Below are positions 1-64,000 of a stretch of 64,000 bases of DNA, in pieces. A model generated the notes under the pieces. That model was not told where the DNA came from. It ran no database searches and worked only from the letters and a program-made list of their open reading frames with translations. The translations under genes were made by a program, and so were the position numbers. Source of the stretch: Octopus vulgaris (taxonomy: Eukaryota). Where the stretch lies: assembly GCA_951406725.2 (NCBI GenBank), contig OX597815.1, positions 52,824,001 through 52,888,000 on the forward strand, written 5' to 3'. How positions within the stretch are numbered: the stretch's first letter is position 1; each line of letters opens with the position of its first letter.

Positions 1-670
1 AAGGCCTTTCGTTGACAATTTATTTTATTACAATGATTACTGCCTTCTCCGACTATTTACTCACAGCACGTGCCTCATATATATGTACACACACAGACAC
101 ACACACATGAATGCTTGTATGTATAAATATATATAAATATAGAGGAAGGGAGTGTGCGGCAAAGATGCAGAGAACGCATCGGCTTAGTCAGGCTGTTTTA
201 TCATAGAAACACTGCATGCAGGCAGACATTGTCCTCATTACCCAATAGATAAAAGGGCCTCATTCACATACGTAATGAGGAACAAACGTACGCTAAACAC
301 ACTCAGTGAAGTAGTTCGGGTTACACACGTATTGTAGACCTAACATCAATGTCAGGTTGTCTTTTATACCAATGAGGTAGAACGCCCATTTAGTAATGGT
401 AAAAAGAAACAAGCATTGTTGCAAGATGTAGTTACCTCGTCCCCGCCTCTTTTTTTTTTTACTTTCTTTTGTTCTCAGTTACATTCATTTGCTAGTAAAT
501 ATTTCTTTCTTTCTCTCTCTCCCCCTCTCTCTTTCTCTTTCTTTCCTTCCTCCCCCTCTTACTCCGCCTCTTTCTACCTCATTCTGTCATTTGAATAAAA
601 CTATTTTTATTTATTTGTATTTACATGTTCCACTTTATTCAGTATTTGTATTTTATTAATGACGAGCGAA

Positions 671-1463
671 AGGTGGCGAGTTAGCAGAATTTTCAGAACA
701 TTGGGAAAAAACGTTTTGGGGTATTTATTGCCACCATTTACGTTCTGAGTTCAAATTCTGCCGAGGTCGATATAACCTTCCATCATTTCGTGATCGATAA
801 AATATAAGTTAAGTACTGGGGTCAATGTAATCGACTAACCCACTTCTTTCAACATTACTGGTCTTGCGCCATAATTAGAAAGAATTAATGGCGGTGCATA
901 GCAGAATCGGTAGAGCGATGGACATTATGTAATGAAATATTTAATTGCAGTATTTGACGTTCCGAATTCGAATCTAACTGTGGTCGGCATTTACTGGCTT
1001 TGTTTGACTTATCTCCATCCTTCTGTGGTCGGTTAAACAAAAACTATTAAGGTCATTATAATCAACAATTCCAAGACGGTGAGCTGCAGAATAAGCGGAT
1101 TTTCATCCATCTTTACGTTCTGAGTTCAAATTTCCTCAAGGTTGACTTTGCCTATTATCTTATCGGGGTCGATGAAATGAGTACCAGTAGTACCAGTTAA
1201 ATACTGGAATCGATGCAATCGCCTTACCCGGCTCCTGAAATTGCTGGCCTTGTGCCAAAATATGAAACCAATATAATCAACAGTTCCTTCAAATGCGTGA
1301 CATTCTTTTTACGTTAGAAACCATTATTTATTAGTTAGGGAAGGTGGTGATCTGGCAGAATCGTTAGCACGCCGGACAAAATACTTAGTGGGGTCGAAGT
1401 AATTGACTTTTCCCTTCCCCCAAAAATTGTTGACCTTTTGCCAAAACTTTAAACCAATATTAT
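671..1463 (+). mobile_element. Cluster of ~4 degenerate copies of a tRNA-derived SINE (family A)
   Basis: Repeated head GG(C/T)GG(C/T)GAG(C/T)TGGCAGAATCG at ~672, ~890, ~1076 and ~1343, B-box-like GTTCTGAGTTCAAAT, central GAGGTCGAC..CCTT..CATC..GGGGTCGATAAAAT..GTACCAG and tail GGCCTTGTGCCAAAA..GAAACC. Confidence 0.8.
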
Positions 1464-3255
1464 TGACTGTTTCCTCTCTTTTTTCTGACCTAAGAAATCA
1501 TTATTTATTTCTTTATTGATGAAGGCAATGACAAAATCGAAAGAGCTACACCGAACGATTTTTTCCACTTACATATATTTACGCATTCTGATTGCAAATT
1601 TTAAACAGTCTCTATCTACCACCTACCATTCTCAAGGCATTTTCAAGCCAAATCTATGGCAGAAAACTCTTGCCCCAAATGGCGCGTTAATGGTGTCAAA
1701 GCTGGAGCGACATAGTTGCAAAGCAAAATTCTTAATACTAAAGCCTTGCCTAATCTATCCACTAGAGTCGAAAAAGCACCAGTCGACTAAAAAAATACAT
1801 TTACTATATTGTCTTTCCTTACAATGGTTATGTAATAAGAAATAAGGTAGTAGGACTTAAAAAAATAGCGACCAGTATAAAATAAACACTTTTCACTTAC
1901 TTATCTGTGTGTTCAACCCCCACTGCGGATCAGCCTTGCTCTTCAACTGACTATACCTATTCCATTGATGGTTTGGGGGCCATTAGAAACCAACAACTTA
2001 GTGGATTGGTAGAATCTTTAGGGCATAAAATAAAATTCCTTGTGATATTTCTTCAGGTTCTTCACATTTTAGATTCAAATCTCGTCATCAACCTCGCCTT
2101 TCATCAGCTGGTGTAGATTAAATAAAGTGTCTGTTAAATACGACTCACTGCTTCTTCTGTTAAAAATGACTCACTGCTTCTTCTCAAGATTCTGACATTA
2201 TGCCTAAACGAAAAATAATTAAGTATTTCACATTTAAAACTCTTCCGTAAATATGCTCTTTATTTTGTTACCCTATATTCCAGTATTGATTTTTTTTTTG
2301 CTTTAAGACGCAGGAATAGGGTTATAGAGAGAACATATGAGATGTTGTAGAATACATTACTTCGAGAGCAAGTGTTATACAAATGAAATGACGTGGTGGT
2401 AATCGAAACCGGTGTTCTCTTAATTTTTACTCTATAACCACTTTACTTTCATTTATTGATTTAGATGGATCACACTGAAAGTAGAACCTTTCTGGTGTCT
2501 TCCTCAGAAGGTGATCTGTCCTGTATTTACATCATTTCTACCCCTCTCCATTTTATATCTAGTACCTAAAATATAAGCGGTAGTTTTCATTGACATAACT
2601 GCCATTTTTTTCACAATAGGTTTGAATTCCAGTAGTTTAAATACTGACACAATGTTTTAAATTACTTCTGTACCATGTATCTTTCGACATTACATAAAGT
2701 TTAGCCTCATGCCATACATGTACATAGACGTCTGTTTTGCAGAGAATGATATTCTTTGACAAAGCTAACTTCGATTTTCAGTATTCATCCTTAGAGCTAT
2801 TTGGAGACATTAACAGCAATTGTTTTAAACAAGCACATATAACGATTTCCGTTTCTCATTAGCACCATAAGCCAAAGACTCTATTTAAATTCTCATAGAG
2901 CAGCAATATTTGCTTATACATACACCTGTTATTCAAATATATAAAGACAAACAATTCTTACTTGTTATCTAAACACAATCATGTCGTGAAACGTTGACTA
3001 GCATTAACACACACCACCTGCAATATTCTACATACTCAGTGATTTTACGAAATATTTATAGATCCCTTGTTTTACTTGAGTAGCCATTGAACAACTAAGA
3101 ACTTGACTCCATACATACAATATTTATCAACACTATTAAAATAACTCAAACTAGTTCCTTACTCTTTGATATTATGCCCATACCGTTCCATTCGAGCAAA
3201 CCAATTTTAACATCAACTTACGATCAAATCAGCTTGGTATTATTATCCTAAATAA

Positions 3256-3434
3256 GGCGGAGAGTTGGCACGCCGGGCAAAATGTTTAGCAGTATTTCAT
3301 CTGTCGCTACGTTCTGAGTTCAAATTCCGCCGAGGTTGACTTTGCGTTTCATCGTTTTGGGGGTCGAAAGATTAAGTACCAGTTGAGTAATGAGGTCGAC
3401 TTTCACCGAAATTTCAGGCCTTATAGTAGAAAAG
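3256..3434 (+). mobile_element. SINE family A copy with target-site duplication
   Basis: Same head, B-box and central motif as 671-1463. Flanked by ATTATTATCCTA(A/T)ATA at ~3239 and ~3435. Confidence 0.85.
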
Positions 3435-4302
3435 ATTATTATCCTATATACAAATTCTATTTTAAGCGGTATACCAACCACTTAGGAAGATGTTTTTTCT
3501 ACTATAGTTTGAATGAAGAATGTGACATGACTATGTTGCTTTTCTAAGTAATGTGACGTCCTTACTTTTCGAAGAGTATTACTGATGGAAATTATATGGG
3601 CCACGATTTGTATTACAACGGAACAAATTATCTCGTTTTCGTCAATGCGCGTTTCTGAGTTGCTAAGTTATTGGTAAGGCCACTATGACAAGAAAAGTAG
3701 CTGCAGAAAACTGGTTCTTATACTGTGCAACCCTCACTTCGATCTTTAATTTATCATACAGTCATTCATGTATTGGCTGTGGATATACATGCGCGTTCGC
3801 TGATCTTATTGACTCTCAAGAGACTCTGATACTCATCTTCTGACCTTCACTTGTATACAGGCCACAGATAAACAGCCACTTACATACTGACTGTCAACAC
3901 ATACAATCTCTCAATCAATCTTAGAGCTTCCCGCCCCAGAAATCATCACTCTATTTTATACGAAAGACATTATACTACACTTGCGTAGTCACCAATGGTT
4001 AGTGCATTCTAAAGCTGAACTAAACCTTGGTTTTACATGAATACTTTGAAAGATACACCTTGGTATGAGGATTTGAGAGAAAGTCATGATTGGGAATTAT
4101 AAACATAATGAACATTGCTGTCTTGTCTTTTGTTTTGAGATACTATCATCATATTACCAAAGTGACAGTCATTACCACGTTTCTTATCAGAACGTTACAT
4201 ATTAGAAGAATTTTAACATTAACATATTTAAATATTGAAAACTAAATATGCCATACCATAAATCTTCAATATCTCTTGACGCTTGCATGCCTTTATATAT
4301 AT

Positions 4303-5145
4303 ACTAGCAGAATTGCCCGGCGTTGCTCGGGGCTGAATTGCTTGAAAGTACTGTTAATGATTGCACTGAATTATGATGATTATTCAGGCAAATATTGAAA
4401 TAAGCTTACGGTGGGAGATAAGGACTTAACGCCAAACGTGTGCCATTGCATTGTTTTGGGGGAACCAAATTTCTGATGAGCATTATAGGGGCACTAACTT
4501 TAAGTTTGAGAAAGTGTGGTGGTAGTCCGGGGTGCTCAAAGGAATTGAGTACCTCTATTGGATAGTTGATGACGTCCTCTGGGTCAGGAGTTGTATCGAT
4601 AGACTGATATACATCGACTTCCCCAGGAATGAGTTTTAGCATTTCATCATTAATATGGTGAACAGTTTTATTCCTCGGGGCCAGTATAGCCTTTTTGCCA
4701 ATCCAATCCATATTCTGATAATTAGCTTGTAAATCTGGGAACACTGCATCTCTGAATCAGAAGGCGTCTTAACAATGGTACAAATGGAATCGATGGCAAT
4801 ATTACCATTTTCATCCCCTGGTATTTTGCCTTCGCCAAGTGCAAGGAGGGTGTGAGGAAATGCTGGTGATGTGATATTACGTCGCATATCAGCACGCATA
4901 TTGGTGTGAAGATTGAGAGTTACTTCCGTTTATTTAAAAAAATATGCATTAAAATGGAAAAAAATGATGGTAAATTATTTGTAAAATCATAGACTCATCG
5001 TAGACGCGCGCTAATACCCAGAAGGGCTCGATATGAATCACGACTATAAGATACCCGGTTTTGGTTAAACTGCATCGCAAAATGTGGGAGTAGTTAGGAA
5101 TCTAAATCGGAGTAGACAGACACACAACCTTTCTTTTATATATAA
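4303..5145 (+). mobile_element. Non-autonomous Helitron/Helentron-type element carrying a PIF1 helicase fragment
   Basis: Starts ACTAGCAGAATTGCCCGGCGTTGCTCGGG (subterminal hairpin) and ends ACAGACACACAACCTTTCTTTTATATATA, within TA-rich flanks. Contains an internal helicase remnant. Confidence 0.7.
4406..4920 (-). pseudogene. Helitron RepHel PIF1-like helicase fragment (frameshifted)
   Basis: Motifs L.TNMR, LLALGEG, AILAPRN..V..IN, PIEVLNS..PGLPPH.L.LKV.APIMLIRNL.P..CNGTRL, typical of Helitron helicases. Split over two frames. Confidence 0.9.
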
Positions 5146-5163
5146 ATACATACATACACACAC

Positions 5164-5194
<31 letters not shown>

Positions 5195-5219
5195 TACATG
5201 CATACATACATATACACAT

Positions 5220-5810
5220 AAACCGAGTAAAAAATTTCAGTTATCTCTCTCTTTCACACATTACTCTCTCTGTCTCTTCACACACACTAACAGAAGCACT
5301 TCACTTACACAACATACTGTCTGTCTCCCACACTCCATCAAACACACACACACACACACACACATGTACATCAATGAGTCCCATGCACGGTAACTTCAAA
5401 GGAACTTCCCTCGTCATACAATCGCTTTCTCTTAGTCTCTTTCGTTCTCATTACTTATGTAAAAAATAAAAGTTTTTTCTATGTGTGTAAAGAGGAAGTG
5501 GGAGGCAGAGTGAAAGAATCACTCACTACAGTAAGTGAATTACTTTCATTTTATTCCTTGCCCACTGTGTGTGTGCGTTTGCGTGTGGTGTAAACCAGAC
5601 TAAGAAAAGCATTTGACACACACACCAGAATGTGAGTTTTCTATAAATTTTGCTTAATTGGAGTTTAAATTTTAAAAACTGGACCTGGCATGACGCGATG
5701 CATTTGTACTCTCAAAAATGCTAGGTAAATTGTAATTGAAGAAATCCTATATTGTAGATTTCTATAACTCCCAAAGGGAGGCAGATAAAATCTGCCTTTT
5801 ATAATAAGAT
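5220..5810 (+). mobile_element. 3' part of a second non-autonomous Helitron-type element
   Basis: Ends with hairpin AGGCAGAT-AAA-ATCTGCCT followed by TTTATAATAAGA, then (TA)n. Confidence 0.45.
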
Positions 5811-5827
5811 ATATATATATATATATA

Positions 5828-8800
5828 GTTAATCCAAACAAGAAAACACAGAAAAAAACACAAATAAAAACACAGCAACGCGAGAACGTGGAACAATTAA
5901 AGTATTATTTGACGCTCAGGAAAGAAGGGAAGGAGGGTTTAACATTTCGAGTGGAGCTCTTCGTCGGAAACAAGGAGAAGGAAAGATCCCGAGAAGGGAA
6001 GACAGAGGAAAAAAATATTTTTGCTGGTGGTGCTCAAGAGATCACATGTTGAAAGAACAGAAGTTGAAAGGTAGACGAATCATGATTTTTAAAAACAAGA
6101 GAGTTTCAAAGACAAGGTATGTGTGTGGGTGCGCGTATGTGCAAGGATGACAAGTGTGTTTGTGCCTGCGTGCGTGTGTGTGTGTGTGTATATATGGTGA
6201 ATAATAGGCATGGCAAGCTAGCTGTCATAAAGGAGTGGCACTTTTTTGTATCCAGCGAGGTCAAAACCAGGTCAAAAAACAAAGGGGTATATGTGTGTGC
6301 GTGTAAGTATATGTATCATGTGTGTGTGTTGTTTGTAGTGTGTTTGTGCATCTATGTGTTCGTGTGTGTATGAGTAGAGTTTGGGTGTGTGGCGAGTAAC
6401 TGTGCTTAACCTAGTGTATGTGTGCGTGTGTGCTTGTACGTGCGTGTGTGTGTGTAGGGATGTATGTGTGGGTTCATTTGTGTGAGTGAGTATGTATGTA
6501 CGTGTATATGTGTGCGTGTATGTGTGCGTTTGTATGTGTTTATGTGTATGTGTGCGTGCGCGAATAGGTGTATATTGTGTATGCATATCTGTCGGTGTGT
6601 ATGTGAGTTTGTGTGTGTTTGTACGTGTGTATGTGTGTCCGCGTGTATAGTATATATATGTAAATGTGTGTGTGTGCGTGTGTGTGTACGTGCGTGCGAG
6701 TGAATGTATGTATATATGTGTGCGTGTGTGTACAATGTAGAGGCTTATATGTGTGTTTATATGTTTATATGTGTGTATGTATGTATGTATGTGTGTATGT
6801 GTGTAAGTGTGTGTGTGTATGTATGTGTGTATGTATGTGTATGTATGTGTGCATGCGTGTATGTGTGTGTGTATGTATGTATGTATATGTATGTATGTAT
6901 CCATGTATGTATGTGTGTACGTATGTGTGTGTATGTTTGTATGTGTGTATGTGTGTATGTGTATGTGTATGTAAGTGTGTATATGTATGCGTGTGTGTAT
7001 GTATCTATGTGTGTATGTGTGTGTATGTGTGTATGTATGTATGTGTGTGTATGTATGTATGTGTGTATGTGTGTGTATGTGTGTATATGTGTTTGTATGT
7101 ATGTGTGTGTATGTATGTGTGTGTGTATGTATGAATGTGTGCCTGCGTGTATGTGTGCATGTATATGTATGTGCGTGTGCGTGTATGTATGTATTTATGT
7201 ATGTATGTATGTGTGTATGTATGTGTGTGTGTATGTATGTATGTGTGTATGTGTGTATGTGTGTGTATGTGTATGTATGTATGTATATGTATGCGTGTAT
7301 GTATGTATGTATGTGTGTATGTGTGTGTGTCTGTGTGTATGTATGTATGTATGTATGTATGTGTGTGTGTATGTATGTGTGTGTGTATGTATGTATGTAT
7401 GTATGTACGTATGTATGTAAGTCTGTATGTATGTATGTATGTGTGTATGTATGTATTTATGCATGCGTGTATGTGTTTATGTGCGTGTGTGTACGTATGT
7501 ATGTATAGGTATGTGTGTGTGTATGTATGTATGTATGTATGTATGTATGTATGTATGTGTGTATGTGTGTGTATGTATGTATGTGTGCATGCGTGTATGT
7601 GTATATGTGTGTGTATGTATGTATGTATATATATGTGTGTGTATGTGTGTGTGTGTATGTGTGTATATGTGTGTGTATGTGCGTATGTATGTATGTATGT
7701 ATGTATGTATGTATGTGTGTGTATGTGTGTGTGTGTATGTGTCTATGTATGTATGTATGTATGTATGTATGTGTGTGTATGTATGTGTGTATGTGTGTAG
7801 GTGTGTGTGTGTATGTATGTTTGTACCTGTGCGTGTATGTATGTGTGTGTATGTATGCATGTGTGCGTGTGTGTGTGTATATGTGTGTGTGTATGTGCGT
7901 ATGTATGTATGTATATGTATGTTTGTGTATGTATGTATATATGTATGTATGTATGTGTGTATGTATGTGTGTATATATGTATGTATGTGTGTGTATGTAT
8001 GTATGTGTGTATGTGTGTGTGTATGTGTATGTATGTATGTATATGTGTATGCGTGTGTGTATGTATGTATGTGTGTATGTGTGTAAGTATATATGTATGT
8101 GTGCGTATGTAAGTGTGTGTGTATGTATGTATGTACGGGTGTACGTGTGTAAGTGTGTGTGTGTGTATGTGTATGTATGTATATGTACGCGTGTGTGTAT
8201 GTATGTTTGTGTGTATGTGTGTGTATGTGTGTATAGTATGTATGTGTGTGTATGTGTGTGTGTATGTGTATGTATGTGTGTGCATGTGTGTGTCTGTATG
8301 TATGTATGTATATGTATGTGTGTGTGTATATATATATGTATGTGTCTGTGTATGTATGTGTGTATGTATGCGTGTGTGTACGTATGTATGTGTGTATGTG
8401 TGTATGTGTGTGTGTGTATGTATGTATATGTATGCGTGTGTGTATGTAAGTATGTGTGTATGTATGTATGTATGTGTGTGTATGTGTGTGTGTATGTATG
8501 TGTGTGTATGTATGTGTGTATGTGTGTGTATGTATGTATGTATGTAAGTGTGAGTGTGTATGTATGTATGTGCGTATGTATGTGTGTATGTGTGTGTGTA
8601 TGTATGTGTATATATGTATGTGTATAAATGTATGTGTATATATGTATGTATGTGTGTGTGTATGTATGTGTATATATGTATGTATGTATATATGTATATA
8701 TGTATATATGTATGTATGTTGGAGTTGTGTGGGCGTAAGGTACATGCGCGTGCTTGTGTGCGTGTGTGCGCTTACGTGCGTGTATCTGTGCGTCTCAGCT

Positions 8801-9246
8801 AGGTGTTTATAGGAGTCTGCGTATCTGTATGAGTATTGTCCCTGGTGTGTGTGCACGGGCATGTCTGTGTGCGCGCGTGTGGGTGTGTGGGTGTGTGTAT
8901 AGGTGTGGTTGTGTGCGTACATGTGCATGTACGTTGTGTGTGTGTGGTGTGTTAGGGAGTAGGTGTGTTCGTGGGTACGTGAGTATGTGTGTGTGTGTCT
9001 GCATAAGGACAATTATAAAAAATAAAAAATAAAAAATATAAAATAAAAAATAAAAAATAATAAATAAAAAATAAAAGTTGCTAGTGGGGAGAAGTGGGGC
9101 GCAGTCACTAAGAGGAGGGGGCTGTGTTGAGTCTGTAGAAGGAATACGAGCCGTTGCTCCAAGTGAAGCCTAGATTGTGGAGAGCCGTTGTTTGGGACAA
9201 GACCAAACACCGAGATGTCATCGGGGGAATGGCCTCAGATGTTCGG

Positions 9247-9250
<4 letters not shown>
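5828..9250 (-). mobile_element. 3' end of a Neptune-type Penelope-like element: GIY-YIG C-terminal remnant, microsatellite-expanded 3' region, degenerate HHR
   Basis: Minus strand 9250-9120 reads FAEHL then GHSPDDISVFGL..R..LEQRLVFLLQTQ (PLE endonuclease tail). Degenerate HHR at 5938-5970. Terminal region is similar to 61979-62130. Confidence 0.65.
6290..9000. repeat. Compound (TG)n/(TATG)n microsatellite, ~2.7 kb
   Basis: Directly visible. Source of all the MCVY/HTYI ORFs here. Confidence 0.97.
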
Positions 9251-9288
<38 letters not shown>

Positions 9289-9315
9289 GGTACATACATT
9301 TATATATATATAGAT

Positions 9316-9346
<31 letters not shown>

Positions 9347-9370
9347 CACACACACACACACATGTATATA

Positions 9371-9401
<31 letters not shown>

Positions 9402-10153
9402 GAGAGCATTCTTTTCTTTGTAGTTTGATCGTAGGTGATCTACTTCTAGCATATGGCTGACCACATAGTGGTTTTTAGCCCTTTAAATATACACATGTAT
9501 TAGAATTTTCTCTGATTTTTCAGACTCTTGTATGCTAGGCTACTGGTTTTAAACTTATATTAATTAAATTAATATTCAATTTATCTCCCTCATTATTTAA
9601 ATGTTAAAATAAATATGTTCTCTAATAGGCAGCATTAACTGCAGTAAATTATTTACTGCAGTTTATGTTTCCGGAATTTAGCGCGCCAGAACTCAAACAT
9701 TTGAAATTAATCCCAATGTAATCGGTGGAACTAAGCACGTGTCTGTTTTTATACTGAAAACTGGTGGTTAGTTTTACAAATTATATTGCTTGTGGAACGA
9801 TCGTACTGACGAGCACTACGGACGAAGGGATTACGTAAGTGATTTATTCTTTTATAGGCGAAATCGCCGGTCTGCGATTAATTCTTGTTTTTTATATAAT
9901 TTTCATCTGTCTTGCCCGCATATTGTTCTGGTGTCTGCTGAATTTTTCCCTAGAGAACATTCTTTTCTTTGTAGTTTGATCGTAGGTGATCTACTTCTAG
10001 CATATGGCTGACCACATAGTGGTTTTTAGCACTTTTAATATACACTTGTATTAGAATTTTCTCTGATTTTTCAGACTTTTTTATGCTAGGCTACTGTTTT
10101 TAAATTAATATTAATTAAATTAATATTCAATTCATCTCCCTCATTATTTAAAT
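9402..10153 (+). mobile_element. Terminally redundant non-coding unit (~551 bp period, ~200 bp direct repeat) with an HHR; retrozyme/pLTR-like
   Basis: 9402-9602 is repeated at 9953-10153. (TA)n on both sides. HHR at 9799-9879. Confidence 0.75.
9799..9879 (+). ncRNA. Type I hammerhead ribozyme motif
   Basis: GATCGTA-CTGACGA(9806)-GC..GC-GAAA(9860)-TCGCCG-GTC^-TGCGATT. Stem I pairs with G-U wobbles; stem II is weak. Confidence 0.65.
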
Positions 10154-10173
10154 ATATATATATATATATATAC

Positions 10174-10279
<106 letters not shown>

Positions 10280-10327
10280 AGTGAATTGAAGAAATGGAGT
10301 TGAACGAAGATTGAACAGAAATCGTTT

Positions 10328-10420
10328 TATTGCATTCTACACGTGTTTCGAAAGGCACAATTTACCAAATTCCGATTAAATAAGGAGACCATATTGTGTC
10401 TTTCTCTTCAGGAAGAAATA
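10328..10420 (-). ncRNA. Type I minimal HHR with palindromic stem III (CACGTG) in the PLE 3' end
   Basis: Minus strand: TATTTCTTC-CTGAAGA-GAAAGACACAAT..ATTGTGCCTTTC-GAAA-CACGTG-TA^-GAATGCAATA, overlapping AATAAA. Confidence 0.85.
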
Positions 10421-11007
10421 GGAAATCCGTTGGAAAAAACAAAAACAGAACAGAGGCGGAGCAAAACAAATCGAACGAGGCTCCTAAGAGCCCATGGCCA
10501 AACTGTTTATCAATGTATGTTGAAAACTGGTGGCGGGTGCGTTGAAGGTTTTAACGGGTCAGGCAGCGGTCATTCCTGTGGGTGGTAGCACAGGGTGCTT
10601 AGATGTTCTTTGTGACCGAGACTAAAGTTCTGACTATTTAAAGAATATTAGGTGTATTATATGGGGCGAGGCAAAATCTACTTAGAAACATGTGTGTGTG
10701 TGCTGTTCTATGTGTTCGTATGTGCGTTTGATCACGTGGCCGTCAGTTGGTAAACAGCCCTGCACAATGGTCACTGCTATAAAATCCGTCGGGTGGCAGA
10801 AAAAAATTTTTTTATGTGTGCGTGTGTTCGTCTAAGCCTGCCTTGTCAAAGAAACCCCCCGTCGTCAAGACAAACCCCATTCGTCTCCCAGGAGTAATTC
10901 CCCTTGCAATGGTTAATCATATTTCTCATAAAAGTTATTCAGAATTTATTTCCAAGGGCTATTTTCATATAAGTAGTGTAACCGGGTGCAGGTATTATTT
11001 ATAAGCG

Positions 11008-13260
11008 TTATTTATAAGCAAGATAAGTATAACGCCGCCAGTGGGGGCATCGAAAAGCCGACTGTAAAAGCCCGTTTACTATCCGGTCTCTGGCGAACAA
11101 TATATGGAAGAGTTCGGAGACACAAAGGTTGCACTTCCTTCTGCCCCTGTCAAATGGGGGGCCACCGACAAAATTGACCATTCCAGGCTGTAGCTTGAGT
11201 TCGTATTCTTCAATCGCCATATTAGCTTGCTGAGTCCCGTGGTCTGGCATTTATTCACGTCTCGAAAAGTTGCGTAATGGTTGGAGATCCGTGAGGACAA
11301 TCTTGACGATGAGGCCCCGACATAAGAGTAGACATCTGAGTCCGTGTAAACCTTACATTGGTAGACGGCGTTTCTGATCTTGGAGTTCACCGACGTGAAC
11401 CTTATTCTATTAGGATTAGTTTCTGAAATTAGAACTGCGTTACTGTTACTATATTTGTTGCGAGAACTGCAGCCGCTTACTACTTTAATTTCCACTACGT
11501 CACTATTACCTAACGGAATAACACCTGATTCTACACTATCACTCAGAGTGCTGTCATTGCTAGTGCCCGTGGTGCTGCTATTGCCGGAAACGATGCTGGA
11601 GTTGATATTGGGACTCTCTACCCCAACGAGTGAGCTGCGCTCACCTCACTACTGCCATCGTTACCGTCAATGACATCACCCTTATTTATAACTATACCCC
11701 TAGTATATAATCCCTGGTTGGAGCTGAGATTATGAGTCACTGTACTGGCTCTCATATCATTATTACTACTATTATTATTCCTACTGGGCGTTAAACCGGG
11801 AGCGGAAGAAGCTGTGCCTCCGGATAAAGGTGGTAGGGTCTTGGTAAGCAGCCTATTATTATGGGAGGCGACTATCTGGGCGAGGTTTTTAGTGTTGGAG
11901 AAAGCTATCCTAACTTTATGCGAATTAACCGTGGAGTAATATTTGGAATTTCTGGGGAAGTTATTGGCGATGGCTTGTCGAAACATGAGGGGAGGTTAGT
12001 TCTAATCTGCTTACCAAAGGGAATTACAAACCATATATGCTTGTTCCTATTTATGTGATGGGTCGGGACGCCAGCTCTCGCATTCGGGTGGGTGATTCTC
12101 GGATGAATAACGGGTTTTGGGTTAGTGTGAGATCCCCCGGACCGATAATTATCCTTGTTCGCTAAATTAAATGCGGGAGCGACTGCCCCAGCACCCGCCG
12201 CGCTCCCGTCACTACTTAAATTATTAATGTTATTATAGACGGCCCTATCCTGATGACCGAATGATGGCATCGGAAGGGCCGGATCAATATAAATTACCTT
12301 CTGCCTATAACCGGCCTTGGATAGTGCGGCGTTATAAAATTCCGCTTTCTGCATAAAAATATCGGCACTAGCGGACAAGCCAGACAATCTTAGAGAGATG
12401 TTTTTAACCAAATTGTCTGTTACGGTTTTGGCATGATTGGAGAAGACACTGACATACTTCAAATTAGTGGAAGGCTTATGGTAAGGGCAGTATGAGTCGC
12501 TATTAAGGTTAAGTGTAACGTCTAGGAAATTTGCCTTGGTGAGTTCATTATCAAAAACTATATTCATGCCCATTCTATTAAAAAACCTAGCTAACCTGCT
12601 CTTAGTTTTCTGCACTATTCTGTTCGTGGTGTTTTGCAGGTAAAACAGACAATCGTCACGATACAGGCCGCCCGCGATCTCCGGGAATGGTCGGACAATT
12701 CATAGAGAATATATATTCCGACCAAATCGGCTATCTGCGCACTATCCGAACTACCCATAGGCACATCAAATTCATTGGGAGTATCTTTACGGATCCACAA
12801 CTTATTATCAAACTTAATAAACGATTTCCTGGCAACTAAAATGATATCTATTTCTTCTCTGGTGAGGCCAGCCTTGTTGTGAGCATGCCAAAGGGCCTTA
12901 TTTAGTACACTAGGGTTAATCGAGGGGTAGAAGCTGGCGATATCAAACTGGATGAACCTAGTACGGTTCTTATTGGGGATGGAAGAGAACCACTTCACTA
13001 CCTGCGAGGAGTTGGCCCAGAGGCTGAGCTTCAGTTTGTTTACTAAACTAGGGATATATTTATCTAAAATGTACTTACTGATTATCCCGATATCAGAGCT
13101 AGCAGGGCATATGAGTCTTAGCGCTGGGTTGGTGTGGAAGTTCGGTTTATGGTCCTTCACTATGAATCTAGGTTGCTTAGGGCTAAGCGGCTGCGTTCTC
13201 ATTTGAATTCCGTGTTTCAACATTTTTTCCTTAATTTCCAAGTTTACCTTCCTCAGGGTA
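11008..13260 (-). pseudogene. Naiad-type PLE reverse transcriptase/GIY-YIG endonuclease (about 4 frameshifts)
   Basis: KDHKPNF..NP.LRLICP, FIQFDIASFYPSI, FDVPMGS.DSAQIADLVG, GLYRDD (~12660, shifted frame), NFLDVTLNL, SNH; EN: NAVYQC..YVGA..R..NH..F..LSKLIW.LK..W.IL, CNLCVSE, CPH. Confidence 0.92.
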
Positions 13261-13266
13261 ATAAAT

Positions 13267-13346
<80 letters not shown>

Positions 13347-13645
13347 TAGTCTGTGTTATTACAACTGTCTGATGAACGGTTATGTGAAGCTATGGGTAAG
13401 CAGTTTGTGAATGTATGTATGTGCGTGTGTGTGTATGTGTGTGTGTGTGTGTGTGTTTGTGTGTGTGTATGTTTTGCTATTAATGTACTTATAAGCTCTG
13501 TATGTAATCTTATTTGTCCAGAACGACAAAATTCATTACAATCCACTATATGCCTCCTGGAAATTAATTCGTGTTAATAATTCGCGATCCAACATTGCAG
13601 GTGCAGAAACTGCAATATCCGTATAGTACAATCTTTTTTTCTTGC

Positions 13646-13848
<203 letters not shown>

Positions 13849-14449
13849 AGAATACCGGGGACTTTTAACATGTGAGAACGATAACATATTGCTCCGAAAT
13901 CTAATCAAATGCATTGGGAATAAAAATAACATATGTAAACTAAAATAATGTGACAAAATGTTGGACCATAACCAAGTAATACTCATTAAAATATATTGCT
14001 ATTACCTACATTAAATGGTGTATTATAAATGATTACATTCTCCAACATTCACGCAACACATATAAACACGATCGCCAAATTAGGTTTTATATCAAATACA
14101 TGCTGCCTTCGTCCTCCACTGTCATACACACAAAATAAATGAAGAAAAATTTTAATAGTATCCGTTATTCAGACCACGAATAACAAACAGGAAATACATT
14201 CTTTAAACTTATTACAAAAAATGTATGAAAATTACACGTGCAAAACTCTTTAACACCAAAAACCATGGGACCGGTAACCTAAGAAAATGATGACAATCTA
14301 TATAAAGGGCCGAACGCTATTCCTCTTGTATTGCAAATAAAATAAAAATCATGAAATAAAAATCAATATGTTCCTATCCTACACTGTTTTTCAACAGTAC
14401 TGAACCCCCAAAACGAAAATACAACCGTATTGTACCACCAAAGCGAAAA

Positions 14450-17133
14450 TACAACCTAGATTTGGATTTATCGGTGAATCCTAACAAACTAGCCAACAGA
14501 TAAACGATAAAGATATGAGAAATGGAAATAGAGTATTGAAAAGAAAAAAAAAATACATCATGAAAACGCAAATAGTGCCCATGGAATACTTAGAAATAAG
14601 TTCTGAAAATGTAAAACATGAAGATAGACTTAACGCGTGCAGCAAAAATGAAGTGAATAGTGAAACTCAACAACCTCAAGCTCTAGGAATCCATAGTGAT
14701 GATCAAAATACATCTAACCAGAGCAACACAAACTTAAAAACTGGAAGCAATGAATTTGAAAGCGATGATTATGAGACTTTAAAAGCGAACATAATCAAGG
14801 AATAAAAAAAAAAACTCGAAAAACTCAGTGTGGTCCACCAACTGCACTGCTCAAAAATTAAACTTAATAATAAGACAGTAACAACAATAAAATACCCATA
14901 AATTTGGCTGTCATAGACTTAATTGCAATAAAAGGAAATATCAATATGACCAGGCTATATAGAATAATAAATGCAGCAGCCTCTGTGCCCCCAAAGAAAA
15001 GTGTATATTCCCTCAAACACATCTAAACAGAAGCATTAAAACCTAAAGAAATTGTATGGAAAATTAATAACCAGGAAAAGTTTGAAAATAAAAGGAAAAA
15101 CTCTCAATCCTTATTGAAATTAGTAACCAAACAACAGTAATAAACAAGAAATAAAGAAATTACACAAAAATGTATACCAAAACAAGATGAACCTAACACA
15201 AAAGAACATCTAAAGCAAGATATCCTCATAAAAGCACAAAGAATGAGTTGGCATGAAAAATGCCAATGATTCTTTTAACAAAATAAGCAGTTTAACTCCA
15301 GTCCCCTAAAATTCTACCAAGATTTCTACAAAAATAGATTAGAGATCAATGCAACACCAGCAGCAAGACATGGGGAAGGATTTTGGAAAGAAGTTTGGGC
15401 GGCGTAGAAACTACCCCAGAAAGAATAAATTAAAACAACAGACAGTAACAGTACCTGAACAACTCTGGACACTCATAACTATGGAAGAGATAACCCAGGT
15501 ACTGCAAATTTAAACAACTGGAAAGCACCCGAGTATGGCAGGATTTCCAATTTCCGGTTAAAATATTTATTAGAGACATACAAAACACTGACAAGGAAAT
15601 TCAATGAGATGCTAACGGAATCAGAGACAACCCCAGAAGGCTCACAGAAGGGAAAAATCCATTCTAATTTCCGAATCTACTGAAACAATAAACCCATAAA
15701 GCTACAGACCCATAAGTTATCTCCCTAAAACCTACAAAGTCTTAACTGCAATGATATCGCAGAGCAGGGGCAGACATTTTGAAAAAAAAACCCAACCTGT
15801 TTCCAGAAGAGCAGAATGCATACCTCAAAGGTTCATAGGGTTGTACAGACCTGTTATTGATCAACAAAGTCATAATTGAAGACTGCTGAAAGGTAAAAAC
15901 AAAAGAGTCTAAGCTGGGCTTAGATCGATTATTGGAAGACTTTTGACCGTATTTCAGACAAATGGGCCCTGAAAACACTAGCCATGAACAGGGCAGCGCT
16001 AACAATAATATTATATGTAAAACATGCCATGAATAAGTGGCAAACAGTTCTGAAGCTACAGATGAAAGGGGGAATAATAAAAACTAAATCCATCCCCATT
16101 AGAAAAGGAATATTCTTAGGAAACTCAATCTCTCTACTTCTTTTCTGTCTAGCACTCACGCCTTTAACCGACATCCTAAATAGAACTAGATCTGGATACA
16201 ACTGCTATGGTGAATCAATCAACAATTTCTTTTATATGGATGATCTCATGCGGTACGCTGCAAACGATATAAAAATAAGATAATAGGTATTAATACCTAG
16301 CTGTCCCAGTTATAAGTTGTAGTTACAATATTCTTAACTGGACACTAAATGAACTAGTCAAACTAGACTGGAAAATAAGAAAAATAGTGACGGAATTTAG
16401 AATATAACTCCCAAAATCTGACAAAGAAAGGTTATATACCCAACCAACTGAAGGTGGTAGAGGCCTTAAACAATTAGAAAATTGCTATAAAATATCTACA
16501 GAAATATCCAATTCAGAGCCAAGAAAAACTGGTATACAAGTAGCCTCAAACAACGAACAAAATAAAAACTACTTTTAGTCTTCAAGGAAGCTGAAAAATC
16601 ACAAGAAAGAAGTCATAATACCTGACTACTATGTAGAAAAAGGAGAATCAACAAAAGTTGTAAAGCAACTAATATCTAAGCTAAAATTGGAACTATAAAA
16701 TACTGTGATAAGACTATGGTAAGAAAAGCTCTTACAAGGCAAATACTGCGATAAGCCAAACAGCAAAGAAATAAACAAAGTAAAATCCTAGCAATGGTTG
16801 AGGAGCTCAGGACTGAATGCAGAGACTGAAGGATTTTTAATCAAAGATCAAAGCCTCCGCACCAGAAATCAGCAAAACACATGAAGAAAAATATGTGTAA
16901 CTCCAGTATGTGGTGATGGGAAAGAAGCAACAAATCATGTAGTCTCTGGCTGCTCAGTCCTGGCTAAGAAAGAATATATCAACAGACGTGACAGCGTTGG
17001 TGCCTGTATAAACTGGAGGCTGTGCCAGCACTATGGAATAACCGCAGAGAAAATTGTATAAGCATATCCTAGAAAAGATCTCAGGAAATGACAAAACAGC
17101 CATAGTCTGGGGTTTTTCAATACGCAGAGAGAA

Positions 17134-17184
<51 letters not shown>

Positions 17185-17510
17185 AAGAGAGAGAGAAAGA
17201 AAGAAAGGGATTACCAAGAAGAAAATGCCTTCTAATCGACATATCAGTCCGAAGCAGAAACTCTCGAAATACAAAAAATCAGGACATAGAGATATGCCGA
17301 ATGTGGAGCCTGAAAGCAGAAACACTCCCTATAACAATAGGAGCATTAAGCATGGTTAAAAACATAAAGACAAATACGTAACGAAGACACAAGGGCTTAT
17401 GAATATATATATAACATACAGAAAATAGCACTGATAGGCACTGCACATATTCTACGTAAAGCACTTTCAGTACAGTGAAAATAACATTAAAACAACGCAC
17501 AGCACATACC
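14450..17510 (+). mobile_element. Degenerate R4/Dong-clade non-LTR retrotransposon (RT + RLE)
   Basis: Remnants NWKAP, YRPI..L...YK.LT, KGIFLGNSIS.LLFCLALTPL, FYMDDL, ERLY...EGGRGL, GL.AETEGFL, H.VSGCSVLAKKEY, KLSKY, IQKIAL.GTAHILRKAL. Many stops; (GA)n at ~17125-17205. 5' boundary approximate. Confidence 0.88.
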
Positions 17511-17559
17511 CTATCCAATCTGAACTTCTACATAACTGACTAGAAGTCAATTGAAAAAC

Positions 17560-19620
17560 AAATACTCCATTAAAATTGACTTAAAGTATCTCTATGCAAG
17601 ACATTGATATGAGATTTAAGCAAAAAATCCCTTTTCAAAAAGGTGCTCTTAGAGATCGAAAGTAAACCCACTCATCTATGAAAAAGAAAAGGAAGAAAGA
17701 GAAAGCAGGGGTGGAAAATATAAAAATAGATCCTAAAGCCTTTAACAAAGTTGCGAAAGAATTTGCCTCTCTGCACTACAAAATAGGGCCACTGTTTAAA
17801 GAAGACGGCTCACTAAGTGCAGACTCCAGATGGATAAGTGAAGTGTTAAATAATTCCAAAGTGTCTTCAACTGTTCACTGGGAAATATGCAAATAAGTAG
17901 ATCTACATGGGAAAGAGTCAAACAGATCTACATGGGAAATAGGCAAACAGATCTACATGGGAAAGAGGCAACAGATCTACATGGGAAAGAGTCAAAAAGA
18001 TCTACATGAGAAAGAGGCAAACATCGATTACAACGACATAAAGAAGGATGTAATATAGGCCATTGATGAGATAAGCAATAACTTAGCAACCGGCTCAATG
18101 GATTTCCGGCTGTTCTTTTAAAAACATGCAGCAAGGCTACGCAAAACCACTGCGGATAATTTTTCAGTTTCCTTGCATGTGGTAAACTTCTCAAAACGTT
18201 AAAAGAGGGCATTATATACTTTGTTCATAAACGAGGAAGCAGAGCAGATGCTAAAAATTACAAGTCTATCTTTCTGACCTCACATGTTAGCAAGAGTATG
18301 GAACGGATTCTCAGAAAGAGTCTGATTGCGTTCCTAGTAGAGAATAACTTGCTCATGAACACGCAACATGGCTTCCGTCCAGGACGAGCTGCCTCACGCA
18401 GCTACTAAAATATTATAACTGGATACTGAAGCAATAGCTCAACCACTCAAATGTGGTAGTGATGTATCTTGACTTTACCAAGGCCTTTGATGTGGATGTG
18501 TCACATACTGTGTGACCTTAGTATCACTGGAAAATTAGGAGAGCGGTTGCATGACATTTTAAAAGGCAATAGTCAGAGAGTTTCAGCCAATAGTGCTTTC
18601 TCTGGAGAAACATTAATTCTCAATGGCTGAAAAGTCTCTCTATGTTTATGGTTACTCTCTCAGACATGCTCTCAGCCATACAGTACACTACTTTTACTAG
18701 TTATGTTGATCATAGATTACGGGCAACCAAGGACCCAATGACAACCTAAACGTGCAGAAAAACCTGAATGCAATATACAGGTGAAAACAACAATACTGAT
18801 GAAAATAACATGCAGTTCAATACCGAGAAGTTTCAAGCATTCGAATATCGTCCCGCAAACAGACTACAAATGACGGAGTCGGTGCTTAACCAGGAAATCC
18901 ACAAGAGTAATGATGCAACATTTTATGTGCATATTCAAGCATGGCAACACTGTGCAAGCGAGTAGCTGGATGGATTCTGAGATCATTCAGAGCTAGGAAA
19001 AGGATATCATGCTACTCCTATGGAGAACCTTCGTTTTTAGTCGTCAGGATAACTGCTTCCGACTACGGTTACCGCAAAGCGTCAAACTGAAGGCGGAACT
19101 CGAGGCAATCCAACATCACTACACTAAGAAAACTGAGCTGGTGCAACAGATGAGCTGCTAGGAGAGACTAAAAGAACTGAAGCTCTCTCTAATCCCTGGA
19201 GAGAATTTGTGAAAGATACACATTTATATACATAGGGATGATACTGCAAAATCTAGCTCCCAACTTTGAAATTGAAAGCTATACCAACTACCGAATTGGA
19301 CAGTACGGCATAGTACCAAAGCTTCTGTCTTCTTTATCGAGAATAAGGACCTAGTATTATAACAGCTTGGCTTTCAAGGGTCCACACTAGTCAACTGTCT
19401 ACCAAACAACCTCAAAGATTTGTGAGGTCTTCAAAGAACGTCTGAACAAATTTTTATCTGAGATACTAGATGTACCCAGATCGCGACAGGAAGCACAATG
19501 AAGAGCAGCCCCGTCCAACATGCTACTTCGACAGAAACAATACAGAAAAGAAACCCAATCACATTGAAAGGCGATGCCCCAGCATGGTTTCAGCACTAGC
19601 TGAGTTCAATAAAACATAAA
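17560..19620 (+). mobile_element. Degenerate CR1-group (APE-type) LINE, RT region to 3' end
   Basis: IKIDPKAF, IGPL, KNY.SI.LTSHV.K.MER, NTQHGFR.GR, YLDFTKAFD, NNMQFNTEKFQ; tail GGCGATGCCCCAGCATGG..CTGAG..AATAAAA. Homologous to 62580-63560. Confidence 0.85.
17899..18030 (+). repeat. ~25 bp tandem repeat x5 inside the LINE
   Basis: AGATCTACATGGGAAAGAG(T/G)CAAAC units. Confidence 0.9.
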
Positions 19621-19730
19621 CTAATTATTCTCAACACTTTTAGATAGGCTCAGATGCAAAATATGCTGGTCGTTGCTTGTCTTTGGAGAGTAACTTCCTT
19701 TTCCATCGATACTGTGTTCAATGCAATCAG

Positions 19731-20118
19731 CTCATTGGCCCACGGCATTCTGGGACACCAGGGTCTTGTCGACTAGAAGCAGCCGGAACTGAGCCTAAAC
19801 AAAGCCGCTGGCTTTGTTTACACATTCAGAGAACAAATTGTTTGCTGATTGGTTCTTATATCAGCCAACCGATAGAAAATCGTTATTTAGACCGTGTACA
19901 ACAGGATATGGAACGAATGTTTCCATATTATTCTTAATCTAGGTAGGTTTAGACGCAAGATGTACTGGTGACTGATGTGTACGTCATAGGCGAATAACTT
20001 CAACGCACTCGGATCATTGGTGCACAGCATTCTGGGACAACAGTGCTTCGACATGTTGTGCCTTGTCTCTCAGAGGCAACCGGAACTCTGAGTCTAACTA
20101 AAGCCGCTGGCAGTGTTT
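19731..20118. promoter_or_regulatory. Duplicated promoter-like module (CCAAT, ZNF143/Staf-like and ETS-like motifs)
   Basis: TCATTGG..CAC.GCATTCTGGGAC..CCGGAACT..AAAGCCGCTGGC..TGTTT occurs at 19731-19819 and 20014-20118, with CTGATTGG and TACGTCA between them. Confidence 0.35.
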
Positions 20119-20614
20119 CTATATGGTGCCATAGACATACTTATAGACAGACTGACAATGCTAGGCAAATATGCATTTAACAGCCTTAGAAATAGTTACT
20201 GATTCACAGGCGGATAGAATAGAAGAATATCCTTGCTGTATTTGGAAAACTCTATTGGTAATACTGAATACAGCTGTGGTTGTGATTATTGTTTTATTGA
20301 TAGTTTATTTATTTTGTTTTTCACAAAGGACAAATAAACTTCCTTCAGCGTTGTTCTCTAGACGAAATGTCTGTGCACTTAGCAACTAAATGATATTCTC
20401 ATATGTATAACTACATGTGCATACGGGAGCGTACAACTGTCATTTACCCGATAACATGTGTATGTGTATGTAACCCTTCCACTTGTCAATCTCCCTGCGG
20501 CTTCTTCTTTTCTCTCTCTTTTCTTATTTGTCATCTTGCTTATTTTCCCCTTTTTTCATAAATTCTCTCCTTTATCTGTTTACCTCTAGTATTCTTTTTC
20601 CGTTGTACTCTATT

Positions 20615-20646
<32 letters not shown>

Positions 20647-20994
20647 TTTGCCTCTCTTCTTTTTCTTCTTTCTTCCCTTTAAAAGCTGATATGTGAACAT
20701 GATTCTAATCAGGTTCAAATGTGTGTCTGTATTTCTGTTCGTGTCTGTGTGTGCACTTGAAAATCTTTCTCTTCCCTTTAACTGGCCGGCTTCATGGTTC
20801 ACTCAGCTTTCGGCTGGACGTTATAATTGTGGATGTATATCAACTATTCTGTTTCCTCTTCTCTGACGAACCGACTACACATTGAAGAAATACCAACCAC
20901 TCCTGGTTCAATATAAAAATAAACTACTGCACTTTACAATTGCACTGGACATTCATACTGTTCTTTAAAAATAACAAATATATAGCTCAAAGTT

Positions 20995-22147
20995 CTGTGC
21001 GCCGTATTCATTGACCTGAACTAGGCGTTTGACAAGGTCAACCAGGAAGTCTTGTGGAATATCCTCAGCAAGCTGGTTTGCCCACAAAAATTCACAACCC
21101 TGGTCAGGCTCTTCCACAACAACATGAAGGGACAAGTCCTTTCCAATGGGGACTATACGGACCCCTTTCATATCTCCACTGGAGGTGAACAGGAATGTGT
21201 CCTCGCCCCAGTGCTCTTCAGTTTGTTCATCACGCAGGCCCTCCTCCGTGCTGCGAAGAACCTCGACCTGAGCGTGTACATCAAATACCGAAGGGATGGC
21301 TCCGTATTCGACCTCCACCTGCTCCAGGCAGTCCTAAGCCAACCATCACCATCGATGGGGTCAAAAGCTCCAGGTACCTAGGCAGCACCATCTCTACAGA
21401 CAGTTCGCTGGATAAAGAGATCATATCCAGGAGCCAGAAAGCCAGCCAAGCACTCGGTAGACTAAGAGTTGAAGTACTACAGCAGAAAGGCGTGCGGCTA
21501 TGCACGAATTATACAACGCTGTTGTTCTCTCCACAGAGATTGTGAAACGTGGAGTCTATACCGCCGGTACATCAAGCAGTTGGAACAGTTCCACACAAGA
21601 TCTCTGCTCACAATTATGGGCAACCACTGACAGGACAGAGTATCCAACCAGAAGTTCTAGGCAGAGGAGAGCCCACGAGCGTCATGGCAATTCTGCTCAA
21701 AGTTCAGTTACGCTTGACTGGCCACGTCATCAGAATGGACGACCACCGCATCCCCAGACAACTGGTGTACGGTGAGCTGAAGGAAGGCACAAGGCAACAA
21801 AGAAGACCTAAATTGAGGTACAAGGACACCCTAAGGGGTACCCTAAAGTGGTATGGCATCCATCCTCGCAAACTCGAGATGGCAGCCTCAAGGCTACCAG
21901 GAGGTCAACCATCTGCACTGGTGTAGCTGCCTTTAAGGGGGATACATGGCAACGCCTCGCAGCTGCAACAGACAGACACCACCGGGGCGCATAATCATCA
22001 GTCCCGACCACAGATTACCAGTGTCCAACCTGCAGGTGTTTATTTGCTTCCGGCTTTGGGCTGCGGAGCCACATGCGTCCCCACTGTTGACTGTTGAGAC
22101 TACAGACTACGTCTTCCTCGAAGATCGATGGCCTATCAATAAGAAGG
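20995..22147 (+). mobile_element. 5'-truncated RTE (BovB-like) LINE with internal deletion
   Basis: LWNILSKLVCPQKF..LVRLFH, Q.CVLAPVLF.LF, YLGSTIS..SLDKEI..R.QKASQALGRL, QLRL.GHVIRMDDHRIPRQL.YGEL..G.R...RPKLRYKD. The YADD region is missing near 21320. Confidence 0.9.
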
Positions 22148-22424
22148 CATGTATGTATGTATGTATGTATGTATGTATGTATGTATGTATGCATGTGGGC
22201 ATTTATATATGCATGAGTGTATATACTTTTCTCAGGAGACACTGTACATGATTTCTCATCGTGACTCTTGTAAGAAATTTTCATGCGAATTGTGCTAATA
22301 AATATTTTCACTCTTTTAAAATGTTTTCTAGCTTCATAAACACCCCAACTCTCCCAAACCCTTATTATTTGCATGATTTCGGCAATAGTGGACAGATTTG
22401 ATACACGCAACAAATAAACAAATA

Positions 22425-22477
22425 TAACAACAACAACAACAACAACAACAACAATAATAATAATAATAATAATAATA

Positions 22478-22520
<43 letters not shown>

Positions 22521-22543
22521 TAATAATAATAATAATAATAATA

Positions 22544-22620
<77 letters not shown>
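22425..22620. repeat. (AAC)n/(AAT)n microsatellite
   Basis: Directly visible. Confidence 0.95.
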
Positions 22621-22622
<2 letters not shown>

Positions 22623-24108
22623 TGACGATGAAAATAATGATAGTGATAATATATTGACGATGATGGTAACTACAACCACAACAGCAACAACAGTTTTATT
22701 AAATTTAATGTTGTGTATGAATACTTGAAGGTACACTTTAATTCAAACAATAGCAACAACTGCCACAATAAAAATATGTATCACATCAATGGATGGGGAA
22801 GAAACTAATCTGGCTTGGCAAAACGTTTTTAAAACGACTCTAAAATTATGGTAAGGCATGGAGTAGAACCAGAAACACTGACAGAGAAAGTAAAATCATA
22901 TCATAAGGTTTGAATTTATGGCAATTCCTATTTTAATCGTTCAACACATATCGTTGACATTAGCTGAGCCAATAAAAATAAGATGTTCATTTAATTTTCT
23001 CTTAAATCCTTCTTATCCGGCTTCAGCTTGCGTTTAGTTTTTGTGTGATTTTTTTCCCTTTATTTTTCTAAATTCTGTTTCAACAACTCAACAATATGAC
23101 ATCTATGCTGTTATTTCCCACTGAAATTAGTTTCTTAGAGCCATTTTAATTGATGCTGCCAGCTTAATTCTTTTAATTTTTGCTTGTGTCGTGTTACATT
23201 TTCACCGCTTTCTTCAATTCCCTCAAGGCATATTAATTTTGAATCTGAATCCATTGCTGTGCTTCTTCACCCACCTCTACACACATCTACACACTTATTC
23301 ACCAACATCTACACACACATGCACAAACATACAAGTGCATACTCACACTCACTTCCTTCTTCCTCTTTCTTTTTTTAAAAAAAAGTAGGCTTCACAATAT
23401 AATCATGTCATCAAGATTATGTTGTACAGCGTCAGATTCTGCAGAACAACAGCAATGAAAGGAAACAGAAATTTGAGCTATAAAATATAAACAGAAAATT
23501 ACAAAAAAATTTTAAAAAATAAACGGATAAATTGATGAATAACCTCCAAAATTTGAAACGATAGATACAAGAAAGTAAAAACTATATAAATAAAAAACAT
23601 CGTCAACTGGAGATGTCCGACTGTGTAGGATATATGGCTGCTGCTTTGTAACCTGATACTGTTCTTGTAGGCTTTTCACCGACGTTTTTCACCCTCCATA
23701 TTGTTTTGCATTTTGTATTTATTTTACATTTTCTTTTCCCTTGTAATCAAAGTCCTTATATTCTATATTGTTAAACTTGCAGAAAATAGAAACACTGAGT
23801 CCACGAACAAAGGTTATCAAATAGAAACTATATTTGAAAGCAACTTTCAATGAAACATTTATTCATTCAGTGAAGAGCATGTGTATTACAGGGAATATAT
23901 ATATATTGAAGCATAATTTATCGAAATGCGACGAAGTTTGAAGGACTGTATGTATGTATGTATGTATGTATGTATGCATGTATGTATGTATGTATGTATG
24001 TATGTATGTATGTATGTATGTATGTCTACACGCTTGTATGTATGAATGCGTATGTGTATATGTATATATATATATATGTGTGTGTGTTTTCTGTGATTAG
24101 GGTGTACG

Positions 24109-24156
<48 letters not shown>

Positions 24157-24261
24157 CATACATACATACATACATATGTATATATATATATATATAGGTA
24201 GGTAGATAGATAGATACATATACATACACACACACATATATATATATATAGATATATACAT

Positions 24262-24314
<53 letters not shown>

Positions 24315-24394
24315 CTTACTTGGAAATGAATGCGTGGCGTTCAATCATATAAAAGTATAGTTAATATATATACATATATATGTGTGTGTGTGTC

Positions 24395-24807
24395 TTTCAC
24401 CTTTTATCTATTATTTGTTTCAATCATTAGACTGCGGCCATGCTGGGGCACCGCCTTGAAAAACTTTTAGCCAAATGAATCAACCCCATTACTTATTTTT
24501 CTAAGCCTAGTACTTATTCTATCGGTGTCCACTCCCGAACCGCTAAGTTACGGGGACGTAAACACACCAACACCGGTTGGCAAGCGGTGGTGAGGACAAT
24601 CACAGATAAAACACACACACACTCACGGAAATTAATTTATACATACGACGGGCTTCTTTAAGTTTCCGTCTACCAAGTTCACTCACATGGCTTTGGTCGG
24701 CTCGAGGTTATAGCGGAAGACACTTGCCGAAGTTGCTTCTCAGTGGGACTGAACGTGGAACCATGTATTTGGGAAGCAAGCTTCTTACCACACAGCCACG
24801 CCTGCGC
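24395..24807 (-). mobile_element. Full-length tRNA-derived CORE-like SINE (family B)
   Basis: Head GCGCAGGCGTGGCTGTGTGGTAAG..GTTCAGTCCC, CORE-like GGCAAGTGTCTT, tail GGCGGTGCCCCAGCATGGCCGCAGTC..TGAAACAA. Confidence 0.88.
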
Positions 24808-24859
24808 ATACACACTATATTTATATAGACAAACATGTATATAAATGCATATGAATACA

Positions 24860-24900
<41 letters not shown>

Positions 24901-25109
24901 CGAGAGCCTGTCTGTTGTCTGTTTATCCCACAATCTGAAACTAAAACCAGTCACTATCTCTCTATGATTTTCTTTTTATGTCTCCTCTATTCTCTCTCCC
25001 TCTCTATATTCTCTGTCTGTCTGTCTGTCTGTTTCTCTGCCATGCTACTTCAAAGAGATTCTGTCTCTTTGTTTCTCCCGCAAAGTGAAACTAAAACCAG
25101 CTTTCTTCT

Positions 25110-25218
25110 CTAACTGTCAATTTCCTTCTCTTTCTGTCACTCTATCTCTCTTTCTGTATCTCTATCTCTCTGTCAGTCTATTTCCCTCTGTCTATTTTCC
25201 CTCTCTTTCTTTCCTTTT

Positions 25219-25257
<39 letters not shown>

Positions 25258-25477
25258 CTTTCCCTATCTATCTTTCTCTTCCTTTCTCCTTTTCTTTCTC
25301 TATCTTTATCTCTCCCCTCCTTTCTCCCTCTTTCTCTTCCTTTCTCTCTTTTTTCTCTCTTTTCTATCTCTCCTTCTTTATCTTTTTGTGTCTTCCTTTC
25401 TCTCTCTTTCCGTCTTTCTCTCTTCATGTCTCTCTCCTTCCGTCGTTTATCGTTCTCTTTTCCTGTCTCTCTTGTCA

Positions 25478-25532
<55 letters not shown>

Positions 25533-25680
25533 TGTCTCCTTCTGTTGTCTCTTACTCTCTCTCTCTCTCTTCCAGTTTCTCTCTTCTTCTATCACTCACT
25601 CTCTTTCTGTCACTCTCGCTTTCTCTCTGTATTTCTATTTCTCTTTTTCTCTCTTTCTGTCCCTTTCTGTCATTGCCTCT
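25110..25680. repeat. Pyrimidine-rich (TTTC)n/(TC)n low-complexity tract
   Basis: Directly visible. Confidence 0.9.
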
Positions 25681-26480
25681 TATTATTATCACGTAATAAA
25701 CAAACAGAAATTAATGCATAAAAATGATCTTTTTTCTGTTTCAATTATTAAATGTTTTTCTCTTATAAAGAGATATCATTGCCAGTACTGGATAGATAAA
25801 TGAAATAACACATACAACTCACTTATTGGCATATCATAAACAAACACAAGTTCATGTATGATATTGATCTTTCATCTACTTCAATAATCAAGTGGTTTTC
25901 TCTTCTAAAAATACACACATACAGGAGGAGTAAATTATACATATAATAATACTTTCAATGTCGCTCCCGATAAACAGTAAAAATAATCACCCAGTTAACA
26001 ACGGGTTTTACTGGTAGTATATGTGTGTGCGTGCATGTGTGTGTGAGTGTATGTGTGCATCTGTGTACGTGAGTGTGTGTGTTAGTGTGTGTGCTTGTGT
26101 GTGTGTGTGGAGAGAGAGAGAGAAAATGTGTCAGGTAGAATGCTTTTCTGTATTTATTCCTGTTGTCTGTGTTTGAATTCCATTCAAGTTAATATTGCTT
26201 TTTATACTTTTGAGGGTGATAAACAAAGTACCAGTGCAGCAGTTCAATACAGGATGAGGCAGGTGGGGAGAGACTTCTCTATCTGTCTCCTCTTCTCAAC
26301 TTTTCTCTCCCACTTCTGTCTTTCTCACAATTTCAAAGACCTATCAATGTTATATTACGTGTCAAGCAGGTTTGATTTGAGATGAGAGTTAATAGCACAC
26401 CTATTATTGGAATATTCAAATTGATTTGACAAGTTAAAATTTTGTTGCTCAATGAAGGGCGCACACAAACACATACACAC

Positions 26481-26545
<65 letters not shown>

Positions 26546-26548
<3 letters not shown>

Positions 26549-27009
26549 GATGGGCTACAGCAAATATTCTGCTCAATACCACAGATTTGCTTGTCAGTTG
26601 TTTGACCTTAACCAGTTGAGCATGTCCCTTAGTGGCTGACGATATGTGCATCTCTGATCACGAGCAGAAGTAGTGGGGGAGCATCATAGCCATGTGTTGA
26701 GAGGGATTCTTTGGGGTTTGAATAGTTCACCTCTGGAAACATGGGTGGTTCTTTCAACATCCTTAAACAACCCTTATTCAGGGACCGTTTCAGCAGGATG
26801 GGCTACTCAAAATGAAGAAAATTCTAACTGGGCCCCACCTGCAAGGTCATGTGCTGTTTATCTTGATATGAGATCACCATGTCGCGCACATATGGTTGTG
26901 ATGCATGTGCCTGGTGTACCTTTATCAGACGGGTAGTCATGATGGGTATATTGCGCTTCGTATATTTTACCCCAGTGTCACTTTGATGGCATGAACTGCT
27001 CTCTCACTC

Positions 27010-27010
<1 letters not shown>
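26546..27010. mobile_element. ~465 bp non-coding interspersed element embedded in (AAT)n
   Basis: Higher-GC block sharply bounded by (AAT)n at ~26484-26545 and ~27010-27077. No credible ORF or TIR. Confidence 0.65.
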
Positions 27011-27078
<68 letters not shown>

Positions 27079-27121
27079 TTCTTAAGTAACCAGAAGATGG
27101 ATTTGGTGTTAATCTTTATTT

Positions 27122-27223
27122 TGTACAATGGTCGTTTCGATCCATCCTGCTCTGTCGCTTATGGATGGGACTCCGTTCAACATGTGTTGCATCTAGTTTG
27201 CCGTCTGGATCTCATCAGGTACA
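27122..27223 (-). ncRNA. Type I HHR motif, stem III possibly mutated
   Basis: Minus strand: TGTAC-CTGATGA-GATCCA..TGGATC-GAAA-CGACCA-TT^-GTACA, followed by AATAAA. Confidence 0.7.
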
Positions 27224-27489
27224 TCCATACATAAATCTGTGTCTCGCTAAAGATCCTGAGTTTTGACTGTCATGTTGTTATATGCCCGTCTGGTTCAGGA
27301 ATTGCTATTATCTTTCTATAATAAGAATTGAGATCACTTGTAAATATAGACAAATAACAGTTGATAAAAAAAGAAAAAAAACGATGTAGGGAACGTGAAC
27401 ATATGGACAGGGATGGATTGAGTTGGATTGGGTTTAAGACAAAGGATATATATGCAGGCTAGAATGTCTAGGAGCGAAAAGAAGATCAG

Positions 27490-27630
27490 TTAATTATGAT
27501 TTTATTCAACATATTTCGCTCTCAGATTCACACACTTATTGCAGTGGTCCTTCAGTTATTCTAACCCTTGTAAAAGAACTTGGAAGTTTTCGTGACCCTT
27601 TAAAGTCAGGAAATTTTCAGCACCCCTTCG
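27490..27630. mobile_element. Mariner-type MITE end fragment
   Basis: Ends TTTTCAGCACCCCTTCG, resembling the reverse complement of the mariner TIR at 41031. Confidence 0.45.
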
Positions 27631-27888
27631 TCTATAAATGTATGTATGCATTATGTATGTATGTATGTATGTATGTATGTATGTATGTATGTATGTATGT
27701 ATGTATGTATGGGTATATGAAGTAATGGCTACTATGTTGAGTGATAGTTTTATTAATATCTTAAAATCAGAATAGCAAAATTGTCATCTCAGATTTTAAC
27801 GATTTCATAAAGTGTAATATTTCATCTAAGTACTTTTCCCTGGTTTGTAAAGACAAAAATGTATAATATACGTATGTATCTATATATG

Positions 27889-27920
<32 letters not shown>

Positions 27921-28010
27921 TGTATGTATGTATGTATGTATGTATGTATGTATGTATGTATGTATGTATGTATATGTATGTATGTATGTATATGTATGTA
28001 TGTATGTATG

Positions 28011-28066
<56 letters not shown>

Positions 28067-28281
28067 CTCACACACTAAATTATATTCGATTAAAACATTT
28101 CAACTTAATTAATGGTGCCAGGCTCGTAAATATGGTTACCCAGTTTCAATAGAATGTAAAGCACAGTTTAAAATCTTTTCAACATTGAGAAAATTGATTT
28201 CTCCTCCTAATCCAACCCAAATTTTGCATGTAATTCACTTCTACTGCGAATATCACAAAACATGATATTCGCAAGGAAGAG

Positions 28282-28448
28282 GACGGTCGTTTACATCGAC
28301 TCCAGTGGTCGACTGGTCCTTTTTTCATCGATATCGAAAGGAAAAAAGGGGAAGTAGGCTTCGGCGGAATTTAAAGCGTAACGACACGCGAAATGCTGTA
28401 AGCATCTTTGTGTCCGGCTTCCTAACGATTCAGCCAGCTCGCCACCTT
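28282..28448 (-). mobile_element. SINE family A, degenerate
   Basis: Reverse complement starts AAGGTGGCGAGCTGGCTGAATCGTTAG. Confidence 0.75.
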
Positions 28449-28749
28449 AATATTTTAATTTTTATATAAAAACGATGCAAGTAGTTATAATTAGTTTTCG
28501 CAAACATTATTACTATTATTTGCATATAAAATAAATTATGATACCGCAGTTATTTCCGTGAATTTGCAAACGGAATACATTGTAGCCTATTTAGAATAAA
28601 TTTGGACAAATGCGTTTATGAAGACCATTTATTACAGTTAAAGACCACATAACGTTGTGTGTAGATTAATAAATTCAACGAAACGGGTGGTGGGTACAAT
28701 GGCTAAAGTATATCTTTTTACACATTGTTATTATTAGTATCAGAGAAAG

Positions 28750-28960
28750 GCGGCGAACTGGCAAAATTGTTAACACGACGACCAAAATGCTTAGCAGCAT
28801 TTCGTCCGTCTGTATTTTCTGAATTGAAATTCCGCTTCACATTGTTTTTCATTCTTACAGGGTCTATAAAATAAGTGCCAGTTGAATACTGGGTCAATTT
28901 AATCGACTTACACCCTTCCCCGAAATTGTTGGCTGTGTGCCAAAATATGAACCCATGATT
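28750..28960 (+). mobile_element. SINE family A
   Basis: GGCGGCGAACTGGCAAAATTGTTAAC..GGGTCTATAAAATAAGTGCCAG..GTGCCAAAATATGAACC. Confidence 0.8.
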
Positions 28961-30207
28961 AGAATTAATCAAACAACTGATTTATCTTGCTGATATCTAA
29001 GAATCTTTATGAATTTACACAGTTTCATCTCATTGAATATACATTTCGATAATTAAATCTTTGATACAAAAAGTAATACTTTTTATCAATAACTCTATTT
29101 TATCAGAGATACCCGTATCGAAATAATTATACCTGCAAGTAGTTCGTTGTTTTATTTCAGTAATGAATAAAGGGAAATGATGTAACATTTTCATGAAGCG
29201 CAATGTAGTTTAATTCTGTATAAATGTGTAAGTTTATTAGCATTTTTATTTTCCCTTTGTTATATAAAGACTTGTATAATTTAAAGTGTAGCTTATATCA
29301 AACTGACAGTCTTATTATTACACGTAATATGAAGTCCCGACAGTTTGATAGTTTCAGGAAAAATCCATTTAAAAATTTACTCCTAACGATTTAATGTCGA
29401 TACACCAGCATTAAATTTATATACTTGATAATTAGTACCCATTTAGGAAGCGAAATGAAAAGTAAAATTTATAAATATTGTATCAACACAAGCGGCTGCC
29501 ATTATAAATTATTTAGTGAAAAATATTATACGCTTTTCCAGTATTTTCCTCATATTTCTTCTTTCAATGAAGCGACACCATATTATTAGGAAGCGTCAAA
29601 GCGCAGTCATTTTAAGGATAATATAATTTCATTAATAATCATAAATGATGATGATGATGATGATGATGATGATATTGATGGCGGTGGTAGTAATAGTGAT
29701 GATAATGATGATGGTAACTGAAATTCTCAGACATAGAAAATAGAAAACGTAAAATTATTTTGGTTAATGCTTCGCTTAGTCTGAAGGAGAGAAGTATACC
29801 CAAACATTTCTTGAATTTATTGGATAAATACTTTAAACGATTCTTAACGCGTAAGCGATTCTGTCATCAACTGACTGTGTGTGGGTGCGCGCGCGTGTGT
29901 GTGTAGATTATATATATGTATACACACGCGCGCGAATACATATTTAGCAGAAATGACGTTATGGCTTATATACAGAAATATAGAAGAGCGATAAATTTAT
30001 TAAGATATTCTCTGGTGGTAAATCTACAACATATATTTACAGACAAGAAATCATTACAAAGAGAAATTAATCTCTACATACATACACATACATACCTACC
30101 TACCTACACATACATACATACATACATACATACATACATACATACATACATACATACACACACACATATATATATGTGTGTGTGTGTGTGTGTGTATGTG
30201 TGTGTCC

Positions 30208-30520
30208 GAGGGCGTATGGCGTAATGGTTAAAGTATTCAGCTCACGACCGTAAGGTCATGAGTTCAATTCCCCGCGACTCGTTGTATCCTTAACCAGGAC
30301 AATGTATTTCACGTTACTCCAGTCCACTCAGCCGGCAAAGATTTGTAGTACCTGTATTTCAAAAGGCCTGCCACGTCACATTGTGTCATGCTTTAATTAC
30401 TTGAGAACTACGTTTACTGTACACTTGTCTGTGGAGTGCTCAGGCACTTGCAAGTTAATTTCACGAGCAAGCTGTTCCGTTGATCGGATCAACTGGAACC
30501 CTCGTTTTTGTAACCGATGG
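30208..30520 (+). mobile_element. tRNA-derived SINE (family C)
   Basis: A box TGGCGTAATGG, B box GAGTTCAATTCC. 3' half shared with 60532-60890. Confidence 0.8.
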
Positions 30521-30523
30521 ATA

Positions 30524-30565
<42 letters not shown>

Positions 30566-30586
30566 TCAATAAATGGTGGGGTTGTG

Positions 30587-30657
<71 letters not shown>

Positions 30658-30680
30658 TACATATATACATATATATATAT

Positions 30681-30895
30681 ATTCTTTTATTCTTTCGCTT
30701 ATTTCAGTTACTTAACTGCGGCGATACTAGAACACCACCTTTAGGTGTTTTAGTCGAACAATTCGACCGCGGGTCTTATTCTTTGTAAGTCTAGTACTTA
30801 TTCTATCAGATTCTTTTGCCGAACAGCTAAGTTAAAGCGACGTAAATACATCATTATCGGTTGTCAAGTGATGGTAATGGGAACAAACACAGACG
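30681..30895 (-). mobile_element. SINE family B, 3' half
   Basis: Matches the 3' half of 24395-24807; tail AAAGAATAAAAGAAT. Confidence 0.75.
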
Positions 30896-30926
30896 CAGGC
30901 ACAAATATATATACCATGCAGTCATG

Positions 30927-30984
<58 letters not shown>

Positions 30985-31892
30985 AATTTATAAACTTTCG
31001 AAATTATGAAATAATTCTTTTGGGAAAACTGGCACTTAAGGATGACACTATCAGAGGAGATGACATCTTGGGCAATTTAGATAAAAGACGAACCTAATCC
31101 ATTAATATAACTGGGGTAACAATGTCATTTAACGTTAAGATAATTTTTGATGTAGTTCTTAAGATATTTTCTTCGAATTCTGCAGTTACCTTATGAAAAT
31201 TTTCACTTCAGTCATATAAACCTATGTTAATGCAAATACGTTTAGACCGTACATATGATATAGTAAATGTAAAGGTGTATTTTGATTTTGTTTGCCTTTA
31301 AATCATGATTATTCCCATGCCATTCAGTATTACATGGAATTACCATTTAGAAACAACGTTAGTCCAAAATCTTCAGTAAGGAATCTGCGTTGCCATGAAT
31401 TATTGTACTGGGTAAAACCAACTTTACTATCATTGCCGATCAACAAATTCTTTGCATTTACTATAATTATTGTTAAACCAACATTGTTACAACACAGACC
31501 CTCATCAGCATCCTCGAGCCTCACATTTTACCCATACAAATGCATGAGTTTCCTCTAATTGATTATTTTTATTACCAAAAATATAAATATCTATCTTGAG
31601 TTGTTCTAAAATTACAAAACAAAGCAAAGCCGTAGGGACGAATAAAAATCGATTATCCAACTTCTCCAAATTCAATAAGTGATTAGTATGAAAGTTAAAC
31701 TAAGCAGAACGTAGTAAAATTTTTGTGTTCGACTGAAGTTTTTGCAGTTTAAATAACCTCAAAAGCGTCTTGTCTGTTAGAATCCGTCTTTTGTTCTGTG
31801 GAATGAAGCTTGACGAAATAAGGACATTTTATATGTGTGTATATATATATATACATCATATGTATATGTTTTTATATGCATACATATACATG

Positions 31893-31979
<87 letters not shown>

Positions 31980-32479
31980 CGGGAAGCTTTATGAAAATAA
32001 ACAAAAGTTCTCCAAACACATGCAATATATACATAAACGGTCATGATATTTAAAGTAAATGGATCTTTGTCTGTTTCGACGAAGAGCATTCCAGTTTTTC
32101 GATCAACGGAACTACCAAAACATTGAATTCTAATGTAAATTCTTGAATGTTTCACAGACAAGCTTAAAATAAGCCTCAGTCACAATCTGATACTGTTTGA
32201 CAAGAGAATTTCTTGCCTACTGGGCCATGAATGCGTTAATACACATACATACAACCATAATTATAGAAAAAGGACACACATTACACAGACATACGCGCAA
32301 ACAGACATATTCTTAAACACTGCTTCCAACACATTTGCACACACATACATGTGCGCACGCACGCACACACAAACATTCTTGCATTGAAACGTAAATAATC
32401 CTATTTGATAAAAAATAGTTCTGAATATTTGTCTGAAATGAAACAAATCTTTTAGAAATACTTTCTATCATCCGATCTA

Positions 32480-32539
<60 letters not shown>

Positions 32540-33914
32540 TGTGTGTGTGTGTGTGTATAAACGTAATTGTTTTGTACTATGGATATGTTGAAAAATATGG
32601 GGTTGGGACTCCTGATGGTCCAGTTTCGCAGTGTATTGACTGGTTACTAGAGGAAACACTAGATTTCCTTCCACACCCAAAAGCATAGATTTTTCGCATG
32701 CTATATATAGCTAAGTAACAAATATATAATGGATAGCTTCAATTAAATATTTTTTTCTTTTGATGGCTTGTCATTAACTGAACAATGTACATTTTATGGA
32801 CAACTCAGCATTAATCACAAGAACTGAAATATATTTACATATTTAAAAACCTTAGTCGTGATAAGCAATTATAAAGATGTAAGCTCAGTCTTTCTCTGCA
32901 GTGGAAAGGGAAAATTCCAGACGGATCTGATTCGCAGATTGCTGATCATTCCTCAGAGAAGACGTATCTGATTTCTTTCCCCAACGGAAAACATGCAATA
33001 CTCAGCTGTTATGTATATAACAGAGAAAAAGCTGTCTATTTCCGCGGTGGATAGATTAATTAAAATACTTGTGCTTTTGACTGTTTTTTATTAGTTATTA
33101 AAGATATGTGTATTTGAATTCGGACTGCAGAGAGACGAAACAAATACAACCAAGCTCGCTAGTGTCCCATTGCCTGTTCGTTTTAAAAACACGCATACAC
33201 ACACAGATTCATACACACATACATACAAATATATATAAATATACATGTAATATATGATATGTAATATATGAATAAATAATGATGGGATACATTAGCGACA
33301 AGCTTTAGTACTCAACCGGTCTCTACCAAGAATCCCTTTTATTTAGATATACGTCCTAAACTTTAGAAAGGTCTGTTAACTCAATAAATGTATTTTATTA
33401 ACTCCACAACAAACTCGTTTTCCAAGTTTCTTCTCAGAAATGAAAAAGTATATATAACTGAATAATTATATGTTAACTGAGACGTTGTACATTTTACTTA
33501 GCATTCCTAGGGTTCGTAGACGTCAGGCTGAAATAGTTGTTCTAAATTTCTAACAAAACGTATCCACTATAAATTGACGGTGCTGGAAAAAGGTTGTGGT
33601 GATGATGCTATTTGGAATGGTTTCAGTATATATGTAGTGAAGGTCATGACAATAACAGTCATAAATTGTTGGTCGTTCTTTTGATTGAAGTGGAGTTGGT
33701 TATAAACTGCGGTGCAGTAAAACTTGAGATCCTGATAAACTGGTGAATGCCCGCATCATCAATTGTTGAATCATAGAAGGATTCACTGATGAGTTTGATA
33801 GGTTCAGTTTTGCTTTGAAGAGAGGTAAAGCTAACATTTCGAGTCTTGGCTCTTCATTTTATGGTGGGGGAAGCGAAAGAGTGTTGGTATCACTTTGTTT
33901 GCAAGCCATGAATA

Positions 33915-34073
33915 ATGGTTTCAAATCTTAGCAGAGAGCCAGCGAGTTCGGGGCAGCGGGTAAGTCGATTCAAGGCAACGTCACCCTCTGCGGAATTTGA
34001 ACTCAGAGCGTAAAGACGGGGAAAACGCCGTCAAGCATTTTCCCCGGCGTGGTGGTTCTGAGTTCGCCGCCTT
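33915..34073 (-). mobile_element. SINE family A, internally deleted
   Basis: Reverse complement: AAGGCGGCGAACTCAGAA..CTGAGTTCAAATTCCGC..TTTGAAACCAT. Confidence 0.7.
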
Positions 34074-34869
34074 ATACCAGCCATGATTATTATAGATTAT
34101 TGAGACGACTTTGACGATGGTCGTTTTTCAATTTTATTTTTATTGGAGTATTGGGAGGATGTCTTTATAGTTTTGTGCCAGTTTATCACTCTTTGAGCAT
34201 AAGTATAATCAATGACATCCTAGTCGTCACCCATCCCAACTTTTATGGAGACATAGTGTACCTTGAATGATATTGCTCAGTTTGTCTTCCTTTCGCCTCG
34301 ACACGACTTGATTTCAGGAAGATTTGATTGCTACTTACACCAAGCAGCCTCGTAGAAACTTCTTCGTCATTTCAATAATAGTGATGGTAGTGATAACGGT
34401 GAGTGTTGGCATATCTGTGGCGGTGATAAGTGACGTGGTCGTGATATGAATAAGTAGTAGTGCGGATTTCATTTCGGAAAATGTGTTGCAGAGTGAAGCG
34501 TTTTTGTTTTTTTCCTGTTTTATCGTATTAAATCGTCGTAATGATATACAGTTTGACAAGAGTGTAACTGAGAAGGAGACGGCGAAGGAGGTTGGTTTTT
34601 AAATAAAGTTCATTATTATTTGCATCAGTGAGTTTATCTAAACAACTTCCCTAATATAAGTGATTGAACATTATTTCCGGTTTAATGATGCACACTTTTA
34701 ACGTTTTATTAATTAAATGTCTTTCAAATAAGAAATTGTAATTGATCACAGTTGAACACTGACAATAGCCACATTAGTTTTAGAACGATTGTAGATGCCT
34801 GACATAAGACGGCGGTGGCGTGCAAATAAATTCTTTGGAAATGAAGTGAGTTTTAGAAGACTCATTTAA

Positions 34870-35700
34870 ATAACTTTAAACTAAGAAGTTCAAGTCACGA
34901 TGTTAGCTTTCATAACACTAAAGATTAAGTTGTACACTAAAGATAAACTTCCGGGAAAAAAAACATTTCCGCGACATTGCTTTGATTTCCAATTGTAAGC
35001 ATTTCAGTTTAACTAAGATAACGGTAATATTATTGAGAAAGGCATGGATTTCTCAGAAATTCGTTTTACTTCGTCTATAAATCCGGAATTTTTTTAACGT
35101 TAGCCAGGCGAAAAAATTATTGCTGACGTCATTTCCAGGCTTGCTGAGATTGATGATATTAATATAACGGTTGATGTTCAACTCTAAAGAGTACTTTTCA
35201 TTGTAGAATAATTAATCATTTCTTTTAAATTGACACATTTAGCTACCGGTTTCTGTGAAACGTATAGTTACAGCTTCGAATGTTGACAAAAAATTTTCTA
35301 TTTAATATTTTTTTACTCATAGGGCATACCTTATTTTTATTAGCATTCTTTCCGTGTCCACCCCGCATTTTTCGAATATTGTGTATCTAGGATTATATTA
35401 TTTAACTTTGAAGAAGATTTTACTGTCATTTCTAGCAGATCAAATAACCACTGAATTATGGGGAATATATTTGTGGTTTATTCGTGTTTTAGTCTTGATT
35501 CTTAGTGAGCAGTGTTTCACTGATATCTTTAGCAACACTTGAAGACAACAAGCTCCTTTTCATCATTTCTATAAATGTAGGACCGTCTTTCAACAAGAAA
35601 CATTTCAAAAGAAAATATGAACATTACAAATTTTAATTGCTCCAATTAATATCGTTGAAGACGACCGCAAATTTTAAATGTGAACAATCAATCTTCTGTG
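34870..35700 (+). pseudogene. Very degenerate Naiad-like RT relic
   Basis: Weak, ordered echoes of FITLK, the FD..FY region and EL.GIY, collinear with the RT at 12500-13200. Confidence 0.3.
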
Positions 35701-36310
35701 CAGTTGTACTGCTTGGAAAAACAGCTACCAAATCTCTACTGTCTTGAGAAAAGAAAAAAAGAAACGCAATGAAAAATGTGCTGAGCAACATGTCTGAAAT
35801 ATGGCCATGGATGGAATGGTTTTGTTCATAGGTCAGCTCGATCAGAGATTATATTGAGCTATACAACAACAAACCCAATTTTGCAGTTGAGAGGAATACA
35901 CATCTCGCTGAGAAAAATAAATAAACGTAACAACGAATGTTTATTACATAAATCCCGAGAAAACAATTGACGCCAAAGCAGTTAGGGAAACCAAGTCAAG
36001 GAAATAAACTCACTGTGTGAGAGATCTTAATTACTTTCAGATTTATTATTGTTATTTTTGCTTCTATTGTGGTTGTAGTTGTAGTTGTGGTGATTGTTGT
36101 TTTTATTGCTAAGATGTCTGGGATATTACCAACTGTAGGACTGGATCTTTTCATAACATCTAAACTTGTGTGCAGACAATTAAACTAGACTGTCTTTCCG
36201 CTCGACCATAAATTTCTTTTTCTGCGTATTTAAGACCAAACACGTCAAGCAACAATGAAGACAATGATTTAAACAAGTGGTCGGTCGCTAAAAAGTGCTG
36301 AAAGTCTGTC

Positions 36311-36355
<45 letters not shown>

Positions 36356-36938
36356 CAGAAACATACACACATACACACAAAACAGAAACACACACGCGCA
36401 CAAAACACACACACACACACACACAAACACACACATACTACACACAGAGCGCACGCAGGCGCTCACACATACACGCACACTCACACGAAACACATCTATA
36501 AAACACAAGCACACACATACACAGCGCGCGCTCACACGCACATTCATTTTAGAAGTTTTAGAAACTAGAAACAAATTAATAAATAAATATTCCATTCTCT
36601 TAATTAACTATTAGCTTGGTTGGACTAAACTGAGTAGATACAGGGAAAAGGATTTTCACAAGATGGCTCGCGAATCTCGATGTGGTCATACAATCGTCTA
36701 AAAACCACAGCCAAATCGTTCTCAAATAATACGCCACTGTCTTAAAAATAGATGTGTTGAGGAATTTAGTATTTGTTGCAGTGTCTAAAATATAAGGTCG
36801 TTCTACAAGCAATGCCATTCTCCAGCTACCTGTACATTTAAGGCTTGCTGAGGGTTAATCAAAAACAAAAGTGAAGAGCGATATAAATATAAATAAAAAC
36901 TTGGGACACAAACGTATATTTTTATATATTATCTAAAA

Positions 36939-37100
36939 AAAAAAAACAGTTTAACTCAGCCCCATGCAGCATAAAGTTTCGTAGGCTCGGCATAGAACCT
37001 AGCTCCTCAGGCTCGTCGATCACCTGAGCCAGATAACCTAGGATCCTGTGCCGAGTCTGCGAAACTACGTTTTATGACACCGAAACAAACTGTTTTTTAA
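36939..37100. mobile_element. ~160 bp palindromic MITE-like element
   Basis: AAAAAACAGTTT..AAACTGTTTTTT ends; AGTTTCGTAGGCTCGGCATAG pairs with CTGTGCCGAGTCTGCGAAACT; inner CTCAGG..CCTGAG. Confidence 0.7.
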
Positions 37101-37166
37101 TTAATCGTATATGTAACACCTAGCGAACGTGTTGAACGTCACTTTCTTTCATTTGTCCACTCACAT

Positions 37167-37167
37167 G

Positions 37168-37256
<89 letters not shown>

Positions 37257-37295
37257 GTCTGTCTGTCTGTCTGTCTGTATGTATGTATGTATGTA

Positions 37296-37375
<80 letters not shown>

Positions 37376-37389
37376 CGTCCGTCCGTCCG

Positions 37390-37485
<96 letters not shown>

Positions 37486-37486
37486 G

Positions 37487-37581
<95 letters not shown>

Positions 37582-37597
37582 ATCTGTCTATCTATCT
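37167..37597. repeat. (TATC)n/(TGTC)n compound microsatellite
   Basis: Directly visible. Confidence 0.96.
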
Positions 37598-37894
37598 GGA
37601 CGGACTGTGATCAAATCGGCTCCAAGTAAGTTGGCTATTTTTGTGTGTTAAAAAGTTTTCATTGTTGACTTTCACCCTAGGTTAATATTTCAATAGGAAA
37701 TTGCCCCTCTGTGGGTAAATCTCCAAACTTTTAAAGGCTTTCTTCGGTTTTCTTAGCCATTTTCGTTTCGGAGGTGGCGAATCCAAACCATGAGGCCAGC
37801 GCTCCTCTCATGCAGTCTGGCGGTAAAAACGCTTGATGAAGAATTTCCTAGCCTCCTGCTACCAAAAGCAAATAATTCACACACACGCGCACAC

Positions 37895-37951
<57 letters not shown>

Positions 37952-38317
37952 TAAAACGAAAGAAAGCACAAATTGGGAAAGAATAAATACAGATATCAGT
38001 GTAAATGCTGCTGCTGCTGCTGTTATTGACGATGACGAGTTGAAGAGATTTGTTGTTGAGACTGACAGCTTCAACGCCTCTGTCACCACCACCGCCAATA
38101 CCACCACCACCACCACCACCACCACCATTCTGGAGGTTGCCGTGTTAGAACAGCAAAATTGGGAAATTCAATGGAGATCCTGATGCAAATTCATCAGGAC
38201 TCGATTACTAACATTCCCAATTTAATAGAGCTAACGGACGGTCACAAGCTCTATATAGTGGTAGAAGTTAGGAGACCATGCTGTTACTCTCGTGGCAGCG
38301 AAACACACCTAAGAACT

Positions 38318-38501
38318 TGACAACCGATGCTGGTGTGTTTATGTCCCCGTAACTTAGTGGTTCAGCAAAAGAGACCGATAGAATAAGTACTAGGCTTACA
38401 AAGAATATGTCCTGGGGTTGATTTGCTCGACTAAAGGCGGTGCTCCAGCATGGCTGCAGTCAAATGGCTGAAACAAGTAAAAGAATAAAAGAATAAAAGA
38501 A
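38318..38501 (+). mobile_element. SINE family B, 3' half
   Basis: GTCCCCGTAACTTAG..GATAGAATAAGTACTAGGC..GGCGGTGCTCCAGCATGGCTGCAGTC..(AAAAGAAT)3. Confidence 0.85.
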
Positions 38502-39023
38502 TATATGTAAACAAACTATTGATATTTCGAATTTTTCATTACACTCCTTTCAATAACATTATTTTGATAAAATCATCTCATGAGATAAATTCATCGAAAT
38601 ATAATTACAGGTCTTAAATATCGCCATTATGTAACAAAGAGTCAATTTCAATCAAAAATAAGATCAAAGATTAAATAAAAGAAAACAATGGATGAAATAA
38701 ATGCACGGAATCAAATAACCAATATAAGATTAAATATAAATAATAAATAGATAAATAAATTAGAAGATAAGAACACTACAATAACTCTCAAGCTGACGAC
38801 TAATAATAAATATATAGATAGGTCAGATTGAAATGATAATGTGTAGAAAGGTCAGATTGAAATGAAAAGACAGGTCCAGTTTGGCGGTATCAAATTATGA
38901 ATAAATTAAAAATATTAAAATCACATTAGTAGTAAATTCAAGATTATTAGGATCATTGCCCAGTAATTAAAGAAGATCACAAGGCATCATTCAAGGAGTG
39001 ATTATCAAGGCTTAATATACATA

Positions 39024-40313
39024 CGAGGGGCGTTCAATAAGTAATGCCCCTGACCCACTTCCCATACCAGTAGAGCAACGGAACTTGGCACAGTTATTGG
39101 TCTTTTTCTACATAGGAACCACTCAGAGTTACGCATTTCTCCCATCGTTTGATCCAGCTCTGGAGACCGTTTTTGTAAAAGACCCCAGCTTGGTCCTCCA
39201 TCCACGACGTGACTTTAGAAATCAAGGCTGCATCATCTGGGAAATGCTTTCCTTTCAAAAACAACTTCATGGCTGGGAAGAGGTGAAAATCAGAGGGTGC
39301 AAGGACAGGAGAGTAGGGGGTGGGGGAGGAGTTCATAGCCGCACGCCTGTGCTTCTGATCTGGTGACACGCGAGTTGTGGACCGGAGCGTTGTCCTGCAG
39401 GAGGAGGATGCCTTCGCTGATCTTGCCCCGCCTCTTGATTTTGATAGCTTCTCTTAATTTTCTCAAAAGTGAAGCCTAATAGGGTCCTGTAATTGTGGTA
39501 CCCTTTGCAGGAAATCTGTCATCACTACTCCGTCCTGGTCCCAGGAGACTGTGAGCATGACCTTGCCAGCAGAGGGCTGCACCCTTGCCTTCTTTGGGTG
39601 AGGTGAGTCACGGTGCTTCCACTGCATTGACTGGGCTTTGGTCTCTGGATCATAGTGATGGACCCAGGTTTCATCCTGTGTAATCAGTCTTTTGAAAAAG
39701 TTTGACTCATCTTCTTGGTACGTCTCCAAATTCATCCTCGAGCACTCGACGCGTTCTTGCTTCTGGAAAGGTGTGAGCAACCTGGGAATCCATCTGGCAG
39801 ACACCTTTTGCATATGCAAATGGTCATGAATGATAGTTTCCACTGACCCGGTACTAATCTTGACCTCATGGGCTATTTGGCGAATAGTTATGCGTCGATC
39901 TTCCAAAATGGCAGCCTCAACTTGACGGACAGATGCCTCATCAATGGCAGAAGGGGGTCGACCAGATCTGGGAGCTGTTTCCACAGAGTTCCGACCATGT
40001 TTGAATTCACGATGCCAGCGTTTTACAAGGTCATATGATGGGGCATCATCACCATAAGTTATTTTCATTTCATCAAAAGTCTCCCGTGGTGTGCGTCCTT
40101 TCAAATACAAAAATCGGATCACTGCTCGACACTCAACAGGCTCCATTTCACACTTGACTCAGTTCAAACACCTGTAAATCAGAAACCATAATTAGTTCAG
40201 AGCTGTAATTTGCCACCTAATCTATAGAGATATAAGTAATTGCACATGCAACATTTCAACTAGATCAAACACCTGGAAGTGGGTCAGAGGCATTACTTAT
40301 TTATCGTCCCTCG
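39024..40313 (-). mobile_element. Full-length mariner (DD34D) DNA transposon
   Basis: ~39 bp TIRs (CGAGGG.CG.T.AATAAGTAATGCC.CTGACCCACTTCC) and TA duplications at 39022 and 40314. Confidence 0.95.
39094..40146 (-). pseudogene. Mariner transposase (2 frameshifts, 1 stop)
   Basis: HTH, RSGRP, WIPRLL, ITQDETW, LQDNA, YSPVLAPSDFHLF; lesions near 39505, 39478 and 39320. Confidence 0.93.
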
Positions 40314-41059
40314 TAGTGACAGTCAGATTTAGAATTTACACTTTCAAACAGTCTACATACGAAGACATATATAACAACAGTAATGCACAAGTATAGGCAA
40401 AATTATGCATAAATGCTGTGCGACACATCTATACTGACATACACATTCATAATCATGCACACAGACAAGTAAATCTACGGACACATACGTAGGCAATATA
40501 ACTGACTACATACTTTCAACGAGACACATAAAGCATGATGTATTTCAATAGCCCAGTATATAAAAATATAAATAAACAATTAAGCAACGCATATATGTAG
40601 TTACATAACTCATATAACAATAACAGGTGACTCAACCTATGCAAAACTTAATCGATATGAAGACAGCTTTCCAAGCATTTAGCAAAACTATATTGACTGA
40701 ATTGCGCAGCCTACTTATGAAATATATAGGTAATGTAAAAGTATACTAAGGTCATAAAGATATGAAATACAATATATTAGTTGGTAGATGATTTACTGTC
40801 AGTATCAACAAGTAATAATGTTATTGATATGAAAAATGAAACACCGATAAAATAATACTCATAGAAGTAACAGATAACAATTCTACCATTAGTCCAAGTT
40901 AACCTTGGGCACACATGGTATATAGCAGAATTTAGGCAGACAGTTCAAGTCAGAATGCATATGCATTCATCTAAGTTTCAGGTATTGAAAAACAAAAAAC
41001 ACTTGTAAGGAATGTATATACTAACATTTACGAGGGTGGGCTGAAAGGTTCAAATACTA

Positions 41060-41235
41060 AGTTATAGCTGTAAAATTTTGATTGGTAAGGAGGGTGATGA
41101 AGGTAAAAGTGGTAGGCTGCAGAACCAGAGGCAGACCTCGGTTTGTGTGGATTGATGGAGTGAGGAAAGCTTTGGTGGTTAGAGGTGTTACAGTGAGATA
41201 GTCAAGAGAGTTAATAAATAATAGGAAAGCACACG
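41060..41235 (+). mobile_element. RTE-like LINE 3' coding fragment
   Basis: Reads RVMKVKVVGCRTRGRPRFVWIDGVRKAL. Confidence 0.6.
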
Positions 41236-41375
41236 ACCTCGAACCCACAAGTGTAAACAAGAGAGACAGAGAAAGGCAGAAACAAGGAAAATGTCACTTA
41301 TATTTGGACACTATACAAATATTCCTTTAAAAAAACTTTTCTTTTAATTTTTCTAAATTTAATTATTTAATCGTT

Positions 41376-41416
41376 ACAGTTGAAAAGGTCTCAAAATGAC
41401 CGAAACCGGTACTGAA
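41376..41416 (+). ncRNA. Degenerate minimal HHR (stem III CCGG)
   Basis: CAG-TTGAAAA (2 changes from CTGAAGA)-GGTC..GACC-GAAA-CCGG-TA^-CTG, about 50 nt before (TA)n. Confidence 0.6.
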
Positions 41417-41460
41417 ATGTTCTTTATAAAATTATTTTAGCATTTTCTATCTTGACTTGT

Positions 41461-41506
<46 letters not shown>

Positions 41507-42989
41507 CATTCAGAAAACTCTTCTTATTTATAATTGCATTGTTTCTTTCCAGGTAAACTAACATCTGACTGTTCCAAGAAGACATTGAAAGTAACTAGAA
41601 CTGACTTCCCTCAAAAATTAACAAAATTTCGTATCATGGTGTTATGAAGCACCTGCAGAAAAAAAAGTTTTACTCCCAAGGACATTTATGCTGACGTGGT
41701 TGCTGCGTTAGAGGATGACACTCTTTATCAGCAGTGCAAAAGTGGGCAGCTGAATTTAGGAGTGGAAAGAAGGGTCTTGAGGATGACCCGAGGCCTGGAC
41801 GTCCTGCTACTGCTACCACTGCGAAAAAACCATTGATCGTGTTCACTGAATGGTGATGGATGACAGGCGATTGACTATAAATCAAATAGCCAATGCTATT
41901 AGCATATCCTTGAAAGTGTTGAGAATATTCATGACAATGATATTGCATGACGAAGGTTTCTGTTCGGTGGGTGTCACACCTGATTAAAAGCGCACCAGTC
42001 AGATCATATCGTTGGAAAATCTGACAGTGTTTGAGGCAGATCCAGCTGGTTTTCTTGAACTTATCCGAGGCCAGTATGTGTGATTGCTTCATCACTTTGA
42101 GTCAGAGACAAAGAAACAATCCCTGCAGTGGAAACACCACTTATTACCTGCTCCAAAGAAGACCCAGGTCGTTTCATCTGCAGGGAAGAGGATTGTCTCA
42201 ATTTTTTGAAATGCAAAAGGCATATTCTTTATTGATAATCCTCAAAAGTTTCACGCCATCAATGGAAAGTATTATGTCAACTTGCTGAGGTAGTTACGAA
42301 AGATTATAAAGATCAAACGTCCGGGAAAACTGACAACAGGGAGCTTGTTTCAAGACACTGCCTCAGCACACAAGTCACGCACGGCAGCCATTATTGGTTT
42401 CAATGGCTGCCGTGCGTGACTATGGCTTTGAACTGGTTGATCATCCCCCTATTCTCTTGTCTATCATCTATTGCCTAACATGTTGCCTTGACTGGGAACC
42501 AATGTCACAGTGATGATGAATTCATATCTGCTGTTGATGACATTTTTTGACTAACATGCGGAAAGCTTCTTCACCAATGTGGTCCAAGTACTTCAACATC
42601 GATGAAAGAAGTGTAGGGATCGCAATGGAGTCTATGTTGAAAAACAAACATCATTTGGTGACGTCCTAAGACACTGTACTGGCCAGCCTATGAACTTTCC
42701 AACCGACCTTCGTATATAACAGTCTTTTCGTTATAGTATGAAAATATATATTGGTTATTTATCTATTCACGATTCTCCATGCTTTGTGTGCATGATTCAG
42801 TTCGATTCAGTTTGTTCGTGATATTTACAATTAAAATGAGAAATGGAGGGGAAAAATGAAAGGAAAAAGAATGAAAGGAAAAAGAAATCAGGAATTACAA
42901 TTTTTTTCACGAATATTCATATAACGTTTAATTGCGTTATGCAAAAACAAGCGTACGTTTATTCAATTTAAATTTTAAGGGCCCATTTA

Positions 42990-44903
42990 GATGATAAATT
43001 TGCTTCATATATTTAATAAGAATAATCAACTGCCATAAGGATTTTAAGTGCTTTCCGTGTAAGGAAAAAGTGACAAGCTTGTTTATCTCCATGATATAGT
43101 TTGAAAGAATTAATAATATTTCTGTGCGTCATTAATTTAGCACTTTTAGATTTTAAACTCACTACATACTCCGCTATAGATGATGACGAACCTAACATTT
43201 GGATTAACAAAGGAGGTACTATGCATCAACATACGTTATTTGACACGGTTTTAGTCGATATTATGTAACATCCGTAGATATTATGCATTTTTACGGTATA
43301 TTTACAGACTATATTAATACGTACGCAGTTAAATCCGAATATATAACGATGAGTCAGTACTACAATGACAGCTAATGTATTGTAACACACGTATGTGTGT
43401 GCGCACGTGCATCTTTGTTCCCCACCACTGCATGATGACAACCGGTGTTGTTTGCTTACGTCCACGTAACTCAGCGATTCAGCAAGCAGATCGATAGAAT
43501 AATTACCACGCTTTAAAAAAATACTGAAGTGGGTTCGTTTGACAAAATTCTTCAAGGCAGTGCCCAAGCATGGCCGCAGTCTAATAAATGAAACAAGTAG
43601 AAGATAAAAGAAAAGATAAAATGCTTCTTAGGATTCAAATTTTATGTGAATTATGTAGTTTCTTCATATTATTAGCAACAGTCTTGCCCAAATTCAAAGC
43701 AACAGAGTTATTAAAACTCTCCATCCCTAAATATATGTGTCTATCATCAAGAGCAGTGGTTCTCAACTGAGATCCATATGACTCTTGGGAATCTATATAA
43801 GGTTTGTTGTTAAAATTTATCTGCAATAAATTGGTTATATCTCTACAGTACACAAAATAATAATTAAAAAACACTTGTCTAGAGTTTGTAAGACAAGTTT
43901 TATTTTATTGTATACAATTACTAATTGCTCTTTTTACTAATCCCAAATTCTGTTTTAGAATGTATCCCACCAGGCTTTCCATTTAGATTAGTTCTATTTG
44001 AAGTTGCTACTAGAGCCCCTAGAACTGGGATGTTTGAGTATGACTGTTTTACCATGTATCTATTAAATATCTGATGATGTCTGTGTTGCGGATTACATTT
44101 CTTCTAAGTATTTCAAAGAAGATCCTTAGAATTAATGATTTCAATCGGGTACAGAACGGTAAATTATATCAGATAAAATTTTTCTTCCTATTTTTTGAAT
44201 TACTTCCTGGAAAGTGCCATGGCAGTTATCAGAAACATTGATAATTTCAATGTAAAACACTTTGCAAATGTTTTCACTCGTATGGTGTTTTCACTAAGCA
44301 TGTGTTCATTCACGGTTGTAATACCAGTAGTTCAAGTAATAGTTTTATTATTTTTAACACTTCTCCGTACATGCTGTCAGAGTTTATGTTACCCACAAAG
44401 GCTTCAAGTATTTCTCATGGCTCACCATTATATAGCAAATTATTATTTGAAGTTCTTAAGTTCATGCTATTCTGTTTATCTTGTGATATTTTTCCCTCTT
44501 AGACACGAGTAATGAACCCCTATACCTGTGAGATTTTCTATCCCTTATAAATAATAAATTATCAGTATTTGTATTAGAAGCATGCTCCCTTAAAAATCAG
44601 ATTTTATGCATTAGATTTTCCCTTCATGCATTTGCCGTTTTATTTAACTTAATTTCTCTATTCCTTTTCCCCAAACAGCTATTATGCGTTATGTCGTTAA
44701 TTTTGCAACCTTTAAGTAACGCTCTTCAATTTAGTGTTCATAATATTTAATTTTCTCTATGTAAACACTCCTTTTTAAGGTTTCATTATAATATTAGCAT
44801 TATCTTTAAAAATTTGCTCATTACACGAAAGGCTCGAAATCCTTATCAATACATTTTTCACAAGGCTATTCATAAATAAATCAGTGTATGTGCATGCGTG
44901 TGC

Positions 44904-44962
<59 letters not shown>

Positions 44963-47200
44963 ACCGCGTGGGTGTGAGCGCGACCGTGCGTTGCTTGTGT
45001 GTGTGTAATTTGTCTCCAATATCAATTTTACCTCCAGCTAACAAATGAAGAAGTTAATTAATAATATGATGTAACGCTCAAAATATGTGTTTGAGGTTCG
45101 AGATTAAGTTTTGAAAGTGGGAAATTTCCCAAGGACGCCTTCTGCTTGAACAACATACAGTTACTTCGTTTTTGTATTTGGTTTGCAAGATTCTTAATGT
45201 GAATTCGTGTGTTGAAACAAATTTTGTTGTGTCTTGGGAAGGTCATAACACCAATAATAATAATAAACATACGCGCAGTTTCAGTATCACGCATTTATTG
45301 TTAGTCAATCATTTAAACATCTAAAGTTAAATATCTAAAATGATACTGAACCAGTGCGTGTGCTTATTATTATTGGCATAATGATCTTCCTGGACACAGG
45401 TGCAGGCTAACTTACTTGATGAAGTGAGGCCAACAGAACATTTATTTAAATCAGATGAAAAGTCAAAAGCGCTAATGACAATTCTTGCTAAGAAAGACAA
45501 GAGAGTAAAGTTCAAAATTTAGATTGATTAAAAATTAAATGGAAGTATGTCCACCACATGCTAGGCTTTATTTGTACAAATATCATCACTTAGCTGATTG
45601 GTCAAGCGTTTGGGCATGGCTCATATGTCGACCCACATCAGATATTTAGTGCTTCGGATTACTGAAGATTATATATCTTTCTGTTGAATTTTCTGTTGTA
45701 CAACTGTTACTCCAACCATGCTATCCTGTTATATATTTCCAAAGTTTATGGTTGTTCAAGCTAAATATAAACCATTTTATGCATACCAGACTCATAAGAT
45801 TCGTGACCGTCATGGACACAGTTCTTTCATCTCTCTAAATCATAAAAGAAAAGTATATATGCATCTTTTCAGACGGTAGAAATGGGTTTAGTACAAGTTT
45901 AGTTGCTGTAGTAAAATGGGTTAACCATCTTATTGAGGCTACTTTGTTTCCATAGCATAGAGGCTTACCCCGTGGCTTCATCTCAGAGTAAGTGTAACAA
46001 TCCACTTTGACAACTATTTCCCGCTTTGTAATTTAAATATTGATCAAGGAGAAAAGAATTATTTGTTGTCATGGCGACTATAACCACAAGATTATGTCAA
46101 TAATCTCATTTCAATTTCCTGCTTTTTTCGAGACACAAAATAATCTCGGATATCATTATAAAATGAGTATTTTATTTATTTATTTATTTTGGCTAGCAGT
46201 CAGTTCCCGATTCAATTTATTTCCTCTGTCTCTTACTTGCCACTATTGTAATTACTTAAACATTCTTACATAAAAACACGCATTTAACTCAATTTCTCTT
46301 GAATAGTTTTTAACTCTAATACAATATCTATTCACAATTAAAGAGCTTTACACGCATGCATACACACAGACACACAGACACCCAGAAACACAGACACACA
46401 CACAGACAGACAGACAGACACACACATGCACACATACACACACACACACACATAAATTTTCAACTAAAGAAATAATTGACTGTCTAGCCAGATCGTTACC
46501 ATGATCTTTCCCCAACTTTCAACAAACGAACATTATTGAGCTCGTGAGCTCCTTTCTAATAATGTTTTATTTCATTATAATTTTTTATAATTTCATTACC
46601 AACCTACAGCACTTTAACCCGTAGAAATATAATTTTACACAAAGACAGTAATAGATTTAGTAGACCAAAGATGGTCTGTGTTTGATACGAAATATTGATG
46701 TGCTGTGGGAACTCTATATTACTAACCTGGTTATTGGATACTTTAATGGCAAGTATTAGAACTTGGTTTCCTTCTGAGGACAACTTAATATTTCGATATT
46801 TTGTTTCCTAGTTGTTACTTGTCTCAGAGACCTTGCAAAAGATCGTGATTGCTGCTCCTCTTTTTCATATAAAAAGCACACCACAAATGTTTTGAGTTGA
46901 CTCTTTTGTAGGTATTGAGTAGCCTTGCAGAAAAGAAAACGTTGTACTCCTTCATAACAGCCTCCTCAAACAGACACATTTGTACATTTTTATTCTGGAT
47001 TGAATATCCCGCAACCTTAACTATCACAGGTCTTCTCCCACTCCAGTGATTATGATTACAAAGAAACGCAGATATCTGTAGAACTGGCACTAAACAACGA
47101 TTTCTCTATAGTAATTGGATGATAGATGTATCTTCACCTGCAAAGGGCACTAAACTATCCCAGATACTTTTGCTTGCTGAGAAAAACGAACTAGTTGACG
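42990..47200 (-). mobile_element. Old, fragmented Naiad-type PLE
   Basis: Collinear with 11008-13260: SLVKNVLIRISSLSCNEQIF (~44830), HQIFNRYMVKQSYSNIPVLGALVATSN (~44040) and EN-like NIVCKYTV..SSSIAEYVVSLK (~43000-43330). Extent beyond ~45990 is tentative. Confidence 0.6.
43405..43620 (+). mobile_element. SINE family B 3' half inserted in the old Naiad
   Basis: Tail GGCAGTGCCCAAGCATGGCCGCAGTC..GAAACAAGTAGAAGATAAAAG. Confidence 0.8.
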
Positions 47201-47631
47201 TACCTCCGTAGAACTACCTTGTCTAAACCACTGTTATCGCCTAAGAGACAGTGTATATTATCGATCACTTGATGTATTTTAAGTACGCTATACAGTATAC
47301 ATACGTGTTCTTAATTTAAACTTAATTTATTAAATTTTCAAAAGATTTACAAGCTTAATTATCAGTTTTTATATCGAAATATTTTATAGTTTCTCTCCAG
47401 AGATATTATGAAATCAAGAAGCAGTCAGTCTTCTAACTAACAAACAGTTTCCTCATTGATATTTAAACATCAATAACTGTGTAGAATCCCATGACATTAA
47501 CTTAGAAAAACATGTTTTTGTGTGTGTTTGTCTGTTTGATTGTGTGTGTGTGTGTGTGTGCACGCGCGCACAGATATATATGTATAGATACACGCTTGTG
47601 TTGATATATATATATATGTGTGTGTGTATGT

Positions 47632-47699
<68 letters not shown>

Positions 47700-47854
47700 T
47701 AGCATTATGACTCGGCGTTGCCGGGTCATAGTGCTAGTGCATGTATATATGTGTATATATATGTGTACATCTATATATATACATCTACACATAAAATACA
47801 AAATACAACGTTATATCTTGATATCGCTAGTGATAACAATACTCAAAATATATA

Positions 47855-48649
47855 ACAGACTGGAATTGTAGGCCCGTCTCTTGCAATTTCGATCAATTGT
47901 ATCTTGTCCTCCTTGTATAGAAGTGTAACTACAATCCAGTCTACCTCTACCTCTGGGGAGACATTTTAAATTTTTATCTGGGACGTCCTACGTCCCAGAT
48001 ATAAAGGTAAAAATAAAATATTTCCACTTTGCAAGGTTCGAGTCAAGTACTCCCTTGCACGCTCCGTTGACTCGAACCTTGCTTCTATTGTGGCGAATTT
48101 ACTGTCTCTGGTTAGATATCTTTCATAGTCGCACCAAGACACTTTTCGAAGGTGCTTTCCTCCAGGTGTTCAAATCTTTTTTTTTCTCTACATTGTATAC
48201 TTTATAGACAATAGTCTTTTCTTTAATTTAATTTTTTATTTCGTTTGGTGGTGTTATCCTAGATTCACCGTCTTTGTTAGTGATCAATCCGAAATAGGTT
48301 TGTATTTCTTCCATTTTAATTTTAATGAGTTCGCGCCCGCCGACGGCTGCAGCGAAATTCATTTTTGGACTTTCTTCTATCGAAGACATTTTAATAAAAA
48401 TGCTTCCGTATAAACGGTGAAAATATTGTCAATTTCTCCAAACAGGGACACAATTCAATTTTTAAACAATAGCCAAAGCTCCTTCTCCCAAAGGGGGAGG
48501 GTTACGGTTTACAATTATTTAACAAATGCGACACAACAACGTTTCCCTTACAAGGAACCAACAAACGTGATAACAATAGTTAAACAGTAATAATAATAAC
48601 AACAAAACTTACGGTGAATCAAAAAGCAGTACTCAGTAGAAGCGGCTGT
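47855..48649 (-). mobile_element. 5' UTR + ORF1 fragment of an L1/Tx1-type element (element B)
   Basis: Reads MSSIEESPKMNFAAAVGG..KTIVYKVYNV..FATIEARF..PLYLGRRTSQIKI*NVSPEVEVDWI, similar to ORF1 at 52650-53360 (KFAEVAG..RRIIYKTYNV). Confidence 0.75.
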
Positions 48650-48801
48650 AATTTTTTATTACCCACAAGGGGCGAACAAAGAGGAGACACCACAATCTGA
48701 TTTGGGGTCAGATTTACGAATGATTTTACATAGATGATGATCAATATTTAAATTACAAAGCGGGAAATAGTTGTCAAAGTGGATTGTTACATAATTACGA
48801 A

Positions 48802-51800
48802 TCACAATAAAATCGAAAAAATCGGATGATGGGACAGACCGGAAGACATTACGGATGGAGTGGGGGGGGGGGGGGGGTAACTCGGACCCCACGTGCCCCG
48901 CCTCGCCACTGATACCTTGGTTTCATTCTGTCTCACATTTATGTGGTACCATTCATACGCAACATCTGTGCTACATTCTTCCGTCGTTTTTCGAACTTTC
49001 TCAGTCAGGCATTTTCTCTCCAGCCCTCTTTTCTTTTTCAGGTGGAAGATGGAGTAATTCATCAATCCAGGGCTAGAGATAAAATTGCCTGACTCTATAC
49101 CTTTCAGCCTCGTCTTCCAAATCACCTCTCTCGCAATTGCAACTACAACGAGAAAACAATTCTTACCTTCTTTCGAGAGAAAATCCGGTGGGTCAATTTT
49201 TACAATAGACTCAGTCGACAGCTGTACTCTTCGTGTGTTTGACAACAGTTGTTCGGCATAAACCCACATCTCTGACACCTCCGAACATTGAGCAATAGCA
49301 TGCGGGACGGTTTCCCTATCCCGCTCGCATCTTGGATATGTCGGATTGCCTCGGCCACCATGCCTTGTGAGTTTGTCCCGAACAAGTAGAGCTCCTCTGT
49401 AACATTGCCATGCCAGAAACTTCTGAAAGTTGTCCAGGGTCTTCGGCCCGCATGTACGTCGGAACAGACTGGCCAGCTGATTATCATCGAGACCTAGGGT
49501 CTCCCCTAAAGTATCGTCACATTCCGCCTCTACCAGCCCTCTATAAAAGAATGTGGTGGAACCCCCACCGCAGGCGTTGCCCGAGCGACGGAATAGCAGG
49601 AGAGCCTTGCGACACTCCGTAAACCATGTGCCCAGTTTTGATCTTCGATTCAACTAGGTTTCCCATCCACCGAAACTACTGAACTTGGGAAACATCAGTT
49701 TTGCCAGCAGAAACCACACCCGTTCACCATCCAGGTAGAGCCACAGATGCCTCAACCTCAGCGCATGTCTCCGCATCAACAGCCAAGGCAGCCCTAGCCC
49801 ACCCTTTAACGGTTTTTTGACAGCAAGTAGAGCGTTTCACAAGCGGTTTCGAGCTCCTCCACAAAAAGTGAAAGAGCTGTCTTTCCAGGTTGATCAACCA
49901 CGAATCAGGGCAAGGAACGACGGATAGGCGGTAGGTGATGACCAATGCGATGAACACATTGGCTACATCCGCCCTTCCTTTCAGGGATAGCCACCGCCAA
50001 GACCAGGTGTTGACTACTGGAGCCACCCTGCTCGATACCTCGGCCCAGTTCTTCTCTATTTGGAGGTCTGGTCCAAACCAAACCCCTAGCAACTTAATCG
50101 GACCCTCCGTCCAACGTCTCACGACACTGTCAGGAGGCATCGACTTGCCTCTTCAGGTGCCGAGCTGCAAGCCGACTGACTTTTCATGATTAACTTTTGC
50201 TCCTGCCACCGTCTCGTAAACCTCTATGGCCTTGCCTACCCTCTGTAGGTGATCCATTTCGGTTACGATGATGGTGATGTCATCCGCGTAAGCTGACACC
50301 GGTTTTCCACAACCTGGCTGTCTCGGGATGCCGCTCAATTTTCGCAGTAATGGCTCAAGAGCCATCACGTACAAAAGCGGGGAGAGCGGACACCCTTGAC
50401 GAACCGAGCGTTTGATGTTGAACGGCTTCGATAAGAAGTCGTTCACCCGAACTACCGAGTCGATGTTGTCGTAAATCTGAATGATCCACCTGAGGAAACC
50501 AAGACCCAGGCCGAACTGTGCCAGAACGGACACCAGGTAGCGATAGTCAACCCTATCAAAAGCCTTAGATTGGTCTAAATGGACCAGTGCCCCACCCTTG
50601 CCAGAATCACTATTAAACCCCTCTAAAGTGTACCGCATAAGATGGACATTATCCTGAATGGTTCTGCTGGGAACGGCACATGTCTGTTCCTCCCCGATCA
50701 GACCATCCGCGACACGCGCCAATCTTTTCGACAACACTTTGGCCAAAATCTTCAACTCTGTGTTTAGCAGAGTGATGGGCCGAAAATTATCAATACAATC
50801 CCCCTTGTCCAGGTCCTTTCTGACAAGCGTCACTACTCCCCGGCGCACAGATCTGGGAATAAACCCGTTCAGCTGCCAGTTCGCGTACACCTCCGCCAGT
50901 AGGTGCCCGAACAAGTCTGGCATACTCTTATATAACTCATAGGGTAGTCTTACCTGCGCCTTACCTGCGCCGCAACCCGCCATAGCCTCAGCCACCTCCT
51001 CAGGCATGATCGGCCCTTCAAAGCTCTCCCGCGTCTCGCCCCGATAGGCGCGGCAGCCCGTCGAGGAGGTCCGTAAAGTCCCTCCTACTATCTGTTCCAC
51101 CGCCCCACCGAAAAGCTGAGCGAAGTGCTCCTGAAAAGCCTCACACATCTTCTCGGGTTCGTCTATCAACTTACCTTGTTGGTTCGTCAAAGATCGAATT
51201 GTGACATCATTACCACGTTGAGCATCCACCACTCGGGCCCATCCTGCAGCGTTGATTCCCTCACAACCCACTACGCGGATCCTAGCCCTGACAATGCAGC
51301 CCATGTGTTTGGCCTCGAGGTGCTGGTTTAACGCCAGTCTCTTGGCCGTCACCTGAGCCGTAGAGCCAGTTTTCATGGCTTTCTAAGTCCTTAACTAGAG
51401 TTGATCCCCTCCTAGCCTCTCTAGCCACTAATCCTATGCTATATCTAATAAACTCGAATTTTATGGCTCGCTTGAGAGCATACCACCATTTATTATTAAT
51501 GATGGCATCAGATAGCTCCCTCTGAATCAAAGTCCTAATCCGGTCTCTGTACTCCTTAATCGCCAAAAGAGACGTATTAAGTTTCCAAGCTTACAGGTGA
51601 CCATTTTATGGTCACTGTAGCTGACCGGGTAAAACTGTGGACACTTAGCTATTTCTCTATCTGTTTTTCTAATTAGTATTCTATCTATGTAAGACCTGGA
51701 AGATCCGTCGCTATTTGACCATGTCCACAATGGAGCGTTCGGAAAATCCAACCTATAAGGATCTGCTAGCTCAAAGCGTCTTAGCAGTTCCAGGAAGCCA

Positions 51801-52291
51801 GGGTTACCCTTTCTATCTGTACACGAGCCAACATAATCTACTCTCGCTCGTAAATTGTGTTGTAGTCTCCTAGCACAACTAATGAATGTGAAGTATTAAG
51901 AAACTTCTCTAGCTCTCGAAAATACTCACTTTGCCCAGATGATGATGAGGGTGCATAAATTGCAACCAGTCTGATAACTTTACCGTTTCTGAACGTCAAA
52001 TCCATGACGACCAGCCTACCTTCTGGATCTGAAAAAATTAATTGTTTCTCAAAAACCCGGTTTCTTTTTAATAGGACCAACACTCCACTCCTGCTGGTAG
52101 GACTGCCTGGAGAGAAAAAAACTCTCGTAGCTTTTCAACAGCGGGAGCAGATCTCTTGGCTCCTCTAACCGGGTTTCTGTAGCAACAATAACATCCAAAT
52201 TCCGCGACCTGATATCATTAAGGAAGCGTCCTTGCTTCCAGCTTGATCTCAGGTCACACACATTTATACAACCGACATAAATGCTAGCCAT
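48802..52291 (-). pseudogene. Tx1 ORF2 (AP endonuclease + RT + C-terminal zinc motif), disrupted
   Basis: CINV, ETR, AIYAP, LGDYN, SYIDRI, SDH; FRPITLLN, LDQSKAFDRV, SVRQGCPLSPLLY, AYADD, LLGVWF; degenerate C..C..E...H...C. Confidence 0.93.
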
Positions 52292-52304
52292 AACTTACGT
52301 CATA

Positions 52305-53361
52305 TCAGTGGTTCGGCTCATCTTCGTCTTTTTCTTTTTTATCTTTTTCCCGGGCCCGTGGCGGATTTTGACACAGCCCCTCGTATATGTATGGTGAGAT
52401 ACCCATCCTTAGAGGGCCTACGTCGTGATAAAATTCGGACTTTATCCGTCCGTAATCCTTCCGGCCTATTCTATATATTACAAAGTCTTTTGATGTGGTT
52501 TTGTCCACTTTTTAACCGTTGACATTGCTGCCAACCGATTCATGAGTCTATTATTAGATGCCCTAATGACCATAAACGTATTGACACACTTCTGCTTCCT
52601 TTTCAGGTTCAATTTGTGAGGGGTGGTCTCTGTTTTTTGCTTTTCCTCATTTTCTTGGAAATCGTTGACCACCCCTCCTCTTTTTCATTTTCTTCGCATT
52701 TTTCCTTCTCTGGTGTTTCTTTGGTCTTGATGCTTCTTTGGGTGATGTTTCTGGTGATTCATTCGGTGTTGTCTCTGGCGATTCATTCGGTGTTGACTCT
52801 GATGATTCTTTTGTTTCTGGTGGTGATGTTTCTTGAGGTTTTTCCTTTGGCTGGCATTCTGCTCTTATATGCCCCTTCATGCCACAGCTGAAGCATCTTG
52901 GCTTCTTGCCCTCCACAAAGACTATTAGTTTTTCTTCTTCGCTGATTCTTATGACCTCTGGAATTTCTTCCAGGGTTTGAACTTCGGCTTGTATAGCCAT
53001 TGTTAGGCATTGGCCCTTCCAGTGCTCCTCTTCCTCTACCGAAGCCTGGAGAATATTTATCTTTTCGTCTAATACCAACGTTATACGTCTTGTAAATGAT
53101 TCTCCTTTTGTTAACTACCTCGGTTGTGTTCTCGTTCGATATTACTATGACTTCCGTGCCTTCTTTCTTCAAGTTTGACATATATTTTTCCAGGTTACTC
53201 TTTTCGATATTTAGCTTTCTCTCTTTCTTCCCTGCCACTTCAGCAAATTTCTTCGTTGGGGCTGCATTCGTTTTAGGCGATACCGTCGGTGAGTTTTCTT
53301 CACCTGACACAGGTGAGTATGGAATGGGAGTTTCCATTTCCACAAAGTTGGCTTTCAACAA
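52305..53361 (-). pseudogene. Tx1 ORF1 (gag-like, CCHC knuckle), disrupted
   Basis: VFVEGKKPRCFSCGMKGHIRAEC. Frameshifts and an apparent internal deletion relative to element B. Confidence 0.8.
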
Positions 53362-53959
53362 GCAAAAAGTTTTGGCTTAAACAATCCTTTCACGAAAATT
53401 CGTTTAAACAAGCTTTTCCCCAAAATTGGCTAAACAAGCCTTTCGCACAAGTTTGCTTTACAACTACACAATAATTCCCCCCGCAGGGAGGAATTTCAAC
53501 ACGTAGCTTTCAAACGAAAGCAAATAACAAGTTTTTCACAACAAAATTTACAGTAACAACAACAAATCAACGTACCGATAGCAGAATTTCAAACAACAGA
53601 GTAGAAGCGGCTGTTCGAGACAACAGACATTACATACAGCCAAACTTCATATAGATACTTAATGCTAGCTAATTAGCAGATAATCTAATGTAAAAGCTGT
53701 GGTAAATGGTATGTGCACAGCTCCATCTGGACTATTCCATTTCTGCACATTAATATTATTTTTAATTTATTCCCATTCATGTGAAACCACTTATTCAAGT
53801 TCAAGTCATTGATGCAATTTTATACCAATTGCTATTTTTACTTTTAATTGTTATGTTACGATTTAATTATTATATTATACATTAGTTTGATTTTAATTAT
53901 TACTTACTACATATAATTCAATTGTTATTATTATCTCTAATTTTTATTGTTAAAGTGAA

Positions 53960-54203
53960 AGTATCTGACATAAAATAGAGAAATGTTTTTGTTTCACTTT
54001 TCACACGTAATACTGAAATAGTGGAGAAGATATGATATTGCTATGGGCTCGCCCTAGGCAAGAAGTTGAATATTTTTTTGCCCATGAAACTACATGGACC
54101 CTAAGTAAGGCATGTGTAAAATTTGAATGAAATTGGTTGTGTAGTTCTCGAGTTTTAGGGAAACACACAGACAGACAGACATTCTCAGTTTTATATATAG
54201 AGA
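53960..54203 (+). mobile_element. 3' end of a non-autonomous Helitron-type element (5' end possibly at 47698)
   Basis: Ends AAATTGGTTGTGTAGTT..ACAGACAGACATTCTCAGTTTTATATATAG. A matching-type start ACTAGCATTATGACTCGGCGTTGCCGGGTC lies at 47698. Confidence 0.55.
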
Positions 54204-54351
54204 GATAATAGTGGTAGAACAATGCACCCATATTTATTGAAGATTGCAGTCGACGCTATAGTAAAGCTCCACTGTATGTATATACTGGCAAAGATATGTG
54301 AGGGCGGCAGACATAAAAGATTCCACCTTACCTGTAGGAAAAACATTTGAT

Positions 54352-54429
54352 AAATCTAGGACCTAGGTTTCGAACTCTTCAAAATATGTTTATTAATGTA
54401 AATTTGATTAGTTCTCCGCAGCTACATTC
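54352..54429 (-). ncRNA. Minimal HHR, copy 1 (core mutated to CTGCGGA)
   Basis: GAATGTAG-CTGCGGA-GAACT..AGTTC-GAAA-CCTAGG-TC^-CTAGATTT. Confidence 0.75.
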
Positions 54430-54788
54430 ACCAAGACAAAATTTCAAATGTTGCTACATCAGTGCCAGTATATTTGCCTGGACTCCTAGCCGTTAACAAA
54501 ACTGAGAACAGTGAAAAGGTTTTCAAAGAAAAATATTATTAAATAGTGCAATACTATAGTATTGCTTTCCAGTAAAATAAAGCACCATATGGTTAAAGCA
54601 TAAATATAGAATAGTGGTACAACAATACACCAATATTTACTAGAAATAGCAGTCGATAATATATTCTACGGTATAGTAAAGCTTCACTGTATATATATAC
54701 TGGCAAAGATGTGTAAGAGTAGCGAACATAAAAAGTTTCATATTACCCGTAGCAAGAACATTAGATAAATGTACAACCTAAATGTGGA

Positions 54789-54866
54789 GAATCTAAGACC
54801 TAGGTTTTGAACTCTTCAAAATACGCTTGTTAAGGTAAAATTGATTAGTTCTCTTCAGCTAGATTC
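54789..54866 (-). ncRNA. Minimal HHR, copy 2 (GAAA mutated to AAAA)
   Basis: GAATCTAG-CTGAAGA-GAACT..AGTTC-AAAA-CCTAGG-TC^-TTAGATTC. Confidence 0.78.
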
Positions 54867-54902
54867 ATCAAGACAAAATTTTATATGCTGCTACATCATT
54901 GC

Positions 54903-54942
<40 letters not shown>

Positions 54943-55006
54943 CCATATGATTACATATGATAAACATGTAATCATATGGCTATTTATATTTGTGTGTAAA
55001 TGTATT

Positions 55007-55056
<50 letters not shown>

Positions 55057-55484
55057 ATACATATATATATATGAATGTGTGTATATATGTATGTGTGTCT
55101 GTGTGCGTAGATATGTATATATTTGAGTTTTGTCATCTCAGTCTATATAACTTAATTTCGAAAATTGATTATTAGTGAAGTAATTCTACATTTCTTCATT
55201 TTCGTGCATATTCTTGTAGTTACTGATAAATTTATCATTATACTAGTATTTAATATTAATTACATATCAGAAATAAGATGTCTTCATTATACTAAATGAA
55301 TGGGTGTATAAATACGCTTATTTCATTTATTAATTAATTTATGATAATTATGATAATAATAATGATAATAATTAGTTTCATTTGACTTACTAAATTTAAT
55401 GACCAAAATAATAATTATTATAGTATTGTATAATATATAAATTGTATTCTTATTACAACAATGATGTTTGTTACTTCTGAAAGT

Positions 55485-56748
55485 TTTGGTAAGTTTGGAT
55501 ACGCACTATGTATGGTCCCTCATTTTGTAGATAATTATATTGATTAGTTCATCGAGAACAGTCCTTATTACTTTTGGTTTATATTAATGATTTCTATCGA
55601 TTCACTAAATTCTCCCTTCCATAATATAACAATCATTATTTTAAGTAACTTCAAATCTGGTTAACCCCCCCAAAAATTAGTAAATTTGATTTCCATTACT
55701 ATAGCCTAAATATATATATATATCTATGGGGTACTTTGATCATCGCATTTACAGCGTTAAGTTTATATTAATGTTTATTACGGAATTCTCCCTACGATAA
55801 ATTAAGTAAACAAGGAAAATTTATATTAGGTTTCTATTCATATTTACTACAGAATTTTCCCTCCGAGAAAGCAATAAATATAGATTATTATTACTTAATT
55901 TAGGCAATAATTTGTTTATATCAATTAATTTAAATAAACGGAAGAGTTGTATTGAAGATGTAATTGTTTAGATATTTTTTTGTTGCAGTTATACATAGGG
56001 GAAGACTTAGATACTTGATTATATACATATATATTTATACACACATATTTTGTTGTATGTTGTGGTAACGAGGGACTGTCTTGGACATGGAAAAGTTTCG
56101 ATTGGTATGTGTTTGAGATGTAATGAAGTGAAATTCGTTGGTTGTGGATTGCACTTACTTGGTTGTATCGTCCGTTAGAGTGTTTTTGTCGTTTTTTAAT
56201 TGTAATTGATGTGTGATTGAATAGTTAACGCTCACGACGTTCATAATGCATAGACATTTGAATTAACTTTTACAATCCAACAGTCTATCTTTAAACCATG
56301 GCCCTGAAGTAACTTATATATAAGAGAGCTGTATGTATATCAGAAAATTCATATAAGTCGAAACAATTTGTTGGCCTTTATGTTTTTTTAATAATTGTTT
56401 ATGTTATGTTATATTTATCGTATATCATATATTATTATAATATAATTAAATTATTAGATTGTCAATAGTATCTCTTTATTTGATTTATCTTTGTAAGTGC
56501 ATTATACTCATATTTTTATGGTAATCAACTGACATACCAATGGATTGGATGTTTAATACGCATCTGTGAAAGATCTCTTTTCCTCGGGGTCGTTCTTTAT
56601 GTTTGGTAAGTTTGGATACGCACTATGTATGGTCCCTCATTTTGTAAATAACTATATTGATTAGTTCATCGAGAACAGTCCTTATTACTTTTGGTTTATA
56701 TTAATGATTTCTATCGATTCACTAAATTCTCCCTTCCATAATATAACA
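55485..56748 (+). mobile_element. Terminally redundant non-coding unit (1117 bp period, 147 bp direct repeat) with an HHR relic
   Basis: 55485-55631 is nearly identical to 56602-56748. HHR-like GGCC-CTGAAGT-AACTTATAT..ATATAAGTC-GAAA-CAATTTG-TT-GGCC at 56300-56376. Confidence 0.7.
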
Positions 56749-57523
56749 GTGTCTTTCGTTGTTCAAAAGAATAGTTCATGTTCCATGTACTCGTGGTTCG
56801 TAATTTTTTGTTGTATACGTTTCGTGACGTCCCGTGCCAACATATGCACATATATATATATACACATACATATATACATTATGTATATTATTATATGACT
56901 GAACGCTATGCACCCTCTTCCAAGTAAGTTTTATCATAATAATTCTGATGCACACCCTATACAATCATTTTACTCTTTCGTTTTTCTCTCTTTCTCACTC
57001 TCTCTCTTATTCTCTTACCTCCTCTTCTCCCTCTATTCTTTCCTATTACTCTGTCGCTCTCTCATCCTCACTCCTTTTCCCTTGTTCAAGTGGTTCCCAC
57101 GTGACCAACGACCATCTTTCTTCTAACTTGTGTTTCTTTCTTTCTCTCCGTTGTAGCTGGAATAAGGAAGACGTGTTCTTGTTTGTCTCCTGTCCAAGCT
57201 TCATTTACGCGTTCGCCACCGCAACCACGTTTAGACTTAGCAGCGCTTCCTGTTTGTTTTTACTGTCTTGTTTTACCAATTTTGACCCTCCATAAAATTC
57301 CACATTTTCTTTAATTTGCTTTGCGGGAGCAACTGTTTTATCGAAAGCGCATATTGTTGTTAAATGCTCGAAATACGAGACTAGAAAAACAGCCAACAGC
57401 TGATGAAAGGTCGATCTTTATGTTGTTTGTTTTGTTTTCCATTTGTGTCTTTAGTTGTTTGAAAGAATAGTTCATGTTCCATGTACTCGTGCTTTGTATT
57501 TTTTTGTTGTACACGTTTCGTGC
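56749..57523 (+). mobile_element. Terminally redundant non-coding unit (~696 bp period), same family as 63590-64000
   Basis: 56749-56826 is repeated at 57445-57522. 57230-57500 aligns with the reverse complement of 63650-63960. Confidence 0.65.
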
Positions 57524-57599
57524 ATATATATATATATATATGAGTTTGTGTGTGTGTAGATGTAAGTATATGCATATACGTATGCATATATAGATTATT

Positions 57600-57662
<63 letters not shown>

Positions 57663-57706
57663 TATGCGTGTATGTAAATGTTTATGCGTATCCTTGTATA
57701 TATATG

Positions 57707-57770
<64 letters not shown>

Positions 57771-57774
57771 CATA

Positions 57775-57817
<43 letters not shown>

Positions 57818-58164
57818 GTATGTATGTATATGTATGTATGTGTATATATATATACATATATAGGTCGTCCATCGCTAATTCAGCAACCACTAATCTGGCT
57901 CCATCCTTAATCAAATTTCAACTGACCTAATTTTAACCTCAAATTTACCAACTTACCGCATCAACCTGCTTTTAATGTTTGTTGGTGCTACTTGTTTTAT
58001 ATGCACCATTATCTGTATTAATTACAAAAAGGGGCAAGGTTTTCAAATTTGTTTTGTCCCATTTATTATTGCAACTTCTTCCTTTCTAGCCTCAGCTATG
58101 ATTCCCTTAAATAAAATAAGGCTTCTTGTTGAGTATAAATATCGGACATTGTCTATTAAAACTA

Positions 58165-59056
58165 TCGTGCTGAGTCAAACGTTTTGCCATATTTTGCTAA
58201 CTTGTTTTCTTTATTTGTCAACTTAAAACAAAAGCAGCGTAGTATTCAAAGTAGAGGCCGTTGTCTTGCACTATCTGTAACCACTTTTCTGTCGGTTCTT
58301 TGATCCCACGTTGATACTAGTTATTATCCTTCGAGGCGAATAAATCCTTTACTGAAGCTTCCTCCTCTGCTTCGTTGATGAAGCTTCGTTAGCGCTCAAA
58401 GTGAGACATGAATTGGAACATATAATAATCCGAGGGAGATAATTTTCCGCAATCCTAACATACATAAGCAGTAGTTAAGCGAGGGCCAGCTTCTGGAACC
58501 TGTAGCTAAAAATGGGCGTTTCGAACATAAGGTAATGCTCCGGGTCTGGTGGAATTATTATGGAACAATTCACTACGAAATCGTTCCGAACCATCGATGC
58601 AAACCTGTGCTCCGAACGGCTGGAGTGGATGCGGCTAAAATGTCCGGCATTAGTTAACAGAAAGCGAGCTGTTCTGCAGCAAGGTAACACAAGACCTCAA
58701 TACCGCTTGACCGACTAGGCATAAACTTTCGGAACATGAGAGAATTGGACTGATGCTACACCCAGCTTATAGTCCGGACCTAACACCCTCAGTTTATCAC
58801 TCGTTCCTATCCATGGCTCAGTTTCTGCGCTCGTGTCGCTTCATCAACCAAGACGAGGTAGAAGTTTCAGTGAAGGCGTTCTTCACCCCAAAATACGAGA
58901 ACGGGTATCAGTATGAAATCAAAGAACAGACAGAAACTGGCTTCAGACACTGCAACACGTTGGCTTCTACTTCGAATGCTTGGCTGCTTTTGTTTTAAAT
59001 TGACAAATAAAGCAATTAATTTACCAAGATATAACAAAACTTTTGACTCAACACAA
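58165..59056. mobile_element. Mariner derivative built from two inverted 3' ends
   Basis: TA-flanked TIR-like ends (TCGTGCTGAGTCAAACGTTTTG / CAAAACTTTTGACTCAACACAA). Transposase C-terminus on + (HPAYSPDLTPSVYHSFLSM) and again on - at ~58230-58440. Confidence 0.8.
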
Positions 59057-59209
59057 TAACGTTGAACGTTTGAAGAAATACTTGACAACAGTGTATCAGT
59101 AAACAGTGTGAGGAAGTTGTACAGAATTAGCTTTTCCATAATTTATGACATTAAGAAACAGACCTGAAGCACCTAATTTTCTTTGTTTGTTTCTTCCTTC
59201 TGACAGTAA

Positions 59210-59540
59210 TTCAAAGACACATTAATGTAAAAGGAAAACAATGGTAGAATTAGAGCAAGTTTTGATGGAATGGTTTTTTTTATTATGTATAAGTGAAGGT
59301 GTTAAAGTTATTAGGAGATTTAATGAAGGATCACGTCCCAATATTTATTAATGAATTAGGTCTAGATTATGAATGCGATTTCGCTCCAACGTTTCAAGTA
59401 TCGACATATCTTAACGTTCTGTGTTGTGTGTGAAGAAAAGCGTTCAGCAGATAGGAAATAAACGTTAAATTTGTTGACAAACTTGCGATGTTAGTTTCAG
59501 ATGAAAATATAAATTCTGAGTATAACATTAAACACAAAGA
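59210..59540 (+). pseudogene. Degenerate pogo/Tigger-like (CENP-B HTH) transposase fragment
   Basis: Echoes of ELEQVL.EWF and QRFKYRHI across frames. Confidence 0.4.
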
Positions 59541-60431
59541 ACAGTGACAACTGAGGATATAGAATCATCAACAGGTTATAAAGCATCAATGATCTTGTCA
59601 CTTTTGTTGGGCTGCTCTGACGCCGCAGGAACATATAGGTATAAGTTGTTTCTTATTGGTAAAAGTTTATACCTATAAACGACGCATTATCAATTAGAAA
59701 CTACGATAAATTATAGTTAGACGTTCTTTTGTAGTATCTAAATATCTTTGTCTTCCAATGTATAGCAGTAAAATACATAATTACTCACCGAACACTCTAA
59801 CACGCTAACACACGCAAACACACCACACACACGCGCGCGCAAACACACCACACACACACACGCGCACACACCACACACACACACGCACACACATACAGCA
59901 TGCACGCACATACACACACATACACTCACACAGTTATGGTATATTCTGTAAAGAACGTTGTAGAGTTCGATATATAGCTCGTCCACCTTCAGATTTACCC
60001 TGTGCCAACTAGTAGTAGTATTATACGTACTTCCACGTTTGTGTTTGGGCATCTGTCTCATTAGAGATAGCTGCTATGCAATGAAATATATCATATATAT
60101 ATATATAGCTATAATGTATATTTATATATATATTTATATACCAACCAGAAACAGCGGTTTGGGAATCTGGTAAAGAGAAGCACTGGGCAGATATAGTGTT
60201 TTTATACCTTTTACCTTCAGAAAGAATCGTTTCTCCACGGGAAGTGCTGCTGTGAATTTGTCTTTAGAAGTTGAAATACATACCAAACACATTTTAACGA
60301 AATTGAAGTTTGTTTATTCCTAATCTTTGCTGGGCGCCGATGGTGTTATTATATATATATTCTTTCTGTAATTTCAACTAGAGCTGCGGCCACACACACA
60401 CACGTATATATGCAACATATATATATATGCA

Positions 60432-60519
<88 letters not shown>

Positions 60520-60531
60520 GTGTGTGTGTGT

Positions 60532-60887
60532 GGAGGCGCAATGGCCCAGTGGTTAGGGCAGCGGACTCGCGGTCATAGGATCGCGGTTTCGATTCCCAGA
60601 CCGGGCGTCGTGAGTGTTTATTGAGCGAAAACACCTAAAAGCTCCACGAGGCTCCGGCAGGGGATGGTGGTGATCCCTGCTGTACTCTTTCACCACAACT
60701 TTCTCTCACTCTTACTTCCTGTTTCTGTTGTACCTGTATTTCAAGGGGCCTATCCCCGAGAACTACGTTAAGGGTGCACGTGTCTGTGGAGTGCTCAGCC
60801 ACTTACACGTTAATTTCACGAGCAGGCTGTTCCGTTGATTCGGATCAACCGGAACCCTCATCGTCGTAACCGACGGAGTGCTTCCAT

Positions 60888-60890
<3 letters not shown>
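60532..60890 (+). mobile_element. Well-preserved tRNA-derived SINE (family D)
   Basis: A box TGGCCCAGTGG, B box GGTTTCGATTCC. Tail shared with 30340-30520. Confidence 0.88.
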
Positions 60891-60931
<41 letters not shown>

Positions 60932-61105
60932 ATAAATATTAGGGAATAAATCCAAATTTACAGGGAAAAAATCAGATTTAAGATTAAATCCAATTTTATA
61001 GTAAAATATTATATAATATTATTAGAGACAAAACCACTATTTTGCAAAACAAACAAGGAAAGACTTAATCAATACATAAAATTTTAATAAAAAGTCAAAA
61101 AAACC

Positions 61106-61151
61106 GCCACTACAATTGTTTCTTGTCTTGATCGACAATCTTCAGGTGGGC
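61106..61151 (-). ncRNA. Intact minimal HHR (stem III CAATTG)
   Basis: Reverse complement of 61542-61587. Confidence 0.88.
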
Positions 61152-61541
61152 TTCCAATCCCTGTGTAGAATTTACATCTCAAATAAAGCCGTCCATAACG
61201 ATAAGATGTGACCAACATATAAAAAAGCTTAGCCAGGGTTCACGGGTAGACAGACACCTTGCGAAACGAATATTCCTTTCTTTTTCTTTTTTTTTAATTA
61301 ATTCATTTGATACGTTTAAATTCTTTTGGTAAGTTTACTTTATATAAACATATTAAGAATTCCGTTTAATGTCTCTCAATGATGTATACAGGGTATATAT
61401 ATTTATGTGGCTTTAACTAAACTTCATTTAAAAAGCCTGCCGATTAGTGCGCACGCCTTCCATTCTGTACGGATAGCAACTCGATCCCTTATCGTTATGG
61501 ACGGCTTTATTTGAGATGTAAATTCTACACAGGGATTGGAA

Positions 61542-61587
61542 GCCCACCTGAAGATTGTCGATCAAGACAAGAAACAATTGTAGTGGC
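61542..61587 (+). ncRNA. Intact minimal HHR (stem III CAATTG)
   Basis: CCAC-CTGAAGA-TTGTC-GATCAA-GACAA-GAAA-CAATTG-TA^-GTGG. Confidence 0.9.
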
Positions 61588-61671
61588 GGTTTTTTTGACT
61601 TTTTATTAAAATTTTATGTATTGATTAAGTCTTTCCTTGTTTGTTTTGCAAAATAGTGGTTTTGTCTCTAA

Positions 61672-61725
<54 letters not shown>

Positions 61726-61803
61726 GGGTTTAGCTCACTTCTGATCTAAACGAATAACACTTACGCTGAGTAAGTGTTATATTTGGTCGACCATTAGGTT
61801 CCA

Positions 61804-61867
61804 AGAATCCTAACACGGATCCCTAGATCTAGCTAAAGCTAGATCTAGGGATCCGTGTTAGGATTCT
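61804..61867. repeat. Perfect 31 bp-arm palindrome (2 nt spacer)
   Basis: AGAATCCTAACACGGATCCCTAGATCTAGCT-AA-AGCTAGATCTAGGGATCCGTGTTAGGATTCT. Confidence 0.95.
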
Positions 61868-61978
61868 GTTATACCATGCATATATTATATTAGAGGAAAA
61901 ATCAAACTTGAGATACTCGTTCTGACTTGATTCTGGTTTTTCTTCTAATATTTATATATATATATACATATATATATA

Positions 61979-62500
61979 TAACGGGAAGGTTTACGAAAAT
62001 AAACAAAAGACGAAGACAGGTGGAGTACAAACAAACAAATGTATTAGTATGGCGCTCAGGAATAGAAATAGAACAAGTTTTTTACGTTTCGAGCCTACGC
62101 TCTTCGACAGAAAGATACACAGAAAAAAAACAAGGAGAGAAAAAAATGCGTGTAGGGGCTAACGATCTATCATGGCGTTCTGACTTCAGGCAGAGTTCAG
62201 AGGTCAGACGTTAGACGCTAGAGGGACAGTAGAGGAGATAACAGGGTCAAGTGACTTCCAAAACGAAGGTGGCCCCAACACGAAGATGCGTGTGTGTATA
62301 AGAGAGTATGTATGTGCGTGTGAAAGAGGGCTGGTGGTCTGGACGTGTGTATGTATGTATGTATGTGTGAGTGTGGAGATATGGGGATGGGTGTGTGGGT
62401 GGTGTGTTGTGATGTGATGTGTAATATTGTATGGTGTAGTGTAGTGTGGTGTGATGTTGTGGGGAAGTGGGGGGGCGAGAGTGGGGAAAGCCATGTGGGG
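61979..62500 (-). mobile_element. Neptune-type PLE 3' end/pLTR with variant HHR, in (TA)n
   Basis: HHR-like TTT-CTGTCGA-A-GAGC-GTAG-GCTC-GAAA-CG-TA-AAA at 62078-62115. Shares CGCTCAGGAA and layout with 5828-6000. The same terminus occurs at ~31978. Confidence 0.6.
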
Positions 62501-62522
62501 TATATATATATATATACATATT

Positions 62523-62553
<31 letters not shown>

Positions 62554-62579
62554 CATGTATATATATATATTATTTTAAA

Positions 62580-63560
62580 TTTATTTTTATTTTATCTTAT
62601 CTAGTTTCAGCTCACGAGCTGCGGCCATGCTGGGGCACCGCCATTTGGTGTTGCTACATGATTTTACTTCACGAATGCTTTTTAGCAACTGCCATTTGGT
62701 GCATGAGAGAGTTCGATGCAGCTGCCCTCATCTGCACCTCCTGCCGTAAAGTTGGTTCATCCGGGACACCTGACAGGAAGAGATCCAGTTCTACTTTAAA
62801 GACATCCGCATCCACCGCAGGTCCCTCAGGTTCTTCGGGAGGATATTGAAGAGCTGTGGGCCTCTGAAGCCCAGGCTATCACAGTATCTTGTCCTACATC
62901 TTGATGGCAAATTTGGAGTCCTTGGCACCACGCAGTGGCGCCCAGTTCTGGCATTTGTGTAACTCTCGATGCCAAAGTTTGGGACAAGTCCTTCCAGGAT
63001 CTTCCAGATGTATATTATGGCATATCTTTCTCGCCTACGCTCCAAGGAATAGAGTTTTAATCTCTTGAGTCTTTCCCAGTAGCTTACATGCTGCACAGAG
63101 GCTATCTTCTTCGTGTAGCTTCGTTGGATCGCCTCAAATTCTGTGATCAACTTGACACTGGATGGTGACCATAGCTGAGAGCAATATTCAAAGTGGCTTA
63201 GGACAAGTGTCCTCCAGAGGACCATCATGATTTCTTGTTCTCTTGCTCTAAAGGTTCTAAGAATCCATCCGGCCAGCCGTCTACATTTCATTGCCAATTT
63301 AGCAACATGTACATGAAAGGTTGCGTCATCACTCATGTAAATACCCAGGTCACGCACTGATTGTGCCTCTGAGATTGCAATCCCTCCGGGTCCAGTGTAT
63401 TCATTGGGTATTGCATTTAGTTTTGCATGCTGATAGCATAAAGCTTGAAACTTTTCAGCATTGAACTGCATGCTATTCTTTTCAGCCCACTTGTATATTT
63501 TGTCCAGCTCACATTGTCTTCAGGGTTCTGTATTGCCTGTGAAACTTTTGTATCATCTAC
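62580..63560 (-). mobile_element. 5'-truncated CR1-group LINE 3' end
   Basis: FYVDDTK, MQFNAEKFQ, RDLGI, LSHFEYCSQLWSP, EAIQRSYTKKI, YWERLKRLKLYSLERRRERY; tail GGCGGTGCCCCAGCATGGCCGCAGC..CTGAAACTAGATAAGATAAAATAAAA. Confidence 0.92.
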
Positions 63561-63589
63561 ATAAAATGAATATATGCATATATACATAC

Positions 63590-64000
63590 ATATATGTACA
63601 TACCAACATCTATATGTATATATACATGCATATATTGGTACAGGACATAAAAAAACGCTGAACACAATGAGAATCGAAAACATAAAAACAAAAACATAGA
63701 AAACGAACTTTCTTTCGAACAACGGAAAAAACAAACAGAAACGATACTTGCAGCATAAAGAATATTCCCCTTTATCAGTTGTGCCTGTTTCAACTACTCC
63801 GCGTTCGAAGGCAAGGACAATATGCGACTTCATTGAAACAATCCTTCCCGCAAAGGAAATTAAGTAAAATTTGGAATTTTTGTGGAGGGTGAAAGTGGTA
63901 ACAAGAACAGGACAGTAAGAACAAGACAGTAAAAACAAACGGTGAGGGCTGTTAAGCTAAGAAGATAGAAAAATTATTATGAACGCTAGGAGGACGAGCT
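63590..64000 (-). mobile_element. Non-coding repeat homologous to 56749-57523, runs off the window
   Basis: Shared TTTACTGTCTTG..ACCCTCCA.AAAATTCC..TTAATTT.CTTTGCGGGA..CGCATATTGT..CTGAT.AA.GG..CTTTATG. Confidence 0.7.

Follow-up and report, generated by a model that had tools for sequence, protein, structure and literature searches.

Metazoan non-LTR retrozymes have been described with repeat units of 220–245 nt in corals, 350–390 nt in mussels and 330 or 350 nt in the axolotl (PMC7229834). Weak palindromic helices III of the kind found in such hammerheads are described as working as double hammerheads (PMC4209133; PMC7229834), and the same feature occurs at the ends of Penelope elements, so that a palindromic helix III does not separate the two kinds of element (PMC4209133). 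A search of the literature, in which subscription papers were weakly covered and supplements not included, returned no description of cephalopod retrozymes, and the main text of a 2026 octopus repeat annotation does not contain the words ribozyme, hammerhead or retrozyme (PMC13282606); the non-LTR retrozyme class may be undescribed in cephalopods. Here we analyse a 64-kb stretch of Octopus vulgaris DNA (the window) containing an insertion that is probably an aged and mutated copy, 1.7 units long, of a non-coding hammerhead repeat family with many members and a 437-nt unit. The family is likely a non-LTR retrozyme that relied on Penelope-like enzymes for its copying. By itself the locus means little, adding one more family, by way of a dead copy, to a known class of animal elements. 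How the RNA of retrozymes returns to DNA is a question that such families could settle.

Layout of the insertion and its hammerhead motifs

The window is AT-rich and crowded with microsatellites and transposon remnants. The insertion (positions 54207–54905, minus strand) is 699 nt long, non-coding and 33% G+C. In RNA order it consists of a 5′-truncated upstream unit, A′ (54905–54610, here copy 2), a segment B (54609–54474), which is single at this locus yet part of the family unit, and a downstream copy, A (54473–54207, here copy 1), amounting to about 1.7 units of a 437-nt repeat once 34 deleted bases are added back. The alignment of the homologous blocks 54207–54468 and 54610–54905 spans 262 bases and shows 43 substitutions (16.4%), including 29 transitions; copy 1 lacks two segments of 12 and 22 nt that are present in copy 2. 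Owing to these two gaps, the copy-to-copy offset takes the values 403, 415 and 437, whereas the predicted cut sites, after 54797 and after 54360, are spaced by 437 nt and delimit a monomer at 54360–54796 (minus strand). The first-pass annotation had proposed tandem units of ~403 bp. Tandem homologous blocks are indeed present, but 403 is the offset at the left end only, and the A′-B-A array falls short of two full units. The window contains no additional copy of the unit. With a length of 437 nt, a G+C content of 33% and no stop-free stretch longer than 59 aa anywhere in the insertion, the unit lies within the range of the non-coding units of non-LTR retrozymes (~150–450 nt, G+C below 50%).

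Each copy carries one type I hammerhead on the minus strand, and both have the RF00163 layout of three helices around CUGANGA, GAAA and UH with an open helix I, with one core mismatch each. The hammerhead of copy 2 (54790–54866; core 54858–54797, cut after 54797) has an intact CUGAAGA, a helix II of 5 bp around a 33-nt insert and a palindromic helix III, and carries the substitution G12A at 54808. That of copy 1 (54353–54429; core 54421–54360, cut after 54360) has an intact GAAA and a palindromic helix III, together with an additional G-G mismatch in helix I. Its core reads CUGCGGA and, position 7 being free in the hammerhead consensus (PMC7151607), the lesion is A6C, at 54418. In a search of 801 nt, Rfam Hammerhead_1 matched both motifs on the minus strand, at 54791–54864 (28.7 bits, E = 7.8e-5) and 54354–54427 (22.2 bits, E = 0.011). 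Both matches fall below the gathering score of 34, and a search at that score gave no match anywhere in the window. A descriptor tolerating a single core mismatch matched the 64 kb at these two sites and nowhere else, compared with a mean of 0.017 matches in 60 block shuffles, none of them with a palindromic helix III. The two hammerheads announced by the first-pass annotation are thus corroborated by descriptor, Rfam and shuffles, but the elements it regarded as lost, CTGAAGA in copy 1 and GAAA in copy 2, each carry a lesion of a single base.

Neither copy retains an intact catalytic core. The G12A substitution is reported to slow a full-length hammerhead about a million-fold (PMC2553840), and A6C, in one tested ribozyme, lowered the rate in Mg2+ from 0.3 to 3.6e-6 per min with activity kept in Mn2+ (PMC7151607). 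Both ribozymes at the locus are predicted to be dead.

The window has several other features. A LINE with RVT_1 and zf-RVT domains (48635–53614, minus strand), bounded by a 15-nt direct repeat (48635–48649 and 53600–53614), lies ~250 nt upstream of the start of a decayed ORF1-like frame (48392–48000), possibly at the start of that element. An imperfect fold-back at 36975–37066 contains a CUGAGGA...GAAA motif on the minus strand and is possibly a decayed hammerhead pair. Long imperfect inverted arms, 71–79% complementary, at 58163–59058 perhaps represent an old inverted-repeat element, and a near-perfect hairpin with ~33-nt arms at 61803–61870 is unrelated to the unit. Two direct duplications (55485–55631 and 56602–56748, 147 nt, 99%; 56749–56826 and 57445–57522, 78 nt, 91%) contain no hammerhead detectable by the descriptor.

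Decay and predicted folding of the two cores

The two copies differ at 2 of 12 core positions, 2 of 30 helix bases and 39 of 220 positions outside the ribozyme, and the core therefore shows no protection relative to the remainder. For the structured part as a whole, the difference (4 of 42 versus 39 of 220) is not significant (P = 0.11), and the locus gives no significant evidence that its ribozyme is under selection. At the observed divergence, the chance that both cores are hit is 0.33–0.41, and the hits would nearly always fall on different bases. Since core and flanks are hit equally often and a hit in both cores has this chance, the different lesions need no special cause; judged from the sequences, their ‘complementary’ character is a product of neutral decay. 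The first-pass annotation had treated the different lesions as noteworthy, a significance that does not survive this expectation, nor do the lesions complement each other in the predicted fold.

Folding was addressed with constrained nearest-neighbour models of the natural locus sequence, which leave tertiary contacts aside. The favoured structure, with a share of ~0.8, is a double hammerhead in which helices I and III form between the copies and helix II is local to copy 2. This fold uses the G12A core, which is why the locus is predicted to be dead. The two monomer folds cost 9 to 18 kcal/mol more. These models suggest a double hammerhead as the working form of the intact ancestor.

A transcript of the locus might in principle still cut once, at site 1, if the intact 5′ half of copy 2 paired with the intact 3′ half of copy 1 over ~470 nt to form a split ribozyme. 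The order of the lesions does permit such a nested fold, and the helix I that it needs, in which the 5′ strand comes from copy 2 and the 3′ strand from copy 1, pairs with a probability of 0.995; the long-range helix II that it equally requires, however, has a probability of 0.0, and the complementing fold lies 11 kcal/mol above the ensemble, with a share of ~2e-8 versus ~0.8 for the double hammerhead with the G12A core. Moreover, a single cut would free no monomer. On these folding models we reject cis-complementation of the two lesions, and we regard a working split ribozyme as extremely improbable.

The 437-nt monomer folds weakly better than its shuffles (z = −1.86, with 4 of 100 shuffles as good), and 59% of its bases are paired when it is folded as a circle. 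Retrozyme circles are described as highly self-paired, so the weak fold speaks against a retrozyme, though with low weight since the copy is decayed.

The repeat family in public contigs and the ends of the insertion

Part of the stretch is contained in 20 of 24 listed public runs, mostly as small shares, with none recorded as RNA. Contigs of four runs (organisms A, A, B and C) were aligned at 80% likeness, and the family is known from these contigs, not from genome positions. Contigs from all four runs cover the unit in all bins, and each listed site of the unit has its variant letter in 9 to 104 contigs per run. Judging from these contigs, the family is multi-copy, with many diverged relatives; scattered relatives, on which the first-pass reading depended, are seen in contigs of all four runs.

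The variant rows listed (40 of 210) include 23 in A or A′, and for 20 of them the other copy offers a base for comparison. At 17 of the 20 comparable sites, A6 included, the family majority is the base of the other copy, the remainder comprising one site at which both copies differ alike and two at which all three differ. The majority restores A6 and both helix I mismatches. G12 is absent among the variant rows listed, and the family base at that position is for this reason taken from copy 1. The agreement supports the earlier proposal that merging the two copies approximates the ancestor. The 8-bp stem I put forward with it, by comparison, combines bases from both copies: at 54789 the family majority has another base, leaving seven Watson–Crick pairs, and helix I of the family is probably 7 bp long.

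Of more than 27,000 pieces, those listed in the unit number 29 (26 distinct), after leaving out three on the neighbouring repeat; the four runs are not independent, some pieces recurring between them. When crossing is defined as at least 31 nt on each side of a border, the junction at 54610 is crossed by 10 of the 29 pieces listed (9 distinct, 2 of them from organism C), the border at 54473 by 9 (8 distinct) and cut site 2 by 8 (7 distinct). Because pieces cross both 54610 and 54473, segment B is a regular part of the family unit, and copies other than this one, themselves diverged, contain the head-to-tail junction. No array of more than two units was seen among the contig pieces of the four runs, which are short. 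A local DNA-level duplication of a single insertion, or a simple satellite whose hammerhead was never of consequence, is hard to reconcile with nine distinct diverged pieces crossing 54610 among those listed, two of them from organism C, and with a family majority that restores A6 and both helix I mismatches; we consider it improbable, even if the array of only 1.7 units and the lack of apparent core selection at the locus would suit it.

Three further observations concern the contigs. Several joints that ‘go back’ or ‘skip’ by ~411–418 nt merely switch between matching places of the two copies and were discarded as tandem evidence. Loose ends at 54419 in two runs belong to contigs that match upstream of the hammerhead and then continue into a CUGAUGA core with a different helix II, which identifies a sister family. 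Exact 22-nt and 18-nt patterns had no match in metagenome and viral contigs; a loose hammerhead pattern had 1 viral and 29 metagenome matches, which were rejected, as none of the 30 matched the unit by blastn (E = 1e-3) and none had helices I and II in register.

Copy 1 ends at the position equivalent to 54610. Across 54603, summed depth, which is no measure of copy number, rises in each of the four runs (1.9-, 3.1-, 5.8- and 12-fold), and the ends of 11 of the 29 listed pieces fall within 54581–54620. Together these positions hint that the family has a fixed 3′ end, located ~187 nt beyond the cut site, although the depth step may, at least in part, mark where a more abundant sister family with a different helix II stops matching. 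At its 5′ end the insertion adjoins a (TA)n run (54906–54938), the likely target. At its 3′ end it adjoins an unrelated repeat of very high copy number (53900–54206, left border provisional), which lies outside the element and whose other copies often continue into (TA)n there (loose ends at 54207). No target-site duplication, 30–40-nt tail or inverted arm was identified at the locus; elsewhere in the family, an opposite-strand joint was seen in one contig per run in three runs. Of a Penelope-type footprint, the partial tandem and the (TA)n flank are seen at the locus, and the fixed 3′ end is hinted at by the depth step and the piece ends.

The neighbouring repeat at 53900–54206 reaches a summed depth of ~2 million in the runs of organisms A and B (a single exact contig gives 26), is nearly absent left of ~53970 from the run of organism C, and has joints indicating an internal 144-nt tandem unit in other copies. 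From its end motifs we take it to be Helitron-like. A small perfect fold-back (54940–54980), with 16-nt arms and a 9-nt loop, lies immediately to the right of the element and is flanked by two (TA)n runs.

Origin of the insertion and comparison with known systems

Two other insertions in the window are relevant to the question of which machinery copied the element. The first (10276–13260, minus strand) is a 5′-truncated, frameshifted element with a reverse transcriptase-like frame (atlas matches 0.91–0.94), flanked by (AT)n on both sides and carrying, ~60 nt before its end (~10411–10338), a hammerhead-like motif with a long loop II and a palindromic helix III. A downstream stretch is, by its motifs, presumably GIY-YIG-like, and Pfam and PDB sequence searches gave no name to the protein at 11079–13271. 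The second (60940–61673) is a fold-back insertion between (AT)n runs, with 193-nt perfect inverted arms (61013–61205 and 61488–61680), each containing an intact type I hammerhead (61145–61111, minus strand, and 61548–61582, plus strand), and has the appearance of a young Penelope-type stub accompanied by an inverted copy. Both layouts are of Penelope type (compare 10.1101/2021.04.23.441226) and, as with the 437-nt element, both insertions sit in TA-rich microsatellites, here (AT)n. The unit shares no sequence with either of them, and tblastn of the window’s Penelope-type protein pieces against the unit gave no match.

The insertion could itself be a gutted Penelope element, with A′ and A as its pLTRs and B as a remnant of its body, the RNA being linear in partial tandems and never a stable 437-nt circle. 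Partial tandems, 5′ truncation and (TA)n targets are all Penelope traits (10.1101/2021.04.23.441226), and the locus is shaped exactly so; the ribozyme-like motif that ends the window’s Penelope-type element also shares the long loop II and the palindromic helix III, and retrozymes are reported to be related to pLTRs in Xenopus, in a study in which only one of nine tested dimers cleaved (10.64898/2026.07.22.740005). By contrast, B and A contain no coding remnant (no frame longer than 59 aa and no tblastn match), a reverse transcriptase and GIY-YIG frame between pLTRs, as in an autonomous Penelope-like element, is absent from the insertion, and a helix I of 7 bp with a helix II of 5 bp is closer to the canonical hammerhead than to the minimal pLTR form, described with 4–5 bp in helix I and 7–8 bp in helix II (PMC4209133). 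Any deletion would also have to be family-wide, both borders of B being crossed by other copies. On balance, we view this alternative as rather unlikely while the most serious of those considered, and the two readings lie on a continuum.

Under our preferred reading, a retrozyme mobilized by Penelope-type enzymes, intact members of the family would be transcribed as multimers that cut themselves into 437-nt monomers, probably as double hammerheads through the palindromic helix III, and a host ligase would circularize the monomers, as has been demonstrated in coral, mussel and axolotl. The reverse transcriptase of a Penelope-type element, together with the endonuclease, would then have primed at the (TA)n run, with copying started at a point ~187 nt downstream of the cut site and ended after ~1.7 units. 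In doing so the enzyme would have read through two intact cut sites, for which reason the template would have been a circle or an uncut multimer. The two copies would subsequently have decayed independently, by ~9% each, with one chance hit per core. We infer the Penelope-like mobiliser from context and from the literature. Counting against this reading are the lack of arrays above two units among the contig pieces, the weak fold of the monomer, the lack of a sequence link to a particular Penelope element and a footprint that at this locus does not go beyond the (TA)n flank. A bolder and more tentative version, which we think possible but would not bet on, holds that the family still has intact members producing 437-nt circular RNA in the cephalopod and that the locus records ~1.7 laps of a Penelope-type reverse transcriptase around such a circle, begun at a fixed point 187 nt beyond the cut site. 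If the circle reading were true, copies of the family would make the rolling-circle retrotransposition of retrozymes directly readable.

The architecture of non-LTR retrozymes invoked by the first-pass annotation is recovered in the non-coding hammerhead repeat and its family-wide head-to-tail junction, while the palindromic helix III that it cited is shared with Penelope ends. The locus resembles the pLTR hammerheads of endonuclease-bearing Penelope-like elements (PMC4209133; 10.1101/2021.04.23.441226) in its type I motif, a weak palindromic helix III that needs a partner, the partial tandem, the 5′ truncation and the microsatellite flank; unlike them, it has no ORF between the repeats, a longer helix I and no recognised inverted arm or tail. 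With the vertebrate non-LTR retrozymes that derive from Penelope pLTRs (10.64898/2026.07.22.740005) it has in common short arrays, derivatives of a monomer and co-occurring Penelope-like elements. In contrast to those, no matching pLTR was found in the window and, both cores being mismatched, the locus lacks the complete hammerhead in two consecutive units by which that study defines an ‘active’ retrozyme, and is by this rule classed from its sequence as an inactive derivative. Compared by architecture, on DNA only, with the metazoan non-LTR retrozymes (PMC7229834), the locus stands apart in its 437-nt unit with a 33-nt insert in helix II and in the mutation of both cores. It shares with them a non-coding unit of a few hundred nucleotides, a G+C content below 50%, one type I hammerhead per unit, the head-to-tail arrangement and the presence of many copies. 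It also resembles the axolotl motif HHR_Amex2 and invertebrate motifs, in which, as here, helix III consists of two pairs with a palindromic tetraloop (PMC7229834).

Follow-up and report, generated by a model that had tools for sequence, protein, structure and literature searches.

Penelope-like elements (PLEs) have two start sites for reverse transcription, prefer AT-rich targets and use unprocessed RNA as their main substrate (PMC11167929), and their insertions include an inverted 5'-truncated copy with a one-sided tail (PMC8557442). The hammerhead ribozymes of PLEs consistently have a highly conserved G10.1–C11.1 pair and an unpaired base between positions 9 and 10.1; no cleavage was reported for single PLE hammerheads and weak cleavage for dimers (PMC4209133). 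Dual minimal hammerheads on opposite strands, 100–700 bp apart, were described in Schistosoma mansoni (PMC4209133), and paired opposite-strand hammerheads in a PLE of Cotesia (wasp) bracovirus (PMC4209133, supplement). The hammerhead of an anole PLE required protein and was dispensable for insertion (PMC11167929). In Octopus vulgaris, PLEs reach 6.83% coverage in 190 families (PMC13282606).

An inverted pair of hammerheads was analysed in a stretch of 64 kb of Octopus vulgaris DNA (the window). The pair forms a unit of 757 bp, the features of which are listed in Table 1. A first-pass annotation had described two identical divergent hammerheads on an inverted repeat of about 196 bp with a spacer of about 282 bp, (TA)n at either end and no attached ORF, and all of these features were recovered: the two arms are 100% complementary over 196 nt and 282 nt apart, both ends run into TA tracts, and no reading frame of at least 90 codons extends into the unit. 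One type I hammerhead is present per arm; the two copies are divergent, pointing outward, and their cores lie 403 bp apart. The 83 extra repeat bases on the left, in which a 13 bp hairpin is predicted (60968–60997), are missing from the right side. The make-up of the arm is mixed, the outer part (about 150 bp) being a very high-copy repeat and the inner part (about 47 bp) low-copy DNA. The annotation had overlooked that the spacer and the inner arms are low-copy, host-like DNA. No second copy of the arm, tail or spacer was found elsewhere in the window.

Table 1. Features of the inverted hammerhead unit and its flanks (window coordinates).
Feature	Position	Strand	Remarks
(TA)19 tract, left target/flank	60891–60928		
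Repeat tail, 83 nt, left side only	60927–61009	-	As high-copy as the arm
Left arm, 196 nt	61010–61205	-	
pLTR-like high-copy part of left arm	61010–61158	-	From contig depth
Left type I hammerhead	61107–61149	-	Core from 61145; predicted cut after 61111
Element/host junction	61157–61158		2 letters common to the repeat family and to the low-copy DNA in its other context
Low-copy host-like segment, 332 nt	61159–61490		Inner 47 nt of left arm, 282 nt spacer and 3 shared letters
Inversion junction	61488–61490	+	Inferred 3-letter microhomology with 61203–61205
Right arm	61488–61683	+	Host-like 61488–61534, pLTR-like 61535–61683; no tail
Right type I hammerhead	61544–61586	+	Predicted cut after 61582
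Parts of right hammerhead	Helix I 61544–61547/61583–61586, core 61548–61554, helix II 61555–61570, GAAA 61571–61574, helix III 61574–61581		
(TA)22 tract, right target/flank	61678–61721		

The octopus pair resembles the pairs of Schistosoma and Cotesia bracovirus in its type I motif, short helix I, palindromic helix III, opposite strands and lack of an ORF. It differs from the pairs as they are presented in PMC4209133 in that helix II closes with U–A instead of G10.1–C11.1, and in that low-copy, host-like DNA has been demonstrated between the copies and occupies part of each arm as well. The inverted 5'-truncated copy placed head to head, the tail at one end and the (TA)n target are shared with pLTR insertions of Penelope/Poseidon, Neptune, Nematis, Hydra and Naiad elements (PMC8557442, PMC11167929). 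The tail of 83 nt is longer than the 30–40 nt given in these sources, and no linked ORF places the octopus unit in a clade; Naiads are described there as having no canonical hammerheads, whereas the octopus repeat has one. With the solo pLTRs of Adineta vaga (PMC3846280) the unit has in common unrelated non-coding DNA framed by pLTRs, mobilization in trans and microhomology at the 5' junction. The Adineta vaga case, as set out in that source, shows target-site duplications and one empty allele, whereas in the octopus the target is (TA)n and the captured DNA includes 47 bp that are duplicated in inverted orientation. Non-LTR retrozymes (PMC7229834; 10.64898/2026.07.22.740005) are likewise short, non-coding, AT-rich, equipped with a type I hammerhead and related to pLTRs, and are described as head-to-tail tandem arrays; the octopus unit is only an inverted pair, and no tandem head-to-tail hammerhead units, the mark of a retrozyme, were found in the window. 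Published precedents thus exist for opposite-strand pairs, for one-sided tails and for host DNA framed by solo pLTRs (PMC4209133, PMC8557442, PMC3846280). A limited literature search found no paper on host DNA duplicated in both arms of such a pair. In L1 twin priming and 5' transduction, two primed copies of one RNA are joined at microhomology and host sequence is carried upstream. The pieces made by L1 twin priming do not overlap; the octopus copies begin near the same end and form a true inverted repeat.

Several other repeats surround the unit. A tRNA-headed SINE-like repeat (60533–60889; head assigned by eye) adjoins the (TA)19 tract on the left and has a partial second copy at 30344–30521 (87%). 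On the right, 61723–61945 lies between two TA runs and contains a 64 bp near-perfect palindrome (61804–61867) and a smaller one (61754–61780); at its right end it is similar to the termini of the hammerhead repeat, and its Rfam miRNA matches were sub-threshold only. A TA-abutting element on the minus strand (61981–62130) has an end in common with 31979–32007 (93% over 29 nt) and contains words reminiscent of a hammerhead (GAAAC followed by GTA) but no canonical CUGA half. Pfam was run on 12 window frames in all, including 11 of the 38 frames of at least 130 codons. The sole RVT_1 match among the 12 (E = 3e-30, frame 50153–51382) belongs to a broken LINE on the minus strand (48802–53376) with an adjoining zf-RVT match; this frame, 10 kb from the unit, looks like an unrelated LINE. 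A mariner transposase remnant (39463–40158) and a LINE-like C-terminal frame with no Pfam match (62791–63519) are both on the minus strand. The spacer was also considered as coding sequence and rejected, its 56-codon plus-strand frame from 61159 having neither a Pfam family nor a candidate homologue; the sole phmmer match of this frame (E = 1e-4), a sum of weak matches to Calx-beta repeats, was rejected as chance. A SECIS-like reading of 61495–61550 was discarded as well (fold z-score -0.52; stretch outside the repeat family).

Contigs from four of 24 sequencing runs (X1, X3, X6 and X15) were compared with the unit over 558 of its 757 bases (60930–61487). X1 and X3 are DNA-type; X3 and X15 bear the same organism label (C) and come from two studies. 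The comparison took in 76% of X1, and X1 may be the window's own sample. Shares of common words were not used for typing junctions, as X6 scores 0.67 without covering the spacer. Summed contig depth in X1 and X3, which is not equivalent to copy number, was 0.37–3.3 million for 60930–61157, 15–21 thousand in the bin 61158–61176 and 53–117 beyond 61176, with spacer values of 72.5 (X1) and 53.5 (X3). The drop in depth by four orders of magnitude at 61158–61176 in both runs shows that the repeat making up the tail and the outer 150 bp of the arm is very common, unlike the inner 47 bp and the spacer. The X6 contigs leave the low-copy segment uncovered.

The X1 contigs on the repeat are mostly 90–99% like the window, with 2150 of 13932 at 99% or above. 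Exits into (TA)n were seen in 37 X1 contigs at the end of the short arm (61010) and in 25 at 61021; the short end at 61010 is a usual end of the repeat family. Loose ends at 61021 and 61149 reveal other repeat bodies with the same tail, as well as subfamilies that diverge immediately upstream of helix I; in one of these the sequence begins at (TA)n some 20 nt upstream. Several repeat families may use one tail. Given the coverage and the number of families reported for PLEs in Octopus vulgaris, the repeat family may already be catalogued in an existing repeat library.

The low-copy segment was found in a second context, which is free of the ribozyme. An X3 contig (record 24, 1974 nt) matches 61159–61487 and continues into other sequence for 1571 letters on the left and 75 on the right; an X15 contig (record 16, 1380 nt) matches 61157–61487 and continues for 902 letters leftward and 148 rightward. 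At three mismatches, no match was found in the window for the 30 X15 letters that adjoin the segment. Across the segment, the X1, X3 and X15 contigs show no substitution and one gap; each contig is one letter shorter over the spacer, the site probably being the T run at 61270–61311. The ratio of repeat depth to segment depth is about 10 in X15 and about 10,000 in X1 and X3. X15 behaves like RNA, although this label is a guess, and the low ratio indicates that the segment is probably transcribed in its source.

The spacer contig of X1 (record 8) extends from 61176 to 3 letters past 61487. Contig breaks were simulated with an assumed word length of 31 letters: the window form alone gave a contig of 61176–61517, the other context alone gave no break, and both forms together, with 3 shared letters, gave 61176–61490. 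X1 also has extra depth over 61177–61205 (117 and 96 versus 72.5). The contig extent of 61176–61490 matches the two-form simulation and, together with the extra depth, indicates indirectly that X1 holds the inverted junction and the second form; the contig end 3 letters past 61487 points to a 3-letter microhomology at 61488–61490. The contig breaks therefore argue against an assembly artefact. An artefact made from a fold-back read would be in keeping with the perfect identity of the arms, and none of the listed contigs spans the unit; we nevertheless regard it as extremely improbable, as a real junction predicts both the X1 breaks at 61176 and the extra depth, and as a fold-back would have mirrored the tail and the flanks as well, which differ. 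The two 196 bp arms are free of differences (upper 95% bound for divergence 1.5%), and the inverted form is absent from the X3 and X15 contigs, in agreement with the earlier proposal of a recent event.

Each arm contains, in order, CUGAAGA, a 5 bp helix II, GAAA, CAAUUG, UA (GUA cut site) and a 4 bp helix I, and both arms have the type I core (CUGANGA, GAAA, NUH, helices I and II). A strict hammerhead descriptor matched twice in the window, once in each arm, compared with one match in 20 simulated windows combined. Helix III is short and palindromic, ACAAUUGU being self-complementary, a feature that favours dimers. The helix II pair next to the core is U–A without a bulge, and neither G10.1–C11.1 nor the unpaired base is present. 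Such a change from G10.1–C11.1 would be expected to lower hammerhead activity. The term 'intact' in the first-pass annotation is accordingly accurate for the core letters and inaccurate for this pair of helix II. No Rfam hammerhead match was obtained at the gathering score in the whole window, and none was among the 40 matches up to E = 10 over 60400–62300. Folding z-scores of the ribozyme region were unremarkable (-0.27 to 0.70). The family variant 61117 T>C, which makes up 49% of the depth in X1, 45% in X3 and none in X6, leaves all eight pairs of the dimer helix III intact through G–U (pairing by hand). Contig loose ends at 61128–61129 alter N7 or loop II, and one of them also disrupts the core. 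The motif looks to be kept at the level of the family, the evidence from the loose ends being thin.

We consider it rather more probable than any other outcome, with considerable reservation, that the unit is a single recent insertion made by a Penelope-like RT/endonuclease acting in trans on an uncut host-plus-pLTR template. The repeat would have been truncated at a point 14 nt upstream of the core and joined to host sequence at the 2-letter microhomology of the element/host junction, either by a template jump in reverse transcription or by read-through of an earlier donor insertion. The TA run would then have been nicked and copying would have proceeded from the tail end (about 60930) for 560 nt to 61490. 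A second copy of 196 nt, begun at the other usual end of the family (61010) or formed by fold-back of the first copy, would have followed, and the two copies would have been joined head to head at the 3 shared letters.

The hammerhead in a high-copy terminal repeat, the inverted 5'-truncated copy, the one-sided tail and the (TA)n target are all features of insertions by PLEs (EN+), and the anatomy fits the Penelope-type inverted product, as had been suggested on first inspection. Judged by depth, the arms share minority letters of the family at 61014 (other letter 64% in X1 and 54% in X3) and 61092 (69% and 89%, respectively); these letters, together with the identical host junction, indicate that both arms derive from one template. 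As the host/element junction lies inside both arms, the chimera preceded the inversion. Both arms retain the cut site and at least 48 bases upstream of it, which indicates that the template was copied uncut. Against the proposed Penelope-like insertion count the tail length of 83 nt (published, 30–40 nt), the divergence of X3 and X15 at points 2 letters apart (61159 and 61157), the failure of an empty target site to appear and the lack of an RT or GIY-YIG ORF near the unit in the frames and Pfam scan of the window. Searches of metagenome contigs gave no match for an exact 32-mer and none for a degenerate pattern, and two motif words were not found in the text supplement of PMC8557442.

Capture by splicing would account for the junction differently: a minus-strand host exon with its end at 61159/61160 would have been spliced to an acceptor upstream of the ribozyme, and the hybrid RNA inserted in inverted form by the Penelope machinery. 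The 2-letter offset is relevant here, the match of the DNA-type X3 stopping at 61159 and that of the RNA-type X15 at 61157, with no substitution in about 330 nt; barring a variant in X3, a plain microhomology join leaves this offset unexplained, and an exon end would fit it. The RNA-like depth ratio of X15 and the probable transcription of the segment are also in favour, as is the intron end at helix I reported for Drosophila virilis Penelope in PMC4209133. In the sole family sequence observed upstream of 61158 (11 X1 contigs), however, the junction lacks an AG; the closest AG directly precedes helix I, and splicing there would drop 8 letters that the window keeps. Across the junction, X15 agrees with the element at 2 letters exactly and at a further 4 when shifted by 1 letter, as expected of a microhomology join, and on balance we judge splicing unlikely. 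In the 23-letter X1 loose end upstream of 61158, one frame stays open as far as the TGA in the core of the ribozyme (by hand), a weak hint that this stretch is the end of a parent ORF.

A rearrangement in place is more doubtful still. Here a truncated element would have inserted where the segment natively resides, and the second arm would have arisen by fold-back duplication, with adjacent DNA being lost. The two forms in X1 could then be two alleles of one locus, and the right-hand native neighbour could be located past the end of the window, which is 2.3 kb to the right. The native left neighbour was nevertheless not found in the 60.9 kb to the left, several events would be required, and the ends run into (TA)n at the usual ends of the family (37 contigs at 61010), unlike the native junction, where there is no TA run.

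Folding of the ribozyme was predicted with energies that ignore tertiary contacts. On these terms the hammerhead fold had a probability of 0.0007 in the monomer, and in the dimer an energy of -23.4 kcal/mol versus a minimum of -24.0 kcal/mol (gap 0.6 kcal/mol). In RNA of the full unit all 196 arm pairs were predicted to form (-373 kcal/mol). For emerging transcripts of four lengths, the arm pairs predicted were 53 of 53, 73 of 73, 95 of 95 and 113 of 113, and with RNA starts at four points inside the unit the probability of helix III did not exceed 0.016. As a consequence of the divergent orientation, the antisense arm is transcribed first in read-through RNA of either strand. The ribozyme at this locus is thus predicted to be locked in a 196 bp duplex in any read-through RNA, and the transcript product, if the unit is transcribed, would likely be double-stranded RNA. 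The long hairpin noted in the first-pass annotation therefore stands, while its mere competition with ribozyme folding does not, the antisense arm coming first and all arm pairs being predicted.

The same annotation had named the locus the best candidate for an active ribozyme. This was not upheld, in view of the low monomer probability, the U–A pair, the order of the arms and the uncut template. That an intact ribozyme is active at the locus, switched by the competing hairpin or by outward transcription from the spacer, would agree with the intact core letters and GUA site, with a CpG ratio of 1.26 in the segment (0.77 in the window) and with the dimer fold that two outward transcripts could form close to the energy minimum. 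We rate this as very improbable. The arm pairs are complete at all four transcript lengths, helix III is scarcely populated from the four inner starts, and U–A replaces G10.1–C11.1; published PLE hammerheads are inert as single copies and weak as dimers (PMC4209133), and the anole hammerhead needs protein and is not itself needed for insertion (PMC11167929). The absence of the inverted form from the X3 and X15 contigs gives no sign of conservation. The ribozyme of the family is plausible and likely works as a dimer or with the help of protein, yet this locus is a poor candidate for activity and, in its genomic context, a poor choice for testing it.

Read as a Penelope-like insertion, the unit is one more inverted insertion of the Penelope type, and its value is that of a clean mechanistic record. 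Copying of the ribozyme site in uncut form would be an in vivo parallel to the finding, made in vitro, that unprocessed RNA serves as the main substrate (PMC11167929). Were capture and inverted duplication of host sequence common, these elements would supply double-stranded RNA of host origin. A bolder view is that the Penelope machinery picks up fragments of host transcripts, perhaps through splicing, and rewrites them as perfect inverted repeats, that is, as transposon-made silencing alleles; we think this improbable. Were it true, each insertion would be a polymorphic hairpin that could yield host-directed small RNAs or edited duplexes.
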